NCBI GenBank assembly: GCA_963422365.1
Contig: OY729426.1
Coordinates: 1,888,001-1,952,000 of the forward strand
Direction of reading: 5' to 3'
DNA length: 64,000 bases
Origin: Nitrospirales bacterium
GTDB lineage: Bacteria > Nitrospirota > Nitrospiria > Nitrospirales > UBA8639
Shown here: positions 1-64,000 of the stretch, piece after piece
How positions within the stretch are numbered: the first letter of the stretch is position 1
Layout: every line of letters starts with the position of its first letter
Made by a program: the position numbers and the translations under genes
The notes under the pieces: model-generated
The model's input: only the letters and a program-made list of their open reading frames with translations
Told to the model about the DNA's origin: nothing
The model's database searches: none

Positions 1-291
1 GGATACAAGGTCAAACGTATTAGCGTGTTGCCCTGTCGACGGTTGTCTCTCCAAATGCATCACCAGCGGAATGAGCATTGGGTCGTGATTGCCGGGACGG
101 GTCGTGTGACCTGTGGAAATAAGGTGTTCGATTTAAACCCAGGGGAGAGTGCAGGCATTCCCAAACAAACCAAACACCGATTGGAAAATCCCGGCAAGGT
201 CCCACTTGAAATTATTGAAGTCCAACATGGCCCCTGTGTAAAAGAAGACGATATTGTTCGGTATCACGATGATTATGGCCGTGGTACGTAG
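1..291 (+). CDS. Mannose-6-phosphate isomerase type II cupin domain (3' end of a ManC/AlgA-like gene or stand-alone cupin), truncated by window edge
   Basis: Frame open from base 1: GYKVKRISVLPCRRLSLQMHHQRNEHWVV...HRLENPGKVPLEIIEVQ...EDDIVRYHDDYGR, typical PMI-II C-terminus; adjacent to PMM. Confidence 0.9.
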   Translation, partial: GYKVKRISVLPCRRLSLQMHHQRNEHWVVIAGTGRVTCGNKVFDLNPGESAGIPKQTKHRLENPGKVPLEIIEVQHGPCVKEDDIVRYHDDYGRGT

Positions 292-324
292 TATCCCATT
301 TTCTTTCTCCCCAAGGACTCGTCG

Positions 325-1722
325 GTGAGCATTTTTCGAGAATATGACATTCGTGGAGTTGTTGGAAAAGATTTGACGTTTGAAATGGCTCAGTCCATTG
401 GCCGTGCCTATGGGACCATGGCTCGACACCGTGGATGTCGAACGGTGGCCCTTGGACGAGATGGGCGACTGACCTCGCCGGATCTTCGGGACCGATTCCT
501 TGCCGGCATCACTGCCACAGGGATGAACGTCGTAGATATTGGGGTTTGTCCGACGCCTTTACTCTATTTTGCATTACATGAGTTGCCCATTGACGGTGGC
601 GTGATGATCACTGGAAGCCATAATGCAGCCGAGTACAACGGCTTTAAAATGTGTATAGAGAAAGTGGCGCTCTATGGTGAGGAAATTCAGGAACTCGACC
701 GTCTGATCGATACCGAAGCCTATGCGTCCGGATCGGGAACCGTTTCCACGGCATTGGTGATCCCTTCTTACTTGCGTTATCTGAAAGAACACTTTGCCAG
801 TGTCGACGGAAAGGAAGTGCATGTCGTACTCGATTGTGGAAACGGCGCCGCGAGCTTGGTGGCGAGAGATGCCTTAGAGCAATTAGGCTGTCGTGTCACT
901 GGGTTATATGATGACCTCGATGGCCGTTTCCCTAACCATCATCCCGATCCTACCGTTGTCGAGAATCTCCAAGATCTGATGCAAGCAGTGAAGGTCAATC
1001 GAGCAGATGTTGGGATTGCCTATGATGGTGACGCGGACCGTATCGGTGCAATTGATGAAAAGGGAAATACTCTATGGGGCGATCATCTTCTCTTGATTTT
1101 TGCGCGGGACGTCTTAAAGAACAGACCCGGGAGCACGGTGATTTCCGAAGTCAAAGCTTCCCAATGTCTTTACGACGATATTCGAGGGCGAGGGGGGAAC
1201 GGCGTCATGTGGAAGACAGGCCATTCTCTGCTGAAAGCCAAGATGAAGGAAGAACATGCCGTCTTGGCCGGGGAAATGTCTGGGCATATGTTTTTTGCCG
1301 ATCGCTATTTTGGTTATGATGATGCCATTTATGCCTCGTGCCGGCTAGTTGAAATTTTGTTAAAAGCACAAGCGCCGCTCTCTTCTCTTCTGGCTGATTT
1401 GCCTCCTACTCAGGTTACCCCTGAAATTCGCGTTGAGTGTTTGGATGACATGAAATTCCGATTGGTCGAGGCGGTACGCAATCGAGTTGTTGAATTCGCG
1501 AAGCAGCCAAACTCGAAGGACCCAAACTTTGCGATTCGTGAGGTTGTCACGATCGATGGAGTGCGTGTTTGTTTTGATGATGGCTGGGGACTCATTCGTG
1601 CGTCCAATACAGAACCCGCATTGGTCCTTCGATTTGAGGCAACCTCGGCAGAACGGTTGCAAGCCCTTCGTATCTATTTGGAAGGGGAACTGGAAGTCTG
1701 CCGTCAAGCCGTTGCAGGCTGA
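325..1722 (+). CDS. algC: Phosphomannomutase/phosphoglucomutase (AlgC type)
   Basis: IFREYDIRG start, TGSHN phosphoserine loop, DGDADR metal loop, GEMSGH, RASNTEP. Confidence 0.93.
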   Translation: MSIFREYDIRGVVGKDLTFEMAQSIGRAYGTMARHRGCRTVALGRDGRLTSPDLRDRFLAGITATGMNVVDIGVCPTPLLYFALHELPIDGGVMITGSHNAAEYNGFKMCIEKVALYGEEIQELDRLIDTEAYASGSGTVSTALVIPSYLRYLKEHFASVDGKEVHVVLDCGNGAASLVARDALEQLGCRVTGLYDDLDGRFPNHHPDPTVVENLQDLMQAVKVNRADVGIAYDGDADRIGAIDEKGNTLWGDHLLLIFARDVLKNRPGSTVISEVKASQCLYDDIRGRGGNGVMWKTGHSLLKAKMKEEHAVLAGEMSGHMFFADRYFGYDDAIYASCRLVEILLKAQAPLSSLLADLPPTQVTPEIRVECLDDMKFRLVEAVRNRVVEFAKQPNSKDPNFAIREVVTIDGVRVCFDDGWGLIRASNTEPALVLRFEATSAERLQALRIYLEGELEVCRQAVAG

Positions 1723-1854
1723 CATTCTGCAAAACAACGGGGGTATTCTCAGCCCCTAATTGTTACTCCCATTCAAGGCCATTGTTGTCCTGTCCGATGT
1801 TCGTCAGCCCAGCCTTCATGTTTTTAGGAAGGGGGTGGTGTATCATTCGAGTGT

Positions 1855-2625
1855 ATGCGCGAGGTGTTTGTTCAATTCAAGACATCCGTGATGAGCGTGA
1901 GCGGCCTTAGAATCCTCTTGGGCTTCTTGGGCGGGTTGGTTCTTGTATCTTCCGTTCTTGCTGCCCCGGCAAAAGAGAATTACCGTTACTCCATTTCCTT
2001 GTGGGGTATTCCCGCCGGGTATGCAACCATGAAAGTTGAAAAACTGATTCTGGAAGATGGGCATCCTTCTCATCGTTTAGTGACCACTGTTCGATCCAAT
2101 GATTTTATTTCTCGCTTTTTTCCCATAAGGAATCATGTGGAGTCGCTGATTGATTCTCAGACCATGCTCCCGCGACGGTGGTTCTTTCAACGTCGAGAGG
2201 GCAGTCGCCATGAACGGTTTGATGTGACCTTCGATCACGTGACCAATCAGGTGACAGTATCGAAAGACGGCACCCCTTCGGTCCATTCCATTGTTCCAAG
2301 CACGCACGATCCTTTATCATGTCTTTATTTTTTGCGTACGCTGCCGAATCTTGAGCCTGGCTCTTCAGTGTATTTGCCTATTCATCACGACCGGAAGAAT
2401 TATAAGGTCGAGGTCAAGGTAGAAGCCGTGGAATCGATCAGTGGCCCCTGGGGCAAGGTCGACGCGATTCGCCTGTTAGCGATCATGCCGTTTCGCGGGA
2501 TTTTTTTGAATGAGGGCAACATCAGGTTTTGGCTGACCAATACGAAAGAGCGAATTCCTGTTATGATGGAAGCTCGTGTGATTGTCGGGTTGGTCAGAGC
2601 GTTGATTGATGGATGGGCCCCGTAA
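1855..2625 (+). CDS. DUF3108-family exported protein (start may be 1891)
   Basis: Signal-peptide-like N-terminus; YSISLWGIPAG, HDPLSCLYFLR and FWLT..ERIPV motifs resemble DUF3108. Confidence 0.7.
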   Translation: MREVFVQFKTSVMSVSGLRILLGFLGGLVLVSSVLAAPAKENYRYSISLWGIPAGYATMKVEKLILEDGHPSHRLVTTVRSNDFISRFFPIRNHVESLIDSQTMLPRRWFFQRREGSRHERFDVTFDHVTNQVTVSKDGTPSVHSIVPSTHDPLSCLYFLRTLPNLEPGSSVYLPIHHDRKNYKVEVKVEAVESISGPWGKVDAIRLLAIMPFRGIFLNEGNIRFWLTNTKERIPVMMEARVIVGLVRALIDGWAP

Positions 2626-2637
2626 CCGAAATCATTC

Positions 2638-2665
2638 TCGACTTTTTTGACAAAGATCCTATAAT
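2638..2665 (+). promoter_or_regulatory. Putative sigma70 promoter of fbp
   Basis: TCGACT-N16-TATAAT, 29 nt upstream of the fbp ATG. Confidence 0.45.
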
Positions 2666-2694
2666 GAGTCTCAATCGGCCCTCAGAATCCCGTT

Positions 2695-3666
2695 ATGGTT
2701 TCCTTGACTCACCATATTCTTGAACAGCAACAGTTATGGCCTGACGGTGCAGAAGAATTTTCCACCATCATGAACCACATTGTGTTGGGTGGGAAAATGA
2801 TTGGCTGGGATTTAAGTGAAGCGGGACTCACGGATAGTCTCGGAACGACGAAGATGATGAATGTCCATGGCGAGCACGTACAAAAAATGGATGCACGAGC
2901 CAATCAAATTTTTGTAGACGTCTTTGAAGATAGTGAGATTGTGCGGATCGTGGTTTCTGAAGAAATGGATGAGCCGGTTACCGTGGCCCGTGCTGAAAGG
3001 TCAGGAAAATATGCCGTGTTTTTCGATCCTTTGGACGGCTCCTCGAATATAGACGTCAATGCCCCTCTTGGTTCGATTTTTTCCATCCATAGATTGGACT
3101 CCGCTGGAAATTTTCTGAAGGTCGGGCGTGAACAAGTGGCCAGTGGGTATCTTTTGTATGGAGCCAGTACGATTCTTGTGTATACACGGGGAGAGGGAGC
3201 GCATCAATTTACTCTTGATCCTGCGGTTGGTGAGTTTTTCTTGTCCGTCTCAAACATTCAAATTCCGGCCCGAGGTAAAATTTGCAGTGTTAATGAAGGA
3301 AATAGATCTAAGTGGTCTGAAAATATGGTAAAAATTATCGACTATTTTCAAGATGACGATCAAGAAACCGGGCGGCCTTATTCCTCCCGGTATACAGGGT
3401 GTCTCGTGGCCGATGTCCATCGGATTCTTTTGAAGGGCGGGCTCTATCTGTATCCCGGTGAAGTGAAGAAGCCTGAAGGAAAACTTCGTTTGATGTATGA
3501 GGCCGCCCCCTTAAGTTTCATAGTGGAGCAGGCCGGAGGGCTTGGCAGTACAGGCGTGGAACGGATTTCCGCCATTCACCCCAAGGCACCCCATCAGCGT
3601 GTTCCGCTTGTCATCGGCAGTCGTGAAGATGTTGAAATCGTCGAACAAGTTCTGAGTCGAGAGTAG
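2695..3666 (+). CDS. fbp: Class I fructose-1,6-bisphosphatase
   Basis: SEE, FDPLDGSSNID, RYTGCLVADVHR, GKLRLMYEAAP motifs. Confidence 0.95.
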   Translation: MVSLTHHILEQQQLWPDGAEEFSTIMNHIVLGGKMIGWDLSEAGLTDSLGTTKMMNVHGEHVQKMDARANQIFVDVFEDSEIVRIVVSEEMDEPVTVARAERSGKYAVFFDPLDGSSNIDVNAPLGSIFSIHRLDSAGNFLKVGREQVASGYLLYGASTILVYTRGEGAHQFTLDPAVGEFFLSVSNIQIPARGKICSVNEGNRSKWSENMVKIIDYFQDDDQETGRPYSSRYTGCLVADVHRILLKGGLYLYPGEVKKPEGKLRLMYEAAPLSFIVEQAGGLGSTGVERISAIHPKAPHQRVPLVIGSREDVEIVEQVLSRE

Positions 3667-3758
3667 CACCGGTTTGAAGAGTTTAGGCAGGCACTGCCTG
3701 GAATAAGAGTATCGTTCGTTCCGTATGCCCAGGCACACACCACTCAAAAGGAGACTGC

Positions 3759-4797
3759 ATGGCTCTGCGAGCCGGTTTTTCTGTCATAAGCATTCTGCTC
3801 GGGCTTACGATGGGATACCTCACGGGAGACGGGGAGATGCTCTATGCGGCAGTTGGCGCAGTTTTCGCGGGATTGCTCAGTGGAGCGCTGGTGTTTGTCG
3901 AGATCTTCTTCATGGAACATCTTCCCGCCCGCACCCTTGTGTCTGGCGGTGTGGGTTTCAGTCTGGGGATGCTCCTTTCGGGAATGTTTATCGTATTAAC
4001 GAGTATTGATCTGACATTCCTAGGATCATCTCCGATAATCCCAATTGGTCATGATGTTGGCCGTACTGCTCATTTTCCCGTATCTTGGCCTCATTTTGGG
4101 CGTTCGGTACGGCAAGGAGTACGGCAGGGATGACAAGGTCGCCGGTTTGGAGCCGACGGGACAATTTCTCACGCCAAAATTACTGGATACCAGCGTGATT
4201 ATTGATGGCCGTATTGCCGACCTTTGTGAAACCGGGTTTATGGAGGGGGAATTCATCATCCCTCAATTTATTTTACAAGAGCTACAACATATTTCCGATT
4301 CGGCCGATACGTTAAAGCGCGCGCGAGGTCGTCGGGGACTCGATATTCTCAATCATATTCAAAAAAACAATGATGTCGTGGTGCAGATTGTTGAAAACGA
4401 TTTTCCCAACATCAAGGAAGTTGATGCCAAATTAGTGGAATTAGGCAAGAAACTGGGCGCCAAAATTTTGACCAATGATTTGAATCTGAATAAAGTTGCA
4501 GGGCTTCAGGGTGTGCAGGTGTTAAATATTAATGAACTGACGAATGCTCTCAGACCGGTTGTCCTTCCTGGTGAAACGATGCGGGTCTTTGTGTTGAAAG
4601 AAGGAAAAGAAGCCGGGCAAGGTGTAGCGTATTTAGATGACGGGACGATGGTTGTCGTCGATAATGCCAAACGCTGTATAGGCAAAAATGTGGATGTGGT
4701 GGTGACCAGTATATTACAGACGAGTGCCGGCAGGATGATCTTTACCCGTCTGCGGGAAGAAACTGATCGGGATGTGTTGAGTTTTGCACGTGGATGA
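3759..4797 (+). pseudogene. yacL: PIN/TRAM-domain membrane protein (YacL family) with a frameshift near 4043 (pseudogene or sequencing error)
   Basis: ORF 3759-4133 encodes N-terminal TM helices; ORF 4045-4797 has LLDTSVIIDGRI PIN motif and GKEAGQGVAYLDDGTMVVV TRAM motif; removing one base in CCCAATTGG joins them; canonical position before ispD. Confidence 0.8.
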
Positions 4798-5524
4798 GTG
4801 GGTTGTCGCGATTGTCCCAGCCGGAGGGCGTGGGACTCGAATGAGGAACGAGGTTCCCAAACAGTTTCTTCAATTAGGTGAAGTTCCGCTTCTCGTCCAT
4901 GCCCTTTGGGTTCTTGAGGCAAGCAAGACGATTTGTGAAATCGTTGTCGTCGTTCCCCATGATGCGGTGAGGTATTGTCAAAAAGATCTCTTGCCGCAAT
5001 TTGCCTTTTCCAAAGTCAGCAACGTCATCAGTGGTGGAGCACAGCGACAAGATTCAGTTTGGAATGGGTTACAAGTGGTCGATGTGCGCACCGAGATCGC
5101 GTTGGTCCATGATGCCGTGCGGCCGTTTGTGACGGACACCATGGTGCAACAAGTGGTTGATGGTGCCAGGACGCATGGTGCGGCTATCGTGGCGATTCCT
5201 CTCCGTGATACGGTTAAGCAGGCAACTCCGGACGGGATGATCGAAGCAACCCTTGATCGGCAACGGCTCTGGTTGGCCCAGACGCCGCAAGCCTTCAGAA
5301 TCGAGTTGCTACAGGAAGCGCACCAGTTGGGTCGACAGGCCGGCGTGGAGGCAACGGATGACGCATTTTTAGTCGAGCGAGTCGGTCATCGGGTCTTCAT
5401 CGTTAATGGAAGGACAGACAACATGAAAGTGACTTGCCAGGAAGACCTGATTATGGGAGAAGCCATTTTAGCTGCCCAGAGCAATAATCCTTTCTCCGAT
5501 GAAAGATGTCGGGGACAGGCTTAA
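4790..5524 (+). CDS. ispD: 2-C-methyl-D-erythritol 4-phosphate cytidylyltransferase
   Basis: PAGGRGTRM..PKQF, GGAQRQDSV, VHDAVRPF, AQTPQAF, TDDA; GTG start overlaps yacL end. Confidence 0.95.
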   Translation: MDEWVVAIVPAGGRGTRMRNEVPKQFLQLGEVPLLVHALWVLEASKTICEIVVVVPHDAVRYCQKDLLPQFAFSKVSNVISGGAQRQDSVWNGLQVVDVRTEIALVHDAVRPFVTDTMVQQVVDGARTHGAAIVAIPLRDTVKQATPDGMIEATLDRQRLWLAQTPQAFRIELLQEAHQLGRQAGVEATDDAFLVERVGHRVFIVNGRTDNMKVTCQEDLIMGEAILAAQSNNPFSDERCRGQA

Positions 5525-5603
5525 GTTTCATTCTTTTCACTTGTTGGTTTTTTTGTATCCTTATTTGGTCTGCTGGGTCAGAGCAAAAAGGTTAATCCAG
5601 CGT

Positions 5604-6101
5604 ATGCGTGTTGGAATTGGCTACGATATTCATCAACTGAACAAAGGAAGACCGCTCATTCTAGGCGGGGTTTCTATTCCGCATACTCATGGGTTGGATG
5701 GCCATTCCGATGCGGATGCGCTCACGCATGCCATTTGTGACGCACTGTTGGGAGCCATGGGAGAAGGGGACTTAGGCCGATATTACCCTAGCAGTAACCT
5801 ACAATTTACCAACATGAAGAGTGTAGACATGCTGAAAGACATTTACGCCAAACTTACGGAGCGGGGGTTTCATCTTCTCAGTCTTGATACGGTGGTCGTG
5901 GCACAGGCTCCTCGGTTAGGAAGCTATTTGGCTGAGATGAGTAAGCAACTGGCCGAGGTCTTACACGTTGAGCCATCGCTCGTGAACGTGAAAGTCAAAA
6001 GCCATGATCATCTCGGGACGATTGGAAGAAAAGAAGGGATTGCCGCCCAAGCCGTCTGTCTTATTGCACCCAATTCGTCAGATGAGAAAACGGTCGTTTG
6101 A
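5604..6101 (+). CDS. ispF: 2-C-methyl-D-erythritol 2,4-cyclodiphosphate synthase
   Basis: MRVGIGYDIH, GHSDADALTHAICDALLGA, GRKEGIAAQAV. Confidence 0.95.
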   Translation: MRVGIGYDIHQLNKGRPLILGGVSIPHTHGLDGHSDADALTHAICDALLGAMGEGDLGRYYPSSNLQFTNMKSVDMLKDIYAKLTERGFHLLSLDTVVVAQAPRLGSYLAEMSKQLAEVLHVEPSLVNVKVKSHDHLGTIGRKEGIAAQAVCLIAPNSSDEKTVV

Positions 6102-6123
6102 TTAAAGGATTCCCCGATTAACA

Positions 6124-6786
6124 ATGTCGAGGACAGGGTTTAGTATGATCAGGGAAGATCTTCGAGCCGTTTTTGATCGCGACCCCGCTGCCAGGACCTT
6201 GATTGAAATTTTGTTGACCTATTCAGGGTTTCAGGCATTGCTGGCGCATCGGTTGGCTCACCGGTTGTGGAAGATGAGGCTTCGATTATTAGGCCGAATG
6301 ATTTCGCAAGTCGCTCGTTGGGTCACCGGTGTCGAAATTCATCCCGGCGCTTCAATCGGACATGGGTTTTTCATTGATCATGGCATGGGCGTGGTGATTG
6401 GAGAAACCGCAGAAATCGGTGATTCTGTCACGTTGTTTCAAGGGGTGACGTTGGGTGGAACAGGGAAAGAAAAAGGGAAGCGACATCCAACGTTGGGAAA
6501 TCATGTGGTTGTGGGTTCAGGTGCCAAAGTTTTGGGAAATATTCGAGTCGGGGATTCAGTCAAAATTGGAGCCAATTCGGTGGTCTTGCGATCGGTACCT
6601 TCCAATTCTACGGTCATCGGCATCCCTGGCCGAGTCATCAAGTCGGTCGGAGTTCGGGTACCAGAAGACTCGATGGATCATGCAAATATTCCTGACCCGA
6701 TCGCAGAACGTTTTGAGGCCATGGAGCGAGAACTCATTGATCTGCGCAAAAAATTAGAAAACATGGAAGATGGATCATGCCAATAG
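6124..6786 (+). CDS. cysE: Serine O-acetyltransferase (start 6124 or 6145)
   Basis: [39 protein letters not shown] hexapeptide repeats. Confidence 0.95.
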
Positions 6787-6852
6787 ACGCGGGCAGATAC
6801 AAGAGATTGAATCAAGCCCGAGTCGACCATGGACTAGAGGCTATCGTATAAG

Positions 6853-6880
6853 TGTCATTCCCGTGAAAATGGGAATCTGG
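6853..6880 (+). repeat. Short palindromic repeat TGTCATTCCC-N8-GGGAATCTGG (dRS3/REP-like)
   Basis: ATTCCC GTGAAAAT GGGAAT; related element in opposite orientation at 62862-62895. Confidence 0.6.
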
Positions 6881-6909
6881 TTGTCACGCAACTTTGTATT
6901 CATGGTTAA

Positions 6910-6983
6910 GCGGCGACATCTCATGGCGCCTTTTTCTAGGACGTATAAGGTATGTCCTAGGCCATGACCCGGGATGTGGCTAC
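6910..6983 (+). repeat. Dispersed approx. 80-bp REPIN-like element, copy 1
   Basis: 6936-6980 matches 21820-21864 at 38/45 nt; 6910-6925 identical to 62805-62820. Confidence 0.8.
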
Positions 6984-7072
6984 GTAGGCAATGGCGTGAT
7001 AGGCAGGCCTACGGATACCTCTACGTCCCCTTCCCCCTCCTTATAAAGGAAGGGGATTGAGGAGAAAAAACG

Positions 7073-7093
7073 GCGGCATAAGATGCCGCTACA
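7073..7093 (-). repeat. GTAG-type REP-like palindrome
   Basis: Minus strand TGTAGCGGCATCTTATGCCGC: GTAG foot and perfect 7-bp hairpin. Confidence 0.6.
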
Positions 7094-7196
7094 TATTCCG
7101 GGGAGAGGGGTGTTGTGGGACGGGAATTGTCAACGAATGAGTGGACACATACAGGAATGCCGCTCAATTTTCGAATCAGCACAGGAGGAATTGCTT

Positions 7197-8138
7197 GTGA
7201 GTGAAGGTCCCCGAATTACCAAACGTGTACAAGAAATCCTCGGCTATTATCAAAGTGACGCGCCAGGCATTCGGGCTCATTTGGCCAGATTATTAATGAG
7301 TGGTCGATTAGCGGGAACCGGCAAACTCCTGATCTTGCCGGTGGATCAAGGATTTGAACATGGTCCTGCCCGGAGCTTTGCGCCAAATCCTTCAGGGTAT
7401 AATCCCCTTTACCATTTTGAATTGGCTATTGATGCTGGTTGCAATGCCTATGCCGCTCCATTGGGGTTTTTAGAAGCCGGTGCAGCAGAATATGCCGGAC
7501 AAATCCCCTTGATCCTCAAACTGAATAATAACGATTCCCTCTCTAGCGGTGATGACTATAATCAAGCTGTCACGGGTAGTGTGCAAGACGCACTTCGTTT
7601 AGGGTGCTGTGCCGTTGGATACACGATTTATCCCGGGTCGGCGTATAGCCAAGAGATGTATGAGGATTTGCGAGAGATTGCAGCAGAAGCTAAGTCAGTC
7701 GGACTCGCGGTGGTGGTCTGGTCATACCCTCGTGGTGGACAGTTAACGAAGGTAGGAGAAACGGCTATTGATGTGGTCTGCTATGGCGCTCAGATTGCGG
7801 CCCAACTTGGGGCGCATATCATTAAGGTCAAAGTGCCGACGGATCATATTGAACAAGCGGAAGCAAAAAAGGTTTATGAAGCCGAGAACGTTCCAATCAG
7901 CACACCAGCTGAGCGCATTCGTCACGTGGTGCAAAGTGCGTTCAATGGGAGACGTATCGTGATTTTCTCCGGTGGCACGAAAGGCGCAGACCAGACTGTT
8001 TTTGATGAGGTGCGGGCGATTCGTGATGGGGGAGGTTTCGGGTCGATTATTGGCCGGAATTCTTTCCAACGCTCGAAGCCCGAGGCCTTAACGTTTTTAG
8101 AGGCCTGTATGAAAATTTATGCAGGTGAAGTGGAGTAA
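7197..8138 (+). CDS. fbaB: Class I fructose-bisphosphate aldolase (FbaB/DhnA type)
   Basis: ILPVDQGFEHGP, WSYPRG, AHIIKVK Schiff-base Lys, GSIIGRNSFQR; AGGAGG RBS before GTG 7197. Confidence 0.93.
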   Translation: MSEGPRITKRVQEILGYYQSDAPGIRAHLARLLMSGRLAGTGKLLILPVDQGFEHGPARSFAPNPSGYNPLYHFELAIDAGCNAYAAPLGFLEAGAAEYAGQIPLILKLNNNDSLSSGDDYNQAVTGSVQDALRLGCCAVGYTIYPGSAYSQEMYEDLREIAAEAKSVGLAVVVWSYPRGGQLTKVGETAIDVVCYGAQIAAQLGAHIIKVKVPTDHIEQAEAKKVYEAENVPISTPAERIRHVVQSAFNGRRIVIFSGGTKGADQTVFDEVRAIRDGGGFGSIIGRNSFQRSKPEALTFLEACMKIYAGEVE

Positions 8139-8218
8139 GTCTCTCCTCCCACCTTGAGAGGCCCTGTCGTTACGTTGTCTCAATACGTGCCGCCTCCTTG
8201 CTTGAGACATCTTTCTTG

Positions 8219-9478
8219 CTAAGGATAGAGCCCTCTGGCAGTATGGGCTTGCGCCACTTGATCAATTCCGCTCATGAGGGCAGCCATTCGCATCGTGATT
8301 TTTTTCTCTTCTGCAAAATGGAGTGTTCGATGAAAGGCCGTGGTGATGATTTCATGAAGTCGCTGCCGGATATCACTCTCATTCCAGAAAAAGCGTTGGA
8401 CATCCTGGACCCACTCAAAATACGAGACGATTACTCCGCCTGAATTGGCTAAAATATCGGGAATAATGAAGATATCTCGATCGTCCAAAATAGCGTCCGC
8501 CTCTAACGTCGTTGGCCCATTGGCCGCTTCTGCCAGAATACGACAGTGAAGGCGTTCAGCGTTGTTGCCGGTAATTTGTTCCGAGAGCGCAGCAGGAACC
8601 AACACGGTACAACTCAGGGTTAAAAGTTCATCGTTGGTCAGATGATCACCGACTTCCATTTCTTGAATAGGCAGGCCGGATCGATAGTGTTGAAAAATCG
8701 TCTCCATCGGTAAGCCCTTCGGATTAAAGATGCCCCCTGTTAGATCACTGATGCCAATCACTCGAGCCCCGGCTTCGTCAAAGATTTTGGCAGTGTGTGA
8801 ACCAACGTTCCCAAATCCTTGGATCACAACACTCGTGTCCTTCAGGTTGATCCCCTTATAGCGGAGCGCTTCTATCGTGACGTTCACGACCCCTCGACCG
8901 GTTGCTTCTTCGCGACCTAGACTTCCCCCGATCGAAAGGGGTTTGCCCGTGACGGCTCCCGGGACAGAGAATCCAACTTGTTGGCTGTAGGTGTCCATAA
9001 ACCAAGCCATGACTTGCTGATTCGTGCCGATATCGGTTGCTGGAATATCTTTGTCTGGGCCAATCAGCGGAAAAATTTCGGCAGCATACCGGCGGGTGAG
9101 TCGTTCGAGTTCGGAGAGTGACAGCCGATGAGGATTGACGTGGATGCCACCCTTTGCCCCTCCATAGGGAAGTCCTGCCAAGGCAGTTTTCCAGGTCATC
9201 CACATGGCTAAGCCTGCTACTTCTCCCAGGGTAACGTCCTGGTGGTACCGGAGCCCGCCTTTGGACGGCCCACGTGCAGAATCATGTTGGACTCGGTATC
9301 CTTGAAAGACGCGAACCTGGCCATCGTCCATCCGAATCGGAAGCGCAACCATCAATGACCGCTGGGGAGTTTTTAACCGCTCTCGTAAATTTGTCTCCAG
9401 GTTCATGGCTTCCGCGACCTGGTCAAATTGGGCAACAGCCAGACGAAAAGTCGGATGGTCGAATTCAGAGATCATCAT
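8219..9478 (-). CDS. gdhA: Glutamate dehydrogenase (Glu/Leu/Phe/Val dehydrogenase family)
   Basis: GYRVQH, GPSKGGLRY, LPYGGAKGG, GSLGREEATGRG, QGFGNVG, EAANGP, PDILANSGGVIVSYFEWVQ. Confidence 0.93.
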   Translation of the reverse strand: MMISEFDHPTFRLAVAQFDQVAEAMNLETNLRERLKTPQRSLMVALPIRMDDGQVRVFQGYRVQHDSARGPSKGGLRYHQDVTLGEVAGLAMWMTWKTALAGLPYGGAKGGIHVNPHRLSLSELERLTRRYAAEIFPLIGPDKDIPATDIGTNQQVMAWFMDTYSQQVGFSVPGAVTGKPLSIGGSLGREEATGRGVVNVTIEALRYKGINLKDTSVVIQGFGNVGSHTAKIFDEAGARVIGISDLTGGIFNPKGLPMETIFQHYRSGLPIQEMEVGDHLTNDELLTLSCTVLVPAALSEQITGNNAERLHCRILAEAANGPTTLEADAILDDRDIFIIPDILANSGGVIVSYFEWVQDVQRFFWNESDIRQRLHEIITTAFHRTLHFAEEKKITMRMAALMSGIDQVAQAHTARGLYP

Positions 9479-9702
9479 CTCGGTTTCATACTGAAAATCA
9501 GTTCGTCAGTGATTATGTCTTCTGAGAAAATCTTACTCCCTGAACGCGGCAATGTCACTTGGGCAATACAGGCTGGCGGTAAGACAGGGAAGGGTGGATC
9601 GTGTCACTCGGTAAAATAAGTTGGGTTTTACCCGAAAGCGTTTACTCAATATTTATCGACTTATCTGCTACACGGTAGCTCTGCTGTGACTCAGGAGAAA
9701 AG

Positions 9703-10098
9703 ATGACCAGGACATTGAAGTCCGTGCATGTTTTTTATTGTTTCGGATGGATGATGCTTGTTGTTGTATTGCCGTTTGGTTTGGGTCAGGCAGGGGGTTC
9801 TCAAATCATCCTTTTGGACCAGGAACCTTTTTATGTGCCTTCGACCATGACGATTCTCCAGGGACAGCCGGTCCAGTGGCATAATCAGTCGATGCAGCCT
9901 CATACCGTGACCCACGATGGTTGTGGGCAAGGCAGGATGTGCGCCTTTGTATCTGAGCATCTTCATCCCGGCGAGCGCTTCAGCGTCAGAGGCTTATCCA
10001 CTGGAACCTATTCTTATCATTGTGAAATCCATCCATTTATGCGAGGCCGCATTCAGGTTAAACAGGTTGTGCGAAATGACGGCGTCACGGAATTGTAG
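9703..10098 (+). CDS. Periplasmic type 1 blue copper protein (plastocyanin/amicyanin-like cupredoxin)
   Basis: Signal peptide; PHTVT and YHCEIHPFMRG give His/Cys/His/Met ligands. Confidence 0.88.
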   Translation: MTRTLKSVHVFYCFGWMMLVVVLPFGLGQAGGSQIILLDQEPFYVPSTMTILQGQPVQWHNQSMQPHTVTHDGCGQGRMCAFVSEHLHPGERFSVRGLSTGTYSYHCEIHPFMRGRIQVKQVVRNDGVTEL

Positions 10099-10099
10099 T

Positions 10100-10861
10100 T
10101 CATCCTTCCGCTTGAGAGCGTTCCGGTTTGTAATGGACGCGAAGAAGATATAACCCTTGAGGTGGTGCTGTGGGGCCTGCCTCTCGGCGATCCCGGGCTC
10201 CCAGGATTGTCGCCAATGCATCAGGAGTTCTTTTTTGATGACCGATTTCGACTAAGGTCCCGACTAATGCCCGTACCATTTGTTTCAAAAACCGGTCGGC
10301 CTGAATCGTGAAACGAATCGATGGGCCTTCTTGCGACAGGTCAATCCGTTGAATATCGCAGACTGGATTCTGGGTTTCGGTCGGTGATCCTTGAAACGAA
10401 GTGCAATCATGTTGCCCTAGTACGTGACCCGAAGCCGCTCGCATGAGAGGCACGTTGAGGGGTTGGGCAATCTGCCATACCCGCAGACGCTCCAAGGCCG
10501 GTCGTGTCGTTTGGTTGAGGATGCGGTACTCATACGTTTTTGAACGCGCATCATACCGTGCATGAAAGTCGTCAGTCGCCACCTCTGTTTGTCGTACACT
10601 GATGTTTTTCGGCAGAACGCCGTTTAATGCGCGGGTCCACTCATGGGGTGATAATGGTTTGTCCGAGCGAAAGCTGATGATTTGCCCGAGTGCGTGAACG
10701 CCGGCATCCGTTCGGCCGGCGGCTACGGTCGAGATTGAACATTGCGTGATGTGGCGAAGTGCATGCTCAAGCGTCTCTTGGATCGTGGGATGGTCAGGCT
10801 GTCGTTGCCATCCGGCATACGATGTCCCGTCATATTCGAGTCGTAGCTTGTAGGTGGCCAT
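10100..10861 (-). CDS. truA: tRNA pseudouridine(38-40) synthase
   Basis: YDGTSYAGWQRQ, AGRTDAGVHA, FHARYDA, FLKQMVR, TAPPQGLYL. Confidence 0.96.
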   Translation of the reverse strand: MATYKLRLEYDGTSYAGWQRQPDHPTIQETLEHALRHITQCSISTVAAGRTDAGVHALGQIISFRSDKPLSPHEWTRALNGVLPKNISVRQTEVATDDFHARYDARSKTYEYRILNQTTRPALERLRVWQIAQPLNVPLMRAASGHVLGQHDCTSFQGSPTETQNPVCDIQRIDLSQEGPSIRFTIQADRFLKQMVRALVGTLVEIGHQKRTPDALATILGARDRREAGPTAPPQGLYLLRVHYKPERSQAEG

Positions 10862-10922
10862 GAAATGGTATGGGGTGCCTCGGCACGGGCTGTCTGGCGT
10901 AGCTCAATGAAAGAGGGCATGC

Positions 10923-12179
10923 TCAGGACGAGTTGAGGCGTGGCGATTTGAGGTAACCTTGGACGCCTCGATAAATCCCCTCCGCCAGCTTTTTCTGAAA
11001 GGTTTTATTCCGTAACCGTTTTTCTTCGCTCAGGTTGGACAGAAAACCCACCTCAACTAGAATGCTGGGCATGGTCGTAAAACGCAGGACGTAAAATGGA
11101 GCGGTTTTCATCCTATGATTTTTGATTTTGTAATTCTTTCGTAACGTTGTGACAAGTTTGTCACTCGTGGTTTCGGCAAAGGTTTGGGATTCTTTGATCT
11201 TATGGTCATTCAAGCTATCCGTAATAATGAATTGCCAGGGGGGGGTATCACTTTCTAATTTTATGCCATTTTCTCGGGCAGCCACTTCTAGGGCGAGGGG
11301 ATCACTGGCCTTTCCAAAATGGTAAATCTCTAATCCCTGAACGGATTTCTCCTGATGGTAATTGACGTGAATGGAAATAAACAAACAGATCCGTGACTTA
11401 TTGGCATTAACCTCCGGACCCATGTCCTTTCCGCACCATTCCATTTTTTTTTCATTGGCAAATTTCACGCGATCCTCTAAAGAAAGAAACACGTCTTTTG
11501 ATCGAGTCAACAGGACTTTGGCTTTGAGGCGTTGTCGAATCAAGTCGCGTAAATATTTCGAGACCTGTAACGCTATCGTTTTTTCCTTGGTGCCTTTTCG
11601 CCCGCTTGTGCCAGGATCTTTTCCGCCGTGCCCGGGGTCGATGACAACCATAACGCTGTTTTCAGGTGTTTTCTTCGCATTCGCATAATAGAGATCCACC
11701 ACCACTCGATCGGGTTGACGGAAGGTGTTGAGTTTGTACGTCCGGATGGATGTTAAAGCCAGGACAATGGTGACTGTTTGAGGTTTTTCTGGAAAGATGG
11801 CAATGGCCTTCGGAAAATTTTTTCTCTTGATCTGTTGTTGAGCGCGTTTGCTCAGCTTGATATTGGCTAGGGAAATCGTCGCCTTTTGAGTCAGTCGGTT
11901 CTTGCTCTCTTTGATTGCGACTCGACCAGTCAGGTCCAACACGACGCGGGTATATTTTTTATGATCATGATACCGGACGCTTTTGACTGTAAGAGAGGAT
12001 TTTGTCTGGTTGGACGAGGTTTCTTTTTTTGCTAAAAGAATTTGCGCGGGGAAGGCTGTCTGAGTGCTGGAAAAGGTATGGCGAGAGGGCGATTCGGATA
12101 TCGCCTCTGGTAGAGGCCCCCACAACATCGCATAAAACAGAAAAATAAGGGAAAAATGAAACGTGTTCTTCATGATCAT
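10923..12179 (-). CDS. N-acetylmuramoyl-L-alanine amidase with AMIN domain (AmiC-like)
   Basis: TRVVLDL/PDRVVVD AMIN motifs; IDPGHGGKDPG, EK, FISIHVN, PSILVEVGFLSN Amidase_3 motifs. Confidence 0.92.
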   Translation of the reverse strand: MIMKNTFHFSLIFLFYAMLWGPLPEAISESPSRHTFSSTQTAFPAQILLAKKETSSNQTKSSLTVKSVRYHDHKKYTRVVLDLTGRVAIKESKNRLTQKATISLANIKLSKRAQQQIKRKNFPKAIAIFPEKPQTVTIVLALTSIRTYKLNTFRQPDRVVVDLYYANAKKTPENSVMVVIDPGHGGKDPGTSGRKGTKEKTIALQVSKYLRDLIRQRLKAKVLLTRSKDVFLSLEDRVKFANEKKMEWCGKDMGPEVNANKSRICLFISIHVNYHQEKSVQGLEIYHFGKASDPLALEVAARENGIKLESDTPPWQFIITDSLNDHKIKESQTFAETTSDKLVTTLRKNYKIKNHRMKTAPFYVLRFTTMPSILVEVGFLSNLSEEKRLRNKTFQKKLAEGIYRGVQGYLKSPRLNSS

Positions 12180-12246
12180 TGATGCAAGAAATATGACGTT
12201 ACGTGTTCAGTGACTCACAGGATAACAAACTCTTCGTGTTCTGTCA

Positions 12247-12275
12247 TTGACAGCATCGCCACCCTGGGATAGCGT
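12247..12275 (+). promoter_or_regulatory. Putative sigma70 promoter, probably leaderless transcript of the NYN gene
   Basis: TTGACA-N17-TAGCGT ending 8 nt before ATG 12284; no SD visible. Confidence 0.6.
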
Positions 12276-12283
12276 GTCCCGCT

Positions 12284-12844
12284 ATGTCCTTACTTCTCAT
12301 CATAGATGGATATAACTTACTAGGAATTCTTGGCAAGAGAAAGTTGGCAAAATCAACCTACGGTGCTGAGATACGGGAAGCCCTCGTTCGCCGACTTTCG
12401 TTGTACAGCCAACGCAAAGGGCACTACGTGACCTTGGTATTCGATGCCTGGCAAGAGCAAACAAGGCTTGAACATCACGAACACCGGACTGGAGTGCAGG
12501 TGGTTTTTACCAAACGGGGAGAACGGGCTGATCAGGTGATTCAACGCTTGGCTCGACAGTATGGTCGAGCCTGTGCCGTGGTTTCTTCGGATTTGGAGAT
12601 CATCCAAACTGCCAAAGCCCATGGGGCTTTTGCGATGAAGTCACACGAATTTCAAGTAAAACTTGAATTTTTAGTGATGGGGGCAAAGAAAGCCTTTGCA
12701 GCGAAGCCCTCAACCATTTCCTCGACGCAAGGCATGACAAAGATTGAAGACGATGGACCTCTTGGACGCCCCAATAAAAAAGGTAATCCTCACAAATTAC
12801 CAAAAGCGGTCCGGGCCCGGAAACGCCAACTTAGGGGATTTTGA
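12284..12844 (+). CDS. NYN-domain ribonuclease (YacP/Rae1-like)
   Basis: LIIDGYNL, LVFDA, ADQVI, VVSSD motifs. Confidence 0.85.
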   Translation: MSLLLIIDGYNLLGILGKRKLAKSTYGAEIREALVRRLSLYSQRKGHYVTLVFDAWQEQTRLEHHEHRTGVQVVFTKRGERADQVIQRLARQYGRACAVVSSDLEIIQTAKAHGAFAMKSHEFQVKLEFLVMGAKKAFAAKPSTISSTQGMTKIEDDGPLGRPNKKGNPHKLPKAVRARKRQLRGF

Positions 12845-13607
12845 ATACACGTTTTGTATTTTGGACAGTGGCGTGTGCAATGGATTCAAAGGATCGACTC
12901 CCATTTTCACGGATTTCCGCCAGCGTTTCTGCCACGTATTGCACATAGGCGGGCTCATTCCGTTTCCCACGATAGGGAATAGGCGTGAGATAGGGGCAAT
13001 CCGTTTCGACCATGAGACGGTCAAGAGGAACGGTCTTCGCGATGTCCCGTAGCATCGTTGCATTTTTAAATGTCAGTACACCGGAGAAGGAAAGATAAAA
13101 ACCTAAGTCCAGCGCATTCTTGGCGAGCCAAGGATCCCCTGAAAAACAATGAAAAACGCCTCCGACGTCAGCCGCGCCTTCTTCCCGAAGGATCGTCACG
13201 GTATCTTCTTGTGCTTCACGCGTGTGAATGACAAGCGGAAGGGCTAACTCGCGTGCAAGGTGAATTTGTTCACGAAAACGTTGACCTTGGATCTCCCGTG
13301 GTGAATGATCGTAATGATAGTCTAGTCCAATTTCGCCGTACGCAACGACTTTCGGTTGTCGGGCTAGTGACCGCACTATCTCCTGCCATCCTTCAGTGAT
13401 GTCCTTGGCTTCATGCGGATGGACGCCAATAGTGGCAAAGACGTGAGGATGAGACTGTGCCAAGGCAATGGCGGCCTGACTGGTGGCGACATCGCAGCCA
13501 ATCGTGACAATGGCCTCAATGCCGGCAGCTTCGGCACGTTGGACGACTTCGTTTCGATCGGTATCGTATCGCAGATCATCTAGATGTGCATGGCTGTCAA
13601 TGAGCAT
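12831..13607 (-). CDS. tatD: TatD-family hydrolase/DNase
   Basis: DSHAHL, GVHPH, GEIGLDY, IHTREA, VFHCFSG, ETDCPYL. Confidence 0.95.
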   Translation of the reverse strand: MLIDSHAHLDDLRYDTDRNEVVQRAEAAGIEAIVTIGCDVATSQAAIALAQSHPHVFATIGVHPHEAKDITEGWQEIVRSLARQPKVVAYGEIGLDYHYDHSPREIQGQRFREQIHLARELALPLVIHTREAQEDTVTILREEGAADVGGVFHCFSGDPWLAKNALDLGFYLSFSGVLTFKNATMLRDIAKTVPLDRLMVETDCPYLTPIPYRGKRNEPAYVQYVAETLAEIRENGSRSFESIAHATVQNTKRVFKIP

Positions 13608-13692
13608 AAAAAGATGGCCTCCCTGTGTTCATATTCGTATGGAATACTAGCATATCATCCGTCACCAAAGAAGCCTGAGGAGTCGCTAGTCA

Positions 13693-14238
13693 ATGGATTG
13701 GGATACAGCATTGTTTCATGCCGTCCATGGGTGGGCCGGCCAATCATTAGCCTTGGATTGGTTCATGCTGCAATGTTCATCGGCGAGAAACTTCGTCGGC
13801 TTGATTGTGGTCTATCTGGCCTATCGAGTATGGATCGATTGGCGTTACGGCATTCTGGTTGCGTCCATTCTGGGTGTATTGATTGGCATAGGGGATTTTG
13901 TCGGGGCCCAAATCAAATTATGGATTGCTCGTCCGCGGCCGTGTCAGGTTTTTTTGAACATACATGAGCTGATCGGATGTGGGGGAACGTTCAGCCTGCC
14001 CTCGAATCACGCAGTGAATGCAGCAACGGCTGCGGCATTTTTGGCGATGCTGTTCCCCTCAACCCGATGGGTCGTGGTGACACTCATGGTGCTTGGCGGT
14101 ATATCCCGTGTCTATCTTGGCGCACATTATCCAACGGATGTGATCGCGGGATGGTATCTCGGGAGTCTGGTGGGTGTGACGGTCGGCTATTTCGTTACAA
14201 AACTTCCAGGGCATGGAAAAGAGCGCACCACGGAGTAA
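13693..14238 (+). CDS. PAP2-family membrane phosphatase
   Basis: K..IARPRP, SLPSNHA, SRVYLGAHYPTDV. Confidence 0.9.
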   Translation: MDWDTALFHAVHGWAGQSLALDWFMLQCSSARNFVGLIVVYLAYRVWIDWRYGILVASILGVLIGIGDFVGAQIKLWIARPRPCQVFLNIHELIGCGGTFSLPSNHAVNAATAAAFLAMLFPSTRWVVVTLMVLGGISRVYLGAHYPTDVIAGWYLGSLVGVTVGYFVTKLPGHGKERTTE

Positions 14239-14281
14239 CGTGACGCACGACTGTAGTTGCCGGTCTTTCCATGCTTAATAG

Positions 14282-15166
14282 TTACAGCTTTTGTAAGGCG
14301 GCGACGCGCGCTTCGATCGGCGGGTGTGTCGAAAAAACATGCATAAAACTTCGACTTTTCCCTGAAATTTTCATGGTCGCAAGGGCATCTTCCGTGTGAT
14401 ACTGATACTCTACCTGTTTAACCCATCGATCAATCGCTTGCAGCGCCGATATCATGGACTCTTTGCCTACCGTATTGGCTGCAAACTTGTCAGCGGAAAA
14501 TTCCCGGCGTCGTGACCACCAACTGATGGGAATCATCGCGAGGATTGATAACACAATCTGCAGAAAAAAGTAGACGCCGATGGCCAAGATGGCGTTGCGT
14601 TCGGCTACCTGTCGATAGACGATCCTGCTGATAAAATAGACGAAGGTATTCATCAATCCAGCGAGGACTGTCGTCGTAAACATATCGCCATTATAGACAT
14701 GACCCATTTCATGAGCTAAGACAGCTCGCACTTCCCCTTCGTTCAGATTGTTCAATAAGCCGGTTGAAACGGCAACCATCGAGTTATTCTTCGATGGCCC
14801 CGTGGCAAAAGCATTGGGATCCGGTGAGTCGTAAATCCATACTTCCGGCATTTTAATATCCAACCGCGTGGAGATTTTTTGCACCGTCTCATACACGAGC
14901 AATTCAGCAGGGTGTCGGGGCTGGGTAATCTGCCTGCAATCCAACATCATTCGCGCCATTCGTTTGGAAAACGCCAAGCTGATGAAGGCTCCGCCAAATC
15001 CAATAACAAAGGCCCACAAGAGGTCCTGATGAACGATCGATCCACGGAGGTCAATCCCAAACGCAGGAAGAATCATGTCCGAAAGAATCGTGAAGGTGAT
15101 CGAGAGGGTGATAAAAATGAGAATATTGGACAGCAGCAGCAAGCCAATACCTTTCAGCTTTTTCAT
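14282..15166 (-). CDS. htpX: Membrane zinc metalloprotease HtpX
   Basis: PNAFATG, AVSTGLL, LAHEMGH, SRRREFSAD, STHPPIEARV. Confidence 0.95.
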   Translation of the reverse strand: MKKLKGIGLLLLSNILIFITLSITFTILSDMILPAFGIDLRGSIVHQDLLWAFVIGFGGAFISLAFSKRMARMMLDCRQITQPRHPAELLVYETVQKISTRLDIKMPEVWIYDSPDPNAFATGPSKNNSMVAVSTGLLNNLNEGEVRAVLAHEMGHVYNGDMFTTTVLAGLMNTFVYFISRIVYRQVAERNAILAIGVYFFLQIVLSILAMIPISWWSRRREFSADKFAANTVGKESMISALQAIDRWVKQVEYQYHTEDALATMKISGKSRSFMHVFSTHPPIEARVAALQKL

Positions 15167-15331
15167 TCGTTCCTCCTCTACAAAAACACGCTGCCAGTTG
15201 ATGAGCTATGAACTATGAACTCGTACACGGTTTCATGAAACATCGCAACCTGGCGGTCAAAGACGGGGCAAGAAAAAAGGACTTGCCTTGAAACCCTCAA
15301 GCAGTCCCATCTATATTCCTACTATATTGAT

Positions 15332-15359
15332 AGTGTAATCCCATTTTTTCGTGAGTCAA
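15332..15359 (-). promoter_or_regulatory. Putative sigma70 promoter of htpX
   Basis: Minus strand TTGACT-N16-TACACT. Confidence 0.55.
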
Positions 15360-15397
15360 GATTGAGATGTTCCCGTGGATGAGGTCCTGCTCCCTCT

Positions 15398-15450
15398 TTT
15401 GTAGCCGCGCATTTCATGGCGCTTGGCGGAATAAGAGGCCGCCCCACAAA
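15398..15450. repeat. Inverted REP doublet (REPIN-like)
   Basis: TTTGTAGCCGCGCATTTCATGGCGC faces GGCGGAATAAGAGGCCGCCCCACAAA (reverse complement TTTGTGGGGCGGCCTCTTATTCCGCC). Confidence 0.6.
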
Positions 15451-15506
15451 TGCAATACAATGGCATGAAATGTGAGCGCAGGATGACGTGGAGAAGTCCT
15501 ACGAGG

Positions 15507-15944
15507 ATGACTGATGAACAGCCTTGGTTGAGCGTGCTGATCTGTTGGATTGCACCGGTTCTTTTTTCAGGGGTTTCTCTTGGGAATACCAACGAGGAGG
15601 TTCGGGTTCTTCAACCGGACGCCGATGGAGTACAGCGGGCCACCATCGTGCTTGACAGTTATTCGTTTGCGCCACGTTACATTAGCATTCAAGCTGGCCT
15701 GCCGATCGAACTTCGTCTTGAAAACCAGAGTTTCCTGACGCCTCATAATTTCGTCGTCGATCATTCAGCCATGGATTTGCAGGACGATATCACTGTGAGT
15801 GCCGGGGAGAGTGTCACGATTCAATTTCTGGTTCGTACCTCAGGAACATACGCCTTTTATTGTGATAAACAGTTGCTGTTTTTCCCCAGTCACCGTGACG
15901 AGGGCATGGAAGGCCGTCTTGAGGTGCGGCCGGAAAGTCGATGA
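15507..15944 (+). CDS. Exported cupredoxin-domain protein
   Basis: YSFAP, PHNF, FYCDKQLLFFPSHRDEGMEG (His/Cys/His/Met); start uncertain. Confidence 0.8.
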   Translation: MTDEQPWLSVLICWIAPVLFSGVSLGNTNEEVRVLQPDADGVQRATIVLDSYSFAPRYISIQAGLPIELRLENQSFLTPHNFVVDHSAMDLQDDITVSAGESVTIQFLVRTSGTYAFYCDKQLLFFPSHRDEGMEGRLEVRPESR

Positions 15945-16987
15945 TGCGGTCAAAACACACCGAACGCTATTTGCTGCATGACATTTTAAAGCAGGTTTCG
16001 CGTTCATTTTATCTTACCTTGGCGATGTTGCCACGGTGTGTGGCCAAACAAGTGGGGTTGGCGTATTTGTTTGCGCGGGTGGCTGATACGATTGCGGATG
16101 CAGGCCAACTAGACCGGAGCGCTAGAGTCATGTTCCTACAGCAGTTTAAGCTCCAATTTGTGCGTGAATCCTTCAATTGGGAAGTAATCAAGGCAATTCA
16201 AGCCGAGATGGTTCCACAACAGAGTCATCCTGGCGAACGAAAATTGGTGGAACACCTTGCACTCTGTTTTCAGGCATACGAAAGCTTGGCGCTAGACGAT
16301 CAAGCGGAGATCCGTCATGTCTTGCCGATTCTTATCAGCGGCATGGAAATGGATTTGGATCGGTTCCCGGGAAAATCTGAGGCCGAGCTCACCGCTTTTT
16401 CTTCGCGGGAGGATCTGGACGTCTATATCTATAAGGTTGCGGGTTGTGTCGGCGAGTTTTGGACCAATATGATTTCTGCCCATTTGCCGCACATACGCCA
16501 GAATTGGGGCAGAGAATCAAAAATTCACACAGGCATTCGGTTTGGCAAAGGACTCCAATTGACGAACATTTTGAAAGATTTACCCAAGGATCTGCGGCGA
16601 GGACGGTGTTATATCCCCTTGGAGCTGTTGTCGCAGGTAGGATTAGAACCCCGTGATTTATTAGAGAAGGACACGATGCCTGTCTTTAGCCCTATTCTGC
16701 AAACGTTAGTGAAGACCACCCTCGCCCATTTAGATCAAGGATGGTTGTATGCCATGTCCATTCCGCGACGCGAGGTTCGTCTTCGCTTAGCCTGCATGTG
16801 GCCGATTCTGATCGCCCTTAAAACACTACGTCTTTTGACAACATGCGACAATATGCTGGATCCCGCTCAAAAATTGAAAATTTCTCGATTCGAGATCTAT
16901 CGGATTATTTTGACCTCTCCGCTGATTGGCGGAGGGAGATCCACTGGCATGGCCTATTGGGGGCACGTCAGAAAGACAATTGGATAA
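15941..16987 (+). CDS. Squalene/phytoene synthase family protein (single-enzyme squalene synthase-like)
   Basis: VSRSF flap, RVADTIAD, Y.YKVAGCVGEFWT, GLQLTNILKD, GRCYIP. Confidence 0.88.
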   Translation: MMRSKHTERYLLHDILKQVSRSFYLTLAMLPRCVAKQVGLAYLFARVADTIADAGQLDRSARVMFLQQFKLQFVRESFNWEVIKAIQAEMVPQQSHPGERKLVEHLALCFQAYESLALDDQAEIRHVLPILISGMEMDLDRFPGKSEAELTAFSSREDLDVYIYKVAGCVGEFWTNMISAHLPHIRQNWGRESKIHTGIRFGKGLQLTNILKDLPKDLRRGRCYIPLELLSQVGLEPRDLLEKDTMPVFSPILQTLVKTTLAHLDQGWLYAMSIPRREVRLRLACMWPILIALKTLRLLTTCDNMLDPAQKLKISRFEIYRIILTSPLIGGGRSTGMAYWGHVRKTIG

Positions 16988-16993
16988 CCACGA

Positions 16994-17284
16994 TCACTCA
17001 GGCTGAGGAACGAGCAACTTTTCACCCTTTCGAAACACTGCATAGATAGCCTGTGAGGGGCAGGCATCGAGGCACATCCGACACGTTTCCATACACCGGG
17101 ATTCGTCAAATTTATACGGTGGGGTGGACAACCATGCCCCGGTTGGACACACAGGAATACACACGGCCTTATGCGTGCAGCGATCTGGATGACGAACTAA
17201 ATGGTCCCGAGTTACCATCATAGGTTTCACTCCTTCAAATAGCCCCCCGGAAAACATATCCAGCATATTTTCGGGGCGTCGCAT
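16994..17284 (-). CDS. Dicluster-type Fe-S ferredoxin
   Basis: CTHKAVCIPVCP and CMETCRMCLDACP motifs. Confidence 0.8.
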   Translation of the reverse strand: MRRPENMLDMFSGGLFEGVKPMMVTRDHLVRHPDRCTHKAVCIPVCPTGAWLSTPPYKFDESRCMETCRMCLDACPSQAIYAVFRKGEKLLVPQPE

Positions 17285-17285
17285 A

Positions 17286-17702
17286 TTAAGCATTCCACTG
17301 CTTCACGAGCGAACGAAGTCGATCCTGTAACTCTGGAATGTGTTCCAGATTATTGTGGATGGCCCCAAGTATATTTTCCAGTCTCGCCACTCGGGTCGCT
17401 TCTTGGTCTCGTTGGGCGAGTGCCTCATATTTGCGATACGCGTCGGGATAGAGGGAGCGAAGGTGTGGTTGAACGGCCGTGATCCCATCCCGGAGTTGTT
17501 TAGGTTCCGGTGCAAGAGGTGGTACAATGGCAAAAGAGCCGTTATTGAGCATGAGTACCTTTGTCTCACTTTGTTCAATCGATGTCACAGACGTGACGGT
17601 ATGACCGACCATCTCATCCCAAGACTGGAGCAACCCGGGAAACTGTTGAAGGAAGGCGACCTTTTCTTGATTCGCTTTCCATTTGGCTTCATTTGCTGAC
17701 AT
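17286..17702 (-). CDS. Hypothetical protein
   Basis: Clean ORF between two ferredoxin genes, stop 1 nt from the next start; helical composition. Confidence 0.7.
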   Translation of the reverse strand: MSANEAKWKANQEKVAFLQQFPGLLQSWDEMVGHTVTSVTSIEQSETKVLMLNNGSFAIVPPLAPEPKQLRDGITAVQPHLRSLYPDAYRKYEALAQRDQEATRVARLENILGAIHNNLEHIPELQDRLRSLVKQWNA

Positions 17703-17783
17703 GTGGGGGGTGCACCCTTTGATCGCCACGTTTGGGGTTGAGTATTTTTCTCTCGTCACACCACGGGGTTGAAGATTACGGTC

Positions 17784-18149
17784 TTAAGGGAAAATTGGAG
17801 TGGCACGAGATTCGAGTTGACGGGGAGGAAGATCGTGTCCCGGCATGAGCAGACGTTCAACCAATTCACCCTTGACCACGTGTCGTTCCATAATTTCAGT
17901 GACGTCGGCTTCACTCCCAATCCAATACCAGACACCTTCCGGATAAATCACAATGCTGGGGCCATATTCGCAATGATCCAAGCAGCCTGCCTTGTTCGCG
18001 CGGACCAAGCTTTTGAGCCCGAGTCGCTGGACTTCTTGTTTGAAGAATGCATGAAGTTCCGCGGATCGGCTGTCGGCACAGCACCCTCTCGGGTCGCCTT
18101 TGGGCCGTTGATTAATGCAGATGAAAATATGATGCTTGAATCCACTCAT
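17784..18149 (-). CDS. Thioredoxin-like [2Fe-2S] ferredoxin
   Basis: HIFICINQR..RGCC, RANKAGCLDHCEYGP.IVIYPEGVWY. Confidence 0.92.
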   Translation of the reverse strand: MSGFKHHIFICINQRPKGDPRGCCADSRSAELHAFFKQEVQRLGLKSLVRANKAGCLDHCEYGPSIVIYPEGVWYWIGSEADVTEIMERHVVKGELVERLLMPGHDLPPRQLESRATPIFP

Positions 18150-18318
18150 GAGAGCATTCTTTGCCAACTTCCGCTTCGAATTATAGAAAATTATAGTACA
18201 GGATGGTTCTTTTCCATGTCCAGTATTATGCAGTAATCGATAAAAGAAAATGCGCTGCGCGAAAACCCTTCGGGTATGCCAGGGTATTGATCACAGGAAC
18301 AAAAACTGCCAAATCGAG

Positions 18319-18778
18319 ATGAAAGTCGGAATTCCTCAAGATCGGAGAGACTATGAATTTCGAATAGCCTTGACACTGAAAAGGGTTGATGAACTCATAC
18401 GGAATGGCCATGAGGTGTGGATCGAAACCAATGCTGGTCTCTTTGGCCATGGTCGCGACGATGAAAAAAGGAACGTTGATCAGGGAGGATGCGTTGAAAC
18501 GACAAGGCCGACAATGCATGCTGACCCTCTGTTCGCGGTAGATGAGTCCAGCATGACGGTGTGACAAATATTCCTGGCATTGTGCTACAAACTGTCACCT
18601 ATGCCTTGACCCACGCCACGCTACACTTTTATAGTCCCGTTGGCCAACAGGGGAATCGAATCGTCCCTCCATGCTGATCTAGGGGTCGCCCGAGGGGGAA
18701 CGAATATTCGTCGTGGGGTGATTACCTGCCCAGCAGTCGCTGAGGCTTCATGGATTATCCTGTGAACCTCTTGACTAG
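18319..18778 (+). pseudogene. ald: Alanine dehydrogenase remnant (large internal deletion plus frameshifts)
   Basis: MKVGIPQDRRDYEFRIALT...GHEVWIETNAG, then MVATMKKGTLI, VDQGGCVETTRPTMHADP, VTNIPGIVLQTVTYALTHATL, LANRG, NIRRGVITCPAVAEA in shifting frames. Confidence 0.88.
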
Positions 18779-18803
18779 AGAGATTCAACAAAAGGAATGT
18801 TGT

Positions 18804-18881
<78 letters not shown>

Positions 18882-18976
18882 TCCTTCCTTCATGACTTGA
18901 TGGGCCGTGCTCAGAATTTCCCCAAACTCGTGCAAGACTCCTTGCCTGTTTATCACAACATCAGAAACCTCACCGG

Positions 18977-19633
18977 ATGAATTTTCTGTTTATCATTGGG
19001 ATCGGAATATTGGCGGGAGGGAGTGCTCTACTTTGGTGGCGTCTCAGATCACTGACACAAAAGGTCGAACAATTCACGCGCCACGAGTATTATCATCAGA
19101 GCGAACGACGGGAAATGGCCCGTCAACAGTCTGAATCGCTCACAATCCTGCGATTGCAACTCGCTCAGTTGGCATCGGGCAAAGAACTTGACAGCACCCT
19201 GATTCAAACGGGGAGTCTGTATCACCAGGTGAGTGCGGATGAAGCACGGCAGATCATGGAACGCCATGCTGCGGTGACAAGCTCGGATCTGATCGTCGTG
19301 GATGTTCGGAGCCAAAAGGAATTTATCAAAAGCCATCTCCCAGGGGCTAAACATATTCCGCTCGAACACGTGGAAATGCGTTTTCAAGCTGAAGTCCCCA
19401 AGGAGGCAAAAAAAATTTTAGTCTACTGTTCTCAAGGTGAACGAAGCCGGTTAGCTTGTGACTTCTTGAGCCGAGAAGGATATACAACACTTGTGACCAT
19501 GCGGGATGGTTTTCACAAGTGGACGGGCCCGGTTCTCGGCACGGAGAGTCTCGAATTGGTCCAAATTCAGTCCAAGGCTCTGCATGCGCCATCCGACATC
19601 GTCCAAGAGAAAGGACACAGTCATAATGGCTGA
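18977..19633 (+). CDS. Membrane-anchored rhodanese-domain protein
   Basis: N-terminal TM helix; VVDVRS..EF..SHLPGA, active-site VYCSQGERS. Confidence 0.88.
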   Translation: MNFLFIIGIGILAGGSALLWWRLRSLTQKVEQFTRHEYYHQSERREMARQQSESLTILRLQLAQLASGKELDSTLIQTGSLYHQVSADEARQIMERHAAVTSSDLIVVDVRSQKEFIKSHLPGAKHIPLEHVEMRFQAEVPKEAKKILVYCSQGERSRLACDFLSREGYTTLVTMRDGFHKWTGPVLGTESLELVQIQSKALHAPSDIVQEKGHSHNG

Positions 19634-20033
19634 ACCGTATACCATCCTGAAGGTGATGGGGCCGTATCGTGAGCCGAGAGAGGCTGCTTTGTCTTTTGAT
19701 TATTCCGTCCAACGCCCGCATTGGGCGACTCCGCAGGGGGTACGAGTCAAGATCGCTCTCGAAGAAGAATTGGACCTGCTCAAGACGAAGATTTTACAGC
19801 TTTCAGGCGGAACGGCGGGTCAGCAACTTCGAGTCAATCAACTTCTCGGACGCGCGATTGGAGACCGTAAACTTGAAATCGCCAATGAAGAAAACTTATT
19901 TAATGACCGCAGGGATGTCATGCTTGACCCATTTACGGACTCGTTAGCCCACCTCTTTCCTCGTCTTGAATCTTGGATGAATCACGAACGCGACACCCTT
20001 CGTCAAGAAATCAAAGAAAAGGTCGGTCTGTAG
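19626..20033 (+). CDS. Hypothetical protein
   Basis: ATG with AAGGA RBS overlapping the rhodanese stop; globular composition. Confidence 0.7.
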   Translation: MAEPYTILKVMGPYREPREAALSFDYSVQRPHWATPQGVRVKIALEEELDLLKTKILQLSGGTAGQQLRVNQLLGRAIGDRKLEIANEENLFNDRRDVMLDPFTDSLAHLFPRLESWMNHERDTLRQEIKEKVGL

Positions 20034-20242
20034 CTTTTAAATTTTTCTCAAATCCAGCCATTTTTCACGCCTGCCGGATGGTAGGCGTGCGACGTTCTGC
20101 AAGGCCAAACGAACGTCACGCGCCAAGAAAAAAGAAGTGCGATCTTGCAGGAGACTGCGGCAAAACCCCTGCGCTCAAATTATATGAACGGAGGTGGCGC
20201 TGAAAAAATGTCGTAGATTTTCGGCAGAGCAAGGGGTGACCA

Positions 20243-20899
20243 TTAAAACAATGGTTCATACCGTCGTGAGTAAAGGCCCGTGGCTTTTTCTCCAAATCCT
20301 AAGGAGGCGTGTTCAGGTTGACTTTTCTGATTGAGATTGACGGCGTAGTGTCCTCGAACCTGTTCCATGGCTATTTCGTACGGAATGGTGCTCTGATAAA
20401 AATCACCAGGTGTCTGTGCCCCAACAGATAGAATTTCAATAGCCTCAGGAACTGCATACGTCGGATCGGAAAAGATGAAAATATCAGCGACGGCAAATTC
20501 ACCCAGAGCGTTCCCTGGCGTGGTAGCGGGAATTTGTGAAGAAAGAGATCCATCCTTTCGTGACTGTTTCAGGTGATTGAGTAAGGCCACTATTTGACTG
20601 TCGGTGGTTTGTTGAGGAACAAGCAGGCTTAGGGTATTCATTCCTCTAACATGAGCCGTGACTTTAATCGAGGGCACAGGTGTCGATTGGGCTTCTTTGA
20701 GTAAGAGTGCCAGTTCTTTCGATTGGGCTTCATTCCCCTGTGGGGGATGAATATCTTTGGATTTTGGAATAATCGCTTGAATAAACAGCCAGAGTCCAAT
20801 GATCACCGCAAAGATAACAATCACTGGATGTAGCCCAACGCGCTTGGTCTGTTCGTGTGGATCTGAGTTATTCATGGTCTTGGGCATATTCCTGGACAT
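20243..20899 (-). CDS. Hypothetical single-pass membrane protein
   Basis: One N-terminal TM helix (VIVIFAVIIGLWLFIQAII); 18 nt downstream of mazG. Confidence 0.7.
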   Translation of the reverse strand: MSRNMPKTMNNSDPHEQTKRVGLHPVIVIFAVIIGLWLFIQAIIPKSKDIHPPQGNEAQSKELALLLKEAQSTPVPSIKVTAHVRGMNTLSLLVPQQTTDSQIVALLNHLKQSRKDGSLSSQIPATTPGNALGEFAVADIFIFSDPTYAVPEAIEILSVGAQTPGDFYQSTIPYEIAMEQVRGHYAVNLNQKSQPEHASLGFGEKATGLYSRRYEPLF

Positions 20900-20917
20900 G
20901 ATCTCGGGTTTTGAGAG

Positions 20918-21760
20918 TCATGGCAGCCTTGAGAGATTTGCTTTTTCCTGACTCTTGGCAGCTTCCCATAAGGTTTCCCATTCCACCGCGGTCATCGCTT
21001 GAAGGTCTTTTCCTTCTTGAGCCATGTGCTGTTCCATATACTGAAACCTCGTGAGAAAACGGTTATTGGCCTTTCGAAGGGCTTCCTCAGGATTGATTTG
21101 TAAAAATCGTGCCGCGTTGACGATGGTGAATAACACGTCCCCCAACTCGTGTTCAATAGCCGCGTGTGTTCCTGATTGTTGAAGAACAGGATTGGGGGCG
21201 GGGGGTTGGGTGGCTGCTGTTCGTAGTTCCTCTAATTCTTCGTTAAGCTTTTCAAGAACCTGTCCCGGGGTTTCCCAGTCAAAACCAATACGTGAAGCTC
21301 GTGTTTGAATTTGATACGCCCGTAACAGGGACGGGAGGGAAGCAGGGACCCCTGTCAAAATCGAGTCAGATTTGGTCGAATATTCGGCTCGTTTGATGGC
21401 CTCCCATTGATTGATGACTTGTCCGTAATTGAGTTTCGGTTTCTCCTCAGATTGGGCCGTAAAGACATGGGGATGACGTCTGATGAGTTTCTGGGTCAAA
21501 TCGGTGACCACATCTTCGATGCTAAATGTATTCTGCTCGAACTCAATGCGGGCATGAAACAGAATTTGGAGCAAGAGATCCCCAAGCTCTTCGCGTAGGT
21601 GTTGGGGGTCTTGTGTGTCAAGAGCCTCAAGGACCTCATACGCTTCTTCCAATAAAAAAGGCTTAAGGGACTCGTGGGTCTGCTTTAAATCCCATGGGCA
21701 TCCCTCGGGAGAGCGAAGCCGGGCGACAACCTTGACAAGATCGTTAAAGGCCTGAGACAT
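20918..21760 (-). CDS. mazG: Nucleoside triphosphate pyrophosphohydrolase
   Basis: LRSPEGCPWD..QT, EEAYEV, EELGDLLLQ, RRHPHVF, GFDW, ELGDVLF. Confidence 0.96.
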   Translation of the reverse strand: MSQAFNDLVKVVARLRSPEGCPWDLKQTHESLKPFLLEEAYEVLEALDTQDPQHLREELGDLLLQILFHARIEFEQNTFSIEDVVTDLTQKLIRRHPHVFTAQSEEKPKLNYGQVINQWEAIKRAEYSTKSDSILTGVPASLPSLLRAYQIQTRASRIGFDWETPGQVLEKLNEELEELRTAATQPPAPNPVLQQSGTHAAIEHELGDVLFTIVNAARFLQINPEEALRKANNRFLTRFQYMEQHMAQEGKDLQAMTAVEWETLWEAAKSQEKANLSRLP

Positions 21761-21801
21761 GAGGACTTCCGCTCTGCTTCGGCGATACGCGAATGCTCAT
21801 A

Positions 21802-21872
21802 TTTGTCGCGGTGCCTTCTCTAGGCCGCATACGGCATGTTCTGGGCCATGACCCGGGATGCGGCCCTCCACA
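21802..21872 (+). repeat. Dispersed approx. 80-bp REPIN-like element, copy 2
   Basis: Shares GGCCATGACCCGGGATG with copy 1, and TTTGTCGCGG, GTGCCTTC and GATG.GGCCCT.CAC with copy 3. Confidence 0.8.
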
Positions 21873-22031
21873 TACGTTCGTAAGATGCGGCGATTCCAGA
21901 GAACTGATTGTCGCGCATCAAGTTTGCGTGTTGTCTAGAATAACCGGTTTTCTCGTCTGCTTCAATCAACTTCTCGGCTTGCGAGGCTGTTGGGATTGTG
22001 GTACTCTTATGCTTAAATCTGAGTAAGGGCT

Positions 22032-22439
22032 ATGGCTGAAACTCTAGGATCAGGATTTGTGATCCGCGATAAGCGGGGTCACCCGAAAGAAGAACCGGCT
22101 TCCGAGTCCGTTGAAGAAACAGCCTCTTCCTCGGCTATGAAGCCTTCGTCATCCGGCTCAGAGCCTTCCCACGCAGGACCTCCACTTTCCTTTTCCACCT
22201 TTATTTTTTCGTTAGGCACATCAGCGTTGATGTTGATGGGAGAGCAGTTATCGCCGGAGAACCCCTCCCTTCCGGTTAATCTACCGCAAGCTAAAGAAAT
22301 TATTGATATTCTTTCCATATTAGAAGAAAAAACGAAAGGAAATCTTACCAAAGAAGAGACGGACGTCATTCGCGATATGTTGTACACGTTGCAGATGAAA
22401 TATGTTGAGTTAGCTTCAGGTTTCTCTTCATCCACATAA
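22032..22439 (+). CDS. DUF1844-family protein
   Basis: FSTFIFSLGTSALMLMG, AKEIIDILSILEEKTKGNLT.EE, LYTLQMKYV. Confidence 0.85.
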   Translation: MAETLGSGFVIRDKRGHPKEEPASESVEETASSSAMKPSSSGSEPSHAGPPLSFSTFIFSLGTSALMLMGEQLSPENPSLPVNLPQAKEIIDILSILEEKTKGNLTKEETDVIRDMLYTLQMKYVELASGFSSST

Positions 22440-22623
22440 TTTTTGTTGTTCCTGCCTTTTTTCCGTACACTGAGGCAAACGGCCTTGGGGAAAACCCTTA
22501 CTGTTTTGATCTGTGATTCTCCTGTTGATACGAGGAAACAGAAGGCGACAATTCCCTTATGTATCCGTTTGCGAATTCGTGATGTGTGCTTTCTCTATTC
22601 AGGGTCAGCTCTTCGACATCGTT

Positions 22624-24924
22624 ATGGCGACGTCTTCTAAATTGACTCCGCGTTTATTTCCTTCCACGAGGTTGCAGGAACGGCTTATTCGTGAGGATGA
22701 GCCTAGCCCTCAAGCTCAGAGCTTCCATTTGAAACCGGTCTGGATCGTCCTGCTCCTCTTGATTCCGTGTTTGTTCTTGACGATTTACTATGCACAGTAT
22801 GGAGGAATTGGAGGAAGGACGGCAGACTCGCTTCTTCCAAGCCCGAGTTACGCATTGGTTTTGTTACTGGTCTATTTAGACGTCGTCGGATTGGTTGTCC
22901 TTATCCTTTTATTATCTCGCAATTTAATTAAGGCCTATTTTGATCGACGACACCGACTGTTAGGGTCAGGATTTCGTGCTAAATTAATTGCCGCATTCAT
23001 TGGGTTTTCGTTGATCCCAACCCTGTTATTGGCGGTTATAGCCAGTGAGGTAATTAATGAAGTCATGAAAGTCTGGTTTAATAATCAGATCGAGGAAGTC
23101 CTGAAAGACTCCGAAGAATTATCCAGGATGTATCATGAAGGGCATACGACCTTGGCCATTCAGAGTGCCAGGGCCATTAGCAAAGAAATTTACCGCGAAG
23201 ATTTTTTGCGGCCAGGTTATCGTGAACGATTCATGGCTGCCGTGGCTCGGAAGCGCGCGGAATTTAACGTCGCAGGCGTAGAAGTATTTTCGTCGAAATT
23301 GGAGATGCTCGTTCGGATGATCGACCCAGAGTCGCCTGCCAAAATGTTCCGGTTGCCGGTTGTGCAACTCGTTCGTCAGGTTCTGGATTCGCATGATGAG
23401 ATGACCTCAGTGCAAGTCGCGCAAGCAGGACGGGTGATCCTTGCGGCGGTGCCGATTGCATCCAATACACAACCCGGAGGGATTAATGGAGTGGTGGTCG
23501 TCAAGACCTACGTCTCGGAATCGCTCTTGGCGAAAATGCAGGGCATTGCTCAACAATATACTGATTTCCGGCAGATGAAGGCTTTGGAAAATCCTATTAA
23601 GGCCGGGGCCTATTTATTTGTTGGGGTTTTCACCGTCTTGTTGTTGTTTAGCGCCACCTGGTTTGGATTTTATGTGGCAAGAAGTATCACTGTGCCGATT
23701 CAGAAATTGGCTGAAGGGACCGAAGCCGTAGCCCGCGGAAATCTCAATATAAGAATTGCCGTCAATGCAACCGATGAGATCGGGACGTTGATCGAATCGT
23801 TTAATCGAATGACGGCGGATTTATCAAACAACAAAGTCAAATTGGAAGAAGCCAATCAATCTCTCATGCAATCAAATGTCGAAACTGATCGTCGGCGAGC
23901 GTATACGGAAGCCGTGGTAGACACGATTGCTTCAGGCGTGATGTCTATTGATACGCATGACACGATTACCACGTTCAATCATTCCGCTGAACGGATTTTA
24001 GGGGTGGGAGGGGAGGCCATCCGTGGGCATGTGGTGTTTGATGTCTTTAAATCCCATCAATTCACATTATTTCAAGAGGCCTATGATAAGATGTTACGTG
24101 ATGGCCAGGACAGTCTCACGCTTGAAGGACAAATAGAGGTGCAGGGGAAGCTCCTCACTATGGGCCTGAATCTTTCCCGAATGAGAAATGAGGCAGGAAA
24201 AGATTTAGGGTTTGTGCTTGTCTTTGAAGATCGGACCGAATTGATTAAGGCGCAAAAAACCGCAGCCTGGCAAGAAGTGGCACAACGGATTGCGCATGAA
24301 ATCAAAAACCCTCTTACGCCTATTCAACTGGCGGCACAGCGGTTACGAAAAAAGTTTTTTGAAGGGTCTCCTGAGTTTAAAACTATTTTTGATCAATCGA
24401 CGAACGTCATCGTGAATGAGGTGGGAAGTTTAAAGCGAATGGTGGATGAATTTTCAAAATTTGCCAGAATGCCTGCTCCGCATATGACGAAAGAAGCGTT
24501 GCACGATATCATTGAAAAAGTATGTGCGCTGTATCGGGGTGGGCATCATGAGGTTGAGTTTGTTTCGGCCTTTGATTCCTCTGTCCCGGATATCAAGATC
24601 GACAAGGAACAAATGCGTCGTATGTTTGTGAATTTGTTTGATAATGCCGTTCAAGCGATGAAGCAGAAAGGTCATATCTGGATCGCCACGAAAATGGATT
24701 GGAAGCACCAACGGGTTCGAATCACGGTGGCCGATGAGGGGCAGGGCATTCCTCAAGGAGATCAGGGAAAATTATTTATCCCGTATTTTTCACGAAAACG
24801 AACGGGAACCGGACTTGGACTGGCGATTGTCCATCGAATTGTGACGGATCATAATGGGACGATCCAGGTCTCCAATCGTCACCCCAATGGAGCCGTGTTT
24901 AGTATCGAACTTCCTGTCACCTAA
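22624..24924 (+). CDS. ntrY: NtrY-like sensor histidine kinase (TM-HAMP-PAS-HisKA-HATPase)
   Basis: GSGFRAKLIAAF, HAMP DEIGTLIESFNRMT, AAWQEVAQRIAHEIKNPLTPIQL, GTGLGLAIV; start uncertain. Confidence 0.9.
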   Translation: MATSSKLTPRLFPSTRLQERLIREDEPSPQAQSFHLKPVWIVLLLLIPCLFLTIYYAQYGGIGGRTADSLLPSPSYALVLLLVYLDVVGLVVLILLLSRNLIKAYFDRRHRLLGSGFRAKLIAAFIGFSLIPTLLLAVIASEVINEVMKVWFNNQIEEVLKDSEELSRMYHEGHTTLAIQSARAISKEIYREDFLRPGYRERFMAAVARKRAEFNVAGVEVFSSKLEMLVRMIDPESPAKMFRLPVVQLVRQVLDSHDEMTSVQVAQAGRVILAAVPIASNTQPGGINGVVVVKTYVSESLLAKMQGIAQQYTDFRQMKALENPIKAGAYLFVGVFTVLLLFSATWFGFYVARSITVPIQKLAEGTEAVARGNLNIRIAVNATDEIGTLIESFNRMTADLSNNKVKLEEANQSLMQSNVETDRRRAYTEAVVDTIASGVMSIDTHDTITTFNHSAERILGVGGEAIRGHVVFDVFKSHQFTLFQEAYDKMLRDGQDSLTLEGQIEVQGKLLTMGLNLSRMRNEAGKDLGFVLVFEDRTELIKAQKTAAWQEVAQRIAHEIKNPLTPIQLAAQRLRKKFFEGSPEFKTIFDQSTNVIVNEVGSLKRMVDEFSKFARMPAPHMTKEALHDIIEKVCALYRGGHHEVEFVSAFDSSVPDIKIDKEQMRRMFVNLFDNAVQAMKQKGHIWIATKMDWKHQRVRITVADEGQGIPQGDQGKLFIPYFSRKRTGTGLGLAIVHRIVTDHNGTIQVSNRHPNGAVFSIELPVT

Positions 24925-25044
24925 TGCCCCAAGACGGTGCATGAAGTCACCATGCCTCCTGCGGTAGATTCACCCCAAACCTTTTCGTGACGAATGACCT
25001 TCTGGCTCGTGATCGATCACTCGTCATAACTTGGAGGAATAGGA

Positions 25045-26421
25045 ATGTCCGGCACGATCTGTCTCGTTGATGATGAACCGTCTATCTTGAATACCTTAAG
25101 TAGTATTTTGGAAGACGAGGGGTATCAAGTCATGGTCGCGAAAACCGGTGAGGAGGCCTTAAAAGTCATTCAAATGGAGCCACCGGATATCGTGATCCTT
25201 GATATTTGGATGCCGGAACTCGATGGCTTAGAGGTTTTAAAACGTGTACGCGAGCAATTTCCAAATATGATGGTCATTATGATGTCCGGACATGGCTCCG
25301 TTGAAACTGCAGTGAAAGCGACAAAACTCGGTGCGTATGACTACTTGGAAAAACCGCTGGACCTCGAAAAAGTCGCTATCCTGGTACGTAATGCTCTGCA
25401 CCAACGCAAGCTGGAAGAAGAAAACAGCAACCTCCGCGTTAAGGTTGAGCGGCATTCGAAACTCGTTGGAGCTTCTTCCGTTATGGAGAAGCTTCGACAG
25501 CAAATTGCGGCGGCGGCGCCAAGCCAGAGTCGTGTCCTGATTTCCGGGGAAAATGGTACGGGGAAGGAACTGGTGGCCCGGGCCATCCATTTTCAAAGTC
25601 TTCGACCTCATTGCCCTTTTGTTGAAGTCAACTGCGCCGCAATCCCTGAGACGCTGATTGAGACAGAGTTATTCGGACATGAACGCGGTGCGTTTACAGG
25701 CGCTGTTTCTCGAAAACGTGGAAAATTTGATTTGGCAGACGGCGGCACTCTGTTTCTTGACGAAATTGGCGATATGAGTTTGGCCACTCAGGCGAAGGTC
25801 CTTCGCGTATTAGAAGAACAACAATTTACCCGAGTGGGCGGGGGGAACCTGATTAAAGTCAACGTCCGTGTCGTCGCAGCGTCCAATAAAAATTTTCGCC
25901 AAGAAATTGAAAAAGGGAATTTTCGCGAAGATTTGTTTTATCGGTTAAACGTTTTGCCGATAGAAGTGCCGCCGCTTCGCACCAGACGTGAAGATATTCC
26001 GGCTCTCACGCGGCATTTTTTAAAGATTCATGCAGAAGAGCAGGGGGTGAAGTTGAAAGAAATCACTCCGGGAGCCCTGGATGCATTGGTGCATCATGAA
26101 TGGCCGGGCAATATTCGAGAGCTTCGCAATCAAGTCGAGCGCCTGATGATTATGGTGCCCAAAAACACCATAGAAATGGCCGACATACTACCGTTTATGC
26201 CAACAAGAGGGGGCGAAGGTTCAGTGAACCGAGTCAATCCGATGGGGGCATATGATTCCTTGCGTGATGCTCGGAATGCGTTTGAACGCGAGTATATTGC
26301 GATTCGTTTGCGAGAGAATAGTTGGAACGTCTCAAAGACCGCCGACGACTTGAAAATCGAACGAAGTCACTTGCATCGAAAAATTAAACTTCTGAACGTG
26401 GAACTTCGTTCAGAAAACTGA
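25045..26421 (+). CDS. ntrX: NtrX-like sigma54-dependent response regulator
   Basis: REC (LVDDE, LDIWMP, MSGHG), [22 protein letters not shown]-terminal [11 protein letters not shown]. Confidence 0.92.
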
Positions 26422-26441
26422 TTGCCGCGTCTGCTTGCCGT

Positions 26442-27764
26442 ATGTCAACGTGTGACTCTCTCACCATAGAATGTGTCGTTGCAGGTGGATGGGGGTTGTC
26501 GCGCGTCGGATCCATGGTCACGTTCATCCGAGGTGGATTGCCTGGCGAGGTGGTCACGGTGACTTCCAACGAACGGCATTCCGATTATCAGTTCGCAACC
26601 CTCAATGAAGTTCTCGTCGCATCACCCCATCGCATTCAGGCTCCGTGTGCCGTCTATGAAGACTGTGGAGGCTGTCAATTTCAGCATGTTCGCTATGAGG
26701 TGCAATTGCAGTACAAACAGCGCGTGCTGGAAGAATCGTTCTCCCGTATCGGTCAAATCCAGCAGGCGATCTTTCAAGATCCCGTTCCTTCCCCCTTTCC
26801 CTATGAATACCGACAAAGAATTCGCTTCAGGGTGTTTCAGCATCATACGACCTTTCATCTCGGATTTGTGCAGGAACGATCGCATAGACCGGTAAGGGGA
26901 GTGGGCTGCCTCTTGATTTCGAAGCCCATGGGGAAGGTTATTGAACACGTTGATGGGCAGTTAGCCCGTCAGCGCCGATTACCCGCGTTTCTCTCACACG
27001 TGGAAATTCGATCCTCGGGCGCGTTCGGGACGCATCTGATTCTGTGCACGGTGCCCCGTGCGACGAAAAAACAAGCACACGAACTGTTAGAATTGTTTGA
27101 GGGTATTCCTACTGTGGTCGGGTGCGTGCTGATCTCCTCTTCCGTGACAACGTCTCAAAAAAGGCACGTGCGGCGAGTCGTCCGAGGTGCCCCCTATCTG
27201 TTTGAACAATTTCAGGATATGACCATTCGGGTCAGCGACCGATCGTTTATGCAAGCGAATTGGGCGGTCTATTCGATTATTTTTCAAACGTTGGCGGATT
27301 GGATGAATGGACAAGATCGACAAACTCGCGTACTTGAATTATATGCCGGGGTCGGATGCGTGGGATTGGGTTTGGCCAAAAGAGGGGCTCTCGTCACGGA
27401 AGTTGAGGAAAATCCCTATGCCGTGGCTGATGCCAAACAATCAGCATCTCAAAACCATATTGGGCGTTACCGCGTGCGGACGGCAAAGGTTGAAGACTTT
27501 TTGGAGACGGTGGCTTCCCACGCCTATGACGTGATCGTCATGGATCCACCGCGAACGGGACTAAGCCGACGTTGCGTCGAGTCCTTGGGACGTATCCAGG
27601 TACCCCGCATGCTTTATCTTTCGTGCGACACCGCCTCCTTGGCGCGTGATCTCAAACGGCTTTGCACCACTCAGTATCGCATCCATCGTGTGCAAGTGTT
27701 TGATATGTTCCCACAAACCGCACAGATCGAAACCCTGGTGGAACTTGTCCATGCCGAGTTTTGA
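26442..27764 (+). CDS. rlmD: 23S rRNA (uracil-1939-C5)-methyltransferase (TrmA/RlmD family)
   Basis: TRAM, C..YEDCGGCQFQH, SFMQAN, LELYAGVG, DPPRTG, YLSCD, DMFPQT..E. Confidence 0.9.
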   Translation: MSTCDSLTIECVVAGGWGLSRVGSMVTFIRGGLPGEVVTVTSNERHSDYQFATLNEVLVASPHRIQAPCAVYEDCGGCQFQHVRYEVQLQYKQRVLEESFSRIGQIQQAIFQDPVPSPFPYEYRQRIRFRVFQHHTTFHLGFVQERSHRPVRGVGCLLISKPMGKVIEHVDGQLARQRRLPAFLSHVEIRSSGAFGTHLILCTVPRATKKQAHELLELFEGIPTVVGCVLISSSVTTSQKRHVRRVVRGAPYLFEQFQDMTIRVSDRSFMQANWAVYSIIFQTLADWMNGQDRQTRVLELYAGVGCVGLGLAKRGALVTEVEENPYAVADAKQSASQNHIGRYRVRTAKVEDFLETVASHAYDVIVMDPPRTGLSRRCVESLGRIQVPRMLYLSCDTASLARDLKRLCTTQYRIHRVQVFDMFPQTAQIETLVELVHAEF

Positions 27765-27803
27765 TTTTCGAATCAACGAGTCATTGTGCATCGAGATGGC
27801 GCC

Positions 27804-28430
27804 ATGAGTGTGCTTCGGCTAGGCGTGCTTGTCTCAGGAAGAGGGTCTAATCTGCAAGCCATTATTGAAGAGATCGGAGCGGGAACCGTAAGGGCGGAGA
27901 TTGCGGTCGTGATCAGCAATAAACAACAGGCCCCGGCATTGGAGCATGCGGAACGCCACGGGCTGCCAACGGTTTTTCTTGATCCAAAGTCAGTGGCAGG
28001 CACGTCCGATACTCGGCAAGCCTATGACCAAAAAATTGTAGAGACGTTGAAGCAATACCAGGTCCAGTTAGTGGTGTTGGCAGGGTATATGAAAATTCTT
28101 ACCTCGGGGCTCATCGATTCGTACAAATCGCGAATCATGAACATCCATCCTTCTCTTCTTCCGAGTTTTTCGGGCTTGCAGGCCCAGCAGCAAGCATTGG
28201 ACCATGGGGTGAAAGTATCTGGCTGCACCGTTCATTTTGTGACCAAAGACATGGATACGGGTCCCATCATTTTGCAACAAGCCGTGTCCGTGAAAGAAGA
28301 CGATACCGCAGAGACGTTATCCGAACGCATTCTAAAAGAAGAACATCGGCTTTTACCCCGGGCTATCCAGTTATTTGCAGAGGGACGACTGACTGTTGTG
28401 GGTCGGGTCGTCCACATCCATGATGCCTGA
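27804..28430 (+). CDS. purN: Phosphoribosylglycinamide formyltransferase
   Basis: VSGRGSNLQAI, LAGYMKIL, NIHPSLLP, SGCTVHFV..MDTGPII. Confidence 0.96.
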   Translation: MSVLRLGVLVSGRGSNLQAIIEEIGAGTVRAEIAVVISNKQQAPALEHAERHGLPTVFLDPKSVAGTSDTRQAYDQKIVETLKQYQVQLVVLAGYMKILTSGLIDSYKSRIMNIHPSLLPSFSGLQAQQQALDHGVKVSGCTVHFVTKDMDTGPIILQQAVSVKEDDTAETLSERILKEEHRLLPRAIQLFAEGRLTVVGRVVHIHDA

Positions 28431-28473
28431 CTGAATTGCAGGGCTTAGGTCCTTTTGATAGAGTGGCCGATGT

Positions 28474-28549
28474 GGGGGGCTAGCTCAGTTGGGAGAGCAC
28501 AACGTTCGCAACGTTGGGGTCGGGGGTTCAAGTCCCCTGCCCTCCACCA
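28474..28549 (+). tRNA. tRNA-Ala (anticodon CGC)
   Basis: Acceptor GGGGGGC/GCCCTCC with G3:U70, anticodon arm CAACG-TTCGCAA-CGTTG, GTTCAAGTC T-loop, CCA; 76 nt. Confidence 0.97.
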
Positions 28550-28644
28550 AATTTCACCTTTGCCTGCGGAAACCTGTAATTTGTGAGCACCACGGCAAAG
28601 GATGGGTTGACGGAACCGGAGAAGAAAAATTTTTTACGATACTC

Positions 28645-28672
28645 CTTAATAATTTTTCTAAACATTATTAAG
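28645..28672. promoter_or_regulatory. Palindromic operator, probable Rrf2 autoregulatory site
   Basis: CTTAATAATTTTT-CT-AAACATTATTAAG (13-bp arms, one mismatch), 3 nt before the Rrf2 ATG. Confidence 0.6.
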
Positions 28673-28675
28673 AAT

Positions 28676-29164
28676 ATGCGGCTTTCCAAAAAAAGTGAAT
28701 ATGGGTTGCGGGCCTTAATCGAATTGACTAGGGCCTATGAGCAACAGGCTTTGCGACGATCTGAAATCGCGGAATCCCAACGCATTCCCATGGGGTTTTT
28801 AGAGACCATTTTATTGGAATTAAAGCGGGCGGGAATTTTAGGGAGTCGTCCCGGTGCTCAGGGTGGGTATCGGTTAATTAAATCTCCCGAAGACGTATCA
28901 CTCGGACAAGTCATTCGTATTCTAGATGGTCCCCTCGCGCCGATTGCCTGTGTGAGTCAGACGGCCTATCAAACGTGTCAAGATTGTCCGTATTCTGAGG
29001 CCCGGGAATGTCCGATTCAAAGCGTCATGTTTGAGGTGAGGCATGCCATCGTCAATGTGTTGGATCGGTACACATTGCGAGCATTTTATGACCGAGGCCC
29101 GAATCGTCGCTCCCGGAAACCTCCAAAAGACCGCAGGCTTCAGGCCATCGGCAGAACTCAATAA
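28676..29164 (+). CDS. Rrf2-family transcriptional regulator (Cys-rich)
   Basis: MRLSKKSEYGLRALIEL, SRPGAQGGYRL, IRILDGPLAPIAC, C-x8-C-x2-C-x7-C. Confidence 0.93.
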   Translation: MRLSKKSEYGLRALIELTRAYEQQALRRSEIAESQRIPMGFLETILLELKRAGILGSRPGAQGGYRLIKSPEDVSLGQVIRILDGPLAPIACVSQTAYQTCQDCPYSEARECPIQSVMFEVRHAIVNVLDRYTLRAFYDRGPNRRSRKPPKDRRLQAIGRTQ

Positions 29165-29174
29165 GGAGTGGTAG

Positions 29175-29396
29175 ATGGATACACATCTTCGAAGTGTGGT
29201 CAAAGGCATTAGTTGGAGGGTCTTGGCGACCTTGGTGACCACGATCGTCGTTTTTCTGTATTCGGGTGAGTTAGCGGCAGCGGCTATCGTTGGCTCTCTT
29301 GATGCTCTCGCCAAAATCGTCTTGTATTGGGGACATGAACGAATATGGCAACGGACGACGTGGGGCCGCATTCTGCCCACGGTTTCTTCACCCTAA
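29175..29396 (+). CDS. DUF2061-family small membrane protein
   Basis: RSVVKGISWRVLAT...KIVLYWGHERIW..WG; AAGGAG RBS. Confidence 0.88.
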   Translation: MDTHLRSVVKGISWRVLATLVTTIVVFLYSGELAAAAIVGSLDALAKIVLYWGHERIWQRTTWGRILPTVSSP

Positions 29397-29567
29397 GAGA
29401 AGACGACTTTAATGGAAGCCGAACACATTATGGGATTGGGTTTTATTGGCAGGGTGTTCCTTCGTAGCGACGGGAGCATTGTCTGTGCCTGAATGTGTTG
29501 GGCCTCGGGTTTCTTGCGTTAATCATCTTCTGTTGATCCCTCTTTTCCTTCGCGATCTTTCATCGTG

Positions 29568-30407
29568 CTATCGCCCAATTTCTCCCAGGGGTTGTTCGGT
29601 GACGATACAGGCTCCTCGGGGATTTTCAGCAAGAACGTTGCAGGACAAGAGCTGGTCGAGTTCCGGTGTTGGTCGGCAGTCGGGTGTCATGACGATTCCC
29701 CAGTGGCAATTGTCGTGACATTCATTCTCCAAGATCAATGCCTGGGCCCCGTAAAACAGGAGTATGCCGCTGAGCATATTGTGATGACAGATATTTTTCA
29801 GTAAATCCGGTCGTGTGCCATCATCTCGAACCGCTAAGCCGAAATGGTGATTGTGGGAACACGTGTTCTTGGTTAAGTAAGGCTGCGCACCGGCAAAACA
29901 AAAAATGCCTGATTCGCGATTCTGACACACCTCATTTTCCATAAGGGACGGCCGGCAGTTTGGGCCATAAATGACAATTCCCGAGAGTAGGCCTTCGGTT
30001 GCCCGACACTGCGTAATTGTACAGGTGGAATCGAAAATATTAATCGCGGAATGTTGGTCGCTTCCGACGTAACGAAAAGTAAGACCGGAAATGCGTCCGC
30101 TGGGGACTTGTTGCAGATACAATGGGCCGCTCTTGCGGCTAAAGATTTGGACGTGGTCTCGTCCCGCTCCGATTAATTGAATGGGTTGTTGTGTGCCGAA
30201 CAGACGATCTTCATAGATACCCGGTCGAATAAAAATCTGGTCATCGGGTCCCGCATCCTTGAGGGCTGCGCTTGGGCGGGGATAACAAGCTGCGTCGGTG
30301 TGATCGACAATGAGGGTTTTGCCACCTTCAGGATTCCGAGGGGGTTCGTTGAGAAAGGGTGGGTTTCGCAAGGAATCCAAAGGCGATGAGGAGAGATTGT
30401 CTGGCAT
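29568..30407 (-). CDS. Right-handed parallel beta-helix repeat protein
   Basis: IFIRPGIYE, LIGAG, repeated N.C..N..SGI units. Confidence 0.85.
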   Translation of the reverse strand: MPDNLSSSPLDSLRNPPFLNEPPRNPEGGKTLIVDHTDAACYPRPSAALKDAGPDDQIFIRPGIYEDRLFGTQQPIQLIGAGRDHVQIFSRKSGPLYLQQVPSGRISGLTFRYVGSDQHSAINIFDSTCTITQCRATEGLLSGIVIYGPNCRPSLMENEVCQNRESGIFCFAGAQPYLTKNTCSHNHHFGLAVRDDGTRPDLLKNICHHNMLSGILLFYGAQALILENECHDNCHWGIVMTPDCRPTPELDQLLSCNVLAENPRGACIVTEQPLGEIGR

Positions 30408-30449
30408 TTGTGGTCGTCTATTCTCTAGACTGTCCGGATGAATTTTATC

Positions 30450-30478
30450 TTGACAATGACGTAAAACTGAAGTAATAA
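30450..30478 (+). promoter_or_regulatory. Putative sigma70 promoter of the porin-amt-glnK-amt-glnA operon
   Basis: TTGACA-N17-TAATAA immediately upstream of the structured leader. Confidence 0.5.
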
Positions 30479-30489
30479 AAAAACAATGT

Positions 30490-30544
30490 CAAGACATTGG
30501 TGTCTTGTACGCGAGCGCTTATTTTTGAAGGACGATGAAGTCCT
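30490..30544 (+). promoter_or_regulatory. Dual hexaloop hairpin, ANTAR-target-like RNA motif
   Basis: P1 CAAGAC-ATTGGT-GTCTTG, 21-nt linker, P2 AGGAC-GATGAA-GTCCT; C-G closing pairs, G at loop position 4; P2 overlaps the terminator. Confidence 0.75.
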
Positions 30545-30577
30545 CATCCATGAAAGAATGGTTGAGGACTTTTTTTT
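30538..30577 (+). terminator. Intrinsic terminator within the operon leader (attenuator)
   Basis: AAGTCCTCA-T-CCAT-GAAAGA-ATGG-T-TGAGGACTT running into a T8 tract, about 130 nt upstream of the first CDS. Confidence 0.88.
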
Positions 30578-30707
30578 GTCTGGGCGGAGCCTTGCAGAAG
30601 TTGAATGAAGTGAAGCGCTCCTTCATTCACGACAAGTCGCGCACAAGGGCGTGTGCTGAATGGAATCTATCTCTCCAACAACGAATTTCGACTAAGGAGA
30701 ACTGAAA

Positions 30708-31931
30708 ATGGCTGAATGGATTATGAAGCGAATGTGTTTGTTTATTTTTGGTATTGCCGTGGCGGGGTGGCTTCCTGCACCACTATTGAGTTCGGTGGCT
30801 CTGGCGGAAGATGAGGATCAATCTTTGGCGAAGAAATTAGATCTTTCGCTGTATGGCTATGTGGAAGCCTCGTATACACAAAATTTCAACAATCCTTCTA
30901 CGGGGGTGAATAACAATCGGAGTTTTGACGGCGATGCGAATTCCTTTCGACCCAACATGGCGCAGATCGTCCTGGAGAAGGTCGCGAGTTCAGGAGGGTC
31001 ACTGACTGATCGGGCAGGATTCCGCATTAAGCTGAATGCCGGTGAAGACGCCAAATTTACCGGCGGAAGCAGCGGCAATGACGATTTTGATTTTCAAGAA
31101 GCCTACGTCCAATACATTGCGCCCATAGGAAACGGTGTCATGTTTCAAGCCGGTCGCATGAACACGCTGATCGGATATGAAGTGATCGAAAGCCCGCTCA
31201 ATCCCAATTTCTCCCGGTCCTTTCTGTTCGGCATGGGAGAACCCTTCACGGTAACGGGGCTTCGCGCAGCGTATGACTTTACGGACAATGTCTCGTTTGC
31301 GGTCAGCGCCATCAATTCATTTACGGGATCGCAATCCGATGAAAATAGCAGCAAATCCGTCGAGGCGCTCCTTTCTCTCGCCCCTATGGATAACGTGGGG
31401 GTGTCCGTGTTTGGTTTTTGGGGGCCTGAAGGCGATCGAGGACAAAAAGATACGGACCGTGTGCAGGTGGGAGGAATTCTGGACGTACAGGTCACCGACC
31501 AACTGGAACTCGTGCTTGAAGGCTATTATGGGAATCATGCAAATCATCCTGATGATCCAGGATTGGTCAATGCCCGTTGGAATGGGGTCGCGGGATATTT
31601 CATTTATGACTTTACCGACCAGTGGGGATTCCACGTCCGGGGTGAAGTCTTTGAAGACGCGGCAGGCAAATTCTCGTGTGCCGGTGGTGGTGGCAATGCC
31701 CTTGCCTGCCCTGGACATAATGAAGAGAATTATAAAGGTGAAGAGAATTATAAAGGGCCTAGCCAAACATTGTGGGAAACGACGTGGACCCTGCAATACA
31801 AGCCGGTTCCCAATCTCATTACACGAGCGGAATTCCGGTACGATAAGTCCGACAGGAATACGTTTCAAAATGGCGCCGGTGTGGGCAATAATCAATCAAC
31901 CTTAGCCGCGGAAGCGATCTTCCTCTTTTAG
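30708..31931 (+). CDS. Outer-membrane beta-barrel porin (DUF1597/BBP2-like)
   Basis: Signal peptide; YGYVEASY, QEAYVQY, GRMNTLIGYEVIESPLNPNFSRS, RAEFRYD; C-terminal Phe; AAGGAG RBS. Confidence 0.88.
   Translation: MAEWIMKRMCLFIFGIAVAGWLPAPLLSSVALAEDEDQSLAKKLDLSLYGYVEASYTQNFNNPSTGVNNNRSFDGDANSFRPNMAQIVLEKVASSGGSLTDRAGFRIKLNAGEDAKFTGGSSGNDDFDFQEAYVQYIAPIGNGVMFQAGRMNTLIGYEVIESPLNPNFSRSFLFGMGEPFTVTGLRAAYDFTDNVSFAVSAINSFTGSQSDENSSKSVEALLSLAPMDNVGVSVFGFWGPEGDRGQKDTDRVQVGGILDVQVTDQLELVLEGYYGNHANHPDDPGLVNARWNGVAGYFIYDFTDQWGFHVRGEVFEDAAGKFSCAGGGGNALACPGHNEENYKGEENYKGPSQTLWETTWTLQYKPVPNLITRAEFRYDKSDRNTFQNGAGVGNNQSTLAAEAIFLF
31721..31756 (+). repeat. Perfect 18-bp tandem duplication inside the porin gene
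   Basis: TGAAGAGAATTATAAAGG x2, encoding EENYKG EENYKG in frame. Confidence 0.95.
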
Positions 31932-31960
31932 GGAAGTCTTAAGAAACAAGGAGGAAGAAG

Positions 31961-33277
31961 ATGGAACCTAAGACAAGAACATTGCCCACATATTTCAGTC
32001 TGGTCGTCTTGACCGTACTGGGGTTTTTAGTGTTTGCTGCAATCGCGTTCGCAGATGAATCCGGTGAAAATGCAGCGATCAGTGCCGGTGACACAGGATG
32101 GCTTCTGACCTCCTCTGCGTTGGTTCTCGCCATGACCATTCCAGGACTAGCCCTGTTTTACGGCGGGATGGTGCGCAACAAAAACGTGCTGAGCACCATG
32201 ATGTACAGTTTTATTTCCGTGTGCGTGGTCAGCGTGGTCTGGGTGTTGTGGGGCTATACCCTTGCCTTCGGCACGGACGTGGGGGGTGTCATCGGCAATT
32301 TTGAGTTTTTGTGGTCAAACGGCGTTGGGCCGGAAGCTTTTCCCGGAACTGCAGTCCCGCATCTCGCCTTCATGGTCTTTCAGCTCATGTTTGCAGGGAT
32401 TACCGTAGCGCTGATCAGCGGGGCCATTGCGGAACGCATGAAATTCCGGGCCTTCGTGCTGTTTGCAATGCTATGGGCCACTCTGATTTATTCACCGCTT
32501 GCCCATTGGGTCTGGGGTGGTGGATGGCTAGGTGAATTAGGCGCCTTGGATTTTGCCGGCGGCACGGTCGTACACATTAGTTCGGGGGTCGCGGCCCTGG
32601 CCGCAGCGCTTGTGATCGGCAAGCGGCATGGCTATGGGTCAGACAATATGGCTCCTCATAATTTGCCCCTTACAGTTGTTGGGGCCTCCCTATTATGGGT
32701 TGGGTGGTTTGGGTTTAACGCAGGGAGTGCCTTGGCAGCCGATGGTATTGCTGCAGGGGCCTTTGTGGCCACGCACGTGGCCACCTCTGCCGGCGTGTTG
32801 GCGTGGCTGGCCGTGGAATGGATGTATCGAGGGAAACCAACGGTCTTGGGTGGAGCAAGCGGTGCCATTGCCGGTTTGGTGGCGATCACTCCCGCGGCAG
32901 GTTTTGTCGGCCCGATTTCCGCGATTTGGATTGGGCTTGGCGCTGGGGTCTTCTGTTATTTAGCGGTAGTATGGAAATCCAAGTTCGGCTATGATGATGC
33001 TCTCGATGTGCTCGCGATTCATGGCATTGGAGGAACCTGGGGTGCCATAGCCACAGGACTCTTTGCCAGCGTGGGCGGGGGGACCGGCTTGTTTTTCGGA
33101 AATCCGGGGCAAGTCCTGATTCAGGTTATCGGCGTTGGAGCCACTTTGGTGTTTTCGTTTGTCGGCACGTTTATTATTCTGAAAGTGTTGGACATGTTGA
33201 TGGGCCTTCGAGTGAGCAAAGAGGACGAGATTATCGGGCTAGATCTTAGTGAACATAGTGAACAGGCATATGCCTAA
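31961..33277 (+). CDS. amtB: Ammonium transporter (copy 1)
   Basis: PGLALFYGG, FQLMFA, HWVWGGGW, DFAGGTVVH, WFGFNAGSAL, DDALDV..HG. Confidence 0.97.
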   Translation: MEPKTRTLPTYFSLVVLTVLGFLVFAAIAFADESGENAAISAGDTGWLLTSSALVLAMTIPGLALFYGGMVRNKNVLSTMMYSFISVCVVSVVWVLWGYTLAFGTDVGGVIGNFEFLWSNGVGPEAFPGTAVPHLAFMVFQLMFAGITVALISGAIAERMKFRAFVLFAMLWATLIYSPLAHWVWGGGWLGELGALDFAGGTVVHISSGVAALAAALVIGKRHGYGSDNMAPHNLPLTVVGASLLWVGWFGFNAGSALAADGIAAGAFVATHVATSAGVLAWLAVEWMYRGKPTVLGGASGAIAGLVAITPAAGFVGPISAIWIGLGAGVFCYLAVVWKSKFGYDDALDVLAIHGIGGTWGAIATGLFASVGGGTGLFFGNPGQVLIQVIGVGATLVFSFVGTFIILKVLDMLMGLRVSKEDEIIGLDLSEHSEQAYA

Positions 33278-33319
33278 ATCGCGAGTTCTGGTTTCCGTTG
33301 ATGGGAGAAAAAATCATGA

Positions 33320-33730
<411 letters not shown>

Positions 33731-33807
33731 GAGTCTTTTCCAGACTGTTTGCTTTGTCTCACTGACTGGAGACGCAACTGAAGATAACCTGAACCCAAGG
33801 TGGAACC

Positions 33808-35106
33808 GTGAAACACTCGACCTTCTCATTCATGTGGCTATTGGTTGTGGTTCTGAGCTTATGTTGTGGGCTGGCAAACGGATGGGCCCAGGAAGGGACC
33901 TCCGGGGGCATCGATACGGGTGATACGGCATGGATTCTGGTATCGTCTGCATTCGTGTTGTGTATGACGTTTCCTGGATTGGCGCTCTTTTATGGCGGGC
34001 TGGTCCGGAGTAAAAACGTACTTGGGACGCTTATGCATACCGGCGTTATCCTGTGCGGAATCAGTATCGTATGGGTCCTGCTTGGCTACTCATTGGCATT
34101 CGGCACTGACATCGGCGGAATGATCGGCAGTCTCGAATTTCTTGGCTTGCTGGGCGTGGGACAAGACGCCTATCCCGGCACCGGCATTCCTCATTTAGCC
34201 TTTATGATGTTTCAACTCATGTTTGCCGCCATCACTGTGGCTTTGATTACCGGAAGCTTTGCTGAGCGGATGAAATTCACGGCCTTGCTGCTTTTTGCCG
34301 TACTCTGGTCAGTCCTGATTTATTCGCCCCTTGCCCATTGGGTGTGGGGAGGAGGTTGGCTGGCAGAGATGGGCGCGCTGGACTTTGCAGGAGGCGCCGT
34401 TGTGCACATCAGTTCCGGGTTTGCAGCTCTTGTCTGTGCCCTGGTATTAGGAAAGCGCAAAGGCCATGGGATTGAGCCTATGCCTCCTCACAATCTCCCC
34501 ATGACAGTCTTAGGCACAGGGCTATTATGGTTTGGGTGGTTTGGATTTAACGCAGGCAGTGCCTTAGGTGCCAATGGGGGAGCGGCTTCAGCCTTTGTGG
34601 CCACGCATATTGCGGCTTGTGCCGGTGGGGTTAGTTGGGTGGCGGTAGAATGGATCCGAAGCGGTAAGCCGACCGTGCTTGGATTGGCGAGCGGCATTAT
34701 CGCAGGCTTGGCCACCATTACTCCAGCAGCCGGATTTGTAAGGCCCTTGTCAGCTTTAATTATTGGAGTGTTGGCGGGTGTGCTCTGTTATGCAGCCGTT
34801 GTCTGGAAAACAAGACTCGGGTACGATGACTCGCTCGATGTGGTCGGCATTCACGGAGTGGGAGGGTTCATCGGAATCCTGGCAACCGGGTTATTGGCTT
34901 CGGTAGGAGCACAGGGGTTATTTTTCGGGAACCCCTGGCAATTTGTGATCCAGCTAGTGCTGGCCTTTGCCACTATGGTTTTTGCCCTGGTGGGAACCTA
35001 CATTATTTTAAAAGTCGTCGATCTCACTGTGGGTCTTCGCGTTTCATCGGACGATGAAGAAGTCGGGCTGGATTTAAGCCAACATAATGAGCGTGCCTAT
35101 TCCTAA
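33808..35106 (+). CDS. amtB: Ammonium transporter (copy 2)
   Basis: Same Amt motifs: FQLMFA, DFAGGAVVH, WFGFNAGSAL, DDSLDVVGIHG. Confidence 0.97.
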   Translation: MKHSTFSFMWLLVVVLSLCCGLANGWAQEGTSGGIDTGDTAWILVSSAFVLCMTFPGLALFYGGLVRSKNVLGTLMHTGVILCGISIVWVLLGYSLAFGTDIGGMIGSLEFLGLLGVGQDAYPGTGIPHLAFMMFQLMFAAITVALITGSFAERMKFTALLLFAVLWSVLIYSPLAHWVWGGGWLAEMGALDFAGGAVVHISSGFAALVCALVLGKRKGHGIEPMPPHNLPMTVLGTGLLWFGWFGFNAGSALGANGGAASAFVATHIAACAGGVSWVAVEWIRSGKPTVLGLASGIIAGLATITPAAGFVRPLSALIIGVLAGVLCYAAVVWKTRLGYDDSLDVVGIHGVGGFIGILATGLLASVGAQGLFFGNPWQFVIQLVLAFATMVFALVGTYIILKVVDLTVGLRVSSDDEEVGLDLSQHNERAYS

Positions 35107-35167
35107 GAAAGTGTTCGTATTAAAGTTGTGAGATTGGATAATTATTTTGTGAAAAAGGAGGTATGGA

Positions 35168-36577
35168 ATGACTCCGCGTGAGGTATTGGATTTTGCGAAA
35201 AAAAACAAGGTGGAAATGGTTGATTTGAAATTTGTGGACTTGGTCGGGACGTGGCATCATTTTTCTATCCCCACCTCGGAACTGACTCTTGATTTGTTTA
35301 AAGATGGATCAGGATTTGACGGGTCGTCTATCCGTGGGTGGAAAGCGATTCAGAATAGCGACATGCTGGTGTTTCCTGATCCGAACACTGCGAGGGTGGA
35401 TCCGTTTACCGAACTTCCCACTCTCAGCATGGTGTGTAACGTGCAAGATCCAATCACGCATGCAGTCTATGAGCGGGACCCACGAGGCGTGGCTCAACGA
35501 GCGGAGCAATATCTCAAGAGCACCAAAATCGGCGATGTCTCCTATTGGGGACCTGAAGCCGAATTCTTTGTTTTTGATCATGCCAGTTATGATCAAAACA
35601 GTCACTCAGGATATTATTTCATCGACTCCGAGGAGGGTATTTGGAATTCGGGAGAAGACGTCCACAATTTAGGCTCACGGCCTCGGCATAAGGAAGGCTA
35701 TTTCCCCGTCGCCCCAACGGACACGCAACAAGATATCCGCTCCGAAATGGTCAGGGAAATGGAAAAAGTCGGAATTCACGTTGAAAAACACCATCACGAA
35801 GTGGCCACGGCAGGACAAGCTGAAATTGATCTTCGCTTTGATACGTTAGTGAGTATGGCCGACAAAATGATGATGTATAAGTACATTGTCAAAAACGTGG
35901 CCCGGCGTCATAACAAAACCGCGACGTTTATGCCGAAACCGTTATTCCAGGATAATGGAACAGGCATGCATACCCATCAAAGTATTTGGAAAGACGGGAA
36001 ACCGACCTTTGCCGGCAAAGAATATGCGGGTGTTTCGAAAACGTGTTTGTATTACATCGGCGGCGTCCTGAAACATGCTCCGGCCTTAGCGGCGTTTACG
36101 AATCCGACGACCAATTCCTATAAACGGTTGACGCCTGGATTCGAAGCTCCGGTGTTGTTGGCGTATTCCAGCCAGAACAGGTCGGCCGGCATTCGGATTC
36201 CGATGTATTCTTCCAATCCGAAAACTAAACGAATCGAGGTGAGATTTCCCGATCCCTCAGCCAATTTCTATTTGGCGTTTAGTGCGATGCTGATGGCGGG
36301 ACTCGACGGCATTCAAAATAAAATTGACCCGGGCGAAGCCATGGACAAAAATCTCTACGATTTGGAACCGGAAGAAGCGACCAATATTTCAACGGTTCCC
36401 GCAAGTTTGGAAGATGCCATCAACAATTTGGAAAACGACTATCAATTCCTGCTAAAAGGGGGAGTCTTCAGCGAAGATCTAGTGGAAGCCTGGATCGGCT
36501 ACAAGAGGGACAATGAAGTGGATCAGGTCAGAATTCGACCCCATCCGCATGAATTCTTTTTGTACTACGATATTTAA
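35168..36577 (+). CDS. glnA: Glutamine synthetase type I (beta, adenylylatable)
   Basis: [42 protein letters not shown], adenylylation loop KNLYDL. Confidence 0.98.
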
Positions 36578-36614
36578 TGTGGCAGGACTTGAGGCCTGGA
36601 GACCTCGTACAATG

Positions 36615-36655
36615 AAAAAGGCGTGTATCTGATTCAATCGCAACGCGCCTTTTTT
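36615..36655. terminator. Probable bidirectional terminator-like hairpin between glnA and the convergent glnE-AT gene
   Basis: AAAAAGGCGTGT...ACGCGCCTTTTTT; overlaps last codons of the minus-strand gene. Confidence 0.6.
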
Positions 36656-39015
36656 CTCCCTCCACGAAACGGGCTCCGTTGTTTCGCGTTCTCTTCGGCT
36701 CTTGTTTGATTATTCTCTACTGCAGGTTTCTCTTCCTGGATTGCTTGTGGGGAAAAAAACTTGGCAAAGAATGTGCGTGACCGGTTCATGCGTTTTTGTA
36801 ACTCGCGTTCAAACGCTCGCGCCCCTTCTTGCCAGACGTCGGTCATATACCCCAATCTTCTTGCGAGGTACGTCATGTTGTCCGACCCTGGTTGCGGCAA
36901 CACTAAGTCCTTGGCATTTCCCCGAACGATACGCAATCCATCGATAACCTTTCGCATAAACAGATAATCTTCCATCAAGATCGTTGCATCGTGACGTGAG
37001 AGAAGTTTTGTCGCTTGAAGGGCTTCAAGCGCTTGCAGAGTGTTGGTTGTATGGAGTGAGGCCTCCCGGTGTCCATGCTGTAATTGGAAGTATTGCACGG
37101 TGTATTCAATATCGATAAGCCCACCCGGGCTGTATTTCACGTGAATGGTTCCCGGAGGAACCAACTCTTGTATCTGCCGGCGGCGCAGGTGTAACGCGGT
37201 GTCTAACGGCCAGGGGGCTTGACCATACACGAATTCATCTCTGTAGCGTTCTATTTGTCGACCAAGGGCAGCATTTCCTGCGACGTGTCGCAGCTTAATC
37301 CAGGCTTGCCGCTCAAAAGGCGCAGCCGCTCCTTCTGTCCGGTAATAGCGTTTAATTTCTTCAAATGAATGAGCCAGCAGGCCTTTTTCTCCGTGAGGTC
37401 GAAGTCGGATATCAAGTTGAAAAATTCCTTCCTGTTTAGCTTCGATCCAACGAAGGAATTCTTGGACGAGTCGCTCAAAGTATTCACCGACGACGGGGTT
37501 GGGAGTATCAGAAATCTTCGAGAACGTCCCGTAGACAAAGATCACCTCAATGTCGGAAGCATAGCCTAGCTCACGCCCTCCCAACTTGCCCAACCCACAA
37601 ATGCTGAACGGCAAAGGGTCCCTCTTCAGCGTGGATGGCAGTATGCGTAACAGATCGACCACCGCCTGAGCCTCACTGAGGGCTTGTGCTAAGATCACTT
37701 CGGCCAAGGTCGTGAGAGATTTGGAGAATGCGGGGAGCGGTATCTTTTTGAGAATATGGTGCATGTCGATACGAAACAACTCCTGATCTTTAAACTGATT
37801 CAATATCGCTTTTCTGATTTCAGCTTTTTTGCTCTTTCTGAGTCTGGACTCTAACGCTTTGGCCAGAGAGGTTTTTGATAAACGGACATGGGGTTGATGA
37901 AACTTTTCAACAATAGGCAAGAGGTTGACGTGTTGCCGGCGAAGGAAGTCTTCCCATAAGAAATCGCTCGTGCCAAATAACCGAGCAAGATTAGCCAACG
38001 AATCCTTTCTGGTGAGCCATTTGATTTGTTTCTTGCTGAGGCGATTTTCCAGGAGCTGATCGAGGAAGTCACTAAAATGATTCAAAGCCTTGCAGGGGTC
38101 AGGAGCCCAGGTGAGGTAATGGGTAAATTCCTTGATGAGGGCTATGGCCACGGTCAGCTCTTGTTGTTCTTGTGCCGAGACGATTTTCTTTCCATACCGA
38201 TCTCTGACAAAAAATCGGTTATAGACGCTCCTCCCGTCTCCTTCGATCGTAGCTTTTGATAACGAGAGCCCTCTCATGGTCAACGCATTCATAAAGGCAT
38301 ACAAAAAAGCCGGAGAATCCGTGGCTCTGATATTGACAACCGTTTCACGTGGAGACAGTGTATTGTTAAAGAAAATTTCAACCGGCTGGACAAGATCGGA
38401 GGTAGACGTTTTTCTTTGTCCAAGAGTTTCGACTAATTTTCGGTTCACCCAACTCCGAACCTCCTGGATTTTCTGTAACTCGAGTAATTGAATCATGTTC
38501 GTCAATTCCCGACTCAGCTCTTTTTGAATGTTGGCATTGAAGAGAGCACCCGGCAGAACGTGAACCCGAAAGATGTCCACGACTTTTTTTCTTGATAACC
38601 CTGACCGCTGAATGTGCCGGCGGATCGGCCATTTGGGTACTCGCATGCGACGTAAGGATTTCGGCAGGAGGGGAGGGGGAGGAGCGGGATGGTCTTGATA
38701 CGTAAAAATAGAGGCTTCACGTATATCGAGGCCATAGGCAGACAGCAACCCGCAAATTGTGGCAAATTCTGCAAAATAGTCGTAGGCAACAATGGTGAGC
38801 CGATACTGGCTTGTATCGTTTGCAGGTTGCACGTGGAGCGTACAGGGGGATTCCAAGGTCAGGGTATTGGCCAAGGCCAGGTGTCGAGCAACAGTTTGTG
38901 GTCGAAATTGTGAGAAATAATCTGGATCCATGCGATCCAGAAAATCTTTGATAACCGTGGGATTGACTTGAGGAGAGAGTTCTTGTAATTCCGTCAGCTC
39001 AAGCGTCTTTTTCAT
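36634..39015 (-). CDS. glnE: GlnE adenylyl-transferase half fused to two N-terminal GlnD-like ACT domains
   Basis: ACT-like LTIVAYD..FATICGLLSAYGLDIREASIFT and FNNTLSPRETVVNIRATDSPAFLY; NT motif GLGKLGGRELGYASDIE, DIRLRPHG, KYSPGGLIDIEY. Confidence 0.85.
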   Translation of the reverse strand: MKKTLELTELQELSPQVNPTVIKDFLDRMDPDYFSQFRPQTVARHLALANTLTLESPCTLHVQPANDTSQYRLTIVAYDYFAEFATICGLLSAYGLDIREASIFTYQDHPAPPPPLLPKSLRRMRVPKWPIRRHIQRSGLSRKKVVDIFRVHVLPGALFNANIQKELSRELTNMIQLLELQKIQEVRSWVNRKLVETLGQRKTSTSDLVQPVEIFFNNTLSPRETVVNIRATDSPAFLYAFMNALTMRGLSLSKATIEGDGRSVYNRFFVRDRYGKKIVSAQEQQELTVAIALIKEFTHYLTWAPDPCKALNHFSDFLDQLLENRLSKKQIKWLTRKDSLANLARLFGTSDFLWEDFLRRQHVNLLPIVEKFHQPHVRLSKTSLAKALESRLRKSKKAEIRKAILNQFKDQELFRIDMHHILKKIPLPAFSKSLTTLAEVILAQALSEAQAVVDLLRILPSTLKRDPLPFSICGLGKLGGRELGYASDIEVIFVYGTFSKISDTPNPVVGEYFERLVQEFLRWIEAKQEGIFQLDIRLRPHGEKGLLAHSFEEIKRYYRTEGAAAPFERQAWIKLRHVAGNAALGRQIERYRDEFVYGQAPWPLDTALHLRRRQIQELVPPGTIHVKYSPGGLIDIEYTVQYFQLQHGHREASLHTTNTLQALEALQATKLLSRHDATILMEDYLFMRKVIDGLRIVRGNAKDLVLPQPGSDNMTYLARRLGYMTDVWQEGARAFERELQKRMNRSRTFFAKFFSPQAIQEEKPAVENNQTRAEENAKQRSPFRGGRKKARCD

Positions 39016-39098
39016 GGCAAATCAGTATACCTTCACGTGTTACTATTGTAAGGACAGGCTGCCAGTTTATCATCAAACGTTTCTCAGCGTTATTCCAG

Positions 39099-40736
39099 AT
39101 GCCCATCATGAGCAACCCACAATCGTCCGCAAGCTGCGACCCTCGCCCTCTCCTGCTTTCTCCGGATTTGGCGCCTGCGGAAGTCGCACGGTTGTTGGCT
39201 CCGTATAGATTCCATAATTGGAAGCAAGCCGACGCCAACCTGCAACTCATGGCCGGTGATCCTCGAAGCCGAAAACTGCTTGCTGACATTCTCCCTGATC
39301 TCTTGTACGCCGTCTCGGTAACGGCCGATCCGGATCAAGCTTTACGTGAATGGGAACGATACCTTGATGCCGGCAATGGAAGAGCCCAGGTCTTTAGCTT
39401 TTTGGCACAAGTGCCACACGTCTTGCAATTGGTCTGCGTCCTCTTTGGAAACAGTCCTGCCATGGCGGAAACGCTTATTCGAGACCCTATGCTGATTTAT
39501 TGGGTCGAGGATGAGCATATCCTGAAATCCCACCCCACTCCCAAACCACTCCGGACGGCGTTGCACCAAACCCTTGATCTTGTGCAAGCCTATGAACAGA
39601 AGCTTGACGTTCTTCGGCGCTTTCATCGGCGCGAAATGCTACGCATTGGCGCGCGGGATCTCTTTCGCGTTTCGTCCGTCAAGGAAACCGTTCACTCTCT
39701 GTCGCAACTCGCGGAAATTGTCATCCATGCCGCGTATCAGCTTGTCAACGAAACACTACAAAAAAAATACGGCATTCCCTCTCATCAAGGTCCCAAAGGC
39801 ACAACAAGTGAAACAGGGTTTGTGGTGTTGGGAATGGGAAAGTTAGGTGGCCGTGAACTCAATTACAGCTCCGATGTCGATCTCGTCTATTTATATGCGT
39901 CAAGCAACGGTCACACAAAAACCGTTAAAGGGCAGGCAGGTCTCGGCAATGAGGCTTTTTTCCAAATGCTCGCGAGAGAACTGACTCACGTCTTGTCGGC
40001 TTCTACTTCGGAAGGGTGTTTATTTCGAGTGGATTTGCGATTGAGACCTGAGGGGGCAGGTGGACCATTAGCATGGTCGAGCCGTGAAGCCATCAAATAC
40101 TATCAAACACGGGGAAGAAGTTGGGAGCGACTGGCCTTGTTCAAAGCTCGCGCCATAGCAGGGCAACGGTCTGTTGGCCAGGCCTTTCTCAGGAGGATTC
40201 GGCCGTTTGTCGTAGGGCGAGAAGAACGGGAACCCCACAACATTCTAGACACGGTTCGTGCGCTCAGGACACAGATTCACCAAAAAGTGGAACAAAAAGG
40301 GGAGCATGAACGCAACGTCAAACTCAGTCCCGGAGGAATTCGGGACATTGAATTCATTGTCCAGACTCTTCAATTACTGCATGTTCCAACGTATCCACAA
40401 TTGTTCGAGCCCAATACGATCACAAGCCTTCAATGTCTTTGTGACCTCAACCTCTTGCGAGCCTCGGATGGCAAAGCCTTGGAGGAAGCCTATCTGTTTT
40501 TGCGCGACGTCGAGCATAAACTCCAAATGGTTCATGAACTGCAAACCCATACCTTACCGATTCACCCTTCTGAATTGACCAAATGTGCCATCCGCATGGG
40601 TTATGCAGAACAACGTACCTCTTCTGCGGCTACAAGATTGCTTACCCGTTACCGATTCGTCCTGAATCAGGTTCAACGCCTCTATCAACAAATGTTGCCT
40701 TCACGATCGCATGCCACAGGTGATGGATCTCTATAA
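39099..40736 (+). CDS. glnE: GlnE adenylyl-removing half as a stand-alone gene
   Basis: GMGKLGGRELNYSSDVDL, FRVDLRLRPEG, WERLALFKAR, NVKLSPGGIRDIEFIVQ, YLFLRDVEHKLQ; only one NT domain in 545 aa. Confidence 0.87.
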   Translation: MPIMSNPQSSASCDPRPLLLSPDLAPAEVARLLAPYRFHNWKQADANLQLMAGDPRSRKLLADILPDLLYAVSVTADPDQALREWERYLDAGNGRAQVFSFLAQVPHVLQLVCVLFGNSPAMAETLIRDPMLIYWVEDEHILKSHPTPKPLRTALHQTLDLVQAYEQKLDVLRRFHRREMLRIGARDLFRVSSVKETVHSLSQLAEIVIHAAYQLVNETLQKKYGIPSHQGPKGTTSETGFVVLGMGKLGGRELNYSSDVDLVYLYASSNGHTKTVKGQAGLGNEAFFQMLARELTHVLSASTSEGCLFRVDLRLRPEGAGGPLAWSSREAIKYYQTRGRSWERLALFKARAIAGQRSVGQAFLRRIRPFVVGREEREPHNILDTVRALRTQIHQKVEQKGEHERNVKLSPGGIRDIEFIVQTLQLLHVPTYPQLFEPNTITSLQCLCDLNLLRASDGKALEEAYLFLRDVEHKLQMVHELQTHTLPIHPSELTKCAIRMGYAEQRTSSAATRLLTRYRFVLNQVQRLYQQMLPSRSHATGDGSL

Positions 40737-40997
40737 TTCTATTCTTGATAAAGAAGGCCGGTTTGCTGTATTTGAAAGAGACTTTCTAATATTTTTCAGC
40801 GCAATGTTGGTTAGGCTAGTATGTAAAACTCAAAGACTGTAAGTAATTCTGCCCCCTACTTCTCCTCCTAGCTTCTTAAGTACTGCTCGCGGTCCACCCT
40901 TTTGTAAGATGTGCGATGGTGAATGTTCATCTGAAAGATGACGTACACTGTGATCAAATATCGTCACGCGTGATAGCTATTGAGAGCGGTAATTCCA

Positions 40998-42251
40998 TGA
41001 TGCAAAGAAAATTGAAAACGATGTGTTAGCCTGTTACTAGCTGGTTGTGGGTGTGACTGTGGTGGGATCCCTGATGCTCTCGCAAGGGATTTGTTTACCG
41101 TGAATGTGAAGATTGACGACGGCAAGGAACAGATTTTTGGCTTTTCCAAGGCGGACAATGCACTGCGCACCTTTGAAGGCGTCAAACTTAAAGCGTTGTT
41201 TCCACAGTACGTGCCCGAGAAGAGTATGGTAGATGGCAAGATCAATTTCTGTGGCTTGGCTTTAAGCGGTGGCTACGATGAAAATGCAAAAAATCTTACC
41301 TTTGCGGTGCCGTCTTTGGGCATTAGTGAAAAATTTATAGGCAAGACGCGAAAGGAAAGCGTCGACAAGTTAGTAGACTTCCTGAAGAATGGAGAAGAGA
41401 AGGGAAAAGATCTTCTGCGACATATTTAACAGGAACTTTCCCGCACTTCTCCAGTAGACCCAGTCGTCGGCAACCCGAACAGTCTGCAATCCTCATTGGT
41501 GAAGAACGCATTCGATGATGGTATCTCGCGCACAACTCGCACGGTTAAGAAAAATGCCGGCTGGTATTACCGTGTCCGGCGGTACATTCAGGTCTGGTTC
41601 ATACAGGGGAAGTACTCTAACGTTACCATTGAGCTATGCAATCGAATTTAGTGAAGACTCTCGCAAGAAGCAGCTAAAGTTCAGGTTGCCTGTTACCTAC
41701 ATACAGGTCGAGGGGGGAGACGTGTTCAGCGCGCCTCCAGGCGTGGCATTGACGTTGCCCGTATCGGACAGCTGGTCGCTCACGCCGACTGTGTCCTATG
41801 GAGTGACCGGCTCAGTTGATTTAGCCTCCGCGTCTCAAATGCTAGGTGGTACGTTGACCAGTCGGAAGGAGTTTGACGACCTTCGGATCAAAGACACAAA
41901 GGTTACTCTGGCAAACATGATCGGATATCTCACCACGCTGAAGGTCGCGATAGGCGATATTGTCTATGACCCCGGGATTGTCAACATGGTCTACAAGAAT
42001 GGAATCACGGTTGAATCCCCGTTGGGATTTCAGATGTTCGAGTGGCATCCTGTGACACTGGAGGCATCGTATACCCATTCTTACTTTGCAGGAACAGAGT
42101 TGTTTTTGAATCAGTATCATGAGGTGGCGCCGAGTATGGGGTCCGGATCGGATGCGCTTGATTGGCTTCCCTCCGACCTGCAGCGGGGAGTTACCTCTGT
42201 ATTCGGGGAAGATTTTGACTCGTTCACCGCAATTTCGGCTACAGCTTCTGA
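40998..42251 (+). pseudogene. Degraded exported/outer-membrane beta-barrel protein gene
   Basis: Signal-peptide-like start with frameshift; in-frame TAA at 41427 followed by open QELSRTSPVDPVVGNPNSL; frameshift near 41560; beta-strand-rich ORF 41515-42279; shifted frame ends NFGYSF-TGA. Confidence 0.7.
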
Positions 42252-42340
42252 GCTAAGGCTTGGTCGCGGTTTATTTTAGGCCGTTGGGGGGGGGAACTTT
42301 TCAGGGAAAATGAGGGTTTCCGTGGTTTGGGAGAAGGAAG

Positions 42341-42568
42341 GTGCCTGTGAGTGATCGCAAGTCTGGGACAGACAAATGGTTTAATGATCGAAGAGGGTTC
42401 GGCTTTATTCGAGTTGAAGGAGAACAAGACGTCTTCGTGCATTATTCGGCTCTTCAGGGCAAGAGATTTAAGACGCTGAAGGAAGGTGAGCCCATTGAAT
42501 TCGATCTCGTGGAAGGAAAGAAGGGGCCGCAAGCCGCTAATGTGGTGAAACGGCCCAGCACACAATAA
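42341..42568 (+). CDS. Cold-shock protein
   Basis: [12 protein letters not shown] (RNP1), DVFVHYSAL (RNP2), [10 protein letters not shown]. Confidence 0.93.
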
Positions 42569-42699
42569 TCAGCCAATACCTAGGTTTAGACCAGCATATT
42601 CTTGGCGTTGTTGATAAGCCGAATTAATCACAAAATCTTTTTTTGACCTTATAAGATTTAAGGGTTTGTTGCTTCTCATCTTCCTAAACTGGCAAATAT

Positions 42700-42865
42700 A
42701 TGTTGCTAGTCTAGAGCCAGACAAATTTCTGTGTTGGCGTTGGTTGCTGCCGTGACAGTGTCCGGTTGCAGCGGCGTCTACCGCGGCTTTGAGTCCACAC
42801 CAGGATTTACCTCAAACAGCGATGAACCTCCTTACATAATGAGAAAAATTTCAGATTCAAGTTAG
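42700..42865 (+). pseudogene. Frameshifted small lipoprotein remnant
   Basis: Frame from 42710 reads SRARQISVLALVAAVTVSGC-SGVYRG (lipobox VSGC); ATG 42700 is one base out of frame. Confidence 0.45.
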
Positions 42866-43201
42866 TACCACTTCCTTATTTTTCTTCTTCCAAATTCTCG
42901 CGCCTCACTTTTTTCCATTCGGTCCAGTGTGCCTGAATCCTTTTTCAGGCTTTCTCTTGTAGACAGCCGGATTTAGGTCGATATTGCTGTAGCCACAGCA
43001 TCTATGCGGCCGAATCTCAGCCAACAGGTGTGAGGGTAACGGCTAGAAAAATGAATGCACCTGTTTGCCCACGTGCCATAACATGGCGTCGCTATAATTT
43101 TTCATGGTCTTTTTTTCGAGATTTCTTGATCTTTTCTGGGATGTGGTTATCTGACGGGAGAAGATACGTCATCAAACGTGCGAGCAGAGGAGTCGAAGAC
43201 A

Positions 43202-45796
43202 ATGGATATGAACCGCATGACTTTGAAAGTCCAAGAGGCGCTGCAAGCAGCGTCTGCTCTTGCCGTGCATCGGAACCATCAGGGTATCGATATCGAGCAC
43301 GTGTTGGTGGGATTACTGGAAGACCCCGATGGGTCCGCCGGCCCGATCTTGGAACAAACCGGCGTATCTGTTTCTGCCGTTCAAGCCAAGGCCGAAGAAC
43401 GACTCGAAAAAGTTCCTCGAGTCCACGGTGCTGGAGCAGCACCCGGACATCTTCACTTCACCCAACGAACAACAACGCTTCTTTCTCGTGCCGAGGAAGA
43501 AAAACAAGCTTTAAAAGATGAGTACATCAGTGTCGAGCATCTCCTGCTAGCAATGGTGGACTATGACGGTGTACTGAAAAAGCTAGGGGTGACAAGGGAG
43601 AAACTGTTAGCCGGGCTCCAACACATTCGCGGCAATCAACGAGTCACCAGTCAAGATCCTGAAGGGACGTTTCAGGCGTTGGAAAAATATGGCAGGGATC
43701 TGACCAAGTTGGCTGGACAGGGAAAGCTGGATCCCGTCATCGGTCGCGATGAGGAAATTCGACGGACGATTCAGATTTTATCGAGACGGACGAAAAATAA
43801 TCCCGTTCTCATTGGTGAACCCGGAGTCGGGAAAACGGCCATCGTCGAGGGGCTGGCCCAACGGATGATCAAGGGAGACGTTCCTGAAGGGTTGAAACAG
43901 AAGCGCGTGGTGGTTCTCGACATGGGCGCATTGGTGGCAGGGGCCAAATTTCGAGGAGAGTTTGAGGAACGGTTGAAAGCCGTTTTGAAAGAAATTCAAT
44001 CATCGCAGGGTCATATTCTTCTCTTTATCGATGAACTGCACACCGTCGTGGGCACGGGAGCGGCGGAAGGAGCCATGGACGCCGCCAATCTGCTGAAGCC
44101 GATGCTTGCGAGAGGAGAGCTTCATCTGATCGGTGCGACGACCTTGGATGAATATCGTAAGCATATTGAAAAAGATGCGGCACTTGAGCGTCGTTTCCAA
44201 CCCGTGGTCGTGGAACAACCCTCAGTGGAAAACACGATTTCGATTCTGAGGGGACTCAAGGAACGGTATGAAGTTCATCATGGGGTCCGTATTAAAGATG
44301 CGGCTTTGGTTGCAGCCGCACGGCTGTCTCATCGGTATATCGGCGACCGATTTCTTCCAGACAAGGCCATCGATCTCGTCGATGAATCTGCCGCGCGACT
44401 TCGTACGGAAATCGACAGCATGCCAGCCGAATTAGATGAAGTCTCGCGAAAGGTCCTGCAACTCGAAATTGAACGAGAAGCCTTAAAAAAGGAAGACGAT
44501 CCAGGCAGCCAAGCAAGACTGGAAACGTTGGAAAAGGAACTTGAGGGCAAGCGTCAAGAATGCACTGACTTGAAACAACGATGGGACGCGGAAAAATCTG
44601 CTGTCGGGCGATTACAACGGATTCGGCAACAGATTGAAGACTTCAAACATCAGATTGAAAAAGCTGAACGTGAATATGATCTCAATCGTGTTGCAGAACT
44701 CCGATATGGAACAATGCCTCGGCTGGAGAGAGAACTTCAGGCTGAAGAAGAACATCTTGACCGACAAGAAGGCGAGTCACGTCTTTTAAAAGAGGAGGTT
44801 GATGAAGAAGATATTGCAGAAGTTGTCAGCCGATGGACGGGTATTCCTGTTCGCCGACTTCTCCAGGGAGAAATGGAAAAACTTCTACAATTGGGCGAAT
44901 GGCTTCATCAACGCGTCGTCGGACAGGAGGAAGGGGTTCGGGCCGTCGCCGATGCCGTGCTTCGGGCACGATCAGGCATCAATGACCCCAATCGGCCCAT
45001 TGGATCGTTTTTATTTCTTGGCCCAACCGGCGTGGGAAAAACTGAACTGGCACGAGCCTTGGCTCATATCCTCTTTGATGATGAGGCCAATCTCATTCGG
45101 ATTGATCTGTCGGAATACATGGAAAAACACACAGTCGCGCGACTCATCGGCGCCCCGCCTGGCTATGTCGGATACGAAGAGGGTGGGCAATTGACCGAAG
45201 CCGTGAGGCGTCACCCTTTTTGCGTGATTCTATTGGACGAAATCGAGAAAGCCCACCATGATGTATCTAATGTTCTGCTTCAGGTGCTTGATGACGGCCG
45301 ATTGACCGATTCCCAAGGAAGAACCGTCGATTTTAAGAATACCGTATTGATGATGACGTCGAATGTCGGCAGTCAAGAAATTTTAGAAGCACAAGAACAC
45401 GGACGAACCTATGAAGAATTGCACACGATGGTTTTGAATGAGGTCAAGCACCATTTCCGTCCGGAATTCTTGAATCGCATCGATGAAACCGTCGTGTTTC
45501 ATCCGCTGAGTACGGATGCAGTCGGTCGAATCGCGGACATTCAACTGGCTCGATTAAGAGCCAGATTGGAGGACCGAAGAATTCGTTTGGAGGTAACCGA
45601 CGAGGCGTTATCGAATTTAGGAACGCGCGGCTATAGTCCCCTGTATGGGGCTCGACCGTTGAAACGATTGATCCAACATGATGTGGAAACACCCTTGTCG
45701 AAGCTTCTGGTAAAAGGAGAGGTAAAGCACGGTGACGCGGTGATGGTCGATTGTAAAGATGGGCAGGTGGTGCTCATCCCCGTCATTCAGGAATGA
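43202..45796 (+). CDS. clpB: ATP-dependent chaperone ClpB
   Basis: Two AAA+ modules ([16 protein letters not shown]), coiled-coil middle domain, [13 protein letters not shown], no IGF loop. Confidence 0.98.
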
Positions 45797-45875
45797 GCGC
45801 ACCTTTGGGAAAAAGAACCTTGGATTCAATAGATCGAGGGCTTTTTCTGATACGCAACCACATCAGTTGCACGGC

Positions 45876-46607
45876 TTAGTTTTTGGTTGCCGTCATAATG
45901 GTTTGACGAAGCCAGAATGAGTGGTCATTCGTGACAGACTTGGTCACGAAAATATCCACAGGCCGAACTTTTTCCCCGTAATAGGCTTCATTGGAACCAT
46001 CGTCTGCAAAAATAATAGAGCCTTCCAATGATACACCCGCATAGGCCCCTTTTGACCGCGAAAACGAAAGAAAATCAGCGTTCAAATTGGCTGAGGTTGC
46101 ACCCCCGACTCCAGCTCCATAGGGCCCGGCTGCAATAGAGGCATCCCCACCGAGTTTAAAGGATGAAGCCGCAGAGAGTTTTTCGACTGCTTCTTGTGTC
46201 ATGGCCAAGAGGATAACCTCTGAGGCTTCCCCGCCCCATTGAAATCCAAAGCTGAATCCACCCACGACATAAAAGGCTGGTTGACTCCACTCACCTGTCC
46301 GTTCGTCACGGACGACCAAGACCCCACTTCCCCCGTCTGCACCGATAAAGAAGGCCGCCTTTAATTGTTGTGGAATAATCAAAAGGGCTTTGGCTGCTTT
46401 GATGTGATCCTGAAACCAAGTCAAATGAGGATCCTTCGTAAAACTTTCAACGGTGTGTCGGGCTTTTTCCACAAGTTGTTGCTCATCCAGACCGCTGGCC
46501 AAGGCAGGAGTCCCACAAAAGCAAAGGAGAAGAAGTCCCCTCATCCACAGCCATAGCGGTTTCTTGTGTGAGTGTCGTTGTTTGTCGGACTGGCTTTCTT
46601 GTGTCAT
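45876..46607 (-). CDS. Ysc84/SYLF lipid-binding domain exported protein
   Basis: LLIIP..KAAFFIG..GGSGV, WSQPAF, SFGFQWG, KLGGDASIAAGP, SRSKGAYAGVSLEG. Confidence 0.9.
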   Translation of the reverse strand: MTQESQSDKQRHSHKKPLWLWMRGLLLLCFCGTPALASGLDEQQLVEKARHTVESFTKDPHLTWFQDHIKAAKALLIIPQQLKAAFFIGADGGSGVLVVRDERTGEWSQPAFYVVGGFSFGFQWGGEASEVILLAMTQEAVEKLSAASSFKLGGDASIAAGPYGAGVGGATSANLNADFLSFSRSKGAYAGVSLEGSIIFADDGSNEAYYGEKVRPVDIFVTKSVTNDHSFWLRQTIMTATKN

Positions 46608-46829
46608 GGATTTTCCCCTTCGTGAAACAACCATGAAAGAAACTCTGTTATCCATTCTCTCTTATTTTCAAAAAGAGCAAGAACGGGACATCAGCCTAGG
46701 GGCGTATGGATCGTAATTCATGAAGTGATTCTCAAAAAACAAGTAAAAACCGAAGGTTTGGACAAGAGTAAATTTTGAACCGGAAAGAACGGTTCGTTTT
46801 AGTGCGTAGACCTCGCTGTCATTTTAGAC

Positions 46830-47252
46830 TCATTCGCCCATGATCTGGACGATGATCTCTCGAGATCGTGCTCGTGTATCAAAATCGAGAATGACAATTT
46901 CTTGCCAGGTTCCTAAAAGGAGTTGTTTGTCGGCAAAGGGAATGGTAAGGGATGGCCCCTGGATTTGGCCCCGCAAATGACTATGCCCGTTATTTTCTCC
47001 AGGATTTCTGGTGTTATGCTGCCATGTGGAATCAGCAGGAATCAGGCGATCCCAAATGGTTTTGGTGTCGTCTCGCAAGCCTGGCTCATCCTCGATAATA
47101 AGGACCGAGGCGGTGGTATGTTTCACGAATATTGTCACAATTCCAGCTTGTAAGGGTGCGTGGGAAAGAAACTGCCGAATAGAAGCAGAAATATTCTCAA
47201 TCTGCGAATTGCCTTGCATCGTCACCGAAAAATGGTGAGTGATCACAGGCAT
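46830..47252 (-). CDS. yjbQ: YjbQ/UPF0047 family protein
   Basis: KHTTAS, NGHSHL, LGTWQEIVILDFD. Confidence 0.92.
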   Translation of the reverse strand: MPVITHHFSVTMQGNSQIENISASIRQFLSHAPLQAGIVTIFVKHTTASVLIIEDEPGLRDDTKTIWDRLIPADSTWQHNTRNPGENNGHSHLRGQIQGPSLTIPFADKQLLLGTWQEIVILDFDTRARSREIIVQIMGE

Positions 47253-47265
47253 CGGATTTTGTATC

Positions 47266-48150
47266 TCAGAGGGATCGCAGAAATCGTTGTTCGCGTCGCG
47301 ACAATATCCCACCTCGAGCCGCTTTGAGTATGGAGTCGAAGATCCCAGAGGCTGTTAATTGTCGAACGGCCTTTACTACCCTTGCACTTAAGCGGCCTTG
47401 CCGTTGTAATGAGTCAAGATAGTGAAAGGCGTCATAAAAGCTTTCTTGGGAGCGCGTATAGTAGTCCGCTCCCCGTCGACGATTACTATAGGCTTCCAAT
47501 TGCTCACAAGCGACAAGGATTTCCCCCAGTTCTTTGACCCATCCCGGAGCCTTCTCCAGTTTTTCAGGGTAATAATAATACAACGTGACCTGTTCCATCC
47601 AGGGCAACCAACGAATTTCCAGGCTTTCTAAGAAGGGCTTCACCTTTTTGAGTTGCCGACGATGGCGACGTGCAAATCCTAAACGCATTTCGACTTGCTC
47701 GCATGCCCACTTGGTGAGCGGCAATCCTTCTTCGGCCAATGGTTGACGGTACGCCTTCACGAACGCTTCAGTTTCTTTGCCATAACTCGAATAGGGGTGT
47801 CGCGATCGCCATTCGGCAGGTCTCGTTGGAATATTGTGGTGACGCGCCCAGGACCATAGTTTGCCAAAAAGACGGCGGTCAAGCCCTGCTCTTCCCAAAT
47901 CATGGAAGAGACAGGCAATTTGAAATTGGCGGACTCGTGATCGTTCATACGAGAGATGTTGGGCAACGACTGCACACATCTTCGCCGTTCGAAAGGCATG
48001 GGCCTTGTCATATCCTCTAATAATGGTATGGGATTTCAGAGGATGGGGATAGTCGTAACATGTTAGCAGCGTCTTGACTAGGGCTTGGGGCACCAGAAGA
48101 AATGGATATGGTGATTGCGAAGGAGGCCGTGGTCGGGAGGAAGATCTCAT
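47266..48150 (-). CDS. HD-domain-like protein
   Basis: AHAFRTAKMC and ACLFHDLGR resemble HD-superfamily motifs; function unknown. Confidence 0.65.
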   Translation of the reverse strand: MRSSSRPRPPSQSPYPFLLVPQALVKTLLTCYDYPHPLKSHTIIRGYDKAHAFRTAKMCAVVAQHLSYERSRVRQFQIACLFHDLGRAGLDRRLFGKLWSWARHHNIPTRPAEWRSRHPYSSYGKETEAFVKAYRQPLAEEGLPLTKWACEQVEMRLGFARRHRRQLKKVKPFLESLEIRWLPWMEQVTLYYYYPEKLEKAPGWVKELGEILVACEQLEAYSNRRRGADYYTRSQESFYDAFHYLDSLQRQGRLSARVVKAVRQLTASGIFDSILKAARGGILSRREQRFLRSL

Positions 48151-48385
48151 GGCTTCGGAACTGCCGATAGAATAACAAGCGAACATTTGTTAGAATTGGG
48201 GAAAACCCTAACGGTGAAATCGTCAAACTGTCAAGAAAATGTTACGGCGGTGATGGTGGAGGAGATGAGCCACTACCCGTCTGAAGAGGACATGAAGGTT
48301 GAGCCCAAAGTTGTGCCTTTGCGAGAATGTCAATTTGTTTGACCCGCAAGATTTGCGGTCAAGATAGTCAGCCGAGAGTGAACAC

Positions 48386-51300
48386 ATGATGTCCAAGCGA
48401 AAACGCCTGATTTCCAGCCTGTTTCTTATTATGATTCTTTGTGTTCTGGGTGTGGTGTATGTTGCGACATTTCACCTGGAGGATTTGCAACGAGTGGTTC
48501 GAGATCTCATCGTGAGGTCCTTTGGAGAACACGTCACGGTCGAACAACTTCATGTAAACTTCTTACCGTATCCGCAGTTAGAATTAGTGGATATCAGTAT
48601 CAATGACCCCAAGCAGGGCACCCCAATTTTTCAGGCCTCTCACATTCAACTCGATCTCAGTTTCTTATCCTTAATGCAAGAGACGCCCATGCCGCATGCG
48701 TTGATCATAAAGAACGCCTTTCTTGATCTTGAACGAGATGAACAAGGGCAATGGAACTATCGAAAAATTTTTCAAGAAGGAATGGCTGATAGGGTAGGGA
48801 TAGGGACTTGGCTCTCAGGGCGTTCCTTGAAATTCATCAATGGATCAGTCCACCTAGAGGACCGGTATCGCCGCGAAGTCACTTTTATTGTCCAGGTGGA
48901 AGAAGTGGAATTGCAGGTTGAACAATTAGTGCTGGATGGTCCTACGGAAGTGTTTCTTTCCGCGCGACTTTCCAAAGGAGACACGGGATCCATTATTTCC
49001 TCCTACGGAACCCTCCAACATATCGGCGGATTTCTCGAGTTTGAATCAATGGCACAGCTTGAGGCTTCGCCTCAACTCGATCTGCACACTCGCTTGGAAT
49101 TTGATCGAAAAACTCTTTTGCAACTGGCTGATCTTTTCAAGGTGCGTGAGGTACCGATAGGGTTGCAAGGTCGAACCAAAGCCCAAGGGCATATCCATTT
49201 CGCTCCCGGTCCTCTTGGGTATGATTTGGTGTTATCCGATCTTGTGGTGTTAACGGACAATATTGACCTCAATGCAGAAGTCAGGATGATGGGTGTATTG
49301 CAGCCCGAGCCCCCGACCTTCTCTAGTCAATGGACGAGTACCCCCGTAGCTGTTCAGCATTTACCCCAATTGCTTCCCCAAGAGCTCGTCCCTTCAGAGC
49401 TGTCTGATGCCATTTATCGTCAAACCATGAGTGGAAAGATCCAAGCGGTTTCGGCAACATTGACGAGCTCCGCCAGTCAAGAAGTGGGATATTCCTTGAC
49501 AGGAAAATTTCACTTTTCGGAAGGAACGTTGGCCTTCGGATCGAAGTGGGGAAAAGCCGAAGGGATCACAGGAACGATTGATATTCAGCCGGGCCAGATT
49601 CGTCTGTTGGATTTTCATGGACGATATGAGCAAATTCCCATGGATCGAGTAACAGGCACGATTGACTTGACCGAGCAGGGTCCTTGGTTAACGACGGAAT
49701 TCGGAGGGACGGTCTCCTCAAAAAGATTCGTCGGTATCATGCACAACATATTTGAGTGGAATACCCCACGACATCCGATGAAATCTTTACAAGGCACAGC
49801 AGGGAGTGGAGCACTCACTGTACGATTCGCCGGACCGCTCAAGAATCCTCGAGCCATCACGTTCCAAAGTGCCGAGTATCATCCGGCGCAGATCGCGGTG
49901 CAACTCCCTGGCTTGCATGCTCCCCTCACCCAAGTAGAGGGAATCTTTGCCTTTTCCCCCAAACATCTTCGGTTTGAACAGATAACAGGGCTTTATGGGC
50001 AAAGCGATTTTCGAATCGAAGGAACTATGACATTTGAAGAACAACCCTACCTTGATGGCGTGAAAATTCAGGGTCGTTTCAGTGACAATGATCTGGTCAA
50101 TCTTTTTTCCGATCAAACCCTTTCAGCGCAAAAGATCATTTCAGGTCAAGCTGACTACCTCGTCGTGGTCGACGGCAAACTGCAAACCCCCACCGTGAAA
50201 GGAAGAGTGGCGTTGCAAGGATTAGAGATTCTTCTACCGGGAATCCTCTCCAAACATCCAACCCTTGTCGGAAATCTAAATTTTCACATTCGGATTGGCA
50301 AAAATCGTCAACTTGCTTTCGAACGCATTGCCCTGACCCTTCCCTCTATCCGCCTCGCGGGACGAGGGGAGTTTTCTTACGAAGAAACGCTGACCTTTAA
50401 GGCGTTCCTTACGGCTAAACCGATAAACTTCGAGTTGTTGCCGCCGGGGCTTGCATTATTTGACAAGACATTTTCCTCTGGGACCTTGGAAGGCTTTGTC
50501 GATCTTCAGGGAACGGGGAGTGATTGGAGGTCATGGAACAAATCGGGATGGGTGGCGTTAACAAATGGAGCCGTCAAAATCGAGGGGGTACGGGCACCGA
50601 TTTCTCAGGTAGTTCTTCGGGTCAAACTGGATGGGCATACCGCTGAACTAAGGCACCTTCAATGGAATATCGATGAAAGCCAGGCTAAGGCTACGGGAAT
50701 CATCCGAACGTGGGACAGCACACCGGAAATGAAATTGACATTCACGGCGCCGCAATTCGATATTGGTCTTTTGATACCAAAGGAAGAACCATCTCCACTT
50801 CGAGCATTCCTGGAAAAAATCGCCGAAACAGCCACAGTCACAGGGAGTCTGCGTTTCGATCGTGCATGGTACCACAACTTGCATTTTAAGAAGTTAACCG
50901 GCCAATTCCGAATCCAAAACAGCACAATCGGCGTTGACCACATTCAGGGAACAACCGACAACGGTACGGTTCACGGACGCTTTTTCGTCCATCTCCCTGC
51001 TCAACAGCCTGCCGCGATGAAAACATGGTTTACCGTGAACAAGATTCCCTTGTTAACCTTAGAACAAACCTTTTTCAATGAGCAGGCACTGGATGAACGA
51101 TTGATGACAGGTCTGATGTCTGCTGAGGGTACCATTCAAGGAAATGGCAAGGATCCACATGGCGTGCTCCCAACCCTCAATGGAACGTTGCAACTTTCGA
51201 TCGTGGATGGACAAATCAAAAAAGGTACGGTGATCCCAAAAATATTGACCATCATGAACCTGCCAAGCGTGCTGCAGGGGATGGTCGATCTCGAGAAAGA

Positions 51301-51778
51301 GGGCTATCCCTTTGATCGACAAACCGGAACTTTTACGATAGCCAATGGCCGTCTTGCTTCAGACGATATCGTCATGGATGGACCGATTCTGAAAATAACT
51401 GCCGCAGGGCAGTATGATCTGGTGAATGACGAATTAGATGTGGTGGCCGCAGCCAGCCCATTTGGGCCCTATTTTGATCTTCTTAGAAAAATTCCGTTAT
51501 TTGGGATATTGTTCGATGGTGAAGAAGGGGGAGTCGCCATGGCTCTGTTTGACGTTAAAGGGTCGCTTCACGATCCAACGATCGAGCCTTTGCCCTTGGA
51601 ATCCTTTGCCGCCGGGTTAACGGGATTTGCCAAATTAGCTTTCTCTGTCTTGAAAAATACGATCACCTTGCCGCAGAAAATTTTTTTTCCTGAAGGAAAC
51701 GAAGAATCCCGTTCCGAATTGAATAACCTCAAAGACAAAGAACAAGAGATTGAGGATACGCCCATAGAAAGTTATTAA
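48386..51778 (+). CDS. AsmA-like/YhdP-type envelope protein
   Basis: N-terminal TM anchor, LERDEQGQWN, long beta-rich body, C-terminal GYPFD..TG.F.I.NG, G.YDL and F.VKGSL.DP. Confidence 0.85.
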   Translation: MMSKRKRLISSLFLIMILCVLGVVYVATFHLEDLQRVVRDLIVRSFGEHVTVEQLHVNFLPYPQLELVDISINDPKQGTPIFQASHIQLDLSFLSLMQETPMPHALIIKNAFLDLERDEQGQWNYRKIFQEGMADRVGIGTWLSGRSLKFINGSVHLEDRYRREVTFIVQVEEVELQVEQLVLDGPTEVFLSARLSKGDTGSIISSYGTLQHIGGFLEFESMAQLEASPQLDLHTRLEFDRKTLLQLADLFKVREVPIGLQGRTKAQGHIHFAPGPLGYDLVLSDLVVLTDNIDLNAEVRMMGVLQPEPPTFSSQWTSTPVAVQHLPQLLPQELVPSELSDAIYRQTMSGKIQAVSATLTSSASQEVGYSLTGKFHFSEGTLAFGSKWGKAEGITGTIDIQPGQIRLLDFHGRYEQIPMDRVTGTIDLTEQGPWLTTEFGGTVSSKRFVGIMHNIFEWNTPRHPMKSLQGTAGSGALTVRFAGPLKNPRAITFQSAEYHPAQIAVQLPGLHAPLTQVEGIFAFSPKHLRFEQITGLYGQSDFRIEGTMTFEEQPYLDGVKIQGRFSDNDLVNLFSDQTLSAQKIISGQADYLVVVDGKLQTPTVKGRVALQGLEILLPGILSKHPTLVGNLNFHIRIGKNRQLAFERIALTLPSIRLAGRGEFSYEETLTFKAFLTAKPINFELLPPGLALFDKTFSSGTLEGFVDLQGTGSDWRSWNKSGWVALTNGAVKIEGVRAPISQVVLRVKLDGHTAELRHLQWNIDESQAKATGIIRTWDSTPEMKLTFTAPQFDIGLLIPKEEPSPLRAFLEKIAETATVTGSLRFDRAWYHNLHFKKLTGQFRIQNSTIGVDHIQGTTDNGTVHGRFFVHLPAQQPAAMKTWFTVNKIPLLTLEQTFFNEQALDERLMTGLMSAEGTIQGNGKDPHGVLPTLNGTLQLSIVDGQIKKGTVIPKILTIMNLPSVLQGMVDLEKEGYPFDRQTGTFTIANGRLASDDIVMDGPILKITAAGQYDLVNDELDVVAAASPFGPYFDLLRKIPLFGILFDGEEGGVAMALFDVKGSLHDPTIEPLPLESFAAGLTGFAKLAFSVLKNTITLPQKIFFPEGNEESRSELNNLKDKEQEIEDTPIESY

Positions 51779-52019
51779 ACATTCAGGCAATCGTATTCTT
51801 ATCGTATATCTTTCCGATCTCTTCAACACGTAGTTTTTTGCCATTTCCTTACTCCCTCTATCTCCAAAAAGCTGAAAGGGAAAGAGCCCCTCCCTGTATG
51901 GTCTTATTCGTGGCAGATCTCGTCGATGTCGAGGAAAAAGGCGTGCCGTGTGGCAAAGGATTTTACTGTGATTGCCATCTTTCTCGGAAATATAGATAGG
52001 GCAGGAGTGCGGCAATAAC

Positions 52020-52515
52020 AGATCACCTGAGAGACTTGGCATGCGCCAAGTCTATGACGTGGCCCATAATATTGCCAAAGTTGAACGTTATGAAAAGGCG
52101 CAACTAGCTTGTCCATCGTAAAGGCGCGACACGGGCATTTGGTCCTGGAAGTCCTGATGGTCCAGAAACATTTCCGAACAGTCGGCCAGCCGGTTCTCTG
52201 TGGCGTTTCCATGGAGACGGGGTCGTCCCTATTAGTGGGTACGGTGCAGGCCAAGAGAGAATCCTTTGGGTCGACGATCCACGGCGCTGGCCAGACACTG
52301 TCTCGAGCTCAAGCAAAACGAACGGTCCGCGGGGCGACCCTTTAAGAAACGATGGCTCAACGGGCATCCTTGTGAAAGCCGCCTCGATGTCAGGATTGGC
52401 TGAGGAAGCAGGAATCGCGTATAAAAATATTTCCGACTTCATGGAAACAGTAGATACTGCAGAGATCACCAGGAAAGTGGCCGAATTATTACCAGTAGGT
52501 AACATCAAAAGGTAA
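52020..52515 (+). pseudogene. rtcB: RtcB RNA ligase remnant (3' third only, frameshifted)
   Basis: VYDVAHNIAKVE, VHRKGATRAFGPG, VGQPV...SMETGS, FGSTIHGAG.TLSR..AK, LAEEAGIAYKNI...VGNIK-stop spread over shifting frames. Confidence 0.9.
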
Positions 52516-52573
52516 GAAACCTGCAATAATCGGACATGACGCGGTCTCGCGAAATCGATGAAAGGCTTTGGAA

Positions 52574-53602
52574 ATGATTCCTACTGTTGAATGGAAAGAG
52601 GGAGTCGTGTGGCTCCTTGATCAAAGTCAGTTGCCCGGACACACAGAACTGCTTGAATGCAAAGACGTTGATGCCGTGGCATCTGCTATCCGAGAATTGC
52701 GGGTGCGAGGGGCACCTGCTATTGGCGTGACCGCCGCGATGGGGGTCGCGCTGGGAGCGCAGTCCGTATTTGAGACTGATGCCCCGACGTTTGAACGAAA
52801 AGTCTTGGCCATTTGCGATCAATTAGCAGTCACTCGACCCACGGCAGTGAATCTTTTTTGGGCGATTGCGCGCATGAAGGGCGTCTTACAGAAAAACCGT
52901 GGCCTCACGGTGCCTGAGCTCCAATCTGGACTTGTGCAAGAAGCCTTGGCAATTCAACGGGAAGATATTGCGATGTGTAAGACCATGGGCCAACAAGGAG
53001 CCCATCTTATCAAGGATGGGCAAAATATTTTAACGCACTGTAATGCAGGGGCATTGGCAACAGCTGGATATGGCACCGCCTTGGGCGTGGTTCGGGCGGC
53101 TTGGGAGCAGGGGAAAAAGGTTCATGTCTTTGCGAATGAAACCCGACCGGTCTTTCAAGGGGCTCGGTTGACGGCTTGGGAGTTGATGGAAGACGGTATT
53201 CCCGTAACTCTTATCACGGACAGTATGGCTGGGGCCATCATGCGACAGGGCACCATTGATTTGTGTGTGGTCGGTGCCGACCGGATTGCTGCCAACGGAG
53301 ACGTGGCGAATAAAATCGGGACGTATACCGTTGCGGTTCTCGCCAAGGCACACGACATTCCTTTTTATGTCGCGGCGCCCTCTTCGACTATCGACCTTTC
53401 GACTCCATCCGGTTCCGCTATTCCTATTGAAGAACGTCCTAGTCATGAAGTGACCTCCTTCAATGGGGCATGGATTGCTCCAAAAGGCGTGGCGGTCCTT
53501 AACCCTGCTTTTGACGTGACTCCTGCCGAGTATATCACGGGGATCATTACGGAACAGGGCGTGGTGGTCCCAGACCAGATTTTAGAACAGTCTAAAAGCT
53601 AA
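52574..53602 (+). CDS. mtnA: Methylthioribose-1-phosphate isomerase
   Basis: [67 protein letters not shown]. Confidence 0.96.
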
Positions 53603-53672
53603 CGGCGGGTGAAGGGGAAACCTATCCGTTTTGTCTAAGACACGTTGAAGTACGGTATCTCGGTCAGAAAAA

Positions 53673-54092
53673 ATGATGAACTTTCTAAGGTCATTGTGGA
53701 ACATGAAAAACGAAGTTCCAGGTACGCCACAGTCAGGGTGTCTTATTTATGACTCTCATTGTCGTCTTTGCGTGGCAGTGCAGCAGAAATTAGAGCAGAC
53801 AGCATGTTTCGAACATATTCAGTTTGTTCCCTACGAAAGTCAAAAGGCTGTCGAATGCCTGGGGAAAAGCTATCAAGCTGACTGTCGGCCTTCTATGGCC
53901 TATTGGGTCGACGAGAAAGGAACGGTTACTGCTGGCCTGGAAGCATTTCTTCCCTTCCTCCCAGGCCTAAGGAGTGGAAAAATTTTTATGTTTTTCTGGA
54001 AATTTCGTGCGTGGCGACAGTTCATGCTTGCCCTATATGGATTTGTGGCTAAGCATCGCCATCGTTGGTTTGGTGCAAGTAAGGAGCTCTAG
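53673..54092 (+). CDS. DCC1/DUF393-like thiol-disulfide oxidoreductase
   Basis: LIYDSHCRLC (DxxCxxC) and C-terminal Y.FVAKHRHRWFG. Confidence 0.85.
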   Translation: MMNFLRSLWNMKNEVPGTPQSGCLIYDSHCRLCVAVQQKLEQTACFEHIQFVPYESQKAVECLGKSYQADCRPSMAYWVDEKGTVTAGLEAFLPFLPGLRSGKIFMFFWKFRAWRQFMLALYGFVAKHRHRWFGASKEL

Positions 54093-54135
54093 CTTAGTGT
54101 AGAAAAAGCTCAAATCGTTTATTCTCTGGCCGATC

Positions 54136-54759
54136 TTAAGAGGATTGCTCAAGAAGATGAAACTTGAGCGTCTGTTCTCGAATTTTTGTTTTTTCCAGCA
54201 ATTCCTCAAAGCCCTCGGTGAGCACTTTGCCAATCAATTGTTCCATATCCTCTTCAGTGAAGAACACGCCACTATCCGTTTCTCCGACCCCAATGGCAAT
54301 GCGTACGGTACTGTCGTCGGCTGAGTTGTGGATCGTAAATGCCATGATCGCGTCAACTTCGATGAAGGAGGACAAGAATCGATCGATAGCCTGCACCCTG
54401 AATTTTTTGATGGCGGGCTCAATTCTGATATCGGCGGATTCAATACCTTCGGCCGGGGAGGCAGAAAATCCTGATTGATTCAAGAAGTGAACAAAAGAAC
54501 TTGTGACGCCTTGACTGAGAGTGCCGTCCATCACGTCAAAATATGTTTCGCCTCCTCCTTGATGGATCCGCAGGCCCAAGTGTTTGGATGCTTGTCGTCG
54601 ATCATCGAATGGAGAAACCGCAACTGTAAGAGTAGAGCCTTTGGAATCAATGTCGGATTCGACGTGCTGGACACGTAATTTGGAAATTTCTCCACTCCCG
54701 TGACATCCCGAAAGCAACAAGCCTGCCAAGAGGAATCCTGCGAGACACAATTGTTTCAT
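54136..54759 (-). CDS. Putative lipoprotein (YajG-like fold possible)
   Basis: Signal peptide with lipobox LLSGC; AAGGAG RBS; VAVSPFDDRR. Confidence 0.8.
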   Translation of the reverse strand: MKQLCLAGFLLAGLLLSGCHGSGEISKLRVQHVESDIDSKGSTLTVAVSPFDDRRQASKHLGLRIHQGGGETYFDVMDGTLSQGVTSSFVHFLNQSGFSASPAEGIESADIRIEPAIKKFRVQAIDRFLSSFIEVDAIMAFTIHNSADDSTVRIAIGVGETDSGVFFTEEDMEQLIGKVLTEGFEELLEKTKIREQTLKFHLLEQSS

Positions 54760-55068
54760 GAGTCGGCACTCCTTTTTCCTAGTGTCGTGTAACGAACTGC
54801 TGACTGCACGTCAGCAGTTCATTTTTTGTGCGAATCTCAGCACTCCAGATTTCAACAAAAACTTATTCAGTAACACTATGACAACCCACCAAGAGAATAC
54901 AAGTATTATCTTATGCAATAAGATGTAAGTTGTTGCATTTGACTTTCATGACTGCTGCTTGACACTATGAGGTGCCGTTCTTTTACCCCTTTATTTTTCC
55001 TTATGTGGAATCGAAATTTTTTATTTCGGGCGCATGAAGCCGTCCCGTTACCTCAAACGGAGAATGAT

Positions 55069-55380
55069 ATGTTTCATGAAACGGCTCCAGCGTTGGATAG
55101 CTCAGGATTAACCACAGAAAAGTATATTTCGGTCTGGCTTCAAGGGGAGGGAGAAAATGATGAACCCTTTGCCTATACGAATCTCTATGTACGAACTGCC
55201 ACGCTTGACCCTGTAAAAAAGGTTGGGTTTTTGCAGCCCTTACAAGGCCGTTCCCACCAAATCAAACAAATGCTTTCTCCTGAGCAGAAATCATTTTTGA
55301 AAGATTGGCTTAAAAGCACAAATCCTACGGCATGGGAAGAAGCCGACGAGTATTTTCAGAAAATCTTTGAACACGAATAG
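55069..55380 (+). CDS. Hypothetical protein
   Basis: GGAG RBS before ATG 55069; compact globular ORF. Confidence 0.7.
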   Translation: MFHETAPALDSSGLTTEKYISVWLQGEGENDEPFAYTNLYVRTATLDPVKKVGFLQPLQGRSHQIKQMLSPEQKSFLKDWLKSTNPTAWEEADEYFQKIFEHE

Positions 55381-55599
55381 GTCTTTCCTTTTCAAGGAGG
55401 CTTTTCAAAAGCCTGCCTTGAGCCGATGCGAAAGGTGCCCCCTCAAGGCCCTGCAGAATATTCCGGTCTCACCACGGATTATTTCCAACTTTGTGTTGTC
55501 ATGATGCTAACATCGTATTCTAACCGGCTGTTCGTTGAAGGAAGAGCTTGTTTCATGAAGCGATGGACGACATGAGAACACAGCAGGTGTAACCATTTC

Positions 55600-56871
55600 A
55601 TGGATTTTCACGTTGACATCGTCGTGGTCGGCGCTGGAGGCGGAGGAGCGATCTTAGGCCTTTTGCTTGCCAAGAGAGGAATTCGAACCCTCGTCCTTGA
55701 ACAAGCCTCTGGGCCTCCTCACGGCATACGAGGAGAAATTCTCCAGCCCAATGGGCAGATGATTTTGGATAATTTAGGTCTGTTGAATCAATTGCCAAAA
55801 GATGCCGTGCAGTCCGTCCGTCATTTTCATTTTCGGCAGATTGGTGATAGGCGGCTGTGTTCGATTGACTATGGTGAGCTGCCTCCTCCCTATAATCGTG
55901 CCCTCGTAACCCTGCCGCATGCCGCTCATCGAGTGGTGCTGGAAGCCTTAGAGAAACAGAACCCCTGCGGCTTGTGGTACGGGGCTTCCTTTACCAACGT
56001 CTTGAAAAAAAGCGAACAAATCATTGGAGTCGAAGCAGAAATTCAAGGCAAGCCCGTACACATTTCCGCCAAATTAGTCGTTGGGGCTGATGGACCAGCA
56101 TCCAAAGTTCGTGAAGCGCTCCGAATTCCAACGAAACTGTATCGGTATCCTGAAAGCTATCTTGTCGCCATCTTAGACTGCCCTGAGAGGCTGGATGAAG
56201 CGCAATATTTTCTCGGGAAAAAAGAAATTTTAGGGGTATTCCCAGCTGCAGAGAAAAAAGTCTATCTCGTCTACTTGATTAACGCAGAATCCCGGAACAC
56301 GATACATGCAGCCGGGGTCGAACCCCTTCAAAAGCGCTGGTCTGCCATTTCCCCGGAGCTATCGGCTACCTTCCAGGGATTTACAAGCTGGGAGCAGTCA
56401 ACGATTATGCCCACGGGTCGAACCCGTGCACACACGTGGGTGACCGATGGGGCTGTGCTTATTGGGGATGCTGCTCATGGGATGAATCCACATGCCTCTC
56501 AAGGACGCATGCAAGCCATGGTCGATGCCGTGGCGTTGGCAGATTTGATTCCTTCCTGTTTAGCAGAAGACAATTTTGAGGCACCACGCTTAAAAATGTA
56601 TGAAACACAGCGTCGCCCTAAAGTCGAAATGTTGCAACGGCTTGCCGATGAAGAGGCATTTTTTTGGAATACAAGGAACCCTTTGCTTACCTGGATGCGC
56701 AATCGAGTATTTTCCACCATTGATAACAATCGACGTCTTAAATATCAAGTCTTGACTGCGACCGCTGGGCTTCGGGAGACTCCGCCCTTTGGAATACTGG
56801 ATCGCTTCATGGCTCTAGGAGTATTGCCGGATCCCTGTGCCGATCAACGACCACCTCATGCCCTTTCGTAA
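55600..56871 (+). CDS. FAD-dependent monooxygenase (UbiH/FAD_binding_3 family)
   Basis: VVGAGGGG, LVVGADG..S.VR, LIGDAAH.M.P..SQG. Confidence 0.9.
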   Translation: MDFHVDIVVVGAGGGGAILGLLLAKRGIRTLVLEQASGPPHGIRGEILQPNGQMILDNLGLLNQLPKDAVQSVRHFHFRQIGDRRLCSIDYGELPPPYNRALVTLPHAAHRVVLEALEKQNPCGLWYGASFTNVLKKSEQIIGVEAEIQGKPVHISAKLVVGADGPASKVREALRIPTKLYRYPESYLVAILDCPERLDEAQYFLGKKEILGVFPAAEKKVYLVYLINAESRNTIHAAGVEPLQKRWSAISPELSATFQGFTSWEQSTIMPTGRTRAHTWVTDGAVLIGDAAHGMNPHASQGRMQAMVDAVALADLIPSCLAEDNFEAPRLKMYETQRRPKVEMLQRLADEEAFFWNTRNPLLTWMRNRVFSTIDNNRRLKYQVLTATAGLRETPPFGILDRFMALGVLPDPCADQRPPHALS

Positions 56872-56910
56872 TATCAGTTCCCACGACACCGCACGGAAGA
56901 GACGGCAAGG

Positions 56911-57672
56911 ATGAACGCCACTCCGCCTTGGTTCGATCTTCAGGAAGACACGCATGTACCACTGCGTGGCTTTCTCCGTTCTGTAAAAAAACAAAAGCTC
57001 GCGTCTCACGCCATTCTTGTCTATGGCAGTGCGGCATGTGGAGAGTTTCTGCAAGGATATTCCAACATCAATGTGCTGCTCTTACTTGAACAGATCACAC
57101 AACCTGTTCTGCAACAGTGGAGCCGCATTCAAAAACAGTGGGGCAAGGAAAAAATCGTTGCGCCGTTGTTTCTCACCTACAAGGATCTCCAACAATCCTT
57201 GGACGTGTTTCCGTTAGAGTTTCTGGATATCAAAGAACGACACGTCCTGCTTGAAGGACGTGATCCATTTCCTGAATTGCTTATCAGTTCGACATACTTG
57301 TTCCTCCAATGCAGGCAAGAAGTTCACGGAAATCTCCTGCGGGTTCGCCAATGTTATGTCGAAGGGTGGGCCAAGGTTGAAGCTATTCAAGCTCTGCTAC
57401 CCCTATCCTTAACTGCGCTTCTGCCATGTCTTCGTGGAGTGTATCGCGTCTTGGACTACCCGTCGAACATGAACTCCCCAGAAGTCTTGGATGAACTGAG
57501 CACCACATTGGGTCTGGATCCTTCAGTCTTTCTCGAAGTGTGGCACTTGAAGCGAGGACGCAGTACACCGGGGAAACATGAACTTCCCAAGTTATTGGAG
57601 CGGTACCTTTCAGCGTTGGGTCAATTGGTGGACCGTGTCGAATCAATGAAACACGAAGAACGATTCCAATGA
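56911..57672 (+). CDS. Pol-beta-type nucleotidyltransferase-fold protein (degenerate acidic motif)
   Basis: VYGSAACGEF..GYSNINVLLL; DVFPLEFLDIKE...L.GRDP. Confidence 0.7.
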   Translation: MNATPPWFDLQEDTHVPLRGFLRSVKKQKLASHAILVYGSAACGEFLQGYSNINVLLLLEQITQPVLQQWSRIQKQWGKEKIVAPLFLTYKDLQQSLDVFPLEFLDIKERHVLLEGRDPFPELLISSTYLFLQCRQEVHGNLLRVRQCYVEGWAKVEAIQALLPLSLTALLPCLRGVYRVLDYPSNMNSPEVLDELSTTLGLDPSVFLEVWHLKRGRSTPGKHELPKLLERYLSALGQLVDRVESMKHEERFQ

Positions 57673-58430
57673 TAAGTTTATGGCGTTCAGTGACTGTACT
57701 GGTTCTGCTTGTATGGGTGTCTCCAGGCCTAGCCGATCATTCTGGCGGAGAAAAGACATTCGTTTTTCCGACGCCACTTGGCTATGTCAGTGATTATGCG
57801 GATGTCATCGAAGCCAACTGGCAAAGCAGAATTCGTGGAGTCTGTAAAGAACTGGAGGACCGTACCGGTATCGAAATGATAGTCGTGACCATTGCGACGG
57901 TCAGCCCTTCCTCGCATGCACGGGAGTATGCAAAAAGATTGTATCAGGAATGGCATATTGGCGCGACACAACAAAAGCGAGGAATGTTATTGCTCACTTC
58001 GTTGAAGGAGCGACAAGCCGTGGTGGTACTCGGGCGGAATTTACTTCCGGTAATCGGAAAGCCGCAGTTGAATGAATTCTCAAAACACCATCTCATCCCT
58101 ATGTTCCAAAATGCCCAATACGGAGAATCCTTGTATCGTACGGCAGTAGGATTAGCTACAGCCTCGGGCAGTGCGATCCCAAAATTTCCACAAGCCAAAC
58201 GGTCTTCGAGTGTCGGGTTTTGGATGAACGTCGTCGCGGGAGTTGCTATGCTGTTTGTCTTGTGGCGGTTTACCCGTCCGGAACGGCGACATCCTTTTCA
58301 GCGGTGGCGACGGGGCGAATATTGGAGGACAGGCCAGGGTGGGTTTGGGGGAAACTTCGGTGGCTTTGGCGGGAATACGAGAGGGCAGGATTTATCGGAA
58401 CGTGTGCTGAAGATTCAGAAAAAGCCATAA
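57669..58430 (+). CDS. TPM-domain membrane protein
   Basis: GYVSDYADVI, TGIEMIVVT, W.IG...GMLLL, TM helix, Gly/Phe-rich tail; ATGA overlap with upstream gene. Confidence 0.88.
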   Translation: MISLWRSVTVLVLLVWVSPGLADHSGGEKTFVFPTPLGYVSDYADVIEANWQSRIRGVCKELEDRTGIEMIVVTIATVSPSSHAREYAKRLYQEWHIGATQQKRGMLLLTSLKERQAVVVLGRNLLPVIGKPQLNEFSKHHLIPMFQNAQYGESLYRTAVGLATASGSAIPKFPQAKRSSSVGFWMNVVAGVAMLFVLWRFTRPERRHPFQRWRRGEYWRTGQGGFGGNFGGFGGNTRGQDLSERVLKIQKKP

Positions 58431-58502
58431 AGCATGAGATACCCCCCCCCCGGTGACTTGGCGGTAATCTGGCGATCATTCGAGCCGAGTCAACAAACTC
58501 AC

Positions 58503-59180
58503 CTACAGCGGCTTATGGTTTTCAAACGTGATGGTGCGTGTCACCATTGCGCCTTTTTCATACGAAATGATGCGGCGGGTCGCAGGCAGATCCGCATTTC
58601 CCACTCTGACATGAGAATCCGAAAAGCTTTCGACGTTTGCCAGTGAGTCATCCTTTTGTGAGTAGTAATACACGGTATAGCGAGTCGTGAGATATGTCTT
58701 GTCCTGAGTCAACACGCTGTCTTCGACGTTAATCGTGAAGGCCACATGCGGCATCTTTCGGTTAATCTGGGTGAGATGGTCATTTTTGATACGATAGCTC
58801 GATCCCATGGAATCCCCCAAACTGATTCTGGGCCCTTGGGGATGATTTTCTTCACCGGCAAAAGACAAATTGTATTTTCCATCGGATTCCTCGAAGTTTC
58901 TCGGCCCCCGATGCGTAGCAATCATCGAAATTTGGCTTTGAGCCCACTGTTGAAGATTTTCGTTCGGAAGAGACACCTCGACTTCTTTTGAGGACTTCAC
59001 CGTGACTGTACCGGTGGTTTCTTCACCATTCACGTTGATACGGAGATCGGCTTCGAATCCTCCAAAATTCTCGGGCCACCGTGAAGTGTTCGCAAACGCT
59101 CGTCGCAGGATCTCGCGAGCCTTGGGATCATCAGAGTTTTCGGTTTTGGCTTCTTCACGTGCATAGATTTCCATCGTCAC
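58503..59180 (-). CDS. DUF3386-family protein
   Basis: AREILRRAF.N..RWPENFGGF.AD, SMIATHR, SYRIK...TQINR, YLTTRY. Confidence 0.78.
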   Translation of the reverse strand: MTMEIYAREEAKTENSDDPKAREILRRAFANTSRWPENFGGFEADLRINVNGEETTGTVTVKSSKEVEVSLPNENLQQWAQSQISMIATHRGPRNFEESDGKYNLSFAGEENHPQGPRISLGDSMGSSYRIKNDHLTQINRKMPHVAFTINVEDSVLTQDKTYLTTRYTVYYYSQKDDSLANVESFSDSHVRVGNADLPATRRIISYEKGAMVTRTITFENHKPL

Positions 59181-59463
59181 GCTCCTTCCTTATTGAAAAA
59201 CCAGACAGCGGCACTTACAAAGAGTAAGTAATCTTTATCGTACCATAAAAAACCCTAAAGGTTGAACAACTTATTCTTGATGTCAAGCAGTCGTCTTCTA
59301 TTGTGAGCAAGTCTCCTCGGGTCATTGCGCCAAAATTTTTCTTGCCTCTATCATCCGGCTCCATCCTTCCTTTATGATACAGGACTATCATTAAGGGCAA
59401 ATTTATCGACACGGGAGGGGACACCGTGCGTGAATTCTCGCACAAAAGCAACGAGCACGTTTC

Positions 59464-60321
59464 ATGAAGAGATCGCGTAAAAATGCCAAGAAACGTCCGT
59501 TCATGGCTGATCGGGCTGATCTCCATGTCTTGTATCAAAAAAGCGTGCAGAGTCCTGAGCACGATATTCCATTTTTTGCTGAGTATTTTGAGAAATATAC
59601 AGGCCATCCCCTGCACGTATTGCGTGAAGACTTCTGTGGTACCGCCGCATTGTCTACGTATTTCGTGACGCAACATCCCGAAAACCACGCCATTGGTATT
59701 GATCTGGATTGGCCGACTCTGAATTGGGGCATGAAACATAATGTGTCGTGCTTGACTGTGGATCAGCAAAAGCGCTTGACACTCATTCAGGGGAATGTCT
59801 TGGACCATTATCCTTCACACGTCCAACTGACGGTGGCCATGAATTTTAGCTATATGACGTTTAAGGATCGGCCGACACTGTTGCAGTATTTCAAAAGAGC
59901 AAAAGAATCCCTTCAGCCTAGAGGCATGTTTGCCTTGGACAGTTGGGGAGGCAGCGAAAGCCAGGTATTGCAAGAAGAGTCACGTGAGATTGACAATCCT
60001 GAAGATGACGGCATTGGCGATTTTACCTTCATTTGGGACCAGGAGGTCTTCGATCCTACAACCTACTTCTGTACGACGCGCATTCATTTTGCCTTTCAAG
60101 ACGGCAGTGAACTTCGTCATGCCTTTGTCTATGACTGGCGCATGTGGACCATTCCCGAAATCATGGAAGTCATGAACGAAGCAGGGTTTCAGGACGTACA
60201 TTTTTTATGGGAAGATACCGACCCTAAAACCAACGAAGGCACCGGCACCTATCGCCGTGCAGAAAAAGGCGAAGCCGATTTAGCGTGGATTGCGTATATC
60301 GTAGGCGTAAATCCAATTTAA
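59464..60321 (+). CDS. Class I SAM-dependent methyltransferase
   Basis: LYQKSVQSP, LREDFCGTA, GIDLD, AMNFSY, FVYDWRMWTIPE. Confidence 0.85.
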   Translation: MKRSRKNAKKRPFMADRADLHVLYQKSVQSPEHDIPFFAEYFEKYTGHPLHVLREDFCGTAALSTYFVTQHPENHAIGIDLDWPTLNWGMKHNVSCLTVDQQKRLTLIQGNVLDHYPSHVQLTVAMNFSYMTFKDRPTLLQYFKRAKESLQPRGMFALDSWGGSESQVLQEESREIDNPEDDGIGDFTFIWDQEVFDPTTYFCTTRIHFAFQDGSELRHAFVYDWRMWTIPEIMEVMNEAGFQDVHFLWEDTDPKTNEGTGTYRRAEKGEADLAWIAYIVGVNPI

Positions 60322-60472
60322 TCCCGCCTTTCAATGATTTTTTCGGAACCTCTATCATCTGAACGACAAGATCTCTTCTTGCCACTTCTGTCATCGGAAG
60401 GATAGAGTCAAATTCCATTCTATCGTAATTTGGACAATCATCTCCATTAAAGGTTTACTTTAAATTTTCTTA

Positions 60473-62716
60473 ATGCAACACGCACCGACTCACATGACGC
60501 CGGAGGTGATTCAACAGCACGGGCTGACGGAGGCGGAATTTGAGCAAATCCTCAAGCACCTGGGTCGTGAGCCGAATCTGACGGAACTCGGGATCTTTTC
60601 GGTGATGTGGAGCGAGCATTGTTCATACAAAAGCTCTCGGATCCATTTGAAGCGATTTCCTACTGGAGGTGAGTCGGTGGTCCAAGGGCCAGGAGAAAAT
60701 GCTGGAGCCGTGGAGATCGGCGATGGGCTCTCCGCTGTATTTAAAATGGAGTCCCATAATCATCCGTCGTTTATTGAACCTTTTCAGGGTGCGGCAACGG
60801 GTGTCGGAGGCATCCTGCGCGATATTTTCACGATGGGCGCGCGGCCGATTGCATTGCTGGATTCCCTTCGGTTCGGGGAGTTGGACCTTCCGAAGAATCG
60901 TCATTTATTAAAAGGCGTGGTTTCCGGTATCTCCTGGTACGGTAACTGTAGTGGAGTCCCGACGGTTGGCGGCGAAATTGCTTTTAACGATATCTATGCC
61001 AAGAACCCCATGGTCAATGTCTTCTGTCTTGGAATTGTGAAAACCGATCAATTGCTTCGTGGCCAGGCCGACGGTGTCGGCAACCCTGTCCTGTATATCG
61101 GTGCGAAAACCGGTCGTGACGGTATCCACGGCGCGACGATGGCTTCGGATAGTTTTGACAATACTTCGGAACAGAAGCGACCAACTGTGCAAGTCGGCGA
61201 CCCCTTGTTGGAAAAATTGCTCTTGGAAGCCTGTTTGGAATTTTTGGGCCAACATCTTCTGGTCGGCATTCAAGATATGGGGGCAGCCGGTCTCACGAGT
61301 TCATCATGTGAAATGGCCTCACGAGCGGGAACGGGCATTGAACTGGAATTAACCAATGTGCCTCGCCGAGAGCCGAATATGACACCCTATGAGTTGATGC
61401 TTTCCGAATCCCAAGAGCGTATGTTACTCGTGGCCAATGCAGGGAAAGAAAAGCAAGTGATTGCAATTTGCCAAAAATGGGGCATTGATGCGGCGGTGAT
61501 TGGGAAGGTCACCGATGATGGTTTTATCCGCATCAAGGAGCATGGAAGAATAGTGGCGGAAATTTCCGCCACGGCCTTGGTGGATGAGAGTCCCAAGTAT
61601 GAGCGGCCGGCTAAGCCCCCTGAATACCAAGAACTCTTGCAATCCCTTACGGTTGAAAGTTTACCAGACGTACAAGATGCAGAGAATGTCCTCCTCCAAT
61701 TACTGGATTCGCCGACGATTGCCAGCAAAGCCTGGGTGTATAGGCAGTACGATCACATGGTGGGCATCAATACCATCGTGCGCCCAGGATCGGATGCGGC
61801 GGTGGTGCGTATCAAGGACACAAACAAAGCCTTGGCCCTGACCACAGACGGTAATAGCCGTTACTGCCTCTTAAATCCATATGTCGGCGGCACACTGGCT
61901 GTCGCGGAAGCAGCCCGGAATTTAGTGTGCTCAGGTGCTCAACCCATTGGCGTAACGGATTGTCTGAATTTCGGCAATCCCGAGCGGCCGGACGTCATGT
62001 GGCAGTTTGTCTTAGCCGTCGAAGGCATTGCCGATGCCTGCCGAACCTTCAATGTCCCCGTGGTCAGCGGCAACGTGAGCCTGTATAACGAAACTAACGG
62101 TTTGTCTATTTATCCCACGCCGATTGTGGGCATGGTCGGGCTCATCGAGCCGGCCGATCACGTGACGACTCAATGGTTTAAAAACCCTGGCGACCGAATT
62201 ATTCTTTTCGGAGAGACCAAGGAAGATTTAGGTGGAACCGAATATCTGAAAGTCGTACATTATCGAGAACAAGGTTCTCCTCCATGGCTCAACGTGGAAG
62301 CCGAAAAGTCCGTACACGATTGTGCGTTGCAAGTAATTCGAGAAGGCCTGGTCCAGTCCGTGCATGATTGTTCGGATGGCGGATTGGCGGTAACGTTGGC
62401 GGAATGTTGTTTTTTGCCTCAGGATGCCCAAGGCAAATCGCTGGGCGCGACGATTCCCCTCCATACCAACGGGCTTCGGATGGATGCCTTGCTGTTTGGC
62501 GAGAGTCCCTCGCGAATCGTTCTATCGGTATCGCCTGTGCACGTCGAGCACGTATTTGCCATTGCCCGCGAGCATGAAGTGCCCAGCCAGGATATCGGCA
62601 CAGTTGGTGGAGAACGTTTGACCATTTATGTTGATGGGCAACCAACGATTGATTTACCGACTACCGCATTACTCGAACAATGGAGCCGAAGCTTAGAACG
62701 TAAGCTGTCATCGTGA
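60473..62716 (+). CDS. purL: Phosphoribosylformylglycinamidine synthase subunit PurL
   Basis: [59 protein letters not shown]. Confidence 0.98.
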
Positions 62717-62798
62717 GTTTCGCTTGCTTGTTCTGACCGGAATTGTCAATGTTTACTCATTCGTTGACCGAATCAGGGGCTGTCTGTCTTCTTCCTCT

Positions 62799-62857
62799 TT
62801 TGTCGCGGCGACATCTCATGTGCCTTCCGTTGGCCGTATACGATGAGGCCCTACACA
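62799..62857 (+). repeat. Dispersed approx. 80-bp REPIN-like element, copy 3 (internally deleted)
   Basis: TTTGTCGCGGCGACATCTCATGTGCCTTC..GGCCGTATACGATGAGGCCCTACAC; right end reads TGTAGGGCC on the minus strand. Confidence 0.78.
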
Positions 62858-62861
62858 GGCA

Positions 62862-62895
62862 CTGGATTCCCGATGACACGTGTCGGGAATGCCAG
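62862..62895 (-). repeat. ATTCCC/GGGAAT palindromic repeat
   Basis: CTGG ATTCCCGA-N9-TCGGGAAT GCCAG; related to 6853-6880. Confidence 0.6.
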
Positions 62896-63064
62896 AAAGA
62901 GACGGTGGGAAGTGTCAGCGAATGAGTGAACACAGACAGGAACGACGGATCGGGGATCGTGCCTTTGCTTAGAATGACAAAGGAAGACAGACGCGTTTTG
63001 CTAAAGCTTCTCGAGATGTTGCGTTATGAATAATTCATCAAAAAAAGCACATGCCTCTCTTCAC

Positions 63065-64000
63065 ATGATCGCCCCCGATAAATTCCATGATGAATGTGCC
63101 GTATTTGGCATTTACGGGCATCGGGAAGCCGCCAATTTCACCTATCTGGGGTTGTACGCACTACAGCATCGTGGACAGGAAAGTGCGGGCATCGTCTCAT
63201 CAGATGACCAGAACTTTTATATAGAAAAAGGTATGGGGCTGGTTTCCGATATTTTCACAAAAAAAGAAATTCGCCGCCTGCGTGGACACAAAGCCATCGG
63301 CCATAATCGCTACTCCACCGCCGGAGACAGCCATCTTCGCAATGTGCAACCGCTCACCGTCAATTTCGCATTTGGAAATTTAGCCGTCGCGCACAATGGC
63401 AATCTCACGAATGCGTCTATGCTTCGCAGTGAACTCGAGGCCTATGGCGCCATTTTTCAATCCGATTCCGACACGGAGGTTCTCATCCACCTCATCGCCC
63501 ATTCCAAAAGCGATACCTTTCTCGAACGATTGATCGAAGGACTCTCTTTGGTCCGTGGGGCCTATTCGCTGGTGCTGTTAACCGATCATGACCTGCTTGC
63601 CGTACGGGATCCATATGGTTTCCGGCCATTGTGTCTGGGAAAGTTTAGAGAATCTTGGGTGGTCGCGTCAGAGACCTGTGCGTTTGATCTCATGGGAGGC
63701 GAGTTTGTGCGGGAAGTCGAGCCAGGGGAACTCATTGTCATCAACGACAACGGGATGACCTCGCATCGTCCGTTTATCCTTCCAGAAAAGCCGGCAAAAT
63801 GCGTGTTTGAATACGTCTATTTTGCAAGACCTGACTCCAAAATATTCGGCGACCATGCCGTCTATCCCGTTCGAAAAGCCTTAGGTCGGCAGTTGGCCAA
63901 AACAACGCACGTACCAGCCGACGTGGTAATCCCCGTTCCAGACTCCGGTGTGCCGGCGGCCTTGGGGTATGCGGAAGAGTCGGGCATTCCGTTTGAAATC
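63065..64000 (+). CDS. purF: Amidophosphoribosyltransferase, truncated by window edge (absent from ORF track)
   Basis: MIAPDKFHDECAVFG (propeptide then catalytic Cys), LQHRGQESAGI, GHNRYST, AHNGNLTN, RDPYGFRPL, CVFEYVYFARPDS, PVPDSG. Confidence 0.97.
   Translation, partial: MIAPDKFHDECAVFGIYGHREAANFTYLGLYALQHRGQESAGIVSSDDQNFYIEKGMGLVSDIFTKKEIRRLRGHKAIGHNRYSTAGDSHLRNVQPLTVNFAFGNLAVAHNGNLTNASMLRSELEAYGAIFQSDSDTEVLIHLIAHSKSDTFLERLIEGLSLVRGAYSLVLLTDHDLLAVRDPYGFRPLCLGKFRESWVVASETCAFDLMGGEFVREVEPGELIVINDNGMTSHRPFILPEKPAKCVFEYVYFARPDSKIFGDHAVYPVRKALGRQLAKTTHVPADVVIPVPDSGVPAALGYAEESGIPFEI

Follow-up and report, generated by a model that had tools for sequence, protein, structure and literature searches.

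A conserved ANTAR-type leader before the porin-amtB-glnK-amtB-glnA operon of a Nitrospirales bacterium and its probable partner protein

The porin-amtB-glnK-amtB-glnA operon of a Nitrospirales bacterium is preceded by a leader that is very likely an ANTAR attenuator. The operon lies in the window, i.e. the whole stretch of 64,000 nucleotides that was analyzed. The only ANTAR protein of the genome would read two leader hairpins, P1 and P2, and gate this operon together with a nitrogen-scavenging regulon. Judged from its sequence, the leader is real and conserved, and it is very probably functional. The principle of the ANTAR switch is textbook knowledge. RNA polymerase would start just before P1 and by default would stop at the U-tract near position 30577, a stop that is predicted from the computed structure. 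As the RNA emerges, the ANTAR protein would bind P1 and P2 by their G4 hexaloops and hold P2 folded, which would block the terminator and allow transcription of the operon. Binding of the protein and read-through at the leader are suggested by what is known of the family and by co-loss. The switch is probably on when nitrogen is scarce, and one protein would gate nitrogen-scavenging operons across Nitrospirales. The computational evidence consists of the anatomy of the leader, its conservation, a single competent-looking ANTAR protein, shared targets and co-loss.

The initial annotation of this DNA had described a TTGACA promoter, P1, a 21-nt linker, P2 and an overlapping terminator, and all of these are found where it had placed them (Table 1). 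The terminator was said to end in eight T residues; terminator and T-run are present, but the first two T are also the last two of the 3′ arm and had been counted twice. From the position of the promoter, the transcript is predicted to start near 30484-30486. The 5′ arm of the terminator consists of the 3′ arm of P2 plus two P2 loop bases, thus P2 and the terminator are mutually exclusive, as had been proposed, and both are conserved in 30/30 orthologues. The terminator stem contains an inner CCAT/ATGG helix. With fixed structures, P1 plus terminator has a computed energy of -26.0 kcal/mol vs -13.6 kcal/mol for P1 plus P2, and this difference of about 12 kcal/mol suggests that the default state is off. 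The fold of the terminator region has a z of -5.9 and 0/200 shuffles are equally good, whereas the P1 plus P2 fold alone is unremarkable against shuffles (z = -1.4). The linker in the window is essentially unstructured (fold of -0.7 kcal/mol). In the minimum free energy fold for the window, the 5′ end of the leader pairs alternatively with the linker, in competition with P1.

Table 1. Positions of the leader features, operon genes and proposed regulators (window coordinates unless a genome or locus is named).
Feature	Position	Strand	Details
Sigma70-type promoter	TTGACA 30450-30455, 17 nt, TAATAA 30473-30478	+	Read from sequence
P1 hairpin	30490..30507	+	6-bp stem, hexaloop ATTGGT (A1, G4), C-G closing pair
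Linker	30508..30528	+	21 nt, U-rich, 32 nt loop to loop
P2 hairpin, candidate antiterminator	30529..30544	+	5-bp stem, hexaloop GATGAA (G1, G4)
Intrinsic terminator overlapping P2	30538..30577	+	Stem 30538-30571, T8 30570-30577
P3, third ANTAR-like hexaloop hairpin	30639..30656	+	Loop AAGGGC, downstream of terminator; 17/30 orthologues
Outer-membrane porin (BBP2)	30708..31931	+	Pfam PF07642, E 7e-69
amtB, ammonium transporter 1	31961..33277	+	PF00909, E 4e-131
glnK, P-II protein	33392..33730	+	PF00543, E 6e-32; start set by alignment
amtB, ammonium transporter 2	33808..35106	+	PF00909, E 4e-129
glnA, glutamine synthetase	35168..36577	+	PF00120/PF03951
GAF-GAF-coiled coil-ANTAR protein, 422 aa	G000:C1:1579699-1580967		Outside window
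NifA-like sigma54 activator	L124:100-1590 (G000:C1:535374-536864)	-	No recognised N-terminal sensor domain

A consensus scan of the + strand for promoters and terminators reports neither the leader promoter nor the leader terminator. This is due to a -10 hexamer without T6 and to a terminator loop above the limit of the scan. An Rfam search of the leader gives no match to a curated model (best E 3.5). A strict scan for dual hairpins plus terminator finds four matches in the genome vs 0-2 in each of five shuffles; a single match is therefore weak, and it is conservation that lifts the leader above chance. Two of the four matches are located within or right beside coding sequence and were set aside as chance. 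A weak covariance-model match at window position 9708 was likewise rejected, being on a start codon and without a terminator stem.

Conservation was followed in the 30 top-ranking porin loci within the genus, one of them from this genome. All 30 keep the promoter, P2 and the terminator, and 29/30 keep P1 (it is deleted in L017). Upstream of P1, a TTGAC[AT] box is followed after 17 nt by a TA/TT/AT hexamer in all 30. The P1 loop has G4 in 29/29 and A1 in 28/29, and G4 with the C-G closing pair is found in 29/29 in both loops, although detection did not require G4. Variation is absent or almost absent from the GAC/GTC closing pairs, and the linker drifts; the distance from loop to loop is 31-34 nt in 28/29 orthologues and 23 nt in one. 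Position 1 of the P2 loop is G in 28/30 and A in 2/30. The initial annotation had entered this G as a caveat. The G is indeed the rule in the genus, but the caveat is probably minor, as the available text on the EutV-RNA crystal describes base-specific reading of G4 only and no contact to A1 (PMC8934654). Change of A to U at loop position 1 is reported to lower induction (PMC3369931, available part).

Among 290 stem cells of P1 and P2 in 29 orthologues, 99% are paired. In P1, both sides have changed at two pairs, and the 23 G-U cells vs three unpaired cells point to an RNA rather than a DNA palindrome. The 4-bp core of P2 and its G4 are invariant in the 29 aligned sequences, and pairs that never vary are no test of structure by themselves. 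For the terminator, with 13 pairs compared across 29 orthologues, 92.6% of cells are paired. Base 6 of the P2 loop covaries with a terminator base in 42 diverse elements (C-G in 30, A-U in nine), a result that is partly circular because the scan that selected these elements looked for pairing. A fairer covariation test is the alignment of orthologues; its score is reached by 2 and 5 of 500 shuffles and is inflated by kinship. The aligned leaders of Nitrospirales relatives thus keep G4, the closing pairs and the stems, the conservation by which the initial annotation had proposed to judge its reading. The testable features of an ANTAR RNA are present, i.e. two hairpins of at least 3 bp, 6-nt loops, G4, the closing pair and overlap with a terminator; position 1 of the P2 loop and the length of the linker depart from the type.

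The P3 hairpin is located about 40 nt before the ribosome site of the porin gene. Its orthologue count leaves out an 18th match, L005, which is unrelated. P3 may offer one more site for binding, or it may act in translation or stability. In most orthologues a half-box-like sequence, AATTTTGTC, adjoins the -35 of the amt promoter.

Intergenic gaps within the operon are 29-114 nt. An amt gene directly precedes glnA in 30/30 loci, with a gap of 50-65 nt in 28, and inspection of this gap by eye in the 30 loci revealed no shared promoter. On this sequence evidence glnA is probably the last gene of the same transcript. Between the first amtB and glnK, at 33325-33357, is a terminator-like hairpin that may have an attenuating or stabilising effect on part of the transcript. 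Other regulatory genes are found nearby. An NtrY/NtrX-like two-component pair (22513-26421) and an Rrf2-family regulator (28583-29164) are a few kb upstream of the operon, and two divergent GlnE-like genes directly follow glnA (36634-40736). One encodes 793 aa on the - strand, with an ACT-like domain, and the other 545 aa on the + strand; each combines one adenylyltransferase and one GlnD-type domain. GlnE thus appears to be split in two after glnA.

The initial annotation recognised no ANTAR protein in the window and placed it elsewhere. A profile search agrees with this: the genome encodes exactly one ANTAR domain (E 6e-20), with a PF03861 score of 68.9 bits vs a curated cut-off of 27.3. Together with the conserved loops and stems, this single protein supports the interpretation of the leader as an ANTAR switch on the porin-amtB-glnK-amtB-glnA operon. 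The gene is located between aroB and nadE-glnD, and the nearest named database relative of the protein, 84% identical, is from Candidatus Nitronereus thalassa. Ten RNA contacts of EutV (PMC8934654) were located in an alignment. Seven are identical (R366, K367, K373, E384, M396, N397 and R399), two are conservative (R371 and F388) and one is changed (S401).

Both GAF domains match PtsP/EI-Ntr best and NifA next (PRK11061, E 1e-19 and 2e-21; 3ci6, E 6e-20). A fold search with the alignment-based GAF-GAF-ANTAR model (pLDDT 80; 39.5 for the single-sequence model) returns only generic tandem GAFs, with cyclic-nucleotide tandem GAFs first. The GAF ligand is therefore a guess, since identity to EI-Ntr is about 30% and cyclic-nucleotide GAFs lead by fold. 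In the available text of the respective reports, the EI-Ntr GAF mediates glutamine inhibition (PMC4848567) and the NifA GAF binds 2-oxoglutarate (PMC12998190). The tandem GAFs would most likely read nitrogen status directly. That glutamine binding keeps the protein off is given somewhat less than an even chance; it is unlikely that 2-oxoglutarate turns it on, and a little more unlikely that the input is another one.

Three more ANTAR-type elements are found in this genome, before a cyanate-type ABC transporter/cyanase operon, nadE-glnD and a NifA-like activator. The cyanate leader has P2 and terminator in 20/20 orthologues, a P1 of at least 4 bp in 18/20 and EutV-like spacing. A sigma54 promoter and upstream GACA-N4-TGTC boxes accompany it in 20/20 loci. 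In these loci (L149-L168) the promoter and the two or three boxes, about 19-20 bp apart, are located 75-210 nt upstream of the cyanate P2. The nadE-glnD leader, which adjoins the ANTAR gene, has P2 and terminator and no canonical P1 in this genus. The leader of the NifA-like activator displays a 7-nt P2 loop in 6/6 genomes. The activator gene lies upstream of response regulator, kinase and phosphate-uptake-like genes, which were named by reading their translations. No close orthologue of the activator was found at E 1e-90 in 4/5 genomes of other genera. Because the cyanate operon has a sigma54 promoter and boxes, a feed-forward loop via this activator is possible.

In other genera the nitrogen cluster known from Nitrospira (described in the available text of PMC6311188) begins with the ANTAR gene. 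Elements are found in these genera before nadE, porin-amt, urtA and nirC-cynS-nirA, frequently two in series in the case of nirC-cynS-nirA. Five genomes at a greater distance were tried, and three of them have weak matches (E 0.01-0.05) before glnA. Elements of P2-terminator type are seen before glnA in families f5 and f15 (L129, L130 and L131, near 1500-1640); these genomes also carry a full-length regulator of 44-62% identity. Loops are 22-49 nt apart in 73 distinct elements from a scan that required G4, a purine at position 1 and pairing, and across the order the range is 17-49 nt. Among 15 elements with loops at least 42 nt apart, 14 have a hairpin in the linker with an energy of -7.4 kcal/mol or lower, and many of these are orthologous. 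In each genome the covariance model scored only the 69-150 best candidates, and in this one it failed to find the cyanate element. In f3 genomes the fixed pattern matches in 3/17 and the covariance model in 15/17 (three training genomes, plus G064). A fixed-pattern match in G106 was not confirmed by the covariance model and was rejected.

A full-length orthologue of the ANTAR protein (E<1e-100) is present in 193/251 genomes of the order. Genus g2 is divided, with 14 genomes that have the protein and 48 that have no ANTAR domain. A dual-hairpin covariance model, a check put forward in the initial annotation, matches in 14/14 of the former (3-5 copies; two of the 14 belonged to the training set) vs 1/48 of the latter. 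All 45 amoB-bearing g2 genomes are among the 48, and by inference they are comammox clade A-like. Among closed amoB-bearing g2 genomes tested, 4/5 are without an Amt-type gene, which in the fifth is broken; the available part of a published description of clade A comammox fits absence of Amt (PMC6311188). In four g2 genomes without ANTAR the locus is reduced to aroB-nadE-glnK-glnA. G207 has kept glnD and lost both ANTAR and amt. Absence in the 48 genomes is probably the result of one loss. As these genomes are kin and the targets have vanished too, the pattern is strong circumstantial support and not a statistic; with amt and most target genes lost as well, co-loss is partly expected.

One amoB-bearing genome, G115 (L114:1500-8900), has a broken amt, glnD and nirA fragments, and glnA in two frames. 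This is either a decay intermediate or partly assembly error. In genus g25, where amoB is found in 10/17 genomes and Amt in 5/5 tested, the protein is present in 17/17 and the element in 16. Family f4 has amt (1/1 tested), glnD (3/4) and glnA (2/2), and protein and element are both found in 0/4. An element is present and a protein was not found in G143, G064 and G176, which are drafts of 90-130 contigs; a protein is present with no model match in G041, G044 and G159. The G143 element (L126:11078-11169) is full and high-scoring and directly follows urease accessory genes, with no long open reading frame behind it. It is either a relic or borders an assembly gap.

Other explanations differ in how much of this evidence they can accommodate. 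The same RNA switch and protein might take their input from uridylylated or free GlnK acting on the GAFs, with no small ligand. This is unlikely, about as much so as activation by 2-oxoglutarate. It would agree with the presence of glnD in nearly every ANTAR-bearing genome (200/251; in g2, the 14 with ANTAR plus three), with nadE-glnD following the ANTAR gene in this genome, and with the NifA GAF-GlnB interaction described for Azospirillum (PMC3854208, available part). However, glnD persists without ANTAR in G058, G143, G207 and 3/4 f4 genomes, so the association is one-way and is expected of any nitrogen cluster, and the closest characterised GAFs, those of EI-Ntr, bind a metabolite directly according to the accessible text (PMC4848567). 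Prediction of a complex between the GAF region and a trimer of GlnK gave a score of 0.00, which carries no weight for or against contact.

It is very improbable that a repressor or an enhancer-binding protein uses the GAC-N6-GTC palindromes as operators on DNA, with the terminator as a fixed attenuator. The P1 core GACA-N4-TGTC does resemble the boxes upstream of the cyanate sigma54 promoter in 20/20 orthologues, but the excess of G-U over unpaired cells in P1 is a strand asymmetry expected of RNA, G4 is asymmetric and invariant, P2 overlaps the terminator in all elements, and elements are lost together with the ANTAR gene. That last point, i.e. that the element tracks the ANTAR gene, also speaks against a protein-free riboswitch which senses glutamine or ammonium and uses the terminator as its platform. 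Such a riboswitch would account for a conserved leader with mutually exclusive folds and nitrogen genes downstream; yet Rfam gives no match and conservation at the base level is limited to two small hairpins joined by a variable linker, and we consider it extremely improbable. Ribosome-mediated attenuation through a leader peptide has a negligible chance: short open reading frames cross the leader in this genome, but none is common to the 30 orthologues, and in three of these the first 70 nt are free of them.

The ANTAR attenuator is loosely in line with published expression, as far as the available text of the reports goes (PMC6606698, PMC5767232). On nitrite alone N. moscoviensis strongly transcribes most of the nitrogen cluster, and the assimilatory nitrite reductase of N. 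japonica is off with ammonia (PMC6606698). Transcription of the N. moscoviensis urea genes without urea is only moderate, which speaks against the attenuator (PMC6606698). Known differences between comammox of clade A and of clade B include Rh vs Amt and GlnD (PMC6311188; bioRxiv 2023.08.04.551995, available parts), and the ANTAR protein would be one more regulator among them. Control of urea use is described as loose in N. inopinata (bioRxiv 2023.08.04.551995, available part), which would be expected if clade A has lost the ANTAR layer. According to the proposal, ammonium should repress urea genes more tightly in clade B and in canonical nitrite oxidisers. A joint reading, which we offer tentatively and rate below an even chance, is that a glutamine- or 2-oxoglutarate-gated antiterminator is the master regulator of nitrogen scavenging in Nitrospirales. 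Unlike EutV, it would cope with loops up to 49 nt apart, the linker hairpins being looped out, with 7-nt loops and perhaps even with a lone hairpin, and through the NifA-like activator, which has no sensor, it would act in a feed-forward manner. Deletion of this antiterminator, along with its RNA sites and amt, would be an early step toward clade A comammox and, if the joint reading is true, may explain their loose urea control.

The literature found leaves the switching of ammonium, urea, cyanate and nitrite use in nitrite oxidisers and comammox unexplained. A candidate regulator can now be named together with its RNA sites and regulon, and the system is small enough for E. coli tests without Nitrospira genetics. 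A search by titles and abstract openings, with subscription papers outside its scope, gave no account of a Nitrospirales ANTAR system. The text of the Ramesh 2012 supplement has no match to Nitrospira, Leptospirillum, Thermodesulfovibrio, glnA or amtB; as glnA is also absent, its hit tables were perhaps unreadable and Nitrospira rows are possible.

The comparisons that follow draw on the available text of the cited reports. The closest structural parallel is the EutV/eut system of Enterococcus faecalis, whose leaders likewise display two G4 hexaloop hairpins with a C-G closing pair and overlap of P2 with a terminator (PMC3369931, PMC8934654). EutV is a phosphorylated REC-ANTAR protein, whereas the partner here is a one-component GAF-GAF-ANTAR protein in which the RNA contacts are kept. 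Two features of the leader depart from the EutV type: the first base of the P2 loop is G, unlike in eut leaders, and the linker is 21 nt (32 nt between loops) vs 5-12 nt in eut (18 nt between loops in eutP). With EutV, linkers are 5-12 nt in native leaders and one of 14 nt is strongly impaired in vivo (PMC3369931), and addition of 20 nt leaves a linker dead in vitro (PMC8934654). The linker length in the window, the absence of a canonical P1 before nadE-glnD and the 7-nt P2 loop before the NifA-like activator thus speak against the proposal. Predicted actinobacterial ANTAR RNAs were accepted with linkers of 2-25 nt (PMC8164766). The natural variants described here bear on how an ANTAR dimer engages two hairpins, a point left open by the EutV structure.

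In terms of target genes the closest parallel is GnfK/GnfR of Geobacter sulfurreducens, which likewise controls glnK-amtB and other nitrogen genes by ANTAR antitermination, in leaders layered with sigma54 control as in the cyanate operon here (PMC2995071). GnfR is a two-component response regulator, whereas the amt promoter here is sigma70-type and the architecture needs no kinase; the predicted targets here, unlike those of GnfR, include glnA, nadE, glnD, cyanase, urea and nitrite genes. NasR of Klebsiella oxytoca is likewise a one-component ANTAR protein whose sensor gates RNA binding at a nitrogen-assimilation target; it has a NIT domain, responds to nitrate/nitrite and controls one operon (PMC7496416), whereas the input here is by GAFs. 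According to the same 2020 paper, NasR and PAL were the only characterised one-component ANTARs, neither with GAF input (PMC7496416). The closest characterised relatives of both GAFs, in EI-Ntr (PtsP) and NifA, sense glutamine or 2-oxoglutarate (PMC4848567, PMC12998190) and control a phosphorelay or an AAA+ activator, whereas here, at about 30% identity, they are joined to an RNA-binding domain. The novelty claimed in the initial annotation was overrated, as ANTAR leaders before glnK/amtB were described in Geobacter (PMC2995071) and predicted in other taxa before P-II, ammonium transporter and glutamine synthetase genes (PMC3369931). The switch type and the amt/glnK/glnA targets are thus known from Geobacter GnfR and Ramesh 2012. 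What is new is a predicted lineage-wide regulon, an uncharacterised one-component sensor, linkers beyond the tolerance of EutV, and the loss.

Follow-up and report, generated by a model that had tools for sequence, protein, structure and literature searches.

A two-gene form of GlnE, in which an adenylyltransferase (AT)-type protein of 793 aa carries GlnD-type tandem ACT domains and an adenylyl-removing (AR)-type protein of 545 aa is encoded separately, is a real, widespread and apparently unstudied design. The GlnD-PII-GlnE-glutamine synthetase (GS) cascade is the bicyclic switch of the textbooks, with a logic generally held to depend on signalling between the halves of one GlnE chain. Here the halves are naturally separate (they are fused both ways elsewhere), and a GlnD sensor is wired directly to the probable writer. 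On balance, the sequence comparisons favor a two-protein GS adenylylation switch with an ACT-gated writer and a separate eraser; the reactions themselves are expected to be of a known kind. No description of the split ACT-GlnE design, including its Planctomycetes version, was found in searches of the main texts of openly accessible literature.

The genes lie in a 64,000-nucleotide stretch of a Nitrospirales genome (the window), in the following arrangement.

30708..35106, plus strand: BBP2 porin, amtB, glnK and a second amtB, upstream of glnA
35168..36577, plus strand: glnA, type I glutamine synthetase with an NLYDL loop (probable target), converging on the 793-aa gene
36634..39015, minus strand: ACT-ACT plus a single GlnE module (DxE type), 793 aa, probable GS adenylyltransferase (writer)
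39099..40736, plus strand: single-module GlnE, 545 aa, probable adenylyl-removing enzyme (eraser)

The first-pass annotation of this DNA had described two intact, head-to-head genes with one GlnE module each, and the open reading frames and a domain scan agree with it. The two starts are 83 bp apart, 56 bp separate glnA from the 793-aa gene, and the quoted motifs (ELNYSSDVD, WERLALFKAR, ELGYASDIE, FERQA and NLYDL of GlnA) are all present in the translations. Both amtB genes are presumably such, being named by sequence resemblance rather than by a family scan, and glnK is the only PII gene in the genome and retains Tyr51. The single-contig genome has only these two strong GlnE modules; a third, weak GlnE match is the N terminus of GlnD. 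In a run from a second study, one assembled contig covers positions 38500-40203, including the junction, with zero differences (the best-matching run, X3, was left out as independent evidence because it may be the source of the same DNA), and the divergent layout recurs in 75 of 80 related loci, so that a misassembly is ruled out. In 33 of the 80 loci a convergent glnA is no more than 400 bp away. The intact frames and invariant catalytic residues likewise rule out a pseudogene or fragment. Broken copies were seen in L102, L108, G018 and G233, and these may be sequence errors.

When both proteins were scanned with Pfam models, as had been suggested at first pass, PF03710 was found at residues 341-590 and PF08335 at 625-754 of the 793-aa protein, and at residues 112-365 and 389-532, respectively, of the 545-aa protein. 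The PF03710 scores (134.5 and 236.8 bits) and PF08335 scores (55.1 and 107.3 bits) exceed the curated cut-offs of 24 and 21, so each protein has a GlnE module followed by the helical domain. Neither is a canonical bifunctional GlnE, with AR and AT on one polypeptide and AR first, and neither reaches the cut-off of any full-length NCBIfam GlnE model (for PRK11072 they score 194.6 and 351.7 bits, with a cut-off of 487). Like the bifunctional E. coli enzyme (b3053, 946 aa; AR domain 1v4a, AT domain 3k7d), the pair comprises an AR-type module and a homologous AT-type module, with the GK-GG-x-SD motif and a third acid, and it is accompanied by a type I GS with the NLYDL loop, whose gene adjoins here. 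The pair differs from canonical GlnE in consisting of two divergent genes instead of an AR-first single polypeptide, in the DxE motif and N-terminal tandem ACT of its AT-type module, and in having relatives that are also fused in reversed order. The AT-type module is located as follows.

36754..37995, minus strand: GlnE nucleotidyltransferase module and helical domain, residues 341-754 (GKLGGRELGYASDIE; G484, D488, E490, third acid D535, R695)

Xu et al. are said to have found in 2010 that N169 and G697 of the E. coli enzyme decide function. We derived AR columns (E. coli N169, D173, D175, D223, R324, H382 and Q385) from 21 canonical proteins, in whose N-modules the N169, R324 and Q385 columns are fixed (21 of 21) and H382 nearly so (20 of 21). 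The 545-aa protein has AR-type residues (N255, D259, D261, D312, R415, H473 and Q476) and falls on the AR side of a mixture-model tree of 43 modules. The 793-aa protein lacks any AR-type residue and has G484 and R695; the N169 column is G in all 54 ACT-linked modules, as in G697 of the E. coli AT, and the Q385 column is R in all 54, as in 17 of 21 canonical C-modules. In the 43-module tree the 13 DxE modules group together (100) on the same side as 8 of 10 canonical C-modules (branch SH-aLRT 96; 98.3 for the same AR/AT branch in a 73-module tree). Because the remaining two canonical C-modules, both actinobacterial, cluster with their own N-modules (97), the side of the tree is an imperfect guide to activity. 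By tree position and absence of AR-type residues, the 793-aa protein is of the AT type, and the 545-aa protein is probably an adenylyl-removing enzyme; the diagnostic residues and trees thus uphold the assignments first made from motifs.

The DxE motif, which the first-pass annotation had called atypical, proved to be the rule in this family (144 of 147). It occurs in 54 of 54 ACT-linked modules, versus DxD in 21 of 21 canonical C-modules; a DxD metal motif in both modules is a defining feature of canonical GlnE. The superfamily pattern hG[GS]x(9,13)Dh[DE]h (PMC11646218) accommodates DxE, and PMC4631478 describes adenylyltransferases that work with it, namely KNTase (Asp50 and Glu52 bind Mg) and LinB (Asp40, Glu42). 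DxE is thus a family signature compatible with active nucleotidyltransferases. All 65 aligned relatives share D488, E490, D535, the GK-GG glycines and R537/R539.

The region N-terminal to this module is the second distinguishing feature of the 793-aa protein.

38143..38979, minus strand: GlnD-type C-terminal region, residues 13-291 (helical lead-in, ACT1, linker, ACT2; Asp79 and Asp233 conserved)

The proposal that some 300 N-terminal residues resemble the GlnD tandem ACT domains was substantiated when a profile of 24 such regions was compared with 8 GlnD C termini (99.8%, E 3.5e-28, 213 columns). Residues 13-291 correspond to positions 611-845 of GlnD model TIGR01693 (E 4e-18), and PF24931 (ACR9-like ACT) has hits in 45 of 65 relatives (E no higher than 0.01). 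A point against is the Pfam ACT-type match of the 793-aa protein alone, which at 23.8 bits stays under the curated cut-off of 27. The homology to GlnD takes in the lead-in helices, both ACT domains and the linker between them, with an Asp in each ACT; these residues, D79 and D233 at the strand-helix loops, are invariant in 65 aligned relatives, as is the F-L that follows the Asp of ACT2. From these alignments, the tandem ACT region is homologous to the GlnD C terminus. The protein as a whole is not a full-length GlnD (65 bits against a cut-off of 519.4, C-terminal part only). Its listed best stretch has no match to the GlnD N-terminal/HD part, its ACT pair is N-terminal, and the true GlnD is a separate gene. 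ACT1 also differs in carrying an Arg/Pro-rich insertion of 38 residues; among relatives this insertion spans 17-50 residues in place of a 5-residue GlnD turn and is basic in 10 of 11 proteins parsed.

Both genes are present in the same 111 of 121 Nitrospirales genomes and missing from the same 10; in two of these 10 that were examined, clpB directly follows glnA. Because the GlnA tyrosine is kept in all 6 GlnE-less genomes checked, it is uninformative here, and we dropped it as support for adenylylation. A survey of split and fused forms, also suggested at first pass, found the split form in Nitrospirales, ordinary fused GlnE in other Nitrospirota classes, and the ACT-DxE unit fused in both orders in other phyla. 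Among the best 150 representatives, 110 are fused with AR, 67 as ACT-DxE-AR and 43 as AR-ACT-ACT-DxE, the latter placing DxE in the AT position. No GlnE form other than the split ACT one turned up in the sampled nitrite-oxidising Nitrospirales, which makes it relevant to how nitrifiers divide their ammonium between assimilation and other purposes.

The earlier statement that the window holds no glnD is literally true but misleading, because a check of the whole genome found a full-length glnD elsewhere on the contig (G000:C1:1583069-1585675; 671 bits, 918-aa frame), which rules out a GlnD-less genome. Of 121 Nitrospirales genomes, 101 have a GlnD that scores above the cut-off, and the lack of glnD in the window is therefore uninformative. 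In genus g2, 18 of 28 genomes (four of the 18 single-contig) have both split-GlnE genes without GlnD, and GlnK Tyr51 is kept in all four such genomes checked.

Two opposed promoter candidates were found between the divergent genes.

39024..39052, minus strand: candidate sigma70-type promoter CTTACA-17-TATACT for the 793-aa gene
39046..39073, plus strand: candidate sigma70-type promoter TTGTAA-16-TATCAT for the 545-aa gene

Their -35 elements overlap, and the 793-aa ATG lies 8 nt past the -10 hexamer, so that its mRNA is probably leaderless. Since scanning the window alone gave 5 sites against 4.9 expected, which is no enrichment, the weight of these promoters rests only on conservation across loci: an overlapping sigma70-like pair, in a pattern defined after inspection of 18 loci, is conserved in 25 of 74 gaps and missing in most Nitrospiraceae loci. 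No sigma54 consensus was found in the 74 intergenic gaps. Differential expression of the halves, as envisaged at first pass, is thus unsupported, and the overlapping candidates point to coupled rather than separate expression. In a run guessed to be RNA, pieces fell on glnA, one 158-base piece fell in the 793-aa gene, and none fell in the 545-aa gene, a pattern to which we attach no weight as to expression.

Under the two-protein switch that we favor, the DxE-type module of the 793-aa protein would transfer AMP from ATP to the tyrosine of the GlnA NLYDL loop, and its tandem ACT domains, derived from the GlnD C terminus, would gate this writer, with glutamine the likeliest nitrogen-rich signal. 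The 545-aa protein would act as a phosphorolytic eraser, as in E. coli, and would either be constitutive or, in genomes with GlnD, respond to GlnK/GlnK-UMP. Both proteins would be expressed from the overlapping housekeeping promoters, and we therefore propose that control is mostly allosteric. This model builds on domain content, layout, conservation, joint presence and absence, AR/AT-type residues and tree position; from these we infer both activities, GlnA as the target, the ligand and the use of the promoters. The two proteins may also form a complex, although we put this clearly below an even chance.

It seems unlikely to us that the two proteins, with these same activities, reassemble into an obligate heterodimer functioning as full-length GlnE does, in which PII or the ACT pair signals between the halves and the split is a mere gene rearrangement. 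The strict joint presence and absence of the two genes, their overlapping promoters, the fusion of the same units in both orders and the co-directional ACT-DxE/AR pairs in 4 of 80 metagenome loci all suit such a complex, but joint loss of a writer and an eraser is also expected without binding. Moreover, G124 carries the halves on separate contigs, with unrelated flanks on each; no AR gene is present in the 2.8 kb upstream in L070; and of 80 metagenome loci with upstream flank, 15 lack an AR neighbor. Much less probable is that the DxE module is inactive or the roles are swapped, the 545-aa protein doing the chemistry and the 793-aa protein serving as sensor subunit or eraser. The D-to-E change, the long stem of the DxE group (0.96) and the loss of W782 (F567 here, F or Y in most DxE modules, differing from both canonical types) could be taken this way, as could the higher scores of the 545-aa protein against both 1v4a and 3k7d; against this, every catalytic position is invariant, KNTase and LinB are active with DxE, AR-type residues are absent from the 793-aa protein, and the DxE module is found without an AR neighbor and beside a phosphodiesterase. 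We give the least credence, very little indeed, to the ACT-DxE protein standing in for GlnD, with GlnK and not GS as the protein that it nucleotidylates. It carries the sensor of GlnD and, in g2, occurs where GlnD is missing and GlnK Tyr51 is kept, but its module is GlnE-type by family score and tree, it is AR-fused in most of the best representatives, and this genome and 100 others sampled have a full GlnD.

The ligand of the ACT pair has to be weighed separately. According to PMC11190351, the glutamine response of GlnD requires its ACT domains (Zhang 2010, as cited there), Chlamydomonas alpha-amylase AMA2 is activated by glutamine, with L110G showing that an ACT Leu matters for the response, and ACR11 is linked to GS/GOGAT control. 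AMA2 and the plant ACR proteins resemble the present case in pairing a GlnD-like ACT module with a different activity, which it gates or accompanies, but they are eukaryotic and none is a nucleotidyltransferase. By alignment, Glu83 (ACT1) and Phe237 (ACT2) of the 793-aa protein replace the AMA2 Leu, and the residues from the conserved Asp onward read DYFAEF and DSPAFL here versus DRPYLF and DQPGLL in GlnD, so the ligand may differ. The AT of H. seropedicae and E. coli senses glutamine directly, without ACT domains (bioRxiv 10.64898/2026.09.02.748916), and the ACT pair could therefore serve another signal. Direct glutamine sensing by a writer, raised as a possibility at first pass, is accordingly already known; what is new is the ACT module, with glutamine as its putative ligand. 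PII- or GlnD-independent GS adenylylation is also known among the GlnE variants of Herbaspirillum, Rhodospirillum and Streptomyces, but these are described as single bifunctional enzymes, and the word ACT does not occur in the preprint. Retaining writer and eraser while having the ACT pair read another amino acid, 2-oxoglutarate or a PII surface, or act as a docking element, for which the mostly basic ACT1 insertion could provide the surface, strikes us as doubtful: the invariance of both Asp residues and the ACT2 F-L argues against it, as does the retention of glutamine sensing by the GlnD-type ACT grafted on AMA2.

The two-protein switch would offer a natural stand-alone GS off-switch for testing glutamine sensing by ACT pairs. 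More tentatively, ACT-ACT-DxE may be a self-contained metabolite-gated adenylylase of several phyla that needs no PII or GlnD and has an exchangeable eraser, either AR (fused on one side or the other, or encoded separately as in this genome) or, in a Chloroflexota lineage, a phosphodiesterase. If so, this alkaline-phosphatase-family phosphodiesterase would be a de-AMPylase of a fold unlisted in those parts of the AMPylation literature examined, and the pairing is a lead to a possible new de-AMPylase. Of 15 solo ACT-DxE loci that include upstream flank, 6 have a phosphodiesterase in the eraser's head-to-head place, as expected if the DxE module is a writer.

The first-pass annotation had described a GlnE split between two divergent genes, and this was borne out: the genes lie head to head with 83 bp between them, and each product carries a single GlnE domain together with a PF08335 helical domain.

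36634-39015, minus strand: gene for the 793-aa protein, intact reading frame
38590-38690 (about residues 108-145 of the 793-aa protein): Arg/Pro-rich ACT1 insertion
39099-40736, plus strand: gene for the 545-aa protein, intact reading frame

The only solved structures matched by either protein were 1v4a and 3k7d, both from E. coli GlnE. The pair resembles canonical GlnE in that each half is a GlnE module, with predicted GlnE-like working, but it is encoded by two genes and has the metal motif DxE in the ACT-linked module, whereas canonical GlnE is a single chain with DxD. The source genome (single contig, 98.6% complete) has a single PII gene and no strong GlnE modules beyond this pair. A full glnD lies outside the window, so the earlier remark on its absence holds for the window but misleads as a hint about the genome. 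Upstream on the plus strand the order is porin, amtB, glnK, amtB, and glnA (both amtB genes are presumed from sequence resemblance), with glnA convergent with the 793-aa gene. Named relatives, the closest at 92%, are Nitrospirales.

In 75 of the 80 genome loci retrieved with the 65-relative alignment, a 545-type gene was head to head with a 793-type gene; of the other five, three had a flank of at most 30 bases, one had less than 800, and one had 2.8 kb without a 545-type gene. Both GlnE genes were present in the same 111 of 121 Nitrospirales genomes (completeness 95% or higher) and absent from the same 10, which had only weak matches to the GlnE family model (at GlnD wherever a position was listed); in two of these 10, those examined, glnA is directly followed by clpB. 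One contig of a second study covers the junction with 0 differences. The conserved layout, the joint presence and absence, and this contig rule out the misassembly that had been raised as a concern. When split and fused forms were surveyed in 151 genomes spread across the phylum, the 793-type protein was found in 26, all in the source organism's class, and the other classes had a GlnE of the ordinary fused type (∼930-1100 aa) or none. The split ACT-DxE GlnE is a real, conserved, uncharacterised variant of the known GlnE system. No description of it was found in the main texts of open-licence papers; the sole Nitrospira remark found, in an excerpt of PMC9239080, is that streamlined lake Nitrospira genomes lack glnE, and the GlnE family listing, as excerpted from PMC3710099, omits an ACT-linked split form.

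In E. coli GlnE, AMP is added by the C-terminal domain and removed by the N-terminal domain (as described in parts of PMC12409994 and PMC12663964). We aligned 138 modules, including both halves of 21 canonical GlnE proteins (E. coli, 14 Nitrospirota, alpha-proteobacteria, and actinobacteria). The canonical N-terminal (removase) columns E. coli N169, R324, and Q385 are fixed in 21/21 and H382 in 20/21, and the 545-aa protein keeps them (N255, R415, Q476, and H473, respectively). At the N169 column all 54 ACT-linked modules carry G, as does the E. coli adenylyltransferase module (G697); at the Q385 column they carry R, as do 17 of the 21 canonical C-modules, the E. coli one differing. In a 43-module tree under a mixture model, the 13 DxE modules cluster together (SH-aLRT 100) on the same side as 8/10 canonical C-modules (SH-aLRT 96), with the 545-aa protein opposite; support was 98.3 in a 73-module tree under LG+G4. 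These results agree with the first reading of the 545-aa protein as removase and the 793-aa module as writer. The exception is that in each of the three trees both actinobacterial C-modules, L135 (Nonomuraea) and L138 (Tsukamurella), cluster with the N-modules of the same proteins, a hint that they duplicated separately or were homogenised. The side of the tree is therefore indicative of activity, not proof.

Across the wider family, counted in the top 150 from the set of 50%-identity representatives, the commonest architecture is ACT-ACT-DxE-AR, a reversed, circularly permuted order (67, for example proteins P0126 and P0132), followed by AR-ACT-ACT-DxE (43), ACT with one detected module (36, some being fragments of fusions), and no detectable ACT (3); one short fragment was excluded. 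Source names were available for 4 of 30 clusters (Anaerolineae, Acidobacteriota, Abditibacteriales, and Nitrospirota), and Atlas clusters gave leads to Planctomycetota, Chloroflexota, and Thermodesulfobacteriota. The 80 metagenome loci retrieved with non-Nitrospirales-like ACT-DxE members comprise 49 with an AR-first fusion, 4 with a co-directional gene pair, 15 with an upstream flank yet no AR neighbour, and 12 with no flank. In one genome (G124) the halves are on separate contigs, with AR directly after glnA. ACT-DxE occurs fused in both orders, paired, solo, or on a separate contig, so the unit itself is stable and the linkage to the eraser loose.

In 6/15 solo loci, a PF01663 (type I phosphodiesterase/nucleotide pyrophosphatase) gene is head to head with ACT-DxE, at the place of the Nitrospirales AR gene.

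L160, L162, L166, L169, L177, and L230 (for example L230:3706-4908, minus strand): phosphodiesterase paired with ACT-DxE

The pairing probably goes back to one old event: pairwise identity among the six enzymes is 39-55%, and a single group of 11 rows (95) contains their partners along with two solos without phosphodiesterase and two AR-linked members. Homologues of the phosphodiesterase are named from Chloroflexota and Dehalococcoidia, and metal-binding motifs are kept in 111-120 of 120. Snake-venom phosphodiesterase strips AMP from GS in vitro (reported in part of PMC12409994). The partner may be a hydrolytic eraser (de-AMPylase) in Chloroflexota, and the pairing supports the DxE module as the putative writer. 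A second solo group (L171, L173, L174, L178, L188, and L195) has neither AR nor phosphodiesterase adjoining.

An inactive DxE half, or swapped roles, would accord with the earlier view of DxE as atypical. That view did not survive: SD[IV]E is present in 119/120 best homologues, the ACT-adjacent module has G-x-x-SD-x-E in 144/147 distant representatives (one has D, two were unparsed), and the nucleotidyltransferase superfamily pattern permits DxE (excerpt of PMC11646218), which two active adenylyltransferases use (excerpt of PMC4631478). All 65 aligned relatives keep the third acid, D535, and the RLRP arginines. The module is therefore taken to be active, as judged from its residues, and we regard inactivity or role reversal as quite improbable. 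Least probable of all is an ACT-DxE protein substituting for GlnD on GlnK. The 793-aa protein is not a GlnD, and GlnD scored above cut-off in 101/121 genomes, with a partial copy in one more; 19 have none (18 from the 28 genomes of one genus, g2; four are single contigs). All 19 keep both GlnE genes, so the pair can persist without PII uridylylation, although these genomes are kin and not independent. GlnK Tyr51 is kept in all four GlnK proteins checked from GlnD-less genomes, and GlnD is kept in all 10 genomes without the pair.

The proposed GlnD-type tandem ACT held up: residues 13-291 of the 793-aa protein align with the GlnD model over its final 235 positions, and a profile of 24 ACT regions matched 8 GlnD C-termini at 99.8% over 213 columns, spanning lead-in helices, ACT1, linker, and ACT2. 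The Pfam ACT-type score of the protein alone is below cut-off; matches with E up to 0.01 were obtained for 45/65 relatives, and two distant family members pass PF01842. Both ACT aspartates are invariant, but the residues that follow them differ from GlnD, and an ACT1 insertion of 17-50 residues is present in 11/11 members parsed (basic in 10) and absent from GlnD. Glutamine is our best guess for the ligand, by analogy, because the GlnD glutamine response requires its ACT domains and a GlnD-like ACT mediates glutamine activation of an algal amylase (both from an excerpt of PMC11190351); canonical AT senses glutamine without any ACT (excerpt of bioRxiv 10.64898/2026.09.02.748916). The most likely mechanism, which we hold to be reasonably probable, is a glutamine-gated writer with a separate removase. 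When nitrogen is plentiful, glutamine would bind the ACT pair and switch on AMP transfer to GlnA; with the writer silent, the 545-aa removase would restore GS, with or without GlnK input. An obligate heterodimer would suit the joint presence and absence in Nitrospirales and fits poorly with solo ACT-DxE loci; we think it unlikely. Another ligand or role for the ACT pair, compatible with a heterodimer, is likewise unlikely: the altered residues and insertion would allow it, and the invariant ACT aspartates and the glutamine response of the algal amylase speak for glutamine gating.

Differential expression of the halves had also been suggested; the gap points to coupled housekeeping promoters instead.

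83-bp gap, towards the 793-aa gene: candidate promoter CTTACA-17-TATACT
83-bp gap, towards the 545-aa gene: candidate promoter TTGTAA-16-TATCAT

The two -35 hexamers are opposite strands of one element. A scan of the window showed no promoter enrichment (5 sites versus 4.9 expected by chance). Across the 74/80 loci with both starts, the double-promoter pattern, picked after 18 loci had been viewed, occurs in 25 (200 shuffles: mean 0.79, maximum 4) and is largely confined to the source organism's family; 20 loci match TATACT and TATAAT exactly, at 17 bases, and ATG lies 7-9 bases past the -10 in 32/39. This suggests coupled housekeeping expression and a leaderless writer mRNA, as predicted from sequence, rather than separate nitrogen control.

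Five genomes of one genus (G112, G166, G182, G210, and G222; loci L254-L258) have neither GlnE gene and keep the GlnA tyrosine. PEE after LYDLx is present in 0/5 of these versus 35/40 GlnA copies at GlnE-bearing loci, possibly a relaxed docking constraint, confounded by kinship. In one single-contig genome, glnA is in two frames (G215:C1:2451239-2452644), a frameshift or sequence error. In the source genome, a 732-aa frame contains another segment that weakly matches the ACT portion of the GlnD model (G000:C1:1534549-1534746). The window also holds a glutamate dehydrogenase-family gene (8219-9478) and, ∼4 kb upstream of the porin-to-glnA cluster, an NtrY-like kinase with a sigma54 response regulator (22513-26421). 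Between the 545-aa gene and clpB is a 254-aa frame without a Pfam match (41515-42279), which may have been inserted recently or be a remnant, since nearest relatives have clpB directly 3' of the removase gene.
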